From Stegostoma tigrinum (taxonomy: Eukaryota), in assembly GCF_030684315.1 (NCBI RefSeq), contig NC_081365.1:56908481-56972480 (forward strand): a stretch of 64,000 nt of DNA, read 5' to 3'. Positions 1-64,000 of the stretch are shown piece after piece. A model generated the notes under the pieces. The model did no database searches and was not told where the DNA came from. It was given only the letters and a program-made list of their open reading frames with translations. The number at the start of each line of letters is the position of its first letter. Position 1 is the first letter of the stretch. Position numbers and translations under genes: made by a program.

Positions 1-394
1 ACTGTAGAAACACTCCTTGTGAGTTAATGAGGCATGCCAATCTCAAAGCTGTATTGACTGCTACATTTCTTAATGAGTTCCTGAAGTTTAACCATTTCAT
101 TGGTTCTGGTGCTTATTATTTGTTTAAGTATACAGAAAAATCATCAAGGGAAACATGTTAATCATGAGCGGAAAATGCATACATTGTTAAGAAAGCTGAA
201 ATCCGTGTAACAAACCACAACCAAGATTGAAGAGTGCCTACTATATGCTGAACAGAAAATCCTCGAAGTTAATATTTCTTTTTGTGAAGTTAATTCTGTT
301 GTGTCAGATTCCACAAAGTCTATTTTGACTTCAATGGGTTCAACACACACAAAAAAAGCAGAGACAGCTTTTAAAAATTCCAGTACAAACTTAC

Positions 395-480
395 AGCGAT
401 ACTTGTCCTCAAGATGTGCTTTGCACAGTGATATGATGCCACTCTTAAAGGATAGGACACGAATCTTCCCTGTTCGACCA
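395..480 (-). CDS. DMD: Dystrophin internal exon equivalent to human exon 66 (EF-hand region)
   Basis: 86 nt, flanked by ...ctgtctag acceptor and gtaagt donor on the minus strand; translates (T)[28 protein letters not shown](Y), matching dystrophin exon 66 in length, phase and sequence. Confidence 0.96.
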
Positions 481-784
481 CTAGACAGACAGAAAAGAAA
501 ATCACATTGGACTTATCGGTGATACATTCCTAATGGACTCGATTGAGATTTACTCATGAGGAAATGAGTTGTGCACATTATGCAGTGCTAGAGGATAGGC
601 TGAAATTCCAGAACCTTGGAACGTGACGCAAAACAAATCATAATCCCTCGAAATCTCAGAACTGTGAGCACTAAAGATGAATCAGGCAAAATGGGGTAAA
701 ATTACAGCACACTGATGTAACACTTGAAAAAACCCTTTTGAGGCTCAAAGACAAAACAGTATTTCACATAAATCCAATTTTAGG

Positions 785-985
785 TAAGGTGAAGGTGCCA
801 TATAATCTGACCAAACCACTGGGCTGCTATCTCATTAGACAACTGGTGGTGGTTTAACCTGCGAGACATCTCACCTCAAGACAGAGGTGAGGTTGAGGAG
901 GAGAATAGTTGTGGAAATTGAACCCACACTGTTGGCTTCACTTTGCATCACAAACCAGCCATCCAGCCAACTGAGCTAACTGCCA
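785..985 (-). mobile_element. tRNA-derived SINE fragment
   Basis: Minus-strand head ggcagttagctcagttgg...gggttcaatt with A/B-box-like motifs; related body sequence recurs near 24575-24690 and 41610-41740. Confidence 0.6.
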
Positions 986-2574
986 TCCCAACTTTTACCA
1001 GACAGTGATTTGTAAACGTATTTATTTCTTAATGAATGTTAGAGGAACCCAGGATTACATTTAACTCAGTGCCATTAACAAGCCATACTTAGAGGTCTAA
1101 TAATGTCACAACAGAAACTTGTCTCGATCAACACCTTCAGTACTCTGAATAAATATTTGTTACATATCTATATTTGCATATCTGTGAGTACTAAAGACTG
1201 ACAACTAATTTTTGCTCTTTGCATTTAACTAAATTATAGCCTTGAAAATTACAAACACCACCGACAAATGAGTCATTTAGCTTTATAAACTCCAATCTTT
1301 GCAAGGTTTAAAGGACCATTACCATCACAAAAGAGAGCTTTTATCATAAGAGAACAGCCTGAACAACTAAGTTTCAAATCTCCATGACAATGTGAGCACG
1401 AACAAATAACTGTTGCAATGTCATATGCTTAGTCAAGGCAACTTAAGTTTTACAAACACTTTTTCATGGAAGGTAGTGCCTTTTTCTTTTTTTTTTCCCC
1501 CAAATGTGCAAATGTTAAGAAACAACAGTGGCCATTTCAATCTAATTCTCTGGAAAGGGCAGCCATGAGATTGAGTGTGTCTTTTTTTTAAACCCTGGCC
1601 AACATTAGTTCCAACAACTTCATACACCTTCAATGGAGCGATCAGGTTAAAACTACTGTAAATTGTGTTAATATCCACCAATATTCAAGCCAAGTACTGA
1701 ATCAACTTTACAATCCTGTGCTTAGATTTTGTACAAGTCAAGAAAGAATTAGAAATCCTAGAAGTTACTGAAAGCGCATGGACTGAAACCATATCTAGCC
1801 CTTAACTGCATCTATTGCCTGGTGTGGTGCTGGGCCCCATATAGTTTGAAAGTAAGTGTTTAGTCTCTAGTACGTGCTTCATTGAGGAAGTACAGGAGGA
1901 GGATATAGATTCAGGATTGCTATACTTGAAAGTGGAGAGAAGTGAAATCATTTCCACAGCTTTCAAATTTAATTTAGGTTTGGAGTGATTAATTGAGCCT
2001 GGATCCCAGAAATATTCAACTCCAGGCTACCTTAATTTTGCGGAGCTCAGCTTTCAGGCAAAGCATCTCAATATGATTATTATGGCTTGCAATGAGAATT
2101 TGCAACAAAGAAGTATGCAATGAAAGCATCTGCACACTGGAGATAAATCTGAACTTATAACTGCGTGGGTATTGCCAGTATCTCAGCCAAGCATATAATG
2201 TACTGTCAATATTTACTGTTTTCTCACTCCCTCAGAATGCAGTGTCTCCATTATAAGGACTTTTGGGTAGGCAATCAACTTGCGAAATGGATACAACCAC
2301 ACAAAAAAGTCCTGAATTTGCACAGAGATTGCAAACCAACATCCCACTGTTCTTTCTGATTATTTTGCTTTTCATTTAAAGGAAAATGGCTGCTTCAAAC
2401 TGTTACATTTAACATTGAGCTTTTCAGCTACGAGCAGTAGGAGGGATAGCTGGTGCCGAAGATTATAAACCATATTCTGCTTTGTAATGTTGTTGTTCGA
2501 ACAATTTCTTTGTTCATCTGTTCCCCAGCTCTTAAAAATATGAAGTGCAAGGATGTATTTTCATACCATCAACA

Positions 2575-3112
2575 GGGAATTAGGTCTCCCTACTTGAGGG
2601 AGAGTGTCTTGGCACTGGACAGGTTGCAGAAGAGATTCACTAGGTTGATTCCAGAGTGAAGGGGGTTTGCATATGAGAGGAGAGGATGATTTGACTGGGA
2701 TTATATTCATTGGAATTTAGAAGAATGAGGGGGGGGGATTGGATCTTATAGAAACATATAAAATGAAGAAGAGAATAGATAAGAGAGAAGCAGGAAGATT
2801 GTTTCCATTGGCTGGTGAAACTAGAACAAGGAGGGTGTAGCCTCAAAATTAGGGGGACCACTTTTAGGATTGAATTACCCAAAGGGTTGTGAATCTGTGG
2901 AATCCCTGCCCAGTGAAGTAGTTGAAGCTTCCTCACTGAATGCTTTTAAAGCTAAGATAGATAATTCTTCGAAGAGTAAAGGAATTAAGGGTTATGATGA
3001 GAGAGTGGCTAAGTGGAATTGAGGCCTGAAAAGATCAGCCATGGTCGTATTGAAAGGCGGAGTGGGCTCGAAGGGCCAGATGGCCTAGTCTTGCTCCTGG
3101 TTCTTATGTTCT
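2575..3112 (+). mobile_element. CR1 LINE 3' fragment
   Basis: RT C-terminal remnant (SPYLRESVLALDRLQKRFTRLIPE) followed by CR1 3' UTR ending ...ctcctggttcttatgttctt. Confidence 0.85.
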
Positions 3113-3960
3113 TAAATCTTTCCCATCTCACGGTAAACCTATGCCCTCTAGTTTTGGATCCTGGGGAAAAGACCTTGTCTATCCACCCGATCATGTCCCT
3201 CAAGATTTTATAAATCTCTATAAGTTCACCCCTCAGCCTCCAATGCTCCAGGGAAAATAGTCCCAGCCCATTCAGCCTCTCCCTATAGGTCAAACCCTCC
3301 AACCCTGGCAACATCCTTGTAAGTCTTTTCTCATCCCTTTCAATTTTAATTGCATCCTTCCGATGGCAGGGAGACCCGAACTGAATGCAGCATTCCAAAA
3401 ATGGCCTAACCAATGTCCCAATCAGCTGCAACGTGACTTCCCAACTCCTACACTCAATGCACTGATCAAAGAAGGCAAGCACATCAAAAACGTTTTTCCC
3501 TATCCTGTCTACTTGTGACTCCACTTTCAAGGAACTATGAACCTGCACTCCAAGGTGTTTTTATTCAGCAACGCTATCCAGGACCTTACCATCAAGTGCC
3601 TAAGTCCTGCCCTGATTTGCCTTCCCAAAATGCAACAGCTCATAATTATTGAGCATAAACTCCCTCTGCCACTCCTCAGCCCATTGTCCGATCGGATCAA
3701 GGTCTTGTTAAACTCTGAGGTAACCTTCTTCGCTGCTTAATAACCTCCAATTGTGGGATCATCTGCAAACTTACTAACCATACCTCCAACGTTCACATCT
3801 AAATCATTGATGTAAGTGAAGAAAAACAGTGGACACAGCACCGATCCTTGACACACACCACTGGTCACAGGCCTCCAGCCTGAAAAGCATACCTCCACTA
3901 CCATCCTCCGTCTTCGAGCCAGTTCTATATCCAAATAGCTACTTCTCCTTGTATTCCATC
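3113..3960 (-). mobile_element. CR1 (HER1-like) LINE fragment
   Basis: ORFs 3009..3548 and 3737..4072 show CR1 RT motifs (VTSGVCQGSVL, YINDLD, SKFADD, LVRPFLECCIQF). Confidence 0.88.
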
Positions 3961-4023
3961 TATATTTCAAATGAACATGCCTCCTCCGCAAACTCCAATC
4001 AGTACATTCCAGACTGAACCATT

Positions 4024-4249
4024 CAAGATAATGAAATATGAGGCTGGATGAACACAGCAGGCCCAGCAGCATCTCAGGAGCACAAAAGCTGACGTTTCAG
4101 GACCTAGACGCTTCATCAGATGATCTGATGAAGGGTCTAGGCCCGAAACATCAGCTTTTGTGCTCCTGAGATGCTGCTGGGCCTGCTGTGTTCATCCAGC
4201 CTCACATTTCATTATCTTGGATTCTCCAGCATCTGCAGTTCCCATTATC
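4024..4249. mobile_element. Fold-back Penelope-derived element with two opposed minimal hammerhead motifs
   Basis: Near-perfect inverted repeat of about 97 bp arms centred near 4122; TSD actgaaccattcaaga at 4013-4028 and 4250-4265; same terminal repeat flanks the GIY-YIG remnant at 47.3-48.3 kb. Confidence 0.85.
4125..4152 (+). ncRNA. Minimal hammerhead ribozyme-like motif
   Basis: CTGATGA-A-GGGTCTAGGCCC-GAAA-CATC: CUGANGA and GAAA boxes, stem II, and an NUH triplet; activity untested. Confidence 0.6.
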
Positions 4250-4269
4250 ACTGAACCATTCAAGAGAAG

Positions 4270-5230
4270 TTTTTACTCATTTCACATTTGCTTCCTTTCC
4301 AAAACACTTTGAACTACGAGCCCCAGTTCTTGATATTTTTAGACACAAGAATAATGTGTCTCTATCATGACTCATGATTTTGAAAACTGCCATCAAATCT
4401 CTTCTTAGCCATTTCCCCTCCAAGGAAAGCTGTCCCAATTTCAACGTGTCTACGTAACTGTAGTGTCTTAGCCCTAACATGATTCTCATAAACCTTTTCT
4501 GCGCACTCTCAAACACATTTGCATCCTTAATACTGTATAGTATCCAGAACATTACACAATACTCAAGCTGACGTCTAACTAGTTTCTTATACAGGCTCAG
4601 CATAATATCCATGCTTTTGTACTCTGTACTCTTACTAATGAAGCCTAGAAGACTTAATACTTCAACAACACTCTCTAACTGTCCTGCCATGATGATCTAT
4701 GCACGTCTAAATACACATAGCTCTGCTCCTGCCCACTCTTAATAGTGCTCCTTATGTTGTGTTGTGTGGTCATTTCATGTTCTTTGCACCAAAAACACAT
4801 TGCCTGACACTTCTTTGCACTGAACGTCTGCCATTTTTCTGCCCATTTAACGCTTGACAATGTCCTTTTAACGATAACAAGGTCTAGAGCTGGATGATGT
4901 CCTTTTAAAGTTCTATTCTGCTCTTCTGAGTTCACAAAGTTTCAAGTGATCCACAAATTCTTAAACTGTCCCTTGAAATCCCAAATCTAAATCATTAAAA
5001 CATATCAGGAAAACCAAAGATCCCAATACAAGTCCCTAGGGACCACCACTGAAAACTTTTCTCCAGCTGTAAAAATATTCCCAAACTAGGGCACTCTCTT
5101 TACAATTCCTGAGCCAATTTTGTATCCACATTGCGACTGCCCCTTTTATTCTATCAGCTATAGCAGTCCTCCAGATTTATCGCATGGTGCTGCAGTGAAC
5201 GTCTCTTGAAAGTTCACATACATCACATGA
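4270..5230 (-). mobile_element. Older CR1 LINE fragment
   Basis: ORF 4277..4690 with SLYKKLVRRQLEYCVMFW and AQKRFMR CR1 motifs; degraded. Confidence 0.8.
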
Positions 5231-5401
5231 ACAGACACGTTAGAGTCAAGATAGCCACCTTTGATATGGTTGTTTTCCAGAAACAAATCGAACTGTCTTG
5301 TAGCCTCCCTACGTATCTTCCCGCCACAACCCTCCCACCAACATCCCTGTCTTCCGGTATTGGTTCTGATTGAGTTAGTTACAGCGTTCAAAGAAACATA
5401 C

Positions 5402-5603
5402 GTGTCATAGACATTGAGGAGCCAGTTAAGACACATGTCCACACAGAGAGGCACATTGACAAGGTTACTATGTTCTTGTTCCAGTCGATCGTAGATTGAA
5501 GTGAGGCAGTTAATTATCTCCAAAATATCCATTAGTTGATCATTTTGCTTGAGATTGTGCTGGTCAAAGGCCTCACAAGCACTTGGCAGAGAAAGAAGAT
5601 CCA
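5402..5603 (-). CDS. DMD: Dystrophin internal exon equivalent to human exon 65 (EF-hand 1)
   Basis: 202 nt, ttttccacag acceptor and gtatgt donor; [66 protein letters not shown](T); contained in ORF 5158..5628. Confidence 0.97.
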
Positions 5604-8600
5604 CTGTGGAAAAATAGGAAAGTAACATTTTAAAATTATGCTGGAGTTATTGGACAAGATTTCTAAAGGCCAAATCAATAAGATGGCATAACTTTGCTGT
5701 AAATTATCCTGCGTGCGTCAGCATTGCAATTCACGATGGGGCAAGTAAAATTATTCTGCATTATCCTATTTCAATATTGTCAATCAGAACTAATTTATTC
5801 CTCAATAAAAGAACAATATCTGAAGAGGGAGCAGAAGCATCAGCACACAAGCCCTCTTTTTCACTTGAGCATCATAAAACCTACTGTCTGTAGTATACAA
5901 GTTCAGAGCAAAGATTTAATGCATATACAAGCTGTGAATACCAGCAGCAAAATCCCATCGCAAATACAGACCATGAAATTCAGTAATAAAACCCAGCCAT
6001 AGATACAGACTGTGGGTATAAGAAACAAAATTGCACTCCAACGACAATGTGTGAAGTTCTATGATCTGATCAACCCTCAGTGTGGCCCTCCAATTTTCAC
6101 AAAAAAGTGTACATTTCTCCAATGCAACAGATTGCATATTCACTCTGTTTGAAACTTGTCTTGCATTTTGCTGGAATCTGTGCCCTCACTAATTTATTGA
6201 CGTCACTATATTCTGATGAAGGACTCTACACTTTATTTCAGCTTGCTGCAAATCATACATTTGAATAATGATGAGATTGATGAGATCACTAGTTATGCTT
6301 TTAGTCCCAAGCTATCGATCTTATAGCTCAATGTAAGCTTTCTAAAGTTTGTACTTCAACAGGAAGAATTTAAGAGCGACTGACTGTGGAACCTGCATAA
6401 TCTGAAGTCAGTTCCTGGGAGACCATGCAAATCAAGATTTATAATACACACCTACTGCCTCTCATCCTTATAAATGGAAGAAGATTACATCCCCATAATG
6501 GCTGTTATAAACCGGTCACTGCAAATATCCACAACCGAATTCTATCATGATCCGGGTGCACAAAACATCAGCAGAATTATACCATGATTTTAACACAAGC
6601 GCATGTGTGTTTGGGTTTGGGGATGGAGAATGGGATAAGATTGTGTGGCAATGTCGTACCACAACCTCATCAGGTCTGAAATTGTATTGTATCTTTAATG
6701 GGCAGAGTTAGGCAGACAGGCAATGGTCAAATCCAGAAAATCATAGCCCCTGATATCTCATCTAACAAAATCTGACAGCTTTACACTTTTATTGCAGTGA
6801 GTTGTATGTTCCTGAAAGAGAAGTGGTAATCGAATAAAAACTTGAAGCGGAGTAATCTGTAGGGCCATGGAGAAAGAATACGGAACTAAGTGAACACCTC
6901 TTTCAAGTGCCAGCACCAACATGAGGAGCTGAATGGACTCCAATTGTGCTATATCATATGGAGCAACAGCTGATACTCAATACAAAACAAGAAAACAACA
7001 CACGCTCCTTGAAAAACACACTAACAGAGTAAAATGCTGACACAACGGAGTAAAATAACGGGAATAGTTTGAACAAAAGATGTAGCCAAAGCCCAAGTTT
7101 GCATAACAGCAAATTAAAAACGGGCTCGAAACAAGAAGTAACATATATTTAATGCACACATGTGGATAACTTGGCAGAACAATATAGCTACACAGTAAGA
7201 CAGTGATCACATCTGAGCTGTAGGTCTTGCTTTGCTGCTGTGTGTCACACCACAATAACCAAATGATCCATGTTCCTCTAATACACATAAATCAAGAGCT
7301 AGTCTTTGAAAAAGTCATCATGATGTGCAGCTTGTTGCCAAGGTATTGGTTACTTTGTGTACCTTCAATAGATATAATTTAGGGGCAACCTATTTCAAAT
7401 GAAACTTATTCTTACTTAATTAGTTGAGCTACCTTTACAAACCTTCCTTTTCAAAAGTTCAACAACATGAATTGGCATGCAAATACTCATTGAACTATAT
7501 TAAGTTGAGGGCCTTGTCAGATATCAACAATCAACTATACCGTTTGTTACAATAGTTCCCGCAAGGAACTGAAAAACACTGTTCTCCTAATGTCAATTTA
7601 TTTGTGGAATTGGAGATGTGTGACTAGCATCACAACACTTTTATCGATGTGCTAATGAAGTGATAGCTAGATCCCCTTGAGGAAAATAATCAATGATAAC
7701 TAATTGATTCATTCAAGCAGTTTTGATGTAGTTTAATTAGAGACAAAGCCTTAGTCTAAATGGATCAAAGTTTGGAAAGACATTCGCAATCATTTCAGAA
7801 TGTACACACAACCCAAACTGACATGACATCTATTTGGTAAACGGATCAATGTTTTAAAAACAGTAAAACATTAAATTGCAATTAGCCTGAAGCTTTTAAT
7901 ATCAGAAAGATCTTGGAAGCTGATGTTGCAAGCTGAAGATTCTGCATCATTTATGTGATTCCAAAAATATGCAATTATAAAAGCACATTTTCATATTTAA
8001 GAATACAGGACAGAAGTAACTGCATTGTATTCATTACTTTATAATTTCAGCTGAACGTCTTTATTACCACCAAAGTGAAGCACACACCTAATGCTTGCAT
8101 TTTGTGCATGATTGCTTGTGACTCACATTCATGTTCAGAATTTACCATGGGATTTGTTGTTTGAAGTAAGACAATTGCCTTACTTCCATAATAAAAAATT
8201 GTGACAAATACATCATAATAGGGTTTCTTTCTGTTTGACACTTTCATCAACTTAATACGTATTCAATAATGTAATCCCTAGAATGCCACGAAACTGCCCT
8301 GACACAAACAAGTATTTGCAAGTTCTTTTGGTAATGTTGTCACCGACAGTATCATTTAGTGGTGTAATCCTGAACATGTTGAATCTGGATTGTCGAACTG
8401 GAGGCTTATGAATAATGATCACTTCAAAGTAATGGAGGGCAACCAGTCTCTACAGAACTGTTTCCCAGCAGGGAGTCAATACACTTAGAAGAGAGAGGGG
8501 GATGAGAAGATTGGCATGGTTAAAAAATTTGCACCCCTGATATTGACCTCAAATACACTCAGACCAAACCGTGATTAGCAAAACTGGTGCAGAAACCTCT

Positions 8601-9274
8601 TAAGACACACTAATGCGTGAGAAAAATTTTATGGACAAATAATTGTTGCATTTCAGTTGGGAAAATGGAATTAATATGTGTGGATCACAAGTAACACAAT
8701 TTGTGATAAAATAAAACTATCAACACAGGAAAGTGCAACTGCTTTGTCTGCATTTCACAAAAAAAATCCTTGAGTCTGATTCTCAACATAGTAATGATGG
8801 GCTGCTAATAAAAAGCCAGAAAAGCTGGGGAGACAAGGGGGCAGAAACTGGGTAGGATGGCTGCTTTGCTCAGTGGTAACTTGCATAGAATCGTAGCATC
8901 CCTGCAGCATGGAGAGGCGCCATTAGGACAAGTGGGCATCCCAGCCCTCACCCTATCCCTATCCTAACTCTATCCCTAGTCCAAGGTGAGGAATGAACCT
9001 GTGACCCTGGGATTGTGATGCAGCAGTGCTCACCAGTGAGCCACCATGACACCTTCTGAGTTGGACAAGGGAATTCTCCCTTTCCTCTCGACAGCCTTAG
9101 GGTGCAGGAACAAGGATTTCATTTTCTGAATGCTGGGTTGATATCCAGCCAGACACCTGCATCAGAAGGAAACTGATATCCTCTTCCCTCTCTAAAACAT
9201 TTCAGATTTGACAACAGGGCTTCTCTACACCCTCCAGTGGCAGAGTAGTGACATGTCCAGCATGGAAATATCGT

Positions 9275-9628
9275 GCATGGTGGCTTAGTGGTTAGCACTG
9301 CTGCCTCACAGCACCAGGGACCCAGGTTTGATTCCAGCCTCGGGCTACTGTGTAGAGTTTGCACATTCTTCCCTTGTCTGCGTGGGTTTCGTCCGGGTGG
9401 TCCGGTTACCTCCCACGGTACAAAGTTGTGCAGGGTAGGTGGATTGGACATGCTAAATTGCCCGTAGCACCCAGGGATGTTAGGTTAGGTGAGTTAGACA
9501 TGGAAAATGCAGGGGTAGGGGAATGAGTCTGGGTGGGACGCTCTTCGGAGGAGCGGTGTGGGCTTGATGGGCCGAATGGCCTGTTTCCACAGAATAGAAT
9601 CATAGATTCCCTACAGTATGATTCAATC
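9275..9628 (+). mobile_element. HE1-type V-SINE
   Basis: tRNA-like head (tggcttagtggttagc...ggtttgattcc), V-domain gagtttgcacattct...gtctgcgtgggtttc, CR1-derived tail gggccgaatggcctgtttccac. Confidence 0.85.
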
Positions 9629-9759
9629 ATCCATCAATGTAGCTCATTTTCCTGACATGAAACGTGGGTAAGGTTAACAATCTGGCCACGTAAAAACATT
9701 TGTTAGGAAATCACGCAGAAGTTGGCCTGCTCACTGCAAAGCTGGCAAATTTTAAAAGT

Positions 9760-10065
9760 CAGAGATAACAAAGTGTGGAGCTGGATGAACACAGCAGGAC
9801 AAGCAGCATCTAAGGAGCACAAGAGCTGACGTTTTGGGCCTAGACCCTTCATCAGAAAAGGGGGATGGGGAGTGGGTTCTGAAATAAATAGGGAGAGAGG
9901 GGGAGGCGGATTGAAGGTGGTTAGAGGAGAAGATAGGTGGCAAGGAGACAGACAAGTTAAAGGGGTGGGGATGGAGCCTGTGGAGGTGAGAGTAGGTGGG
10001 GACGGAGGGAGGAGATAGGTCAGTCCAGAGAGGATGGACAGTTCACAGGGCGGGATGAGGCAAGG
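9760..10065 (-). mobile_element. Penelope-like element 3' terminal fragment
   Basis: Reverse complement of 24740-25070 and 47965-48275; hammerhead-like motif at 9828-9855 (GAAA changed to AAAA). Confidence 0.8.
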
Positions 10066-10613
10066 AGGCAAAACGTCATGTTCCCACGATTCAAAGCCTT
10101 GGTTAGATAAGACTTGGAGTATTGTGAACTGTTCACGGCATAATTCAATAGGAACAATATTTTGTCCATAGATCAAGTGCAGTAAAGAGTTAGCAGAATG
10201 ATACATGGACTCCAAAGGTTAAATTATTATGAGAGATTATGCAAACTAGAATTGCTTTTTTTAAAAAATTTTAACATTATGATGTAACATTATCAAGGTT
10301 TTCAAGAAACTATGAAAAAATTATATGTTTGAGAGAAAGAAAATATCTCTACTGATTAGGAAGTCTGGGTTTAGATGACATAACCACAAATTGAGGCTTC
10401 TCAGAAGTGAAGCTTGTAACGAGTAGGTAAAGTCTGGAACTCCTCCATAAATGGGAATTGATGCTGGGTCAATTGTTAGTTTTATTCTGAAACTGAGTTT
10501 TTTTTTGTTAACCAAATACGTTCAAAAGATAATTGGCAAAAACTGGATACATGGCGTTGGGTCACAAATCAGTCATGATCTCGGAGCAATGGGACAGGTT
10601 TGAAGGGGTAAAT

Positions 10614-10779
10614 TTGGTTGGAGACAAAAAAACTGCAGCTGCTGGAATCCAAGGTAGACAAACAAGAGGCTGGAAGAACACAGCAAGCCAGGCAGCATGT
10701 GGAGGAAGGGAGAAGTGAACATTTCAGGTATTTGTAATGCTGCCTGATGCTCTATTCTTCCAGCCTCCTATTTATCTTC
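10614..10779. mobile_element. Older fold-back Penelope-derived element
   Basis: Arms gaggctggaagaacacagca..ggcagcat / atgctgcc..ttcttccagcctc; TSD tttgaaggggtaaat at 10599-10613 and 10780-10794. Confidence 0.7.
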
Positions 10780-10800
10780 TTTGAAGGGGTAAATAGCTTA

Positions 10801-10941
<141 letters not shown>

Positions 10942-11039
10942 TCAGCAGTGTTTGCGAGTAGGTATGGATTTCAGCACAAAATTTCATCGCTTTCAACATT
11001 AATGCACATTTTATAACTGTAGCTCAACGAACACACATC

Positions 11040-12050
11040 TTAATAAGGTGAGCGTCCATGGTGTTGGAACATGTTATCAACGTGGGCAAATAACTGGGCA
11101 ACTAATAGCAGAGAGAATTGGGTTAAAGAGGTGCATCTAGTGGTGTGCCACATGGATCAGCAATAAGGCCACAATTATATACAGTATCTGTTAATGACTT
11201 GGACAAGGTAAGTAAATGTACTGTCACCAAGTTTGCAGATAGAAGGCAAGGGATAAAGACAAAAGAGGGTCTGTACAGGGCCATAGATGAGTGAGTGGGC
11301 AGAAACTTACTGGATGGAACATATTGAAGGAAAAATCAAAGTAATGCTCTTTGCCAAGAACAGAAGAATGGAATACTAATTAAGTAGAAGCCGCACACAG
11401 AGAAACTTGGGGGTCCTTGTGGATGAATCACAATAAGCTGGTGTCCAAGATCAACAGGTAATAGAGAAGTCAAAAAGGCTGACAGTCTTCATTTGAAAGG
11501 GATGGAATACACAATTATGGGGGGGGGGGGGGTTATTAAATCTTAACAAAGAACCAGTTAGTCCACATTTAGAACACTGTGAACATTTGGGTCAACTTCT
11601 CTGAGGAAAGACAAATTGACATTAAGGCAATCCAGAGACGGTTCACGAGGTTGATCCTGGGTATGAAAGGGTTTTCTTATTGGGAAAGGTTGTGGCAGGT
11701 TCAGATACCCAATGGAGTTTAGAAGAATAAGAATCAAATTATTGATATTTCGGATTCTCCTTGTGGAACAGTCCAGGAGCAGGCAGTATTTTCTCAGAGC
11801 AAGGGGTTCTGTATTCAAGACAGAGATGTGAAGGAATTTCTTCTCTCAGAGCTCAGTGAGACTGTCTTATTTTTAAATGCAGTGCTCTGCAGTTGGTAGG
11901 TTACTAAGTACATTCAAGACTAAGACAGACAGATTTTCAATCAGTAAGTACATCATGATTAAGGGAATGAGAATATCAGCCACAATCTCACTGCATGGTG
12001 GTGCAGACTTAACGGGCTAAATGGCCGACTTGAATATTAGGATCTAATCT
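11040..12050 (+). mobile_element. Decayed CR1 LINE 3' part
   Basis: agtggtgtgccacatggatcag (SGVPxGS), aagtttgcagat (KFAD) and CR1 3' UTR remnants. Confidence 0.75.
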
Positions 12051-14384
12051 TCAGAGGTTGAAATACAAGCACGCACAAATGCAAAATAAAGTTCTAAACT
12101 CATGACATTGGCAATGACCATATTAACACTTCATAAATTTGCATTTAAGACACTTCAATTTGAGACATCAAGCAAGATGGCATCTCGAGTAAAATATCAG
12201 TGGAAGGAATGACTTTTGCAGACACCATTAAATCTCTTTGACGATGGTTTCAGATGTTCTAATTTGAGAATCTGGGAATAACAAAGAATAACTAGGAACT
12301 ATGACAATACTAAAATCATTGAACTCTAATTTCATTCATAACTTGTCATGTCAATTACAGCATGAGGCTGCAGCCTTAAAATACTTGTGTCCTGTTTATT
12401 GTTGCTGTCTCATGTTTGGTCCCTTGTGATTTTGTTGTGTGGTAATTATGGGATTGAACTGATAAATGGTGCAGCATAGGATTTGCAAATGTTAACCATC
12501 CGCTATACCCTGTATTCATTGATAATCTTACTTCATTAAACTTTCAGCACATAAATGCTCACATAATAGGTGAAAGGTTAATTTTTTATACGGTTTATTG
12601 GAATTCTATCCAGAAATGCCCCATTTTAAAAATGCGTGCACACATACATAGTCTCTCTGATAGTAAGTCATTCACAGACACTACATAATAAATCATAGTT
12701 CTTAGGTCTAATATGAGTTCCACAACTTAAAATATAAAGTGCATCTCAAATGTCATTGGGGTTGGCAGACCACACGATTTCTCAAGTTAACTCTTTCTTT
12801 TTACATTTTAACAGCAAGTTACGCCTGCTATTACACCAAGGTTATTAATTCTCTACACCCTGAATTTGGACTGAATTCAGTACTGCTTTTCAAGATAATT
12901 TAGCATGATGTTTAAGTTACATCTTGTTTTTCTAGCACATTTACAGATCCAATTCAAATTTATTTTAAAGTTGTCAACAGGTAAAATAGCACAGATCAAA
13001 CAGAACACAATTATCACTAAGATCACAGAATACAGTGCATACCTGTTGTACATTCGAATAAAATGTGCACTGTAAAATTAAGAACTAGCTTGCAAAAAAT
13101 GAGAAACATTAATTTAAAATGGTCTGTGGTCAGGACCTTGCTGGCAAATAAAAACATTAGTAATCTGTTGACTACAGATCTTTAATGCTCTACACGTCAC
13201 TTGCAACAATAAGCAAATTACTAATCCCCCCATAATGACACTGCGCTCAAAAAGGGAAGAAGTTTATATTGGCAAGTTAGTTTCTTGCAATCATTTGATT
13301 GAAACATTTTATTTAAACTTATTCAGATCAATGTTCATTGTACTGTTGATTACACAGGAACAAGATGTTTGGTGTTGTGACACTCTGGTCTGACTTTTTC
13401 CTTAGTCAATCACACTGGCACGTGAGAAAGGCCAACTTCACATGAGGTGAAATTCTCAATACTGCTCAAAAAAATTCAGCCATTATGATGGAGACTCAAT
13501 TATCAGTTTTCCTGCTTATCTTTGAGATTCCTGCAGGAGAACGTTTTCGTGAAATACATAGTGCATACACCACAGATGTTTCTTTTCCGATTGCATTTCA
13601 TCTTTTCATTGTGAATAATGAAAGCACACAACGTTACTTTCTTCACTTTGCTGTTCTAGTGGTCCTGTTCCCAGAAATATTACCATGTTGGACAGTTAAG
13701 AAATAAATTTTGGGGACTTGTGCTATGGCAAAAAAGGGCAGTTCCATTATATGTTCACTCTACCACACACTCTCCTAATACAATTTGTTTCAACCACTGG
13801 CAAAACAAATTGTAACAAAAATAAAGATTGACTCATGGGATTGAAAACAAATCAATGAAAATGTAAGATTAAATCAGTATTAAAAGAAAATTGCGAATGC
13901 AAACCATACATTAAATATGTTAAGCAGTATTAGCAATATTTAAAAGATTTTTCTTCCCCCCCTGTACAGTATTCACACTTTCCTGGTGAAACCTGCTGAG
14001 GCCTGTGACAGATGTCAATAAAAGTTGCACACCACAACATGGCCAGTAAACATGGCCCATGGAAATTGTGGGACAGGCTCAAAACAGGAAAATTCAAGGA
14101 AACTTAGAAACATATGTTGCAAATAACTGACCACACACAAACTTCACTCCAGTGAAAAATGTGAACTGCTGCTTTGCATTGTGTAAGTTTTCAAAAGAAA
14201 ACCTTTCATAACTTAATTATATCTGACATAAATTAAGCTTTGCATTGTGCTGCTTAAGTAAATGGTAAAAGATTCCTGTGAAATTGTATAGTCATTTTCA
14301 TAACTAATGCATCGAGATTAGAATGCCTTCTTCTCCATTTTAAAAACTTTCAGCTAAATCTCAACTCCCAAACAGCTGAAATTA

Positions 14385-14603
<219 letters not shown>

Positions 14604-15499
14604 CTAGGAATTAGCTGAACCCGGGCAGATAAAAGCTGTGTTCTCATATAATGAGAGCTAAATCTTTGAACATTTCTTCTGCTTGACCTTTTCATTCCCT
14701 GATTGCCAATTAACAAATCTGGGCAGCTTCAGGAGAGGAGAAGCACAGCAGTAGACTTTGCTCCTTCTCACTTTGGCAGTTTCCTAAATACACCAAGGAG
14801 TTCAGGATAAGTTTTGAGGACAAGTGGATTACTGAATATGTAAAAAAGCCAGCTTCTGTGCCGATTGCTGGCCCAGACTCACTTTGTATGCAGACTGCAT
14901 GGAGGCTGCAGGTATTTGCTTTGGCCTAAACAAATATTGCAGTTTTTTTCAGCATCTGAGAAGAAGTGATGACCATTGATTTACACGAACAAGCAAATGG
15001 GGGAAGTGGTGGGGCTGGCAGCAAGAAACCAAGTTGAATAAAGTCTGTTTCTTTCGCATAGCTGTCATTTATAATAGTTGGTCTTTAATGGTAAGCTAGA
15101 GGGGCACTTTTGCTGGGCTCCCAAATCCACTCGAAAAGGACAGCAGCATTAGTATAACCAAGAGAAGGCAACAAGAAACAAAAAGGTGGGTAGGTGGGGG
15201 TGAGGTTGGTAGTAGCACAGAACACACACAAACAAAAGAAGTGCTGCTCAAGGTGCCCTTGAGAACCGGAGGTTTCCACCTACTGACTTGAGCTGAATTA
15301 GTTCACACTTTTGTTAGTAGTGGAATGCAGCAAACAGGTAAAACAGAAAATGATTTATTTGATTCAGAATTTATTCACGGTCATACTCTCTTGTTCTGGA
15401 GCCACGGCTCCAGAGAAACCTCGTCTCCACCCGACCCTTGCTCACTGATCTATCTCAAAAATAGAAGAGTTCAAAACTTCTTTTGTTAGCCTTCCAGCT

Positions 15500-16900
15500 T
15501 TCTTCAGCTCCAGCAATCGCCAAGCCGGCATGAACTCATCCTGCACCGAGGCGGCTTCCTTTGTTGAGGGGAGAGGTCAGAAGCCTCCGGAGCGTCCCCC
15601 ACTTTGCTCACCTGTCATTTCACCAGCTACAGGAGTCACAGGAACGGCTGACCTTTCAACTGAGACTCTGGATCAGAATCCAGGTTGTAACTTCACACAC
15701 ACACACACACCTGTATGGAAAACGGCTGGCTACACCTTGCCTCCGATTCTGAAGTGGGGAAACTACCACGATATTAACACCGTGAAATTGACAAAAGAAA
15801 AGAGAAACTGCGCCGGTCGAAGTTACCGCAGTCAAAGCGAGTCACGGCAAAACGGAGCGACTTTCTCTGTCACCTACCCCTTCAGCTGTTCCTTCATGGT
15901 GCTGAAGCAGTGAGTTCCAGCGACACACTTTCACACAGCCCGTAGCTAAGAAAGGGAGCGCCCCACACAAGTGGCAGCACACAAAAAGCAGTGCTGGAGA
16001 TTTGCTACTGCTGTGCTGATCACACGAGGAGGAGTAGCAGGCAACAGGGAGGGGCTTACACACTGATTCCCTACCTCCCTGCCACCCCCCCCCCCCCCCG
16101 CCGACCAACCGAAGGCTTTCGCAGAAACTGCAGCTTTTCATGGCACGTCGAGTTGGACAGAAGAGAAAGAACGGGGTGAGGAACACGGTTGCCACAAATG
16201 GCAGCTCGGAATTGCACAGAATCCCCCACCCTCCGGCTCTTGCTGCAACTCATCGGCGGCTAAGAAACGGATCATCCTTCTCTTTCCTGCCCGCTGCAGC
16301 AGGGCGAAGCTGAGGGTCCGGCCGGACAGCCCCCGAACATATGTACGAGCAGCCTCAGTTGTAAGGACCTTTGCTCTGTTTCCCATACAAACCACTGGGT
16401 TTTACAACGTCTTGAAAAAAAAATTAATCAACTCTGCGCAGCAGAAAGGAGAAAATCATTTATAATGTGCAAATGCTGGGGGAGGGGGTGGTGCTTTCAA
16501 ATAAAATTTACTCATCCCGCGTTGCAAAGTTGCAAAGTCCTGTGCCTGACCCCACATTCTAACTCGTTTACAAACAACGGAACAAAAGTGGGCTGACGGC
16601 ACCGAATGTCAACCTTTCCTCTCTCTCTCTCTCTTATCGGCCGATTGATCTTTGAAAGAGTAAAGAGCCGAGTGTCTGAAGCAGCAATCACGGAGCTATA
16701 CTCCGCTCGGAGACGATTGAGTAATGTCAGGAATGCACGACAGTAAAGCGAGCACTGCCATTCCAATGTCCCCCCCCCTCTCAAACATGTTACCTGTCCG
16801 CAGACAATGCGTGCCAACAGTCTCCGTGCTCCCAGTTCCCCCCTCCTGCTTCCCGGTGAAAGCTATGATTACACCAGGTGTCTGTTCGCTTATTGTTTGG
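15500..16900 (-). promoter_or_regulatory. GC/CpG-rich internal promoter region of the Dp71 isoform
   Basis: Clear local rise in GC and CpG relative to the rest of the window, a long C-run near 16085, (CA)n near 15695, no retroelement insertions; surrounds the MKEQLKG exon. TSS cannot be determined from sequence. Confidence 0.7.
15878..15897 (-). CDS. DMD: Coding part of Dp71-type alternative first exon (MKEQLKG)
   Basis: cagcaccATG AAG GAA CAG CTG AAG GG|gtaggt: good Kozak context; phase-2 donor compatible with the exon-63 equivalent; peptide differs from human Dp71 N-terminus MREQLKG at one residue; lies in intron 62 as in mammals. Confidence 0.9.
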
Positions 16901-18329
16901 TGAAATGCTTCTGCGGAATAATTACTGTGGATGACAATGGAAGGCTGCAGCCGGTTGCCACCTGAAGAATGAAACGTGACCTAAACGACTAAGTAGCTCA
17001 TGGCAAACATACTCGAATGACTACAATAATGTTTGATTGGACTACACTCTGGGACTGAGCGGCAGAGCGTTTGCGGGAGTGGGAACAGGCTAGAATCCAA
17101 GATGTCAGAAGGTTGCTCCTTTGGTTTCAGTTAAAACTTGCAAAAGGCCAAACAGCCCTGGCCGTGCATCAAACTTGTCTTTCCAAGCCAATCGGGGAAC
17201 ACTTAACCACATCCGATTTTGTGACTTTCACTGGGGGTGCAGGGTCTACCCCAACTTTTCAGATGTAGGCTGCAAACGTGCAGGAGGAATTTCCAGGCAA
17301 GAGTGTTTATCTTTCTATAACTTTTAAGTAAACAACTCAATACAACTTCAATGTCATACAGGATAAATTTTCAGGCCCTAACGAGGTTGGATGTGGTGGT
17401 AGACAGATCCTGAAATTAACAGTGTTGACTGATGTGCCAATTTCTGGAAACCCTTCCAGACAATTGGCCGATTTAGGGTTCAGAGCCCACTCAGACAGAC
17501 TGACTGCCTGCCTGCCTGCCTGCCCCCTTAGAGATGAGACCCAACAATGTTACTTAGTACAGACTCAAAACTTTGTTTTGGTTGGTCTGCAGTTTTCCCA
17601 CAATGTCAGGCTGTTCAATTGACTGGAGGCAGCCGCAAGTGCAAGGACAGGCTCCCAGGCACTCTCTTGCCTTGGTGTGAACACTGCAAAAGGCTGCCCT
17701 GTACTGTGATCATCCCTCACGGTGGCCTGGTTGCATTTTCTAAGTTTCATTTGATTTTTTTCTGTAAATGTTGGTGTTAGGGCATCTTCATGTTGAAGTG
17801 CCCTCTCAGTCACTTAGCTTTTACTGCAGCTTGTCATTCATCTGGAGCAGGAAATCTTCTGATTACCTGCAGCTTTAAGGACGTGCCTGCCACCATTATT
17901 TGTCAGGGAACAGGGAGTGCTCCATTCAAAATCTCAACAAGTGACTATTTCCCTCAGGCAGATTTGGATGATCAGGATGTAGAATAGGTTTGGGAGCTAC
18001 CAGTATGAGTGATCTACAGATGCCCAATAGTAACCACAATGTGAAAGGAAATATTGTGTGCTTGTCATAAAGGATTAGCAATAATAATGGGTGGTTTTAA
18101 AGTACATATAAATTGGACAAATCAGATTGGTTATAATAGCCTTGATTGATTTCATAGAATAATTTTGAAATAGTCTCTTTGTGTAGCACATTCTGGCACC
18201 AACCAACAAGTAGGCTGTAATAAACTCGACCTTGTAATTGGGTAATTGATCCCCTCAGAGTAATGGCATCTTTAGGTAGCAGTGACCACAAATGATTGAA
18301 TTTTACATTCATTTTGAAAGAGAGAAGTT

Positions 18330-18627
18330 GGTGCAGTGGCTGAGTGGTTAGCAGTGCTGTCTCACAGCATCAGAGACCCAGGTTCAATTCCACCCTCAGA
18401 CAACCGTCTGTGTGGAGTTTGCACATTCTCCTTATGTCTGCGTGGGTTTCCTCCCACAGTCTAAAGATGTGCAGGCTAGGTCGGTTGGTCATGCTAAAAA
18501 GCCCATAGTGTTCAGGGATGTGTTGATTAGGTGGGTTATAGGGGGATGGGTCTGGATGGGATGCTATGAGGGTGGTGTAGACTTGTTGGGACAAAGGACC
18601 TGTTTTCACACTGTAGGGATTCTATGA
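18330..18627 (+). mobile_element. HE1-type V-SINE
   Basis: tRNA head, V-domain and tail ending cacactgtagggattctatga. Confidence 0.88.
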
Positions 18628-18920
18628 CGTGACCTATACTTTAAAAAGAGCAACAATGTAGGTATGAAAGCTGAGGTGAACTAGTGTATTAGTCTGAGAG
18701 ACAGATCAGTACAAAAGGAATTATTATTATTTAGAGGTATATTTCAGGGAATAGAATAAGTACATTTCTACTGTACAGTAAAATTTTTAGGGGAGGACCC
18801 AGCGTGTCATCTGCTGTGGCAAAGGTTTTAGAATAGATTGTTGAGGAGCACGTGGGAAACCTCATGGCAATTGAGAATGTCGCACCAAACTTAAGGGCAA
18901 AAAAACACATTATCGACAAA

Positions 18921-19115
18921 TATAATGGGAACTGCAGATGCTGGAGAATCCGAGATAACAAAGTGTGGAGCTGGATGAATGCAGCAGGCCAGGCAGCATC
19001 TCAGGAGCACAAAAGCTGACATTTCAGGCCTAGACCCATCATCAGCGGGTCAGCTTTTGTGCTCCTAAGATGCTGCTTGGCCTGCTGCATTCATCCAGCT
19101 CCACACTTTGTATCT
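18921..19115. mobile_element. Fold-back Penelope-derived element
   Basis: Inverted arms of the same terminal repeat; TSD cacattatcgacaaa at 18906-18920 and 19116-19130; hammerhead-like motif on minus strand at 19018-19045. Confidence 0.85.
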
Positions 19116-19689
19116 CACATTATCGACAAAGGTCAGTGGCAGGTCTGACGACTGGTCAGAATATAAAAAAGGTAGCATTTTATTACACTGAGGAAACACT
19201 GTTGTTGCAATAGTGAATGAGTGTAATTGAAAAGTCTCCACATGCACGACTTTGTCACTAAGCTAGCTACCAATATGAAAAACGGTTCATTATCTGATGC
19301 TAAAGGTATTTATCATTATTACCTGTGAATACGTGCACGCTTATTAATGGTTATGGCTGACAACGGGGAGGGTGTGGGGGAAATGTTTGCGAGGGCCATG
19401 AATGAAGCAACCAGGGTTGGGAGGGGAAGAAGAGACAACTAATGGGGCCCATAAGCGCCCTCCCCCCATGAACTCAATCATGCTCCCCTTCAATCCCATC
19501 CATTCTCTCCCCTCCAGCCCCATTTGAATCTTGCACCTGCACTGTGCACATGCAGACTTTTGCGCAGGACGTAACAACGTTCAGGACCTGGAACTGTGTG
19601 CATGTGCATTGCCGTGTGAATGTGTATGCACAGTCACCCCAAGCATTCAATGTCACCAAACACTGCTTATAAAGAAGTGATTAAATTGG

Positions 19690-21420
19690 AGCATGAAAGT
19701 AAGCTAGCTACAAATGTAAAAGCAAAAAGCAAGCGTTGATACAGGTATCTGAAAAAGACAACAGTAAAAGTGAATGAAAATGTTTAGTTGTGAGATAATA
19801 CAGAAATGGCAGGTATTGTGCTTCTGTTTTCACTTGAGACAATACAAAAGGAAACCCAACCACACCTGAAAATGGGGAGGCTGAAGGAAAACAAGAACTT
19901 GTTGAAATTACAATCACCCCTCGGGAAGCAACTGATAGAGTTGTGGGTGATAAGCTTTTGTTCTAGATGGACTTCCTCCTAGGGTCTCAAAAGAGCTAGC
20001 TAGTGAGGTAGTGGATGCAAGGTCGTAATTTTCCAAAATTCACTAGATTCTGGAAGGATTCAATCATATTGTAAAGTAATCAACATAATATAATATAATA
20101 TAATAACGAATCAGGAAATTCCAGATATGGCAGCGTCTTATCTGCTGTGGGGACGGTTTTAGAATAGATTGTTAAGGAGCACTTGGGAAACTTCATGGCA
20201 ATTGAGACGACTCGGCATAGTTTTGTGAAAGGGAAAGTGTGTTTAACTAATCTGTTTGGAATTTTCTGAAGGAATAACATGAGTAAAGGGTATAGGTGGA
20301 CTTTCCAGCAGGCATTTGACGGTTCCACATAAAACATTTTTGTACAAAGTAGAAGTCCATTGTATCGGGGTAACACACTAACATGGATCGAAGATCAGCT
20401 GGTTGGCAGAATACATTGAATTCATAAATGGATTTTCTGTTAGAATGGCATCAGGATGTGATGAGTGGAGTCCAGTAGGGATCTGTACTTCGCCTTCAAT
20501 ATTTTGCAATTTATATAATAACTTCAATGTAGGGATCAAAGGCATGTTGATGAAATTTTCAGATGACACTAATGTAGGTAGGAAATATGTTCTGATGTGG
20601 ACATAACAAGGATACAAATAGGTTGAGCAAGTGGGCAAAAAAATCAAGCGGATGGACCAGAGTGTGAAAAAATGTGAAGCTGTAGCTGGCAGGAAGAATA
20701 AGTACGTGAAGTGTTGTGTAAAAGGTGAATAAATGCAGAATTACAATGTGCAGAGAGATCTGAGTCATAAAATATAGGCATAGGAAGTGATTAAGAAGGC
20801 TAATAGAATGGTATCCTTGATTGTGAGAGGAATTGCACATAAACCTAAGGGCGTTATGCTTCACTTGTACAGGACATTGGAGGGACCACATGTTGAATAA
20901 AATGTGCAGCTTTGGTCTCATTATTTAGTATAGGATGTAAATGCAATAGAAGCAGTTCAGACGAGATTTACTAGAATATGTGGGTTGACAACTGTGGAAA
21001 GATTAAACAGGCTGGACTTGTCTTCATTCAAGGTTCATTCAAAGAGTGAGAGGTAATTCATTAGATCAGATCCTAAGTAGTCTTGACAAGGTGGACATGA
21101 AGAATATGTTTACTTTTGTGGGTGACTTATGGGGGACAGTGTTTTAAAGTTAGGGCGTGCCCTTTTAAAACAGAGATGAGGGGAAATCTTTTCTCTCAGA
21201 CAGTTGTGTAACTTTGGAACCCTGCCTCAGAAGGCGATGGAGGCAGGGTCTTTGAATATTTTTAAGGTGGAGGTTGAGGGATTTTTGCTAGTCAAAGCAA
21301 TCAAAGATTTTTGGGGGATAAATGAGAAAATGAAAATAGATCAGCCATGATCATGTTGAATGGTGGAGCAGACTCGAAGGGCCGAATGGCCCACTCCTAC
21401 TTTTAATTCATATAGTCATG
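19690..21420 (+). mobile_element. Decayed CR1 LINE (RT region to 3' UTR)
   Basis: Remnants of the QHGF..GKSCLTNL, DFQxAFD and KFSDDT motifs; 3' UTR gactcgaagggccgaatggcccactcctac. Confidence 0.8.
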
Positions 21421-22444
21421 TGGCCAAGAATGAATTCCTGCTCCATTCCCACCCTAGACACAAATGTCTGGCCTATAGTTCGTTGTTGTGAGAAAACAGA
21501 GACACAGGAATTCCTCCCACCAAACTAGAATTCCATTAGTTGCGGAAAATTGTCAATTTTGTAAATGCATTTCAATCCAAATTCCTCATAAAAACTCCCA
21601 TTGATTATTACTGCACCAGTTGAGCTAATTCATAAAATTTACCTCAGTAATTCATATTGGGTGATAACAACCTCTGATATTTTGCATAACTATTTTGTTT
21701 TTCTTATACGAGTCATTGCAACCATGGTTGATTTAATCCTCAGCTAACATTCAGACTTCAGGCACATTTTCCTAAGGCCACGAGGTAGTAACCAAAGGCA
21801 AGACACCTGATGACCGAATTCCTTTCACTTGACCAGAAGATCCCTTTTAGCTTTCTAGGCTAAGTTGACCCATTAAAGAAGTTGATTGAACCATGATCCA
21901 TTTTGATCTTTGTTGTTCGCTATCGTACCACATGAGCTATTTGTCCGTTAAGCCATTGCGTGAAATTCTTCCTCTCCGTTATAATTCTGATCCCAAGTTT
22001 AATGAACACCATTCTCTGTTAAAAATCCAATAAGTAAAATCGTGCCAGGCCGATGGCAATACTCAATAATTAACAGCTGTGGAGGTAAAAGGATTTGCAG
22101 TTTTAAACTGCCCATCATTTCCTCAGCATGTTCCAAAACATTTTGTAGATACCAAACTGAATTTAAAGTGTGGTTACTGTTTTATACAAAAAGAGGCAAC
22201 CAAATAGAATTCAGTAAGATGGAAACTTGAGTTGTTTGGACAGCAAACAATGCCTCATCGGAGAGGTGAGGACAAAGGGGGCATTTGCCAGACAATGTTG
22301 TGCCTTGACAAATCACTTGTCACTTGAGAATAGTTAGTTTGATGATAGAAGTGGCAAGAAAGTTATTGTTTAATTGTTTTTTTGACGAAAAGTAACATGA
22401 AGAAAAAAGCTCAATCCAAAAATTCATGAGATGAAAATACACTG

Positions 22445-22850
22445 GAAAGGCTGGGATGTTTTTCCACTGCAGCTTAGGAGGTTGAGGAGTGACCTTACTG
22501 AGATTTATAAAATCACGACTGTGATAGATCAGATGAATTGACAATGGTCTTTTCCCTAGGCTAGGGTAAGTTCAAAGCTCGGGGGCATTTTTTAAGGTGA
22601 GAGGAGAAAGATTTAAAATGGACATTAGGGGCAACTGTTTTACACTGAGAGTGGTTCGTGTGTGGAATGAATTGCCAGAGGAAGTGGTGGACGCAGGTAC
22701 TGTTACAGCGTTTAGAAGACATTTAGATAAGTTCATGAACAGGAAATGTTTAGAAGGATATGGGCCAAGTGCAGGCAGGTGGGACTACTTTAGTTTGGGA
22801 ACATGGTTGGCATGGACTGGTTGTTTCATGCTGTATGACTCTGTGACTCT
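22445..22850 (+). mobile_element. CR1 (HER1-like) 3' fragment
   Basis: ORF 22597..22854 (RGERFK...FTLRVVRVWNELPEEVV) and tail ctgtatgactctgtgactct. Confidence 0.85.
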
Positions 22851-23924
22851 TTAAAGCTCAACCAGAGACTTTTTTTTCTTTTGAAATCTATTCCCAATTC
22901 CAGTAGCAAAACTTGTTTATTCATCACATGGTTTAAACAACAAGCAAGAAGAACAACACTTGCCCGAACTCTATCCAAAAGAGGTACTCTGGATACCTCA
23001 AACATTTAAAGAAAAACATCCATTAGGCAAGCACAACTATAGAAAACTGGTACATTCTGAAATCTAGTACAAGGTCATTCACAATCCAAGCTTAAGGCAA
23101 ATGTCCATTTAATGATATGATAATTATGAGTGACGACTTTTGCTCAGATAGTAGAAAGTGTGGAGCTTCATTGCTTCAATTCATGAATTACTGATTAGTG
23201 TTTTTGAAGTCAATTTTAAAATTAATTTTCTTTTTTACGCTTCCCAGTCTTTCAATTTAGTTCAACCGCCCTCTCGATTTCTCTTTGAGAACCTAACCTG
23301 ACATTGGATTCATCCACTCAAATTCACCCTCCATTAACTTTTTTTAACTGCTTATTTCTCAATTTTAAGTCTAATTGTTTCAGGGGATAGATTGTCCCCT
23401 TGTTTTACAGGATCAAAATGACACTCTGTTACCCCAGTAAGCTGGTTTCGATTTGTTCTTGCAAATTTCTGGGCAATGTGAAAATGCAAATATGTGCAGA
23501 ATAGTCTAGCAGGGCCCACTGCAGCAAATTCTGTATCAACATTCTCATCACTGGATATTTCCTCCACAAATATTGCTTCTGACTTTTAAAAATACCCACA
23601 CTTTCTCTTCCTGGTCTGGATCTCAAATCTAAAATGCAAGCACTTCTGCTAGTCCTTGAATACAATGCCAAAATAAAAAGAAACCTTGGAGCTTCTGATC
23701 ATTGTTTAATTATTTAGCAACAATCCAAATTAGTCCAAGTAATTTGTTAGCTACAAAATAATGTACACTTATTTATGCTTCTTAACAATATAATATTAAG
23801 TAAAATTATCAGGGTTGTTACTTTTTACTCTTACACCATATACCACATTGGAAGAGTTATCATGCTCTGTGTTGAAGTAATTGTTTGAAGCATGCACACT
23901 CTTTGACCCACCAAGGTTACTCCA

Positions 23925-24110
23925 TTCCTTCAATTCTGGCCTTTGGTGCACCGTTGGAAAATGTAATTTAAAATATTTAAATCCTAAGCTCTGAAATCCT
24001 ATTCCTAAAGCTCTCCAGTTCTCTGTCCTCCTTTAACATACTCCTTCAAACTTACCTTTTTGACCAATCTTTTGATTGTCTGTTTGAACATTTTATTGGT
24101 GTCAAATTAT
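23925..24110 (+). mobile_element. L2-clade LINE 3' end remnant
   Basis: cctaagctctgaaat..ctccttcaaacttacctttttgaccaa resembles the reverse complement of 27590-27830. Confidence 0.5.
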
Positions 24111-24697
24111 GCTCCTGCTCTTAACAGCTAATGTATTTTGGATTAGTAATTTAACTAGTTCCATTTTTAATGCAGCTCCCCACCTTGCTTTCCTTTATCA
24201 TCTTTCATTGGCACTTCATAGATCAATGCATCAAATGCAACATCTATTGGATCACCTCTTCTCAAACTGTCATCCAGGGCCCCAAATGCTCCTTCCGAAT
24301 GTAAGACATTCACATATCTCCCTGTACTGTTGTCTATTGGATAGATTTTCTGAAACAGGCTTGAAAAATGTTTCTTTCCTCTCAAACTTATTTTCATATC
24401 ACTGAATATAAAGCTGTTATGAAACATGTTTTACAATTTTAAAATCAATTTGCGAATCGTTCTGCCTTAATAATATGCCCTTGTATATTGAAGAGTGATA
24501 ACCTAAAAAATAGGCTTATCACAAACAAGAACTTTCAGTTGCTCTGAGAATACACCACCTCTGAGCAAGTTAGAGGTAATCCTGCCATACTCTTCCACGA
24601 CCATGGGGCTGCTCTCTCATTAGTGACACGTGACTGGTGGTGACTTAATCTGAGTCACCATGACTCAGGCAAGAGAAGAGATTGAGATGAAGAATCC

Positions 24698-25072
24698 CCT
24701 CCCCCCACTGCATCCCAAAACCAGCCCAGCTCGTCCCTGACTCCCTAACCTGTTCTTCCTCTCACCTATCCCCTCCTCCCACCTCAAGCCGCACCTCCAT
24801 TTCCTACCTACTAACCTCATCCTGCCTCCTTGACCTTTCCGTCCTCCCCGGATTGACCTATCCCCTCCCTACCTCCTCACCTATACTCTCCTCTCCACCT
24901 GTCTTCTCCTCCATCCATCTTCGGTCCACCTACCCCTCTCTCTCTATTTATTTCAGAATCCTTTCCCCATCCCCCTTTTCTGATGAAGGGTCTAGGCCCA
25001 AAACGTCAGCTTTTGTGCGCCTAAGATGCTGCTTGGCCTGCTGTGTTCATCCAGCTCCACACTTGGTTATCT
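24698..25072 (+). mobile_element. Penelope-like element 3' terminal fragment
   Basis: C-rich tract plus terminal repeat; hammerhead-like motif at 24980-25007; approximate TSD gatgaa(g/a)aatcc at 24686-24697 and 25073-25084; inserted in a SINE. Confidence 0.82.
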
Positions 25073-25916
25073 GATGAAAAATCCTTTTAGGTGTACACCT
25101 CTCAGAAAGCCAATCATAAAAACTGAAAGTGACTTTCTAGATATATTGGTCAATAGTGGTCAATAGTGGTCAAATACTTTGTAAAACAAAACAAAATCTT
25201 TGAAAGCTCTCATTACTGTCCATGCTCCCCCCCAAAAAACCAAGTTTAATTTTTAGAATCTCCTCAGAGACCTGTAAATGAGCATAATTAGTGGAAATTC
25301 CTAATGCTGATTAATTTGCCTCTGTGGAGCATGTTCAGTTTTTCAGTCAGGTTGGGTCGTAGGGCAAAGCTTTGCAAACTAGCACAATATATTGTAGCAA
25401 ATGAATTCCTGCTACACGCAACTTTCAGTTAAGATTCTGGTCATGTTGCATTCGTGCAAATTACTCTGAGAAACCAACACAACAAAATGGATACACTAGG
25501 TCAATATTTTTGCAGCTCAAAATGCAGTCTCTTGGACTTTGAAATGATCAAAATAGATTGGCCTAACATCGAGGACTTGCCACTCAATCTTTCCTCCAAT
25601 TCCCACACTGACCTCTCAACGTTTTGATTTTCCAATCTAAGGGAAACGGAGGCAAAAATATCACTTCTTCTTCCAGGACCCCCTTGGAGCCCTTCAAACT
25701 TCAGCTAATTTACACCGGCAGCCAATTTCCTCACTTGCTCGAATGTAGGAGCTGCTGGGTACATGTGGCAGGAACACTGCCCTCATAGAATCCTGTGGCG
25801 TGGATGCAGGCCATTCAGCCCATCGAGTCCACATCAATCCTCCGGGGGGCATCCCTCCGTGACCCAGTCCCCAACCTTATTCCTGGAACCCTGCATTTAC
25901 TATGCGTTTACTACTG

Positions 25917-26230
25917 GCACGGTGGCTCAGTGGTTAGCACTGCAGCCTCACAGCGCCAGGGACCCGGGTTCGATTCCAGCCTCAGGCAACTGTCTGTGTG
26001 GAGTTTGCACATTCTCCCCATGTCTGTGTGGGTTTGCTCCGGGTGCTCCGGTTTCCTCCCACAGTCCAAAGATGTGCAGGCTAGGTGGATTGACCAAGCT
26101 AAATTGCTGGTAGTGTTCAGGAATGTGTGGGTTATAGGGGGATGGGTTTGGGTGGGATGCTGCAAGGGGCGGTGTGGACTTGTTGGGCTGAAGGGCTTGT
26201 TTACACATTGTAGGGAATCTAATCTAATCT
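25917..26230 (+). mobile_element. Young HE1-type V-SINE nested in an oppositely oriented HE1 SINE (about 25785-25905 and 26240-26360)
   Basis: ggcacggtggctcagtggttagcac...gggttcgattcc head with intact CpGs; ctactg occurs on both sides; flanks are the tail and body of a minus-strand copy. Confidence 0.88.
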
Positions 26231-26841
26231 ACTGAGTTTGCACACACGTGGACACTGTGGTGAACTGAGCATGATCAATTCACCTCACCTGCACATTATT
26301 GGACTGTGGGATGAAACCAGAGCACCAGGAGGAAACTCACGCAGACAGTCGCCTGAGGCCGCTCCTGCAATTACACAGGCATAGGCCTTCTTTAAAAAAA
26401 GTTTACATCAAGAGTCTACATCTGAAATGTTCTACCGAGTGAAGTTTGGAAGGCATGCTCTGTGTGTCGTATCATTTCTATTTTCGCTTAGTATTTCCTT
26501 CAGTTCTAGTTCTATACCATTTGAGCATCTTTCTCTGACCTTTTGCTCTTTGAGTGATTGCTTGTTGCCTCACCAAGATGATATTTGTATATCGACTGTC
26601 ACTTTTCATCTCATTCCAACATTTCAAAAACACTTGCTGGCTATTTAACTCACCAGCTTCACTTTGTGATAGAAATTAGAATTTTTCATACCTTTTGTTC
26701 CATTTGTTAATGTTGTTTTGCCTATTCGGGACAATTTTATCTTGAACTTACACTTCTGATGAAGTCTTCACAAGAAAAATACTATCTCACATTTCTTGAT
26801 GAGAGATCATAGAATGACAAATCAGAAAGAAGACCATTCAA

Positions 26842-27028
26842 AGATAATGGGAACTGCAGATGCTGGAGAATCCAAGATAACAAAGTATGAAGCTGGAAGA
26901 ACACAGCAGGCCAAGCAGCATCTCAGGAGCACAAAAGCTGACATTTCATCAGTGAAGGGTCTAGGCCTGAAACATCAGCTTTTGTGCTCCTAAGATGCTG
27001 CTTGGCCAACTTCACACTTTGTTATCTA
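26842..27028. mobile_element. Fold-back Penelope-derived element
   Basis: Inverted terminal-repeat arms; TSD agaccattcaa at 26831-26841 and 27031-27041. Confidence 0.82.
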
Positions 27029-27589
27029 GGAGACCATTCAATCTATCTTGCCTAGGCCAGGATTTTGAATGAGATATCAAATTAGTTACACTTCTTTCTC
27101 TTTCTCCATAAACCAAAAAGTTCTATTTATTTGTGTCTACTTAACTGTTGTTTTGCTAAATCAGTCAATAAAATATCAATAGTTAATTAGTAGCAAAAAA
27201 TGACCCCAAGACCCTTCTCAAGAAATAAAGGTTGATTTCATGTGTGAATCTGCAAGATTAAGAGTTCAGATTTGAGATTTTGTTGAAACTTAATTCACGC
27301 TGTTGGTTTAACAATCTTAATTACAATGATACTTGAAGATAGATAATTTAGAAATACGACTGGCATATGATTCAAGCCTAAACGCTCATAGTATTTTTGA
27401 TATTTTGTTTATACATAGTTCTCAACATGTTTGTATGGCCTCATACATTGCTAATTCATTTGGTTGAATTTTTTTTGTCAGCTTTCTTGATAGCTATTCA
27501 CTGGACATTTGTCCTACAGATGTATTTTGAGATTTACTTGATTACTTTTGATAAAGATTATGGTGTTGAAATGGATTGTGGATCTCATT

Positions 27590-28072
27590 GAGAAAACACC
27601 TTCCATTTGTATAGGGCCTTTAACATAATAAAATGTTCCAGTGTGATTTTTTTAGAGTGTGATCAGACACAAGTTGACACTGAGTCACACAAACTGATAT
27701 GAAGGCAAAAGATCAAAAGTTTGATCAAAGAACTTGATCGTAAGGAGAACCTTGAAGGATTTAGAAGAGATAGAAAGGTGGAGAGATTTTTACATGGATT
27801 CCAGAGCTTGGATCTTTTGACAGCTGAAGGCATGGGTGGGTCAACACAAACCAGAGATCCACAGGAGACCAGAATCAGAAAAGCATGGATAGTTTGGAGG
27901 ATTGTAGGGTTGGAGAGAATTACAAAAAAGGGAGTGGCAGGAGTTTAGAAACGAGGATGTGAATTTAAAAACTGGAGTACTGCTGGATCAGGAAACAATG
28001 TACACTATTAAACACAGGACTGCTCAGTGATTGTGGCTTTGTGCAAGTTAGGATATGGGCAGCAGAATTTTG
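27590..28072 (-). mobile_element. L2-clade LINE 3' fragment
   Basis: catttgtatagggcctttaac 3' end and ttccagagcttgg (WNS/L-type) remnant. Confidence 0.55.
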
Positions 28073-28080
28073 AAAGGGAA

Positions 28081-28178
28081 CTCTGATGAAGGGTCTAGGC
28101 CCGAAACATCAGCTTTTGTGCTCCTTTGAGATGCTGCTTGGCCTGTTGTGTTCATCCAGCTTCACACTTTGTTTCTAA
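28081..28178 (+). mobile_element. Solo Penelope terminal-repeat fragment with intact hammerhead core
   Basis: ctgatgaagggtctaggcccgaaacatcagc at 28083-28113. Confidence 0.8.
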
Positions 28179-28419
28179 GATTATGGACCCTGCTCTTTAA
28201 ATAATGACAATAACTGTATGCATTTGATAACTGTCAACATCCTACAGAAACGAAATTTTTCACCAGGGTGGAAGTGTCAGCAATAGTCTAATTTGAAGTT
28301 ATAAGTTATTAGGTATTGTGCTATTTTGTGAAGGGACAAAAGTGTCAGATTAATTCTGTTTCAGACATATGCCAAATCTTTGTTGTTGGGTGTTAAGTTA
28401 CCAGGCATTTAGAAGAAAG

Positions 28420-28830
28420 AAACAACATGCATTTATATACTATCTTTCATGTCCTCAGGACATTGCATATTGCTTCACACCCAATAAATTATTTTTGAAA
28501 TACAGTTGTATTGTTGTATTGTTCTATTGTCCAATCAGCAAATGCTGCAGCTAATTAAACACAGCAGGGTTGCACAAACATCAGTGAGAAAATTAACTTT
28601 GAAATCTGTCGTACTGATGTGAGTTAAGGATAAATATTGTCCAGAATTCCAGGAGATCATCTGTTCACTCTGAATAAGGCTTCTTTACATCCAATCGAGA
28701 GGGTACTTTTGACAATGAGGCATCTTTGCACTGTATGTCAGCTGAGATTATGTGCTGTGGATGCTGGAGTGAAGCTTGACCCTACAATCTTATAACTCGG
28801 GGCAAGAATGATCATTGAGCCAATGCCAAT
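28420..28830 (-). mobile_element. DeuSINE (SacSINE1-like) remnant
   Basis: Reverse Deu-domain segments (ggataaatattgtccag, tttacatcca, ctggagtgaagcttgaccc). Confidence 0.6.
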
Positions 28831-28859
28831 GTAAGTTCTCCACCAAGGTGTTATTAAAA

Positions 28860-29235
28860 TGACTTAATTTTATATAGCACTTTGACCACTAGGTGTCCTA
28901 AACTGCTTGACAGTCAATGAAGGTTTGAAAGGTGGTCACTGTCTTAATGTAGGAAAGGTGGCAGCTACGTAGCTCATAAAAGAAGAGAGCAGATAGTATT
29001 TTTTAAGGTATTTATTGAGGGATAGATTTTGGCCGGGTCCCCAGGGAAAATTCCTTGTTCTTCTTCAAACAGGAGTTATGGATTCTTTTATGGCAACCTG
29101 AGAGGGCAAATGGGCTGTCAGAGAAAATCACATCTAAAACATGGCACCTCTGCAATGCAGTATCATCTTGGTTTTAGTGCTAAAGTCCTGGAGTGGAACT
29201 TGATCCCTCAACCTGCAGAGTGGTGCAGACTGATT
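28860..29235 (-). mobile_element. DeuSINE (SacSINE1-like) remnant
   Basis: ttgagggatagattttggcc...cttcttcaaa...cctgagagggcaaatggg...ggcacctctgcaatgcag...ctggagtggaacttga resembles the reversed Deu domain and tRNA head. Confidence 0.7.
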
Positions 29236-30004
29236 CACAATAGATGAAAAATAATGCAGATACTCCTTGGTTACAACATACCCAGTGTAGTCTGCATGAA
29301 TGACATAGGTTGTGAGCAAGCTGAGGAACAGAAACAGAGGGGCTTCAAGCTGGATTCTAAGATAGTAATCTGAGCCAAACAAGGTCAGATGGAACAAAAA
29401 CTTGAATTCAACCTCAGAATATCTGCAACAAGAGAGAGCAAAATACTGTTTTTCCTCTCCCAAAGAAAATTCTTTTAAACATGTAAAACTGTCATGCCAT
29501 TTATACTTGTGAGAAAAGTCTTACAAGCCTTTTCTGACAAGGGTGAAAATAAGACCATAAGACATAGGAGTGGAAGTAAGGCCATTCGGCCTTAGATATT
29601 TAAGATAAGATATTTAACAACTTAAGAAAAATGAAACTTTTTGACTGAACGGCACATTTAAAAATCTGAACTATTATACGCATAGAAATTCAGCAGTGGC
29701 TTGCACTCCATTTAATATTGAATTGATATTTATGCAGAAGAAGTCTTGTTCCATTCAAAAATTGGCAGGCTAATTATTGCCTCAGTCGGTACAATTCACA
29801 TATGTAAGTTGTAAAGACATAAATGTCACAATGGACACATTTTCTAGACTACAAAATGTGAAAATATGACTAACTTTATTGTCACATGTATTTTATAGTT
29901 AGAAAAACAGTAAAATACAGTGGAAAAGCTTTGCCGAAAGATTTGCATGAACTCATCGCTTTGTTACCGTTGAGCAGTTCGGTCTTGTCAAGAGACATTT
30001 GCAG

Positions 30005-30975
30005 CACAGAAGATGGCTATTGGGGCCACTGTGCTAAGGCCAGCTGGTTGTATGACCAACCAGTCATTCCTACTCCCCTGTTAATCTCCACAGCTCTGCA
30101 AGTTTGATTCCTTCAAGTGCTAATCCAATTTCCTTTGAAATTCTTGATAGTGTTTACTTTCACCACCTTCATGGGTAACAAATTCCAGGTCATTTCCAGT
30201 CACACATAAATAAAGTTACTCTGTACATTTCCCCTTGTATTCCTTACGAAAAATCTGACATCTGTGCTCCCCCTCATCCTTGCACCATCATCGAATGTGA
30301 ACCCCTTTTCCTTGTCTATTTTGTTCACATCTGTCATAGTTTTGTGTATGGTCACAGGCATGCAGTCACACAGCACGGAAACAGACCCTCCAATTCAACC
30401 AGTCTACGTTGAACATAATCCCAAACTAAACTAGTCCTCCCTACCTGCTCTTGGTCCATATCCCTCCAATCTTTCCAATTCATGTATTTATCTAAGGGTC
30501 TTTTAAATGTTGTAATTGTGCCCACATCCACCATTTCCTCAGGAGGTTCATTCCACATTCCTCTGTGTAAAAAAGTTGCCCCAATGCCTTTTTTAAATCT
30601 CTCTCCTCTCACCTTAAAAATACACCCCCTAATCTTGAAATGTACCATTCTAGGGAAAAGACACCTACCACTCATCCTGTCTATATCCTTTATGATTTTA
30701 TAAACCTCTATAAGGTCACCTCTCAACCTCCTACCTTCCATGCGTGGCAATATACTGATAAATCTCTTTGCATCCGTATCAAATCTTTTGTCCTTCTCCC
30801 TTACTCCGAGAAAAACAACACCCAGCTTCGCCAACCTACCTTGTAACTAAAACTCCTGTTCCTGGAACCATTGTTGTAAATCTCTCAAGGAATTTCACAC
30901 CTATGCTACCATGGTGCCCACGACAGGACATAATATTCCAGTTGTGGGCTAACCAGAGTTTTATAAATGTTAAGC
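30005..30975 (-). mobile_element. CR1 fragments (younger HER1-like 3' end at about 30350-30732 inside an older CR1)
   Basis: ORF 30352..30834 with RLRGDLIEVYKI and RGERFK motifs. Confidence 0.8.
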
Positions 30976-33489
30976 ATGGTCAATAGTGCAATGGACAGAA
31001 AGAGAAAAAAATGAGAATTCAAATACACTGAATTTATTTCATTCAAATTCTTCAGGTTACCATTAGAAACTACACCAAGTGTATTAACACTTTTCCCTCA
31101 GATTGAAAACCTACTTACATCAGCAGCTTTAACAAAAGCCTCATTCACATAGTGCGGCTGTCTAAAATATAGCCTGAAATTGGTAGGAAAAGAAAATCCA
31201 GAGAGTTTTGCTATTTTAGCATAGGAGGCTCCAACCAAATTTCTTTCTTATTCAAATGAACCTCTTTTTCAAGTCCTCCACTCATTTTAGACTTAAAGCT
31301 GATATTTATTGAGAGTCAGTTGGGAAGTTTAAACTCCAGCGACCAGGCATGGCAAAATGCCAGAGCTGCTGTAACCAATCAGAGGCACAGGAACCCAAAT
31401 GTTGCCGTTTTTGGGCTCAGCGTCCGTATCCAATCAGCATTGAGTTTGAGGTTCTGAGCATCACGATGCGCAAGCAGGTAGGACATGGCCTCACACAGGC
31501 TGCATAAGATCCCTGCATTAACGGTGGCACATGCCAACCAAACACAGCAGAGAGAAAAAAAGAAGTCTGCCTTCATGAAGTCTGGTCTGCACACCCGCTC
31601 TCTTCCAGAAATGCCCTTCTTTCGACCCTGGCAAGTTTTTGCCGATTCTGGTAGACTCCCTGTCATTGCAGGAGTGTTGACAACCCTATCATAATAAGAA
31701 AACAGGCTTTCGTAGGGGAAGAAAATGGTTTCAGCTGAGATATGTTTAGGATTTTAACTCTATTGCTAATGCAAGGTTAAGCAGCATCTCTGTGTAACAA
31801 CACTGATGAGTACCCCTAAAGTACAGCCAGTAAACTCTTGGACAAACTAAGCAAAATAGATCAGAAGTTTCAAGATTCACTTTTCAATGATACTAGTTGA
31901 TCCCATCAAAGAAAGCAGAAGGCGGGTTTCTGTTATCTTCAGTGCCTCTGAGCAAGGAGGATAAAAATTGGTCAAGGCACCAATTCCTGAACACCATTCT
32001 GTGAACCTTGAAGGAGAATGTATGTGTGTTTTTGGATGTCAGAAGAAACTAGAACAAAGCCTAGAACTGCATGATTTACTGATACTCCCACGTGTAAAAA
32101 CACATCCCCTCTTGGATGAAATATTGCTGGAAGTTGAGGTCGGTGGACCATATTGCAGTAATAGCCAAAGCCTTCATAACAGGCATTCCGCAAAAAATAC
32201 AAATAATACTGAATTGCAATAACTTTTCCATCAGATGTATTTCTGTCCAAGAGAGCTGCCTCCCTCCAACACTCTACAGCACCCCCCTGCCCCTGGACAC
32301 CACTCAAATACCCTGGTTAGATGAGCTATTCACAAGGAACACCGGTCAAAGAATCATCAGCCCTCAGCTGTAAATTTCAGTTTATTAAATTTTGGAAAAC
32401 GAGGCCTGTGGGTGAATACTTTCCTGACCAGTGGTTCATGCTTTTTACCAGGAGCACTAACTGAATAATTTCTTCATGCAGCAGCTGCTTTAGATGGATC
32501 AACTGCTATATTTACTCAATAAAGTTATTCAAATATCACTTGCTCCTAAAATCAGAGCAACATTATTTTAACATTTTAACATTTTGATTTTTTTTGGTGA
32601 CCTGAGCCGAACTGATAACGGAAAGGGTCATCTACATAGCTGAAAGACACTATTTCAATCAGGACAAAGATTTTCAGCTCTGGTTCCTAAGATTATGAAG
32701 CTATTAAGAAATGACCATCCAGTTCACAGTGATACTAAATGCAAAATTGCTGAAATTTTCTGCCATGGCAATTACATCAAGCTGGGGATTTCAACACCAT
32801 TAGACCCACAAAAGAATTTTGCATGGCAGATTCTAAAGGGTTTGAATGCAAATAAAATTGAATGTCATCTCAGTACGTAGACACAGCAGCTCACTATAAA
32901 ACACAGAATGAATTGTGCAGTGTAACACGCCCACCTTGCTGACTGCATTTAGCAATTAACGCAATTTCCAATGATAAGATTTTAATTATTTACGAAAAGA
33001 AAATCTGTCAGGATATTTTCTTCTCGAATGCCCAGTCAGGCTGTCACAGCTTTAGTGTGAGGCGACAACCAGTTGTGAGATAGGGAAGACAGCTGAATTG
33101 TTCAGAGCAAGCTCTTGTAGATTACATATAAGTCTCCTCCACGCAAAGAAGTTAGAAGTTGCAAATAGGTTTGAATTATGCAAACAAAAAGATTTTGGAT
33201 AGCAATTTGCACTCTTCCTTTCTTGAAGGTGCTGACTAACCACCAATGACCATACTGAAACTGTTTCACAAGAGGAGCACATGAAATATATCCTCTTACT
33301 GTCATCATAGTGCAACAGTGTGCTGGGAACGACTATCAGGTCTCAAAGGGCAGTGAACCAGTCACAAAAATGACACTGTACAGTCCATAGGACTACATCC
33401 ACCTTGAATCCAGGACAGGGAGGGTACCTAGTGGTATTTGTCACCTGCGCCAGCATGTGTTTTTGGGTAAGGATTGCTTGAAGTTGTTA

Positions 33490-34655
33490 GGTGCCACTGA
33501 TCCTCATAGTGATTAGTGGTAGAGGCGATGAAGGTAGTTTGTAGGAGTGGACAGAGAATTGGCTAACGGGCAGGAAGCAGCGAGTAGCAATAAGGCAACC
33601 TGCAAACAGTGGAGATCCACATGGATCAATGCTGTTTACAACATATACTCTTGACCTGCAAATGTACTGTAGTAACATTTGCAGATGACCCAAGAATAGG
33701 TGGAAAGGCAAGTTGTGAGAGGGATGCAAACAATTTACATAGAGATTTTAATTGTTTAGTAAATGGGAAAAAGTTTGTAAGTGGAGCATAATGTGGGAAA
33801 ATATGGATTTGTTCATTTTGTAACAAAGAACGAAAGAATTGAGCATTATATAAATGGGAAAAAAGCTGCAACACAAAGGGACTTGGGGGTATGTGTTCAT
33901 GAAACACAAAGCTAGCACAGGTCCAGCAAGTAATCAGGAAGGATAATGGAATGGAGGCCCTTATTTCAAGGAGGTTGGAATATAAGAATAGGGAAGTCTA
34001 GCTGCGACTGTACAAGATGCTGGTGAGACCACATCTAGAGCACTGAGAGAGGTTTTGGCCCTCTTATTTCAGTAAAGATATCATTTAATTGGAAACAGTT
34101 CCAAGAAAGTTCACTAGGATGATATCGGTACAGAGGGATTGTCTTCTGAGTAAAGGTTAAACTGGTTGGGACTCCACCCATTGGAGTTTCAAAGAATGAG
34201 AGGTGATCTCATTGAAACAAACAGGATTCTTAAGGGGCTTGACAGACAAAATGCTGAGAGGATGTTTCCCTTCATGGAACAGTCTCAGCCAAGAGGGCAT
34301 AGTCTCAGACTAAAGGGGCACAACTTAAAACTGAGATAAGGAGGAATTTCTTCATTCAGCAGATTGAGTGTCTTTGGAATTCTCACTGCTGATAGCTGTG
34401 AGGGACAGAATCCTTGTGTATAATTAAGTCTGAAATAGACAGATACTTGATTAGTAGGGGAATCAAGAGTTATGAGGAAAATGCAAGAAAATGGATGTGA
34501 GGAATGTCAGTTCTGAGGAAGGGTCACTGGACCCGAAACATTAACTCTGATCTTTTCTTCACAGATGCTGCCAGACCTGCTGAACTTTTCCAGCAACTAC
34601 TATGTCAGGAATGTCAGATCAGGCTCAAGGGACAAAATTGCCTACTCCTGATCCT
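33490..34655 (+). mobile_element. CR1 LINE 3' part interrupted by a Penelope terminal fragment (34511-34606)
   Basis: TFADDPRIGG motif and CR1 3' UTR; insert flanked by aggaatgtcag at 34500-34510 and 34607-34617. Confidence 0.8.
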
Positions 34656-35270
34656 ACGGTTTTATAGCATGCAGCAATGTAAAGTCACGACAAAAGAAGT
34701 ACTGTACTGAGGTAACAATAATATCTACTGCATATAGCAGTAAGTACAACAACATTTGGTCAGGCATAATTACGAGGACCTTAGAGAGTCAGGACAGTTG
34801 GTACAACTCAGTATGAAAGCTGGATTGGAACTCCAGTCTCCAGCCCACAGACTGAGAGATATCACTGCAAGGATGGATCTGATGTAACAGCTGCATTATC
34901 TCCTTCTGAACTATTACTTTAGACAACATCTTTCCCCAGTTACCCCATTATATAATGGTATTGATAAGTACATTGCAGACAGAAATGCCCCATCTTCCCC
35001 CAGTCTTCACAAATGCAAGTGATATGAATGTTTTAACTTTTCTCATTCTGCACTCTCGTAAGACTGGAAGGTTTTTATTTTGTTTGAGGACTGTTGGCCT
35101 TGATTCTGATCTATGGATCATTTCTCTGCTGGTGAATTTTTTTTAACACTTGGCTATTCCTTAGAAAGGACAATATTCTCCATCAACATTGTTCGTTAGT
35201 CGATTGTATTATCTGCAGAACACTTAATCTCCTGAAATCTTCTCTACTCACCTAGTTGCCTCAAAACATC

Positions 35271-35397
35271 ATAATAAAAGAAAAGTACTGCAACTGCTGG
35301 CAATGAGTCATATCGGACACAGAATGTTAACTCTATTTCTCTCTGTACAGATGCAGCCAGCTTTGCTGAGTTTCTCTCGTACTTTGTGTTTTAATAA
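35271..35397. mobile_element. Old Penelope terminal-repeat fragment
   Basis: actgcaactgctgg...gttaactct...acagatgcagccag; approximate TSD gcc(t/c)caaaacatc. Confidence 0.55.
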
Positions 35398-37064
35398 GCC
35401 CCAAAACATCCACTGTTAATCCTTTAATCTTGCAGATTTCCATCATCGAGGACAGCTGCTCTGTTGAAACAAGTACTTCGTTTGTTGTGTTATCTTGGTT
35501 TTCTAGCTGGTGCAATTTTTTTTCTGAATGTAAGAGATAGTCTGTTTAAAAAGAATCCTTGATTCTTAGGTCAGGCAATCTCTTCTTCTTGCCTATGTCC
35601 TGAAACCATGGATGTTACTCTGCCTTCCTGTGGAGTTGTATAAAGCTTCTCTCCATTGAGTAGTTGATCAAGCTGGGTTGTCTTCACTCGTCCATCATGG
35701 CTGTTTGATTAGTGAAGTAAACCTTTTCAGAATCTCAGTCACGTTACTGAAAGATTGCTGCTCACTCAGCACTATTTCTGTCACTGGAATTGACTGTTCT
35801 GCTTCACCAATTTGTTCAGCAGACGGTTGTGCTGCCTTGACACCTTCAGTTAAGGATTTGACAATGAGTTCACTGCTCAGTCTTGTTCTCAGTATTTGTT
35901 TCTACTGGCAAACTTCACTAAGTTTTATCTACTGATCTGTCAACAGTGATAACAGGAGTGCTTTCAGACTGAACCATTTTGTGTAATCGCAGATTTCACC
36001 ACGTGTTTTAATGTCATAATCTCTTTTGAGATCTTTGGGCACCATACCACAAACAGAGCCCAGACTATACTCCTCGCAACTTCTATGCAGCCCAAATATA
36101 ACTTCCCAGAGGAAAGCTGGAGTAATGTGTCATTTGTTACAGCTAGTTATATACTGGTAAACCACCATTTATTGTTCGATGCTGTTGGTGCTAAAAGTAT
36201 ACATTCTTGGCCAATACAATTTCTCCTGGCCATTGTTCAACACAATACTGACAAATGGCAGCTCTCTTTTGTTCTTGTCAAATCTAGGTGAATCTGTCAT
36301 GGCTTGCTGGTCATTGTTTCTTCTTGCCTCTTGGAATCTTCTTTTCTGTCCTTGTAAGTAATCTCAGTAGAATATTTCTCCTTGTGTTCTACTGCGAGTC
36401 CAGCAAGCCCAATTAAATCTTCTCCTGCTTGTTCTCGACCAGTTAGTCAACTCTCTCTCTTGTTCCTTGTTTTGCAGTGTACCTTGTAGCCTATCTGTGC
36501 TACTGGCAGTCATTTGACTTCAGCTGCATAGTCTCATGTTTATAGTGGTTTCCAGCCTTTGCAGTATCGAGTCACACAACAATTCCATGGCACACCTTCT
36601 CCTGCGCATGCACAACGATGCATGTCTATGCTTGTGGACTGTTAAACCTCTGCACATGTGCAGTATTGGAAGTACATGCATACATGGTTCTGGAAGATAA
36701 TGTGTGCTGTCAATAGGGGCAGCTCATGTCAGCAGATAACTGCCTTTAATAGCAGACAGTGAGACTCTGAAGTAGATCTGAAGCACGGTCAAGACCTCAA
36801 CACTCATGAAAAGCGGTGCTGCTTCCCAAAGTTTTCCCAGTACACTTCTTAGCTTGTCACAGCACGGTGGTTAAAATCCATTCCTGTAGGCTGTGGTTTC
36901 TGCTTCTTCAGGAATGGTAACTGGTCTATTAGGATAGTTATCGTGGCTCTTGTATCAGGTTTAAATTTAACCAACAGATGTCCTTCGATGTAAGATTGTT
37001 TTGTGAAATCTGACTTATTGGGATCACAAATTTTCCCCGTGACTGCCTTTGTTATCTTTTCTAG

Positions 37065-38800
37065 ACACAAAAACATGGAAGATAGGAGCAGGAGGAGGAC
37101 ATTTGGCCCTTCGAGTCTGCTCCACCATTCTTCACGATCATGGCTGATTGTCCAACTCAAGAGCCTGATCCTGCTTTCTCCCCATAACCTCTGATGCCAT
37201 TTCGTCCCTGTGCTATATCTGGCTGTTTCTTTAATACATGCAATGTTTTGGTATCAACTACTTTCTGTTGTAGTGAATTCCACAGGCTCACCACTGTTCA
37301 GGTGAAGAAATGTCTCATCTTCTTTCGAAAGGGGCGACCCCAAATCCTCAGACTGTGACCCCTGGTTCTGGACACACACACCATCAGAAACATCCTGCCT
37401 GCATCTACCCTGTCTCGTGCTGTTAGAATTCTCTGTCTTTATGAGATCCCCCCTCATTTGTCTGAACTCCAGTGAAAACAATCCTAACATAGTCAATTTC
37501 TCCTCATACGTCAAACCCACCATCCCCAGAATCAGCCTGGTAAACCTTTGCCGCACTTCCTTAAGAGCAAGAGCACCCTTGCTCAGAAAAGGAGTCCAAA
37601 ACTGCATACAGTATTCTCGGTGTGGTCTCCCCAAGGCCCTGTATAACGCAACAACACACCTCTGCTCCTGTACTCGAAGCCTCTCACAATGAAGGCCAAC
37701 ATACAATTTCCCTTCTTTACCGTCTGCTGCACCTGCATGCTTACCTTCAGCAACTGGTGCTCACGGACACTCAGGTCCGGCTGCACACTGCCCTCTCCCA
37801 ATTTCCAGCCATTCAGATAGTAATCCTGCCTTCTTGTTTTTGCTTCTGAAGTGAATAACCTCACATGGGTGGCATGGTGACTTAGTGGTTAGCACTGCTG
37901 CCTCACAGCTCCAGAGACCCAGGTTCAATTCCACCCTTGGATGTCTGTCTGTGTGGGTTTTGCACGTTTTCCCTGTGTGAACATGGGTGTATTCCGGTTT
38001 CCTCCCACAGTCCAAAGATGTGCAGGCTAGGTGGACTGGCCATGCTAAATTTCCCATAATGTCCAGGGATGTGCTGATTAGGTGGGTTATGGGGAATGGA
38101 TCTGTGTGGGATGATCCGAGGGTTGGTGCCTACTTAGGGGGTGAAAGGGCCTGTTTCCACACCGTAGGGAGTCTGTGATCTATTTATCTAAATTATACTG
38201 CATCTGCCGTTGATTTGCCCCCTCACCCAACCTGTCGAGATCGTGCTGAAGAATCTCTGCATCCTTGTCACAGTTCACCTTCACACCCAACTTGGTATCA
38301 TCTTCAAACTTTGAGATGTTACAGTTTGTTCCCGCATCCAAATCATTAATGTACATTGTGAATAGCTGGGGTTGCAGCACTGATCCCTGTGGAACCCCAC
38401 TAGTTACTGCCTGCCAATTTGATAGGGACCCATTAACTGCTACTCTTTGTCTCTGTTCTGCCAACCAGTTTTCTATCTATTTCAATACACTTCTCCCAAC
38501 TACATGCACTTTAATCTTGCACAATGAACTTTTATACGGGAATGTGTCAAATGCTTTCTGAAAATCCAAATATACCACATTGACTGGCTCCCTCTTGTCA
38601 ACTCTATGAGTTACAATTTTATAGATTCGCAATAGATTTGTCAAGCATGATTTCCCCTTCATAAATCCATGCTGATTCTGTCTGATCCTACCACTGCTTC
38701 CTAAATACCCTGCTATAAATTCCTTGATGACAGATTTGAGAAATTTCCACATGACTGATGTTAGGCTTACCGGTCTATAATTCCTTGTTTTCTCTCTACC
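37065..38800 (-). mobile_element. CR1 LINE (RT domain to 3' end), relatively well preserved
   Basis: ORFs 38477..38752 (QHGFMKGKSCLTNL, YLDFQKAFD), 38180..38464 (SGVPQGSVL, YINDLD, KFEDDTKLG) and 37254..37706. Confidence 0.9.
37867..38182 (+). mobile_element. HE1-type V-SINE nested in CR1
   Basis: tRNA head, V-domain and tail; interrupts the CR1 sequence ataacctcacat|ttatctaaatt. Confidence 0.85.
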
Positions 38801-41164
38801 TGCTTCACCATACTGAACTGTTATTGGTATAACCTTTACCTTTTCTGCAGCACAATAACTTCATTCTACTTCTGCACTGTGTTTGATATTAAGGAAATGC
38901 TATGCCTTAAGAGATTTTCAATCTTGTGTTCTATATGGTCCATCTTTGACCATGCATTTGCTTTGAGGTATGATGTCATTTTTTCTTACTTCTCAATGTG
39001 CTGATGAATCTTCTTATTGTAAAGTTATTATAAATCTGTAGCATCTCAATTTTGCTTGGACTCTTCTGTTCCTTAAACTTGTATTCTTTTATTCACATAT
39101 GCTATGTAAAAATTCTCTTCTCCACAGGTTCAAGAATTCTTCAAATGACAATGCTGCAATGTTTTCTTTGATTGTTACTACTTTTTCAAAGATTAATTTG
39201 TGTAATACTGTATTTTACTATTCAACATTTTTAAAAATTACAGTAACTATATATTCTTTTATGATTTACTGCTTTCAAACATTTCAATCTGTTTCTTTGT
39301 GATCCCTTCACTACTTAGAGTTTCCTGCCTTTCTCAGGACTCCCCTGTCACTTTAAACGATCCAATCAGTGGTGAACTACATATTCCAGGATTTTTTTGG
39401 TCTTCTGCAGCTAAGATAGATTTGTTTTTGCTTTGTCCTGAGTAAAATAGGCATTTTCCTGTCTTTCATGATTTAAGACTGGAAACTTTCATAAATTTTC
39501 TTGCTAAAATCACGGTGTATTTACTGAGTCTAAGTTCTTTTAAATCCACCAGACTTTTCATCTTCTGCCTGACTCTTTCACTAGATTGTGTTATATTTTC
39601 TGGTATTCAACTTAATACATTGTGTTATTTTACTGAGTCTGTAGTTCTGGTCTATATTTCTCTTTTAGGACATGCACTGTTCTTTGCAGCTGCACCGGTG
39701 AAACACAATGCTGATGGTGGCAATGCGCAATGAGTGAGGTGAAAACTCTCTTTTACTCTGCTCTGCTTTTCCTTTTAGGTCTTTTATTAATTTTCATTCT
39801 CTTTGCCTGTGGAGATCTCTAACGTTACCTCCAAGAGTATTCAGTTGCTCGTTACAAAGTCTCCTTTCCTAAAGCCTTTGTATTTTCTGTGTGGGTGGCT
39901 TTGTTCTCTTTGGCTAGCCTACACTGTTGCTTCTTACCAATGTCTGAATAAAGTTCTGCCTTTGCAGAGCTGAATGTACTTGTGTGCTGCATCTCTCTCA
40001 CGGCTGCAAATTCACTGGCTTCAATATTTGTTCTTTTCTTGTGGATTTTCTTTTCTCGTGAAAGAGGTCAGATTTGCATGCTCACGACTATACAATATTT
40101 CCCCAAATATCCACTCCCTGTCCCTCTACCAGTGAGGTTGTTTTGAGTTAATTTGCTGCCACCGGTCTGTCTGTATCTTTTCTTCACTGTGAGCCCATGT
40201 ACTAATTAGTGATTAGAAGGCTTATTGCATAATACCAGTAATTACAACCAGTTTTCGGTCAGGCGTGATCACTGGAACCCGAGGGAGCTGAGGCACACGT
40301 CTTGACTTCTGAGTATTTGACAAACAGTTCTAAAGATAAACAATTTGAAATTGAATACATAAATACACTTCAGTTTGTGTTGGCTTACCATGAATTTTTG
40401 GGTTTTAGTTTGGTTTGTTAATTTATTTTAAACAAGAGCATCTCGCGAGCACCATGACAGACAGGTGCGGTGCATTTCTTTACATCATTCAACATTTCTC
40501 AGTTTTGTAATTTGTCAGTGACAAAATTTCATTGAAAATTATTTTTTGCTGACGGAACAATGCAAATCTGGCTCTGATCCAGAGCAGCCATCCCATTTCT
40601 ATTCACAAATCAATGAAATATTATCCTCAAACTGACTCTTTTCATAAAGGTGTAAAGTTATTAACATTTAAATTTATTAATGTTTAATAAAAATTCATTC
40701 AATCTCTCAAGTAATCACCGTAGTGTCTCTGTACCTTGTCTGTGATTAGAATATCAAATCAAGGCTGTGGAAATGAAGTCCCAAAGCAGATTTCTGCCTG
40801 GAACCTCCAACCTTGTTTCTGAATGTCTAACATCTTTCCCTGTTGGATATGTGATACCACTGAAACCTGACTGTACTAACAACATTATTTCAGAATCCTT
40901 CTTATATTCCTAAATTGAAAATTAATGAGGTGAGTTGGGGTGGCAGGGGGAAAGCATGGAACTGAAAGTGAAGTCATGTGTAGAGAAGGGGCAGCAAAAT
41001 GATACCAAAACCTTGTATATTGAATAGGGAGGAAGAGGTATTGGAATTTGTACTCCTGTCCTCTAATGGTGAAGGTGACAGAACAAATAGTGCTTCCCAG
41101 TCTGAGATCAATAGATTTTTGATAACTAAGGCTATTAATAATAACAGTAATAACTGCGGTCAAG

Positions 41165-41300
41165 AAAGCAAAGTCAATGTTTTGGTTCTGAAGAAGAGTC
41201 ACTGGAGTTAAAATATTAACTGGATTTCTTTCCACAGATGCTGCCAGACCTGCTGACTTTCTCTAGCAGTTTCTGTTTCAATTTCTAGTATCCACAGTAC
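41165..41300 (+). mobile_element. Old Penelope terminal-repeat fragment
   Basis: ctgaagaagagtcactgga...acagatgctgccagacctgctga; related to 34511-34606, 57535-57665 and 61880-61960. Confidence 0.6.
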
Positions 41301-43484
41301 TCAGTATTCCAAAAGATCAATGCTAGTTATGCATGGACTCTCATTTTCAATGCACTCAGCCACCTGTTAGAGTATCATGCCTACAATAAATTTAATTTAA
41401 TCACATGTTTTTGGTAGCATTCCTTCCATTCCTTCCTTCTGTTTTGGCAAATAGGGCAAAGATATTTGGGTGAGAGGGCAAATACATTTGTAGAAGGAGG
41501 AACAACGTTGGTGCAAAGCTGCCTGACCACATGACTGGGGGAATTCTAAGTTCAGGAATTTACAATTTAAAAACAGTTGGAAGATTTGGCTAAGTCAGCA
41601 GAAGACAAACATAAAGTCGCCATCATCCTACCAGATCATAGGGCTGCTCTCTTATTACAGACAGAGAGGGAGACAGAGATGATCGATGGTGTCACCCTGA
41701 ATCACAAACCAGCTGTCCAGCCAACCAAACTGACCAACCCCCAACCCCCTCCCCACAGGGAAATGGTTAACTGCAATGAGGAAAAGTAATCATTCTACAA
41801 ACAACTGACGTATTTAATAACACATTCTGATATCAACTCTGACCATAGGCAGGTGACAAAGTGTATTGCCCTCTGTGGCCATGCTATGATGAGAGTTGGT
41901 CCCCATCATTTCGCATTTGAAATCATAAGGAGATAGCATATTGATCGCAGGTCATGCATGCTTACCGACAGGATTAGAGCTAAATGGCATTATTTTCACC
42001 ATGGTGCCACCTTGTGAACATAGCATGCTGATGCATTCTGAAAAAATTTATAAAGGTGCATGCTTTTCTGTCATCCAGATCAGGATGAAACAAAATTACT
42101 CCAAATAATCATTGGGACAATCAAAACTGTTGCCTCTAGCTTCTGGCAGACGTTCTGCTCTCGAGGCATCAATATTAGCTCTCTCCATGGCTCTGTCTGA
42201 AATTTATCACATTGTTCACATACTTGCCATCTTATTTGACCTTGAGCTGAACTTCTGCCCCCACCCCCCATGTCTTGGACAACATGAAAGACTTTCTATA
42301 AATGCACGTTGTTGTTCCTGAGAGAGTGAAAAAAATGTTACAGACAGTTTCCTGAAGAAGGTACACTGTAAAACCAGTATTTTTCAACAATGTACTGCAC
42401 TTTAAAGTCGCAAAGGAGTGAAAGGCACAGAAAATATTCACAATAAGAAAGGAGGTAGAACTGTGTTTCTGTGCATTGCAGACCAGTCAAATCATAATCT
42501 CCATCATTCCTTGAACTACACAGACTTCCATCTATAAGATAAAGTCATTTTGCACTCATACTATGCAAGTACAGTCAATCACAAGTCAGGGAAGGTTCAA
42601 TTTGTCACAATAAAGCATGCTTATATCAAGACATCTTGTCAGAAAGACACCTGTCCACAATTACTAATTGATCCCAGAGTCAACACAGGGACAAATTGCT
42701 TCTAAACCACATGCTTTTAAGTGTAAAAAGCTATAAAGCATTGCAGGGTAACTTTCTAATAACTACAAGCAAAATCTATTAGACAACAAGCAATTCGATA
42801 TCTCACTCTGATGACCTTAGTTTACTTCCGATCACAGTCTTTGCACTGTAATAAAAAAAAGAAGACTTGCTTAGAAGAATAATGGTATGCTGGTATTAGG
42901 AAATAAGTCCCATGAAAAGATTAAAGAAAATGTATGTGCCTAATTAACTTCTAATGTGGCAGCCTGAATTCACAGGACATCTTTGTCGGTCAACCTTTAA
43001 ACATTGTGCCTCCATAATTTAACAGAGCAACCTGAATGGATTTGCCCTATTTTTGACTTTTACTGGCATTTGTGATGGAGAATTATTAGACTCTGATTTA
43101 TATACTTGGTTAAGTACGACAGAAATAAAACGTGTGCCATCAAATGAATTCAGTGTAATAGGTGTAAGTTTTAGATGTACTTTTTTAAAAAATGTCTTTT
43201 ATAAGGTGTGAGGCATCACTGGAAAGGCCAGCACTTATTGCCTTGCCCTAATTGCCCTTGAACTGAGTAGTTTGCTCAGCCATTTCAGGGTCAACCAGAT
43301 TGCTGTCAATCTGGAAGCACATGCAGACCAGACGAGGTGAGGATGGCAGATATCTTTTCTTGAAGGACATTAGAAAACCATGCATCGGCTGCCCTTATGG
43401 TAGGGGACATCAATTTAGACCGTGGTGTTAAAGGTGTCTTGCTGGGTGTCTGCAGTTCATCTTGTGCTTGGTCCACACTACTAC

Positions 43485-43643
43485 CACCGTGCATCAGTGG
43501 TAGAAGGATTGGTGCCAATTAAGTGGGCTGTTTTGTCCAGGATGGTGTCAAATTTGTTAAATGTTCACCGCGCATCAGTGGAAGGATTGGTGCCAATTAA
43601 ATGGGCTGTTTTGTCCAGGATGGTGTCAAATTTGTTAAATGTT
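43485..43643. repeat. Tandem duplication (81 + 78 bp) within a decayed SINE/LINE block (about 43200-43930)
   Basis: caccg(t/c)gcatcagtgg(tag)aaggattggtgccaattaa...tttgttaaatgtt occurs twice; duplicated peptide visible in ORF 43422..43706. Confidence 0.9.
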
Positions 43644-45170
43644 GTTGGAGCTACATTCATTCAGGCAGTGGAGAGTATTCCATCACACCTCTCAATTGTA
43701 CCTTGAATGTAAGGAGGACAGACTTTCAGAAGTTAGGAGGTGAGTTACATTTTGCAGAATTCTTAGTGTTGGCCTGCTCTTGTAGCTATTGTATTTATAT
43801 AGCTGGCCCAATTCAGTTTCTAATCAATTGCACCGCCCAGGAGATTGATAGTAGGGGTGCACAGATGATGATACCAATGACTGCCAAGGGAATGTGGATA
43901 GATTCCCTTTCGTTGGAGATGGTTATGACATCAGTGTGTATGACTGAGTCTGTGATTGTCCAGATACGGTATGAGACCAACAGTTATGTTGCTACTGCCT
44001 TGTATCTTTTTGGTTGAGAATCAAGAAGTCCTACACTCTTAAGCTTATCCAAACAGTAATCCATATGCATGAGACATTGATTCTGAGAGTTTAACAAAAG
44101 GGATATTTATTTTTCCATAAAAAGGTGGGAAGGTAGCAAATGATTAGATGTCTCCTAGAATAGGAACTAAAACAGTGCAACTGAACAGCTTTATGCCTTT
44201 TAATGTTCTTGAGTAGTGTATTTTATCAAGTTACTACTCATTTACCTATTTCAAATATGACGTAGAAAGTTACACAGCACTGGGGAGTGGGTGCAAAGTT
44301 TTTTTTCAAACTGTCTACATACTAGTTATGTGAATCAATGCAAGTGGCTGTTAATTTGCTAGGAAGTTTGGCTGAGGTTCAGGTCATGTTACCTCCTAAC
44401 TTGGAACATAATGTCAGTTTAAGTTTTGGCCCACAACTGGACAACAAAGCACAGAGGCAACCTGGTAACTTGAACAATTTAAATTAATTGAAAATTTATT
44501 TATTTTTTGTTAAAGTAAATGAGTATTGGGGAAATTGTTCTAACAAAAAAAAATGCCAACTATATTTAGAGAATGTATTTTGTCGCTGTGGAGCAACCAG
44601 GAAAAGACAAGACGTGTTCTCTTTGGTTTTTCATTGCACCACTGAGAATGAAATAGATGTATTTACATTGTTTTTTTTTGTTTATTCCATCAAACACTTA
44701 GATTGAGACTGCACCTCCTGATATTACATGCATTTAAGTGGAATAAGTTGCTTCAATATTAGACACTCCAATTTAAGTTGTGCTTTCCATTTCTATGACT
44801 TGAAATTGAGTCTTTCTGTTTAAAAAGTGAATTCCCTTTGTCAATTTGTGAAGCTTCAGTTTATGAAACTGACATTTGGAAGATCTGAAATTCAGTTTCT
44901 ATAGCTGCCTTTATGTTGCTCTGATGTCTGAGCCAGTCAGAGTTCAATTCAGCAAGTAGCTTGGAAAGAACTGCTACAAGTGCATCTTTAGGGCTGTAAA
45001 CAGCTACACAACAGCCGCAAGTTAGAATGATGCATCACTGATACGGGTCTTAGAGCAAGATAGACCACGTGTAATACTATCCCTATTTCTATGAGCTTTC
45101 AGTTTTATACTTAACAAGAACATTGCACACCTTTTTAAGATGTATGTGCAGTTTTAATAGTAGTACTTAC

Positions 45171-45231
45171 TTGATATAGTAGGGTACTTTGTTGGGTGAT
45201 ATCGCCCGCTCCCAAGGACCCTGGACAGAAG
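45171..45231 (-). CDS. DMD: Dystrophin internal exon equivalent to human exon 62 (N-terminal half of WW domain)
   Basis: 61 nt, tattttcag acceptor and gtaagt donor; (T)SVQGPWERAISPNKVPYYI(N), dystrophin-type rather than utrophin-type. Confidence 0.96.
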
Positions 45232-45789
45232 CTGAAAATAAGAAACCAAAGAGAAAAAGGTTAAGCTGAAAGTAAATAAGAAGAATACGTTAATCCTTAA
45301 AATGACTATTTTTACACTCAGCTCAGCAGATCTTCATCTATTTGCTCAGCTGCCCATGAAGAAGGGAAGGATTAACTTAGTGGACTGAGAAATTTTTCTA
45401 CAACCTGCTTGAAATTGAACTCTTTCAACCACAAAAATAAGGGTTGAGCTCATGGTTTGCAAACCAGGAGAATCAATAATTACAGCACACATTGCTTTTA
45501 ATGCCACCATCACATTTTGCAGCAGGGAAAGCAAACAATAAAAGCATGTTTAATAATTGACCAGTGAGACAGTCAAGGAATGTTTCATCCCATGCTATTG
45601 TTATTATAACTTTAGTATCAGTATGACACAAAAGACAAAAAAACAAACTTCCTATAAAATATGATGAATAAAGCCACCTCAAAGCAAAGTAAAGTTCACT
45701 GCTGTTGTTTAACTAGGTATTTATTCTGCCAGAAATTGCAAGTATGTAAGTATTCAAATGTAAAATCAAAATCTTTGAAGGTCACAATT

Positions 45790-46635
45790 TCAGTCGTTCC
45801 AGATTAAACCTTTGATTAAGGCTATTCTGGCTCACTGACATGGCTGAGAAAGTGGTTGAGTGGCAGTCGACAGAAAGTAGGAATAATGGGGAGGTACTCA
45901 AATTGGCAGGTTGTGACCAGTGACATCCCATAAGGATCGGTGTTAGTGCTTCACTTATTCACCTTAGTTATTAATGAATTGGATAATGCCATAAGAATTT
46001 GCTGATGATACAAAAGTTAGACAGCATTACTGACAGTGTAGATGATTGCATTAAATTACAAAGGGATATTGATAGACTAGGTGAATGGGCAAAACTGTAC
46101 CAGATAGAGTTCAATGTAAGCAAGTGAAATTTTATCCATTTTGGACCGATAAGGGATATATCTGGGCTCTTTCCAGATGGTTTGAAGTTAAATACAGTGG
46201 ATGCCCAAAGAGACTTGGGAGTTCAGGTACATTGACTTTTCAAATGCTACAGTTAGGTGCAAAAAAAAATCAAGAAAGCTAATGGAATGCTGACATAACA
46301 AGGTGTCGAGCTGGATGAGCTCAGCAGGCCAGGCAGCATTAGAAGAACAGGAAAGCTGACGTTTCGGTTCTGCAGAAAAATCAGAATGCTGGCCTTTATA
46401 CCAAGAGAACTGGAGTACAATTTTACTGAAATAGGTTTATAGGAATGATATCGGGACTTCAGGGTGAAGTTATGAAGGGAGATTATACAAAGCAGGCCTG
46501 TTTTCTCTAGAATTTAAAAGGTCAAGGGGTGATCTCATCAAAGTCATCAAGATATTGACACGAAAAGACAGGGTTGGTAAAGATAAACTATTTCCACTGG
46601 TTGGGGATTATAGAACTGGGGGGGCATAGTCTGCA
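45790..46635 (+). mobile_element. CR1 fragment with Penelope terminal fragment inserted (about 46293-46383)
   Basis: tttgctgatgatacaaa (FADDT); insert flanked by gaatgctg repeats. Confidence 0.75.
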
Positions 46636-47334
46636 AATTATGGCGAGCAGTATCTGCTTCTGCTACCATTTGGGCAGCCAATGTGATGATCCAAATCCCA
46701 TTCACTCTACTGCTCACCCTAAAACTACCCACAATTTGTGTCATAACAATGTTCGCTCTAAATCGTGTGGCCATGCAGCAATCAGGGAGTTCCTACAAAG
46801 GCAAAGCAGAAGTTGGTCCTATTTAAAGAACCTGCACAAAAACGTAAAGGGCATGCACTCTTAAATAAATTACCTCCAGCTGAGGAAAATCTAGGCTAGG
46901 ATGTGAAAGTCAATGAAACAACTTTATCGTCGATTTCTATCCATGATCCCAGTTACTACTCTGTACCACTTTGAATTCTGTCTGATTTGGAGTTTGCCAA
47001 AAGACAGCATCCCCAGTATATATCTGAGACATATTTTTTCTAACCTGTTCTTCTTGCACTCATCAGGACATTCACAAGAATGCCAATGTAAAGTGTCATG
47101 ATGCCTGCTGATGGTAATACTGAGACAAATCAGTTTCCAGAGTGAAGCCTGGTTTTGCAATGAGTATTATATTAGCAATTTGATTACCAAGGGAGTTCCG
47201 TCATTGAACATATTCACAAAAAGCAGTTCTGTTAACAGAAGAATATAGTTTATTACACAAAATGAAAGGAAAAAAAAACTATATTTAAAATAAATGGAAA
47301 TGTCTTACCATAAACGGTGAACTCAATGATTCAA

Positions 47335-48312
47335 GATAACAAAGTGTGGAGCTGGATGAACACAGCAGGCCAAGCAGCATTACACTTCCGCTATCTACAA
47401 TCCGACCCCATGACCAAAGACATTTTTCCATCCCCACCCTTTTCTGCTTTCTGGAGGGACCACTCTCTCCGTGACTCCCTTGTCCGCTCCATACTCCCCT
47501 CCAACCCCACCACACCCGGCACTTTCACCTGAAACCGCAGGAAGTGCTACACTTGCCCCCACACCTCCTCCCTCTCCCCCATCCTAGGCCCCAAGAAGAC
47601 TTTCCAGATCAAGCAGATGTTCACCTGCACATCTGCCAATGTGGTATACTGCATCTGCTGTACCTGGTGTGGCCTCCTCTACAGGGGGGAAACCAAGCGG
47701 AGGCTTGGGGACCGCTTTGCAGAACACCTACGCTCGGTTCGCAACAGCACCTCCCAGGCGTGAACCATTTCAACTGCCCCTCTCATTCCTTAGACGACAT
47801 GTCCATCCTGGGCCTCCTGCAATGCCAAAATGATGCCACGCGAAGGTTGCAGGTACAGCAACTCATATTCTACTTGGGAACCCTGCAGCCTAATGGTATC
47901 AATGTGGATTTCACAAGCTTCAAAATCTCCCCTCCCGCTACTGCATCCCAAAACAGGTTAGGAAACTAACCTCCATTTCCTACCTACTAACCTCATCCCG
48001 CCCCCTTGACCCGTCCATCCTCCCCGGACTGACCTATCCCCTCCCTACCTCCCCACCTACACTCTCCTCGACTGGCTCCATCCCTGCCTCTTTAACTTGT
48101 CTGTCTCCTCTCCACCTGTCTTCTCCTCCATCCATCTTTGGTCTGCCTACCTTTCTCTCTCTATTTATTTCAGAATCCTCTCCCCATCCCCCTCTCTGAT
48201 GAAGGGTCTAGGCAGCTTTTGTGCTCCTGAGATGCTGCTGGGCCTGTTGTGTTCATTCAGCTCCACACCTTGTTAACTCGGATTCTCTAGTATCTGCAGT
48301 TCCCATTATCTC
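47335..48312 (+). mobile_element. 5'-truncated Penelope-like element with GIY-YIG endonuclease pseudogene and inverted 5' terminal piece
   Basis: Frames give KCYTC...FTCTSANVVYCICCTWCGLLYRGETKRRLGDRFAEH...NHFN...H...QQLIFYLGTLQPNGIN; 3' terminal repeat; inverted repeat piece at 47332-47380; TSD tcaatgattcaa at 47323-47334 and 48317-48328. Confidence 0.9.
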
Positions 48313-48339
48313 CAAGTCAATGATTCAATTCTTTTTCCC

Positions 48340-49005
48340 AGCGATATCCTGTGCATATCCTCAGCTGCAGTGAAGTATCACTCCTTTGCAGATGCAACAG
48401 GTGGGGAAGAAGGCAAATGGTGTGTTGGCCTTCATAGTGAGAGGGTTCCACTACAGGAGCAGGGATGTCTTGCTACAGCTGTACACTGCATTTGTGAGAC
48501 CACACCTGCAGTATCATCTGCAGATTTGGTCACCTTATTTGAGGAAAGATGTTCTGACTATTGGGGGGAGTGCCAAAAAAGTTTACAACACTGATTCCTG
48601 GGATGGAAAGACTGATATATGTGGAGAGACTGGATTGGTTTGGACTGTATTTTGGAGAGCTCAGAAGACTGAGAGGGAGCATCTGAAACCTGAACATTCT
48701 AACAGGATTAGACAGGGTAGATGCAAGAAGGATGTTCTCAATGACTGGGGAATCCAGAACCAGGGATCACAATCTAAGAACAAGGGCTAAGTCTTTTAGG
48801 ACAGAGATCAGAAGGAACCTCTTCACCAAGAGAGTCACAAGTTTAAGGAGTTTTCTGCCACTGTAAACATCGAAGATTTTCAAGAAAGATGGTGACATAG
48901 TTCTTAGGACTAAATAAATCAAAGAAAATGGGGAGAAAGCAGGAGCATGCTACTGAGTTGGAGGAGGCTTGGATACTGATTGGCCTGTTCCTGTTCCTAT
49001 ATTCA
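48340..49005 (+). mobile_element. CR1 LINE 3' fragment
   Basis: ORF 48386..48790 (KKANGVLAFIVRG, LYTAFVRPHLQY, WSPYLRKD). Confidence 0.85.
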
Positions 49006-49602
49006 ATGTGTCTCTCTTCACTCTTACATTGCTTACTTAATTGATGAGGTTGTAAGTGTTTCCTTTTGGGGATTTTCTGCATAGGCACCAAATATGAATC
49101 TCTCAATCTCTTTCTGAGACACGCAGGGGGGAGCAATTCACTGACTTTTCTCTGATTAGGACTACATTGAGACTGCTGAACAGTATGTCTGCTGGTAGGA
49201 TATTTTATTCTGTACTGAATCTGCTTCTCGTCTTCTTTCTCAAGTCATAAAAGATCAACATAGTAAACACTTCAACAGTTAATACATGAGGTAGCTTCTT
49301 TTGTCATTTTACTTCAGTCACATTTGAAACAAAAAATAATTTTTAAAAAATTCTGATCCACAAAAGTAAAACAAGAGCTCAAAAAAAATGGAAGGTTTCT
49401 CTTCGTGAGGTGAGAATCAAAGTAATTGGAAAGTAAAATACGTTAAATGAATCTTTTGGATTTCATACTCCAGGCTGTATTAAATGTGTACACTCTTGTG
49501 AATGGAAAATTATAGACTTTTAACCAATTGTTTTATATGTAAAAAGCACTTTCAGAATGTGATTGGGGGATCACTTCAGAATTTCACACATCCAGTACTT
49601 AC

Positions 49603-49681
49603 TGGACAGGAAGTGTTGCGATGTCGGACCAAAATCCCTATGTGCTTCATGCAACTGCTTCAAGCGTTCATCTATAGATAT
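49603..49681 (-). CDS. DMD: Dystrophin internal exon equivalent to human exon 61 (end of spectrin repeat 24/hinge 4)
   Basis: 79 nt, ctttcttttcag acceptor and gtaagt donor; [26 protein letters not shown]; within ORF 49571..49822. Confidence 0.95.
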
Positions 49682-52600
49682 CTGAAAAGAAAGAGAAGGA
49701 ACTATTAGAATGTCTGAAAGGATGTATGCAGCCACTATCTTTATCAGTTGTAAAACAACAATTCTCATTGACAAGGTTGCCAAGGAGTTAAAATGTAAAT
49801 ATCTTGGTACATCAATCTTCACTTTCTGTGACCAATAATTTTCATCTAATTTTCTTCCCTTTAGGTAAAAGCTTTAGACAAACTCTAAGAAAAATAACTT
49901 TAAAAATCACTGAGAGAGTAACTAATTTCTGCTGTAATGAGATTTTTCTTCCTTTGTCCTCCCAGCTTCCTTATTTAATGAGATGAAAGAATATAAATAC
50001 ATGTTTAGAAATGTTGACATGAAGAGTTACTGAGCATTTATGGGTACAGTGATACAACCCCTGGCCAAAAATGAAAATTTTAACTTACGTTTACTGTAAA
50101 TTTGGCTCGAAGATGGGAATTTTGAAAAAAAGAAGGCAACAGTTTCCCACTTTTTGTTAGATAGCTACGTAGGAAGTACAGTGCACTGTACACTACTTCA
50201 ATAATGTGCCTTCATCACAGCCTCAAAAGAGTGCCTCTCTTCCTGTCCTTCACTGGCTCTCAACCAATGGCAACATTTCCCATGACTCGGCTGCCTCTTA
50301 GGTTTTCTGACTGAGTTTGCTAAGTCAATGCCATATTAGGGAATCCTGTGCTGCTAGCTGAAAGAAGCCTGCACTCTATCTTCTACACTGGCTTTACATC
50401 CAATTCCAGAACTAAAAGTTAACATATTGTTCTGAGTTACTTGAATTGCTAATTCTTGTTTGCAGACTGCATTGATACTTAGAGTGCCAATGAGCAATAG
50501 AGACTGGAGACTGGAGTCAGCATTGTATGAATTGGTTAAATTATTCTGGTTTTCCACCATCAAGTAAGATAGGTACAGATACTGAATAGAATGCAAAGTG
50601 GTCCCAACTTTCACACTGCAACAAATGATAACATTAATAATTTTGTGAGTAACATAAGGGATTTAGTTGATAATAGTTATAAAAATTACTGCGAGCATTT
50701 TACATAGCTATGCAATTAGAATGGGAGAGAGAGGGACAGTGAAGGATGCTATGTAATATTGGTAACACATTTTAACACCTGCTCCTTTCACTGCTATTTT
50801 AGTGAAGATACAAACCTGTTCATTTCATATCAACAATATTTTGCATACAATGTAACACCACAGGAGGGGGTCTTGTGATAGTGGTAATGCACCTACCTCT
50901 GTGCCACAAGTTCCAGGTTCAAGTATTGCCTGCCCAAGATGTGTCACAGCATTTCCAAACAGGTTGATTAACATAAAACCACCAACTTCATCAGAAATCA
51001 TCAGCTTGATGCTAATGAGTTGACGCCAGTTACCAAGCTTAACTTTGCAGTAACACCATTCACCAAACTAGGCAAGTCTTCGTAGAATGATAGAATGGTT
51101 ACAGCACAGAAGGAAGCCATGTAGTCTATTGAATATGTGCCAAATCTCTATCAGAGTGATTCTGTTAGTTACAATCTCCTTCCTTTTCCTCTTGAAAAGC
51201 ATAGCTGTCAGCCTGGGTTTGTGGCGGAATAGGAGAATACCAACACAAGGGAATGTTTTACTTGACTGCAGTCTCACTAAACTGGCCGGTTCACTGTTGT
51301 ATGCATTAGTAATGCACAGGCCTTGAGTAACTAAATCCCATCTTCACATCGAGGACACACCACATGTGTCACATTGAATTATATGAAATAGTACATATGG
51401 TTCATTAAGTACTGGTGAAAATTTGGCAACTGAGGCCATATGGGCCATCAACAGCAGGATTCTATATTAGTAAAATCACAGTCCAGCAAATCTCTAATCC
51501 CTCCTCCATCGTCATCAAATGGATGATCAACCTTGGTTAAATCAAGAGTATTGATGACTCTGCCACTTGTAACAGAAGGCAAAGCTCAAAATCATCCTGC
51601 CCTGGTGAAATATATGTACACACTGAACAGCAGATCATCACGCTACAGATAGAGAGCAGTGATTTCATAACTGTTGAAACCTTTGATCATGGAGTTCAAA
51701 CATCTTCTCTCTGTGAACCCTAGGTATGGTGTGACCGTTATTGATTGTGCCCAAGTTCCCAACAAGAGTAACAAGCCAAAGTGTTCAGTGGATAAATCAT
51801 CGCAAAACAGCAGGCCTAACATCCTAACACACTGAATTCAATTGAGGGGCTATTAAAGACAGATACAGACTGAAGATCATTGCAAATCAATAATGCCAGG
51901 ATAGCAAAAACTCAATGCTAATGGTTGCAAAGATGTTGCAAATTTAAGGAAAAGTCTCTTTCTATCATAGAGAATTTGGTCTTGTACTGAAGCAGGCAGG
52001 TGGCATGTACATGCATGCAGTCATTGATCTTCCCCCTTTCAAGAATAACAAATTATTCTTCTTTCTTCTCCTGCAAGTCAGCATCCGAGAAGGTGAAGAA
52101 TTTCAGACAGTGAGCAAAACACGTATCTAATTCAGCTAATTCAGATGTTATTAGTGCAACCCACCAATTAGAAGAAGCCCAAGAAAGTAAAAGGCTGGGG
52201 TCACAATAACTTTCGGAGTCACATGCAATGCTGTAATTATCCTAGTGCCAGACTTCAACCATCTTCACTTGCAATGTTTATCAATGACCTTTCTTTCATC
52301 GTGAGGCTGAATAATTTAATTTCCCTGATTGCAATCAGAGAAATCCTATCCACTTCATACGGCCTCAGACAAGATACAGAAGCCATCCACGTCTGCACGC
52401 AACAAGACCTGAACAATATTCCATTTTGAGCTGATAACTGACATGTAACATTCAGGTGCCACACAATGACCAACATCTACAAAACCTCCTCATGGATCCG
52501 ATCGGGTCGGAGTTGGGTGTTATGCAAGTGTTGATAGATCAAGGGTGGTCAAATCATCTAAGGGGTAGGGTTATCAGGTCTGGAGAGTGCCAGTGGCTGG

Positions 52601-52984
52601 GGTTTTTTTGGAGGGAGATGTCAGATGTTAACACAGTTGGGTGGGATGTCATTGCTGAATCAGGAGCTCACTGAATAGTTACCAAGGAGTTAGAGCACAT
52701 TTATATATCTCTAACTTTTTGTAGGTAACTATTTAGTCATCAGAACCCTCCAAATTCTCAGATTTTAAGGGGCTTTTTCTGAGGATCCAAGCTGCAGAGC
52801 AATTATTCATCAGAAGTTTTCTGTTTCACAGGCAAATCCCTTGGAGTCAGCTGCATTGGGATTTCTGCATAGCCCCAAAGTGCAACTCCAGTTTGTTCTC
52901 CAGTCTACTTCAACCACTCTGGCAACCAGAATATCCGAGCCATTCCATTTTCTGCAGTAGAGATAACATTCTTTTTAAAATTGG

Positions 52985-53185
52985 GATTTTTACGTTCACT
53001 CAAGAAGGCAGATGAGACCATGTTTTAATATTACATCAGAGAAACAGCATCTTGGAGTGCACCACTCCCTCAAGACTGTGATGGAGTGTCAGATTTGACT
53101 TTTTTGTTTAGGTTCTAGAGTGGAACTTGAACTCTTGACCTTGCCACTCATTGACGACAGTGTGACCAACTGAGCCACAGCTTAC
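52985..53185 (-). mobile_element. DeuSINE (SacSINE1-like) 5' remnant
   Basis: Similar to 29080-29235; ends gagtggaacttgaac...ccaactgagccacagct (tRNA head). Confidence 0.65.
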
Positions 53186-54779
53186 ACTATCAATGTATTA
53201 GATGCAATTTTAGGATGAATAGGATTTATATTGATGGACCCAGCATCTTAGTTGAAACACAACGACATGAACTGTTACAACGTGACACAAACCTCTTGCA
53301 CATTGCAGAGTTTTAGCTGCCTTGTGACTTCCTCCAACTGTTCTAATACTGTATTATACATGTTATAATTGCAATAAAGTGCAGTGCTTATTTAAGCATC
53401 AAAATATTCATAATCAGATCACTTGAGTCCCTAATGAATCTTTGCAATAAAGATCACCACTGACAAAGATCTCTTTTAACAACGTACTAACCTGTTTCGA
53501 ACATTTGAAAATACGTTTGTTTCCTGTTGATTCTCAGCAGTTGAAATAACACAAAGCTTTTCTGTATGGATCAATACAGAATGTGATTTAATCTTCCTCC
53601 CTTTCTTTCTTAGCAAAACAAATTCAAATACATACTAGTCTCCTATCCAAAGACAATTACAGAATTAAATTGCTAATGGATTAGTATTGATGGTGTTTGT
53701 AAAAAGTAGAAAGAGTTCCGCCTTTTATTAACCTACAAAACACCATACATTTGACATGCTGTATTATCCTTGATGCACTCTATGGGGTACATGACTGAAA
53801 TGAAAATATCATCTTTAAGAAATATGCCTAAAGTTTTCACAACAAAAGATCAAGATCTTCCAATTGTTGACAAGTCACGTTTTTGTACTCTAGAAATATA
53901 TTGAGTATAATGTCTGTTTAATGGCTGCCAATGTTTCGTTCTTCACCTTTTGGAAAAGCATTAGTGAAGAATTTGGAGAATATTGATGCCAGGGCATTAC
54001 AATATTTTTACTTTAAATTGATTTCCTCAACCACTTCACAGAATGAATGCAAGCTGTTGTAGCTGTACACTTTATCAAGAATCTACTGCAGAAGGAGTTA
54101 GATACAAGAAACTGCTATAGCTGCAGCCCATTTTAGTTAGTCTGGTCTGGGCTGAATGATGGTCCAAACCTGAGCACAAATCCAACCCGAAACAATAACA
54201 AACAAGGTTATCTCCCTGACTGTCCTAAGTGTCACAACAACTGTGTAAAATGAATTTCAGGTTACTTGTTGACGATCCGTAACACAATTTCCAGTGAATG
54301 TAAATGTCAATGTTCAGCGCAGAATACCAAAAATTAGAGTTCCCATTTAGAGATAGATTACCAATGTATAACGTGGGAAGTTCACCATTATACTTTACCA
54401 AACTCAACGTTGAAACAAAGTGTTGGATCAAATTGATTAGAGCTTTCCCCTCTATCTGGCTACATCTGGTTTCTTTAATCCTGGCATGTGGATTTTCCAT
54501 TTCCAATTTAAGCATTCAGGTAACAGAACTGACATCTGAGTTTCCTTACCATCTAGAGTAAACCTGTGTCAATGTACCTTGTGAACTCCCAACAGAAAAT
54601 GTGGCTGCAGATGGAAATTCTCACAGTTACCATGAGAGCAGGGTACTGTGCTGTCCGATATAAAGGACTGCAATAGTATAAGCATGGCAATTAAGTAGTC
54701 TCAAGGCCACTTTAATCAGCATACAGAATGAGTGAATCACATTCGTCTCAATGGTGGAAACTTAATACATGGAGAGTGA

Positions 54780-56935
54780 GGTAGTTAATTGAGACTACAG
54801 GGTTCTGATTCTTAATAAAGGAAATCATGATGGTATGAGATGTGAGTTGACTATGAAGGACTAAAGTCATAGATAAGAGTCATGGAGCTGTACAGTACGG
54901 AAACAGACCCTTTGGTCAAACCCGTCCATGCTGACCAGACATCCTAAATTAATCTAGTCCCATTAGCCAGCACTTGGCCCAGATCCCCCTAAACCCTTCC
55001 TATTCATATACCCATCCAGATGCCTGATAATGTTATAATTGTACCAGCCTTCATCACTTCCTCTGGCAGCTCATTCCATACATGCGCCACCCTCTGTGAA
55101 AAAGCTTCCCCTTAAATCCCTTTTAAATCTTTCTCCTCTCACCTTAACCCTATGCTCTCTAGTTTTGGACTCTGCTACTCTGGGGAAAAGACTTTGGCTA
55201 TTCGCCCTAATTGTGCCCCTCATGATTTTATAAACTTCTATCAGGTCACCCCTCAGCCTCCGATCCTCCAAAGAAAATATTTCCAGCCTAGTAAGCCTCT
55301 TCTGGTAGCACAGGTCCTCCAACCCTCGCAACATCCTTGCAAACCTTTTCTGAACCCTCTCAAGTTGCACAATATCCTTCCTGTAGCAGGGAGACCAGAA
55401 CTGAACACAGTATTCCAAGAGTGACCAAACCAATGCTCTTTATGGCTGCAGCATGACATCTCAACTCCTGCTGGGAAATGTTACTGAAAGGAATGACAGT
55501 GGAGAGACAGTGGCAAACGTTTAAAAAGTGAATGGATGAACTACAAAATTTTTTATTCCTGTGTGATGCAAGAGTAGAAACAGAACAGTGGCCCAACCAT
55601 GGGCTTATGATAATAAGTTAGATAGTGTTAGATGCACAAATTAGCAAGAAATAAACAATAAACCTGAAGTCTGGGAATCGTTTAGAAGTTAGGCAAAGGA
55701 GAACCAAAGGATTGATTAAGAAGAGGAAAATAGATTATGAGAGTAAACTTTCTGGGAACATACGAACGAACTGTAAAAGTTTCTACAGGTATGTAAAGAG
55801 AAAAAGATTGGTGAAAATTAATGTAGGTCCCTTATAATCAGAAGCAGGGGAATTTATAATTGGGAACAAAGAAATGGCTGATGAATTAAATTCATACTTT
55901 GCTTCTGTTTTCACAAAGGAGGATATAAGTAATGTACCAGGAATGATAGGGAATACAGAGTTCAGTGCCAGAGAAGACGCGAAGCAAATCTGTTATCAGT
56001 AGAGAAATTGAATTGATGAGATTGACAGGTTTGAAAGCTGATAACTCCCCAGGATCTGTTAATCTATATCCTAGAGTACTTATGGAAGTGGACCAAGAAA
56101 TAGTGGATGCACTGGCATTCAGTATTACCGTCCAATATGCAAGAGACTCTGGTGTAATTCCTACAGACTGGAGGGTAGATAATGGAACTCCACTATTTAA
56201 AAAGGGAGGTTAAAAGAAATTTAGAAACATACATCAGTGGTAGAATCACACAGTCAGCATGGATTTACAGAAGTGAAATCATGCTTGACATATCTAATGT
56301 AATTCTTTGAGGATGTAACTGGTAGAATTTATGAACGGGAGCCAGTGTATGTGGTTTATTTGGACTTTCAGCTGTCTTCAGACAAAGTCCCACATAAAAT
56401 GCTAATATATAAAATTAAAGCACATGGGTTTGGGACTAGTGAATTAGGATGGATAGAAAATTGGTTAGTAGACAGGAAACAAAGGAGGAATAAATGGGTC
56501 TTTTTTCTGAATGGCATATAGTGACGAGTGGGATACTGTAGAGATTGGTACCAGGACCCATTCATAACATACGTTAATGATTAAGAGGAGGGAACTAGAT
56601 ATAATCTTTCGACATTTGCAGACGATACAAAACTGGGTGGAAGGATGAGTTGAAAAGAAGATGCAGAGATGATGCAGTGTGATTTGGACAGGCTGAGCAA
56701 GTAGGAACATGCATGGCAGGTGGAGTATAATAGAGGTTACCCACTTTGGTAGCAAAAATAGAAAGGTAGATTATTATTTAAATAGCTGTAAATTGACAGA
56801 GGAGAATGTTCAATGAGACCGGGGTGTCCTCGTGCACCAGTCACTGAAAGTAAGTGTGTAGGTGCACTGGAGTCCGGTAGAATGAATGGGGATTTCCTGG
56901 AAACTTATGAATTCTAACAGGACTAGAGAGGGTAG
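54780..56935 (+). mobile_element. CR1 LINE ORF2 fragment interrupted by a minus-strand CR1 3' end (about 54870-55470)
   Basis: ORF 55965..56213 (LKADNSPG, DWRVDNGTPLFKKG), FADDTKLGG remnant near 56615; nested ORF 55071..55433 (LEYCVQFWSP, RLRGDLIEVYKI). Confidence 0.88.
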
Positions 56936-57533
56936 ATATACACATGTACAAATAAGTGCACACAAAAACACTCTGGGTGTTATGAGCAGAGTGAAGACTG
57001 GAAACAAAGTTCCCTGGTACCTGTCTATAGTGTTCATTGAAATGACCCTTCTGCTGATCAGAACATTGCTCCTTGATCTTGCTTCTCCAGGTACATATGC
57101 TCATGCATGAGACAGGTCGTGAGTGGCTCATACTTTTAGGGGTCTCAGAATTATTAACTAAAAATCACAGGTTCCAGCAACTGATCAGGGAAGTGAACAT
57201 GGTATCTTCATGCTTTTTACTGCAGAGCAAAAAACAGCTTCTCCCTTCTCAGAGGCCTGATAGCTTATGCCTATCTTGTTCACACCTCCAAGCTGTTCAG
57301 CTACCTGGGGCCAGTCACATAATTGTTGGCAGGAGGCATTTATCATTGATAGCTGGTGACCATGTTAAAGATCAATTGTTGCTAGCCAAATCTCCATTTG
57401 TACACAAGTCACAGACTCTAGCTTGTCTGTAACTAAGCTTTCCCTAAAGCTGGCTAATAGCTCTGTAAACAGCATTTACAATGAGGGTCAGTTAACTTGC
57501 TTTTAAAAATACATCAATCCTTCAAACTTCCTT

Positions 57534-57670
57534 AATAAAAAAACCTAAAGAACTGCAGATGCTGTAAATCAGGAAGAAAATCAGAAGTTGCTAGAAAAGA
57601 TCAGCAGGTCTGGCAGCTTCAGTGAAAAAAAATGTCATTTTGGGTCCAGTGACACTTCCTGAGAAACTAA
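57534..57670 (-). mobile_element. Old Penelope terminal-repeat fragment
   Basis: aagaactgcagatgctg...tgggtccagtgacacttcctgag; approximate TSD ccttcaaa(ct/ac)tcctt at 57519-57533 and 57671-57685. Confidence 0.65.
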
Positions 57671-58647
57671 CCTTCAAAACTCCTTGTTTTTCTTATTGTT
57701 AATGCTATTGTTATTGTTATTCCTTGTTCTTATTATCTCGGTATTGGTTTTCTTGAAAATGTCCATTGCCTGTTTTGTTCCATAATCAAAAATAGAGAAA
57801 AATGAAAAGAATCTATCTTTATATTTGCCACTTAACAACTCAAGACTGAATGTTGACCAGGTATAGTCAACATATGGACCTAGTCTGTTTCAGAAGAGTC
57901 AAGAACAGTGCTGAACATTGTGCAATTAGCAGTAAACTTCCCTACTTTTGATTTTATGACAGATGAGAGGTCATTGATGAAGCAGAGGAATATGTTTAGG
58001 CCTGGAACACCATTCTAAGAACTCCTTCAGATGTAATCCTGGGCTGAGATGATGGAGCCTTAACAACCTAAACCAGTTCTGTTTAGGCATGTATCTAGTA
58101 GTGGAAAGAATTCCCCCTCCACCTCCCATTCCTACTGACTCCCAGTTTGCTGTGGCTCCCTGATGCCACACTTGTTTGAATGCTGCCTCGATGACAAGTA
58201 TAGTTACTCTCACCACATCTCTGGAATTCGGATTTTTTAATCCATGAAGTCAGGACACAATTGTGTGCCAATAGACAGATTGTTCCTTTGAAAGTGCCAC
58301 TTGGACAGCAGTGGTGATAATCCCTTACATAATTTTGCTGATAATTCAGAGTAGACTAATGTGGTGGTAACTGGCCTGACTTGTCCTGGCTTTTGACGTA
58401 CCCGAACAATTTTCCACATTGTCAGTGCTGTAGCTGTACTGGAACATCTTAGTTAGAGGTACAGCTGAAATGTTTGAAGACCCATTGTCTTTGCAGTTTC
58501 TCCACAAATGTATACTGGTTCCACAATAATCGAGCACTGGAAGTAACATCTTACTGATATTGACATGGACAAGTGCATCTACAGGAAGCAGATTGTCGAG
58601 GAAAAGAACACGTTGAGTATTTCCTCACTAGCTGTCTCAGATCCAGT

Positions 58648-59078
58648 CAATACAGTGTGCAGCTGGAGGAACACACGTCAGTCAGCATCAGAGGAGTAGA
58701 AGAGTCAATGTTATAGGTCTGGACCCTTCAAAAGGACTGGGGAGGAGGAAGAGAGCTGGGAAATAAATGGAGGGAAGAGAGGTGGGGCTGTGGGAAGGTA
58801 GGTGGGATGGTGATTGGTGGATACAGATAGGGGTAGAGGGGATTGGTCAGTGGGAAGGGTGGGGGAGGAGATGGACAGGTAGCATCAGGCCAAGGAGATG
58901 GGGATCAGCGGGAAGACTGGACATGGGATAAGGCCAAGGTGTGGAGATTTTGAAACTGGTGAATTTTATGTAAAGGCCTTCAGGCTGTAGGTTCCTGAGG
59001 CAGAATATGAGGTGTTGTTCCTCCAGCTCCACACTGTTTCAAGTCTGACTCCAGCATATGCAGTTCTTGCTATCTCCC
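58648..59078 (-). mobile_element. Penelope-like element 3' fragment (second subfamily) with inverted terminal piece
   Basis: ORF 58847..59032 (LEEQHLIFCLRNLQPEGLYIKFTSFKI) is homologous to the GIY-YIG C-terminus near 47.9 kb; cagatccagt duplicated at 58638 and 59084. Confidence 0.8.
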
Positions 59079-59229
59079 TGCCACAGATCCAGTATACTTG
59101 CTACAAATTTTGGAACTTGACCAATTTGGTCAGTAGTGCGTGCAACTGAATCATATTGAAGTCCCCCATGCAGTGTACATTCTGGCCATGTTACCCTTAG
59201 TGATTCTTCTAAGTAACGTAACATGGAGA

Positions 59230-59690
59230 CGCATTGATCATTAGATGAGGCAGGATGGTAAGTTGTAAATAGCAGGAGGTTTCTTTTCCATGCTTGGCCT
59301 AATGATGCAGACTGGCTTTTTTACTTAGTTCAGAAATACGTGCAAAATTAACAAGTGTGGGATGGCATCTAGACACTGATGAAATGAGATAGGAATGCTC
59401 AGATGGATGTGTGAACTGATGGAAAAGGACAATCAGGAGACTGCACATTGCGGGGGGTCTGTGAAGATTGTGGGAGCATTGAAGAAAACAAAGAAGACAT
59501 TGAAACAGCCATTTGTTATAGAGAGACAGCAAGGTATGTGTTGAGTTCGTAACTAAGATCAGAAAAGAAAAAGAGAAGATGATCTAAGATCAGATGGAAG
59601 GACACCATAATAAGAGATTTTAATACAGCAGGATTCAAGAGGAATGAATAATTGACAGCAGGAGATGAAGCAGGATGATCAACAAATATT
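59230..59690 (+). mobile_element. RTE-clade LINE C-terminal remnant
   Basis: atgctcagatggatgtgt (MLRWMC) and aagatcagatggaaggac (KIRWKD) motifs typical of the RTE ORF end. Confidence 0.5.
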
Positions 59691-59719
59691 ATGACTATTC
59701 CAAGCAAAATGGAAGAAAC

Positions 59720-60030
59720 TAAGAGAAAAATGAGGGGTGATCTCATAGAAACATATAAGATTGAGCTGGGGCTGGACAGGTTAGATATGGGAAGATTGTG
59801 CCCAATGTTGGGGAAGTCAGGAACTAGGGGTTGCAAGCTAAGAATAAGGGGTAAGCTATTCAGAACTGAGATGAGGAAGAATTTCTTCACTCAAAGAATT
59901 GTGAACCTGTGGAATTCTCTACCTGAGGAAGCTGTTCGGCTGTACATTAGACATATTCAAGAGGTCACTGGATGTGGCCTTTGTGGCTAAAAGGATCAAG
60001 GGGCACAGAGAGAGGGCAGGAATGGGATAC
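59720..60030 (+). mobile_element. CR1 3' fragment
   Basis: MRGDLIETYKI...FFTQRIVNLWNSLP in ORF 59691..59990. Confidence 0.85.
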
Positions 60031-61159
60031 CATAAAAGGTTGCAGCAGACATTAAAGAGCAGACTAATGTCAAGACAAAGTCATTGAGTTAGAAAAAATA
60101 TAGATCTCAGTACTTAACAGTGAGCACTCTGTCATTAACATGGGTTTCCTTGATAAGCAATGTCTGGTTAAACAGTAATAAATTATGTCAATTTTAGTGG
60201 TAAGACTTCTCATCTTGTCATAACAGACCGGAGATAGCTAATGTATTTTTGACAGTTTTTTTATTTGATATATTTAGGCATTAAGGATTAGACAGCAGCC
60301 TATGAAATCATAGCTGGTTTCAACAAGGCAATTCCTCCTTCTTTGCCTCCCATTTCATGGTCCCATTTCAAGGCCTTTCATGAAATTGATTATTTAGACA
60401 AAGAGCTGATCTTACAAATGCTGTTGATTAATGAGCTACAAATTTATTGAGGAAGTTAATGAACTGCCCAAAACAGCCAGCATGCTTAACATGCCATAAG
60501 TGGAATCGTTGTAATTGGCTCATGTGATAATGGGAATTGATTGCACTGTTTGATTGACATGATAAGTGTGGACAGTGTAGTTCATTTGGAGAATATTAAG
60601 TTAAAGGATGCAGATGACAACAAAATTACAGAGACAGGACAAGGTAAGTCACTGAGTGACAGAGACTTTTTGGTTAGATGAAGAAGTAGACAAACTACTC
60701 TGTAAACTGGGTACAAGAAAATTTGACCGTTTCGGCATTCCGGGTTACCTTTCCAAAGAAAGCAGCAGTGGACTATAATTGGCAGGAAGTAAACATAACA
60801 CATCTACCTGTGTGCTATTTGCACACATGAAGGAAATTGGCTGATAATTCCAAACCACAGTGGCAGTGCTGTACTGTTCTATAACAAGTAGAATGATGCA
60901 AGTATCCATGCTAAAAGTTTACACATTTAATGCTGGCCCACAGGATACTCCAAAAGAACTCTCAGTCTAAACCCCTGTTTCATAACTTCATTACAGATGC
61001 ATAGGCTGCTTTGTTTTTCCTCTAGCCACTAGCTTTAGGGAATTTCGTAAGTAATCAAGATCATGGAAATCAAAATAATTGAGGAACTGGATGCAAAAAC
61101 AGTGAAGAAACACTGTTTATTGTCACTAGATTTTTTTTACAAAAAAGTTCTCTTCCTAG

Positions 61160-61535
61160 CCTATCAGATATTTGTATAATATCATGAGAGGGCTTGACAG
61201 GGTGAATCCTGAAAGTATGTTTCTCTTTATGGGAGAGACTATGAATAAGGAAGATATTTGAAAAATACAGGCTGTCTGATTTACGACAGAGATAAGGGGG
61301 TCACGGTTTTTTCTCAGAGGGTCATGAGTCTTTGGAACAATCTTCCCCAGAGAAATACAGAGGCGGGGGGCCAATGAACACTCTTAAGGCAGTGGTAGAG
61401 AGATTCTTGACTGTTTAACAAAGGAGCCAAAAGTGGAGGTAAAATGTGGAGTTGAGGCCAAAGTCAGACCAGCTGTGAATTTAATGAAAGGCCAAAAGGG
61501 CTAGAGGCATTGAACGCTTACTTCTGACTGCTCCA
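61160..61535 (+). mobile_element. Decayed CR1 3' fragment
   Basis: gggcttgacagggtg, ttctcagagggtcatgagtctttggaac and 3' UTR remnants. Confidence 0.7.
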
Positions 61536-62094
61536 AGTTCAGACTTGTTCTGGGAGGTGGTTAATTGACAGCACTTGAACCCATGCCCTTGAAAGTGGAT
61601 GTACACTGGTTACTCCATCTGAACAGAATCATGACAGATACATCTTTTACACACATCGTATGTTCACACACATACGTTTTCGATAAGCGATTTTGATAAA
61701 CATCAGATTTTGGTGCCCTTACTGATGGCACCCCCTTTAGGATACTGGAATCATTCAACTGTCTTTTAACTATTGACTGAGTTGATATCAACGCTTGACT
61801 TTGTCGTTATGGCCACTAGTTGGCTGAGGGGAGAAAAAGGCTGATTTTGTGGACAATACCTGTATGTTATTGTGAATTCTGAAGAATCCGAAATGTTAAC
61901 TCTGCTCTCTCTCCACAGAAGCTGCCAGACCTACTGAGAAATTCCAGCAATTTCTGTTTGGTTCCTGAATGGTAATATTTTGTTTTGGGTAAGCCTGGGG
62001 AGGAAATTGGCAAGATACCATTGTCAAGCTGAATTCTGCTCCCTCAGGCCTGCAGTCTTGCAGCAAATTTCCATGGAGTGATCAAGAGTTGAAG

Positions 62095-62293
62095 ATACAA
62101 AGAACTGCAGATGCTGGAGTCAGAGATAACACAGTACGGAGATGGAGACGCACAGCAGGCCAAGCAGCATCAGATGAGCAGGAAAGTTAATGTTTTGAGT
62201 CAGGACCCTGAAGGTTTCTCACGAAGGGTCCCAACCAGAAATGTCAACTGATGCTGCCTGGTGTGCTCTGTTCCTCCAGCTCCACACTGTGTT
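62095..62293. mobile_element. Fold-back Penelope-derived element (second subfamily)
   Basis: Arms gataacacagt.ggagatggag / ctccagctccacactgtgttatc; TSD atcaaga(g/t)ttgaag at 62081-62094 and 62294-62307. Confidence 0.75.
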
Positions 62294-63094
62294 ATCAAGA
62301 TTTGAAGCTCAGTTTATTTACTCCATCTAACTAAGGGCACTGTAATCAATTATAAACACTGTCCTGGCTGATATCAGCACAGTCCAGGACTGTACAGTTC
62401 AGCTCCTCACTGAATAAACTCACGAAACCACTTTGTATGTTTGCTCAGGCAAGGTCTCGATGTTCATTCCTAATTGCTTCTGCCACCATTTCCAGGAAAA
62501 AATACATAGTGGCAGATGTTAGTCATGGAGACGGGTGAAAGCAGTTGGGTTTAGTTGACCGCTTTTAAGTAACAATTACATTTTAAAGCATGCTCACTGA
62601 CATGTAAAATGTTTCTTTTAAGTTTCCAAGCATTCTCTCATCAGAAAATGTACTGTTTTTTTGCTTTGTTTTGTGGCTCTATCTTCTCTGAGTTAGATAT
62701 TTCAAAGGCTTTCTTCTCAAATTGTGTAACTAGTTCTTAATGTGTTAACAGCTGTTCTGTTATTTTGATAAACTGCAATTATTGCACAAACTATTGTGAT
62801 TTGGTTTTAACTTTCTATCATGGATTGAATTTTTTATGGAATGATGAAGATAACATTAGCTGAAAAGTTGGGGCATGAGTTTTAGTCTGCTTGGCTGGGT
62901 AGACCTGAGTTGACTTTGTGCTTGTCAAGCAGTCAGCTCACTCAGAGGAGGACTCAGGCTGCCACCTGGGAGGGGGCTCACATCCATCTCAGAGGGGTCT
63001 TGCCTCCAGGAGTTGCCAGTCAACCAGATAACCAGCAGCTTTTGAGTCCCAGTGGTGCCGCCAACAGTAGGCCATTCCCAAAGGCATTTCTTAT

Positions 63095-63383
63095 AGAATT
63101 TTAGAATCCGCACAGTGTGAAAACAAGCCCTTCGGTCCAACAAGTCTTTGTCAACCCTTGGAGCATCCCACCCGGACCCATCCCCCTATAACCCTCACAT
63201 CCCTGATCACTACAGGCAATTTAGTATGTCCAATCCACCTAGCCTGCACATTTTTGGACTGTGGGAGGTAACTGGAGCACACGAGGAAAATGTGCAAACT
63301 CCACATAGACAGTCGTCCAAGGGTGGATTCGAACCTGGGTCCCTGGTGCTGTGAGCATGCAGTGCTAACCACTGAGCCACCGT
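63095..63383 (-). mobile_element. HE1-type V-SINE
   Basis: Reverse complement of the 25917-26230 type: cagtgctaaccactgagccaccgt head, V-domain and tail. Confidence 0.85.
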
Positions 63384-64000
63384 ACAACTGAGTAAGTTGG
63401 GGGCTACTGCCACACCAGTCCAGCAGACCTCACTGTGAGGAGTGGAGAACCAAGTGCAGGAGGGCGGGCATGGAGAAACCACATGGTCAGTGGAGGGTAA
63501 GTATCATGGCAGAAGTCTCCAGCAGGCGCAGGGTATATGAAGAGAAGGAACGTAGCAAGCAGCACCTTCAAAATTTCACCACACAAGAGCTTCAAGGGCA
63601 GACAAACAACTAGGCACATCCTTCAATGTTGGTGAAATGCCTTCAGATGAGAGTGGATGATAAGTGAAGTGACACTGCCACAGCACCCAATTTTACAGCC
63701 TTCCTCTTCCCCATTACCCTCTCCCTACATTCCACTTCTGCACCATTCCACTCCACAATACACACACACCACAGAGTCTCTCCTGGGCTCTATACCTTCA
63801 CCTGATGGTTTTCATTTCATGGGGCAAGTACTGACTTTGGTTAATATTGTAACACGACCAGATTAGTTCAGCCTCTCCCTGCATATTCTTCAATCGAGGA
63901 AAAAATATGGTCTGTCTATTCCATGTTGCAAATTTTATACTGTGATAGAACTTAAAATTATATCACATATATTCAAGATATTCAAAATGGAACTCACTAT

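Follow-up and report, generated by a model that had tools for sequence, protein, structure and literature searches.

The stretch of Stegostoma tigrinum DNA analyzed here (64,000 nt of contig NC_081365.1; hereafter, the window) contains an exon-sized match to EF-hand_2 on the minus strand at 5158-5643 (E 3e-19), which we take to be exon sequence of the dystrophin family. The window appears to lie within a dystrophin-family gene transcribed from the minus strand, in which case the element under study, at 4013-4265, would be intronic. This element consists of two head-to-head copies of a Penelope-like element (PLE) terminal repeat (pLTR), flanked on the plus strand by an exact 16-bp direct repeat, ACTGAACCATTCAAGA (4013-4028 and 4250-4265), which an earlier note on this DNA had correctly recognized as a target-site duplication (TSD). 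Because the last 5 letters of the left TSD also match the adjoining arm, the outer end of the left arm is ambiguous by 5 nt. With +1 of the family set at the C of the CTGATGA core, family alignment resolves a tail-less inverted short arm on the minus strand (4029-4120, family 0 to about +92), a junction of three letters, TGA, templated by the upstream sequence of neither arm (4121-4123), and a tailed arm on the plus strand (4124-4249, family 0 to +125), whose terminal 33 nt (4217-4249, plus strand) constitute a PLE tail present on the right arm only. The near-complete inverted repeat of about 225 bp described previously is a real fold-back of 221 bp (4029-4249), but a lopsided one with 33 nt unpaired on the right; its inverted arms are 92% complementary across 88 nt, and one strand folds with a predicted energy of -171 kcal/mol (z = -23 relative to 200 shuffles).

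Both hammerhead motifs proposed for this copy, at 4125-4152 on the plus strand and 4119-4091 on the minus strand, were recovered by motif scanning, but neither is intact. The plus-strand motif (predicted cut after 4152) retains helix II and reads GAAAC-ATC where the family has GAAAC-GTC, so that the palindromic ACGU of helix III is broken (ACGU to ACAU), while the minus-strand motif retains ACGU and has a disrupted helix II; neither conforms to the minimal-hammerhead definition (core and palindromic 15.2-16.2). The expectation that a transcript of either strand would be a hammerhead-containing hairpin holds for the sequence as such, but in that hairpin each motif pairs with its own antisense: the predicted transcript is one long duplex in which helix II cannot form, with a computed probability below 1e-13 for the helix II closing pair on both strands. 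Because the two motifs lie on opposite strands, a dimeric hammerhead within a single RNA is likewise impossible. The Rfam hammerhead models, suggested as a check, returned no match in the 64-kb window up to E = 1. The element also drew two miRNA-precursor matches from Rfam (E 0.012 and 0.038), well short of the gathering threshold, which were set aside, as the hairpin alone explains them.

The same layout had been proposed for four other loci in the window, where fold-backs and direct repeats are indeed found; none of the four, however, carries two hammerhead cores, which leaves the focal copy as the only one of the five to do so. Two are sister insertions: 18906-19130 joins a left tailed arm from +1 to a short arm from about +27 within a 15-bp exact TSD and has one core, and 26831-27041 joins a left tailed arm from +21 to a short arm from +5 with an internal deletion within an 11-bp exact TSD, its single CTGATGA straddling the junction. 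The remaining two are older related fold-backs, one without a remaining hammerhead core (10599-10794, 15-bp exact TSD) and one without a CTGANGA core (62081-62307, 14-bp TSD with one mismatch). Furthermore, a version of the layout of about 1 kb occurs at 47320-48328 (15-bp TSD, one mismatch), in which a short arm (+47 to +96) stands head to head with a tailed arm that extends to -820, inside the endonuclease-coding part. Single arms of the focal or related families were also seen at 9763-10218 (-), 24691-25072 (+; without tail, with a 12-bp direct repeat containing one mismatch), 28081-28173 (+), 46295-46367 (-) and 58656-58730 (-). A solo arm of another family at 34500-34617 carries the hammerhead core CTGAGGA with a longer helix II, and its direct repeat measures 11 bp. 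Two inverted-repeat pairs (26021-26347 and 8977-9347; 75-77% complementary) fall outside the pLTR family by BLAST and are probably oppositely oriented interspersed repeats.

A genome search with window positions 47381-47960 yielded 20 loci (L051-L070), all 20 of which have the same pLTR behind the endonuclease region. At one of them, L062, a 637-aa open frame ends upstream of this pLTR; it matches RVT_1 (E 5.7e-6, short of the Pfam gathering cut-off) and includes the motifs YIDD, CNRRKCYTC and YCIHCTRCGFLSIGET. The Pfam search of the L062 frame named no GIY-YIG family, and a GIY-YIG-type motif, Y-x-IGET, was read directly from it; a PDB sequence search with the 637-aa frame gave no match. At locus L168 the pLTR and tail continue into an open stretch of at least 480 codons, such that the parent has its pLTR both across the start of the ORF and again at its 3′ end (L168; L051-L070). 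These coding loci with reverse transcriptase (RT), GIY-YIG motif and the same pLTR identify the arms as the pLTR of an endonuclease-bearing (EN+) PLE, and thereby bear out the proposal that the arms are terminal-repeat sequence carrying minimal hammerheads. In the youngest copies (L168:1382-1510; L091), the pLTR contains an ATG at +46, and a stop codon follows directly after the tail (+127 to +129), both lying before the long open frame. Between RT and EN, the L062 frame includes CNRRKCYTC (residue 460), a CX4CxxC motif; in the available part of PMC8557442, a CX2-5CxxC linker in this position defines the Neptune/Nematis clade, and by this linker motif the parent is of Neptune/Nematis type.

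Published accounts of the EN+ PLE insertion unit, in the portions accessible to us, describe an inverted 5′-truncated pLTR, a 30-40-nt tail at one end and a TSD (PMC3846280, PMC8557442, PMC2377424). An RT and GIY-YIG parent, pLTR, inverted copy, tail and TSD are all present in the shark family, of which locus L105 provides an example with a long inverted 5′-truncated pLTR. As far as those portions extend, the two agree in the head-to-head inverted repeat, the one-sided tail (33-35 nt), the TSD, a pLTR overlapping the ORF start and a parent with RT and C-terminal GIY-YIG. They differ in that the short shark element, or stub, is composed of two pLTR pieces with no coding part and is present in thousands of exact copies, and in the concentration of its inner ends at two defined positions, a feature those portions do not describe. 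The layout is therefore already published, and the stub is a minimal, very abundant member rather than a new element class.

The earlier note had left two options for such copies, independent truncation/inversion products of PLE insertion or a non-autonomous retrozyme- or MITE-like family. An unselected sample of 1.334 Mb, made up of the window and 127 stretches of 10 kb at even spacing, yielded, with older related families counted in, 330 arms and 84 pairs standing head to head, a density of about 63 pairs per Mb. The 73 pairs of the first 107 stretches plus the window measure 108-3,930 bp and nearly all have different junctions, and arms form a continuous size series from ~40 bp to >2 kb. 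TSDs flank 60/83 unselected pairs compared to 7/180 control intervals, with a mode of 14 bp (28/68) and most at 14-16 bp. Genome-wide, a pattern of both cores and a center of at most 14 nt had 5,728 exact matches. Among the first 50 of these, comparison of junctions (hand count, strands folded) distinguished 29 different centers, of which the commonest, AGAGCTCT, occurred in 7/50 and that of the focal copy was absent; recurrent centers are found on two or three arm/tail haplotypes (few copies per center). The differing centers favor independent products, as the note had judged. Simple truncation/inversion, on the other hand, does not describe them, as their outer ends are two fixed start sites and their inner ends are strongly non-random. 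The retrozyme- or MITE-like option is disfavored by the many centers, the occurrence of the same center on varied subfamily backgrounds and the continuous arm sizes; these lengths and centers lack the uniform length and shared internal sequence of a MITE, whose symmetric terminal inverted repeats are also missing because the tail makes the ends asymmetric.

Outer ends cluster at +92/93 and at +125 (reference end); when defined by the TSD edge, the clusters fall at +92 and +127, with a range of +125 to +129 for the latter. Of 84 unselected pairs, 74 unite a tailed with a tail-less arm, 2 have no tail, 1 has two tails and 7 could not be classified, so that one tail per pair is seen in 74/77 classifiable pairs (p = 5e-19 against 50:50). 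Individual exceptions are L249, with a tail on both arms, an AGCT center and no TSD found, and L202, with a tail on neither arm. TSDs also flank 35/218 solo arms (20 short, 15 tailed; control, 7/180 intervals), and the existence of TSD-flanked solo arms of both kinds implies that both outer ends act as priming sites. Mean primer-template microhomology at the two outer ends is 1.6 and 1.5 nt, values given for description only. The two priming sites agree with results for an anole PLE protein, predicted to be a dimer, which cleaves and extends both target strands and in vitro has two start sites that bound the tail (PMC11167929).

The two arms of an insertion are coupled. Of 55 young pairs, 22 have the longer 5′ extension on the short arm, 20 on the tailed arm and 13 on neither, and long arms occur on both sides in 7, on the tailed side only in 2, on the short side only in 0 and on neither in 46 (Fisher p = 1.8e-7). 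Within a concordance set of 126 elements, a mix of unselected and search-selected loci, the arms disagree at five subfamily sites in 7-10 of 119-124 comparisons compared to 35-57 upon shuffling, and rare variants are common to both arms in 20 cases versus 1.8. These coupled arm lengths, subfamily letters and rare variants point to twin priming, mostly on one RNA. Arm discordance nevertheless amounts to 6-8% compared to a 2.1% background, or about three times, and two elements, L106 (2495-2736) and L204, have arms that differ at 4 of 5 diagnostic sites and belong to different subfamilies; from this excess and these two elements we infer that some insertions used two templates. Gene conversion between arms after insertion, together with center deletions, could inflate both the concordance and the variety of centers.

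Toward the core, 49/60 core-containing arms, at loci picked by pattern, stop at -1 to -5, and among unselected arm ends 39/110 fall at -8 to +3 compared to 2/110 at -100 to -9. Young solo insertions also start at -2 to 0 (8/25), which makes the stop independent of the palindrome. A TATTTAT begins 34 nt before +1 in 149 cases (35 nt in 12 cases of the TTTT subfamily), that is, 30 nt before the C of the commonest center break (-3; -4 in a few TTTT-type centers). This C sits in C-C-T-C-T-C-T or C-C-T-T-T-T-C, a context that fits the TCT initiator consensus. The RNA likely starts at the C at -3/-4, and short arms would then be run-off copies from the 5′ pLTR; alternatively, a polymerase pause at the C-run could produce the stop at -1 to -5. 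The accessible part of PMC2377424 describes the Drosophila Penelope promoter as internal and TATA-less, from which the TATA-like start inferred for the shark PLE would differ. A splice acceptor was also considered as the cause of the stop; TTTATTCCAG at -22 is acceptor-like, but only 2/110 unselected arms end at -100 to -9 and the centers show no constant upstream exon. A peak at -13/-14 reflects how a subfamily differs from the reference and is not an arm end.

A second inner end coincides with the predicted ribozyme cut after GUC(+28). Palindromic centers were counted as AGCT(+29) in 709, ACGT(+24) in 39, GGCC(+16) in 202 and GGCC(+56) in 21 copies, using patterns of 24-34 letters that are hence not exactly matched; among 1,947 loci where both arms are short, 24 of the first 50 have the AGCT(+29) center (hand count). 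Family sequence starts at +29 behind three non-family letters in 3,219 cases compared to 185 at +27. The first 100 of the 3,219 comprise 64 AGCT centers, 10 with a second microhomology and 26 others (hand count), and these others extrapolate to about 840, some of which may be internal deletions; a single junction, which AGCT/AGCT annealing favors, makes up roughly two thirds of the +29 count. Of 153 anchored arms in the unselected sample, 5 begin at +29, and one element contributes two of these. Pairs that combine an RNA-start arm with a cut-site arm do not stand out (roughly 8 among the first 100 of 4,613, hand count), as would be the case if the template of both arms were in the same state. 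The +29 pile-up is likely a trace of hammerhead cleavage in vivo, and a reverse-transcriptase pause at the hammerhead fold could yield a similar peak; RNA start and cut are both read here from DNA ends. For the anole PLE, cleavage is not required and no RNA-seq reads end at the cut (PMC11167929).

Minimal-hammerhead-like motifs number 74 in the 1.334 Mb of unselected DNA and 0, 0 and 0 in three shuffles. The family motif ends in CGTC in 51/74 and has helix II GGGTCTAGGCCC in 48/55, and it possesses the minimal-hammerhead core CUGANGA/GAAA/UH with one bulged base, G10.1-C11.1 and a palindromic 15.2-16.2. Helix I is 2 bp in 48/55 motifs, short of the 4-5 bp of the minimal-hammerhead definition and weak for a ribozyme. 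In PMC4209133 the helix I consensus is 4-5 bp, with 2 bp in D. virilis; the metazoan PLE minimal hammerheads described there share the CUGANGA core, one bulged base, a helix II that G10.1-C11.1 closes and a palindromic ACGU replacing helix III with the shark family, and pairs on opposite strands 100-700 bp apart were already noted. Four of the 74 motifs, at unselected loci, have a different, longer helix II (GTTACC...GGTAAC / GGTGAC) and probably belong to another element family.

We consider it probable that the focal element is a dead-end head-to-head pLTR insertion, made anew by twin priming from two fixed starts. Briefly, a PLE protein, probably a dimer, would nick both target strands about 14 nt apart, after which the two 3′-OH ends would prime synthesis, one from the short start and the second from the tail start, in most cases using a common RNA. 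With priming in the 5′ pLTR, the two cDNAs would extend for about 95 and 128 nt before running off the RNA at its 5′ end. A TATA-like box 30 nt upstream and a TCT-type initiator make a Pol II start at -3/-4 the likely origin of this end, which in a minority of RNAs would instead be the hammerhead cut at +28/+29. The cDNA ends would then be united by end joining, often via short microhomologies or a few added letters. The long versions would arise from priming in the 3′ pLTR, and the textbook inverted 5′ pLTR from a single priming event in each of the two pLTRs. The focal copy crosses the cut site on both arms (0/0, with the TGA insert) and would thus derive from uncut RNA.

Three other explanations were weighed against single-RNA twin priming. 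Twin priming might instead draw on two RNAs within one particle, for example in an ACGU-paired double hammerhead with both RNAs cut or both uncut. This is consistent with the two of 126 elements whose arms are clearly of different subfamilies, with site discordance at about three times background, with the abundance of cut/cut centers (709) and with minimal hammerheads being thought to act as dimers (PMC4209133), and RNAs of one source locus would mimic every sign of a single RNA. Nevertheless, the coupling of long with long arms, the shared rare variants and the shared locus-specific tandem units described below are simpler with one RNA, and if a single RNA offers two priming sites, the strict one-tail rule is a direct consequence. 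We regard the use of two RNAs as unlikely. Self-priming or fold-back, in which one cDNA (or an antisense template) copies itself and later deletions at the center vary the junction, would account for the high arm identity and the shared rare variants, and the known tendency of long perfect palindromes to undergo deletion counts in its favor. A similar route with an antisense template is suggested for head-to-head PLE junctions in the available part of PMC3846280. Barring subsequent deletion, however, a tailed cDNA that folds back keeps the short arm inside the tailed arm, whereas in 22/55 pairs the short arm has the longer 5′ extension, sometimes by hundreds of bases; nor does self-priming explain arms of two subfamilies or why the outer end of the short arm matches that of TSD-flanked solo short arms, and we judge it very unlikely.

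Finally, palindromic masters might be transcribed, hammerhead-processed and reinserted by the PLE enzyme as a self-propagating non-autonomous family. Some centers do recur (the commonest in 7 of 50 hand-counted copies; AGCT in 709), and an AGAT center occurs in one orientation in 12 of the 30 loci most similar to the query, a set selected by similarity and for that reason left out of the junction-sharing test as the 30 best BLAST relatives; single masters may have given small bursts. Against such a family stand the 29 centers among 50 loci, with the recurrent ones on two or three haplotypes, the continuous arm sizes, the lack of an upstream TATA-like box in the stub and the abolition of the ribozyme fold by the fold-back. 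Copying of a palindromic RNA would furthermore leave nested, four-arm products, whereas only 1/676 arms has a tail-to-tail neighbor within 40 bp, which also argues against self-propagation. We consider such a family highly improbable.

A genome search with the sequence behind the tail gave loci with tandem arrays; arrays of this kind were seen elsewhere in the genome at L110:4969-6196, L091:6743-8444, L171, L174 and L186-L192 (G000:C11 near 34.44 Mb). Their units consist of pLTR and ORF start, ~300-450 nt, rejoined to a point upstream of the core, and the join differs at nearly every locus. Two arrays, flanked by TSDs of 15 and 12 bp, are themselves arranged head to head and have the same locus-specific unit on both arms. 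Such arrays fit copies of circular or multimeric RNA made by the same machine, possibly by rolling-circle copying, and are retrozyme-like: same-strand tandem units with a hammerhead each, as in retrozymes, are found at L091, L110, L171 and L186, whereas the motifs of the focal element are on opposite strands. Within the accessible text on non-LTR retrozymes (PMC7229834; bioRxiv 10.64898/2026.07.22.740005), these are small, non-coding and PLE-pLTR-related, with a type I hammerhead and TSDs >4 bp, all of which resemble the focal element, but they are same-strand tandem repeats in place of its two opposite-strand motifs; to that extent the tandem arrays fit the retrozyme layout better than the focal element does.

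Poseidon PAc of Anolis (PMC11167929) resembles the shark system in its two starts bounding the tail, its cutting and extension of both strands, its predicted dimer and its pLTR hammerhead. That work did not assign one start to each arm of an insertion; PAc showed no RNA ends at the cut, whereas insertion 5′ ends of the shark family peak at the predicted cut, and the shark parent, unlike Poseidon PAc, has the CX4CxxC linker of the Neptune/Nematis type. Within the open-access literature searched, we found no account of the twin-priming reading, the two end peaks or the shark palindromic stubs. In LINE-1 twin priming, an additional cDNA is primed from the other target strand on the RNA already in use, which yields an inversion within a TSD, and the two pieces represent different parts of the RNA, with the second start set by microhomology. 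In the shark stub, by comparison, the two arms are copies of one stretch, each begun at its own fixed start.

Taken as a whole, it is possible, and we propose it tentatively, that the stubs preserve a fossil record, across the genome, of the Penelope integration complex, that a dimer copies one RNA twice from one fixed start per target strand, that this RNA begins at a TATA/TCT-type start 4 bases before the core, that a hammerhead with a 2-bp helix I cuts in the germ line, and that the same machine also rolls round small circles, writing head-to-head retrozyme-like arrays. The origin of the inverted ends and one-sided tail of PLEs and the in vivo cutting of minimal hammerheads are questions raised in PMC4209133, PMC11167929 and the accessible part of PMC8557442, and thousands of young minimal products turn them into exact predictions that can be counted, namely a single RNA with two priming starts, transcription beginning at -3 and ribozyme cleavage at +28/+29. 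The stub ends likely record where PLE RNA starts and where the ribozyme cuts, and inserts this dense would place many long double-stranded hairpins in host pre-mRNAs.
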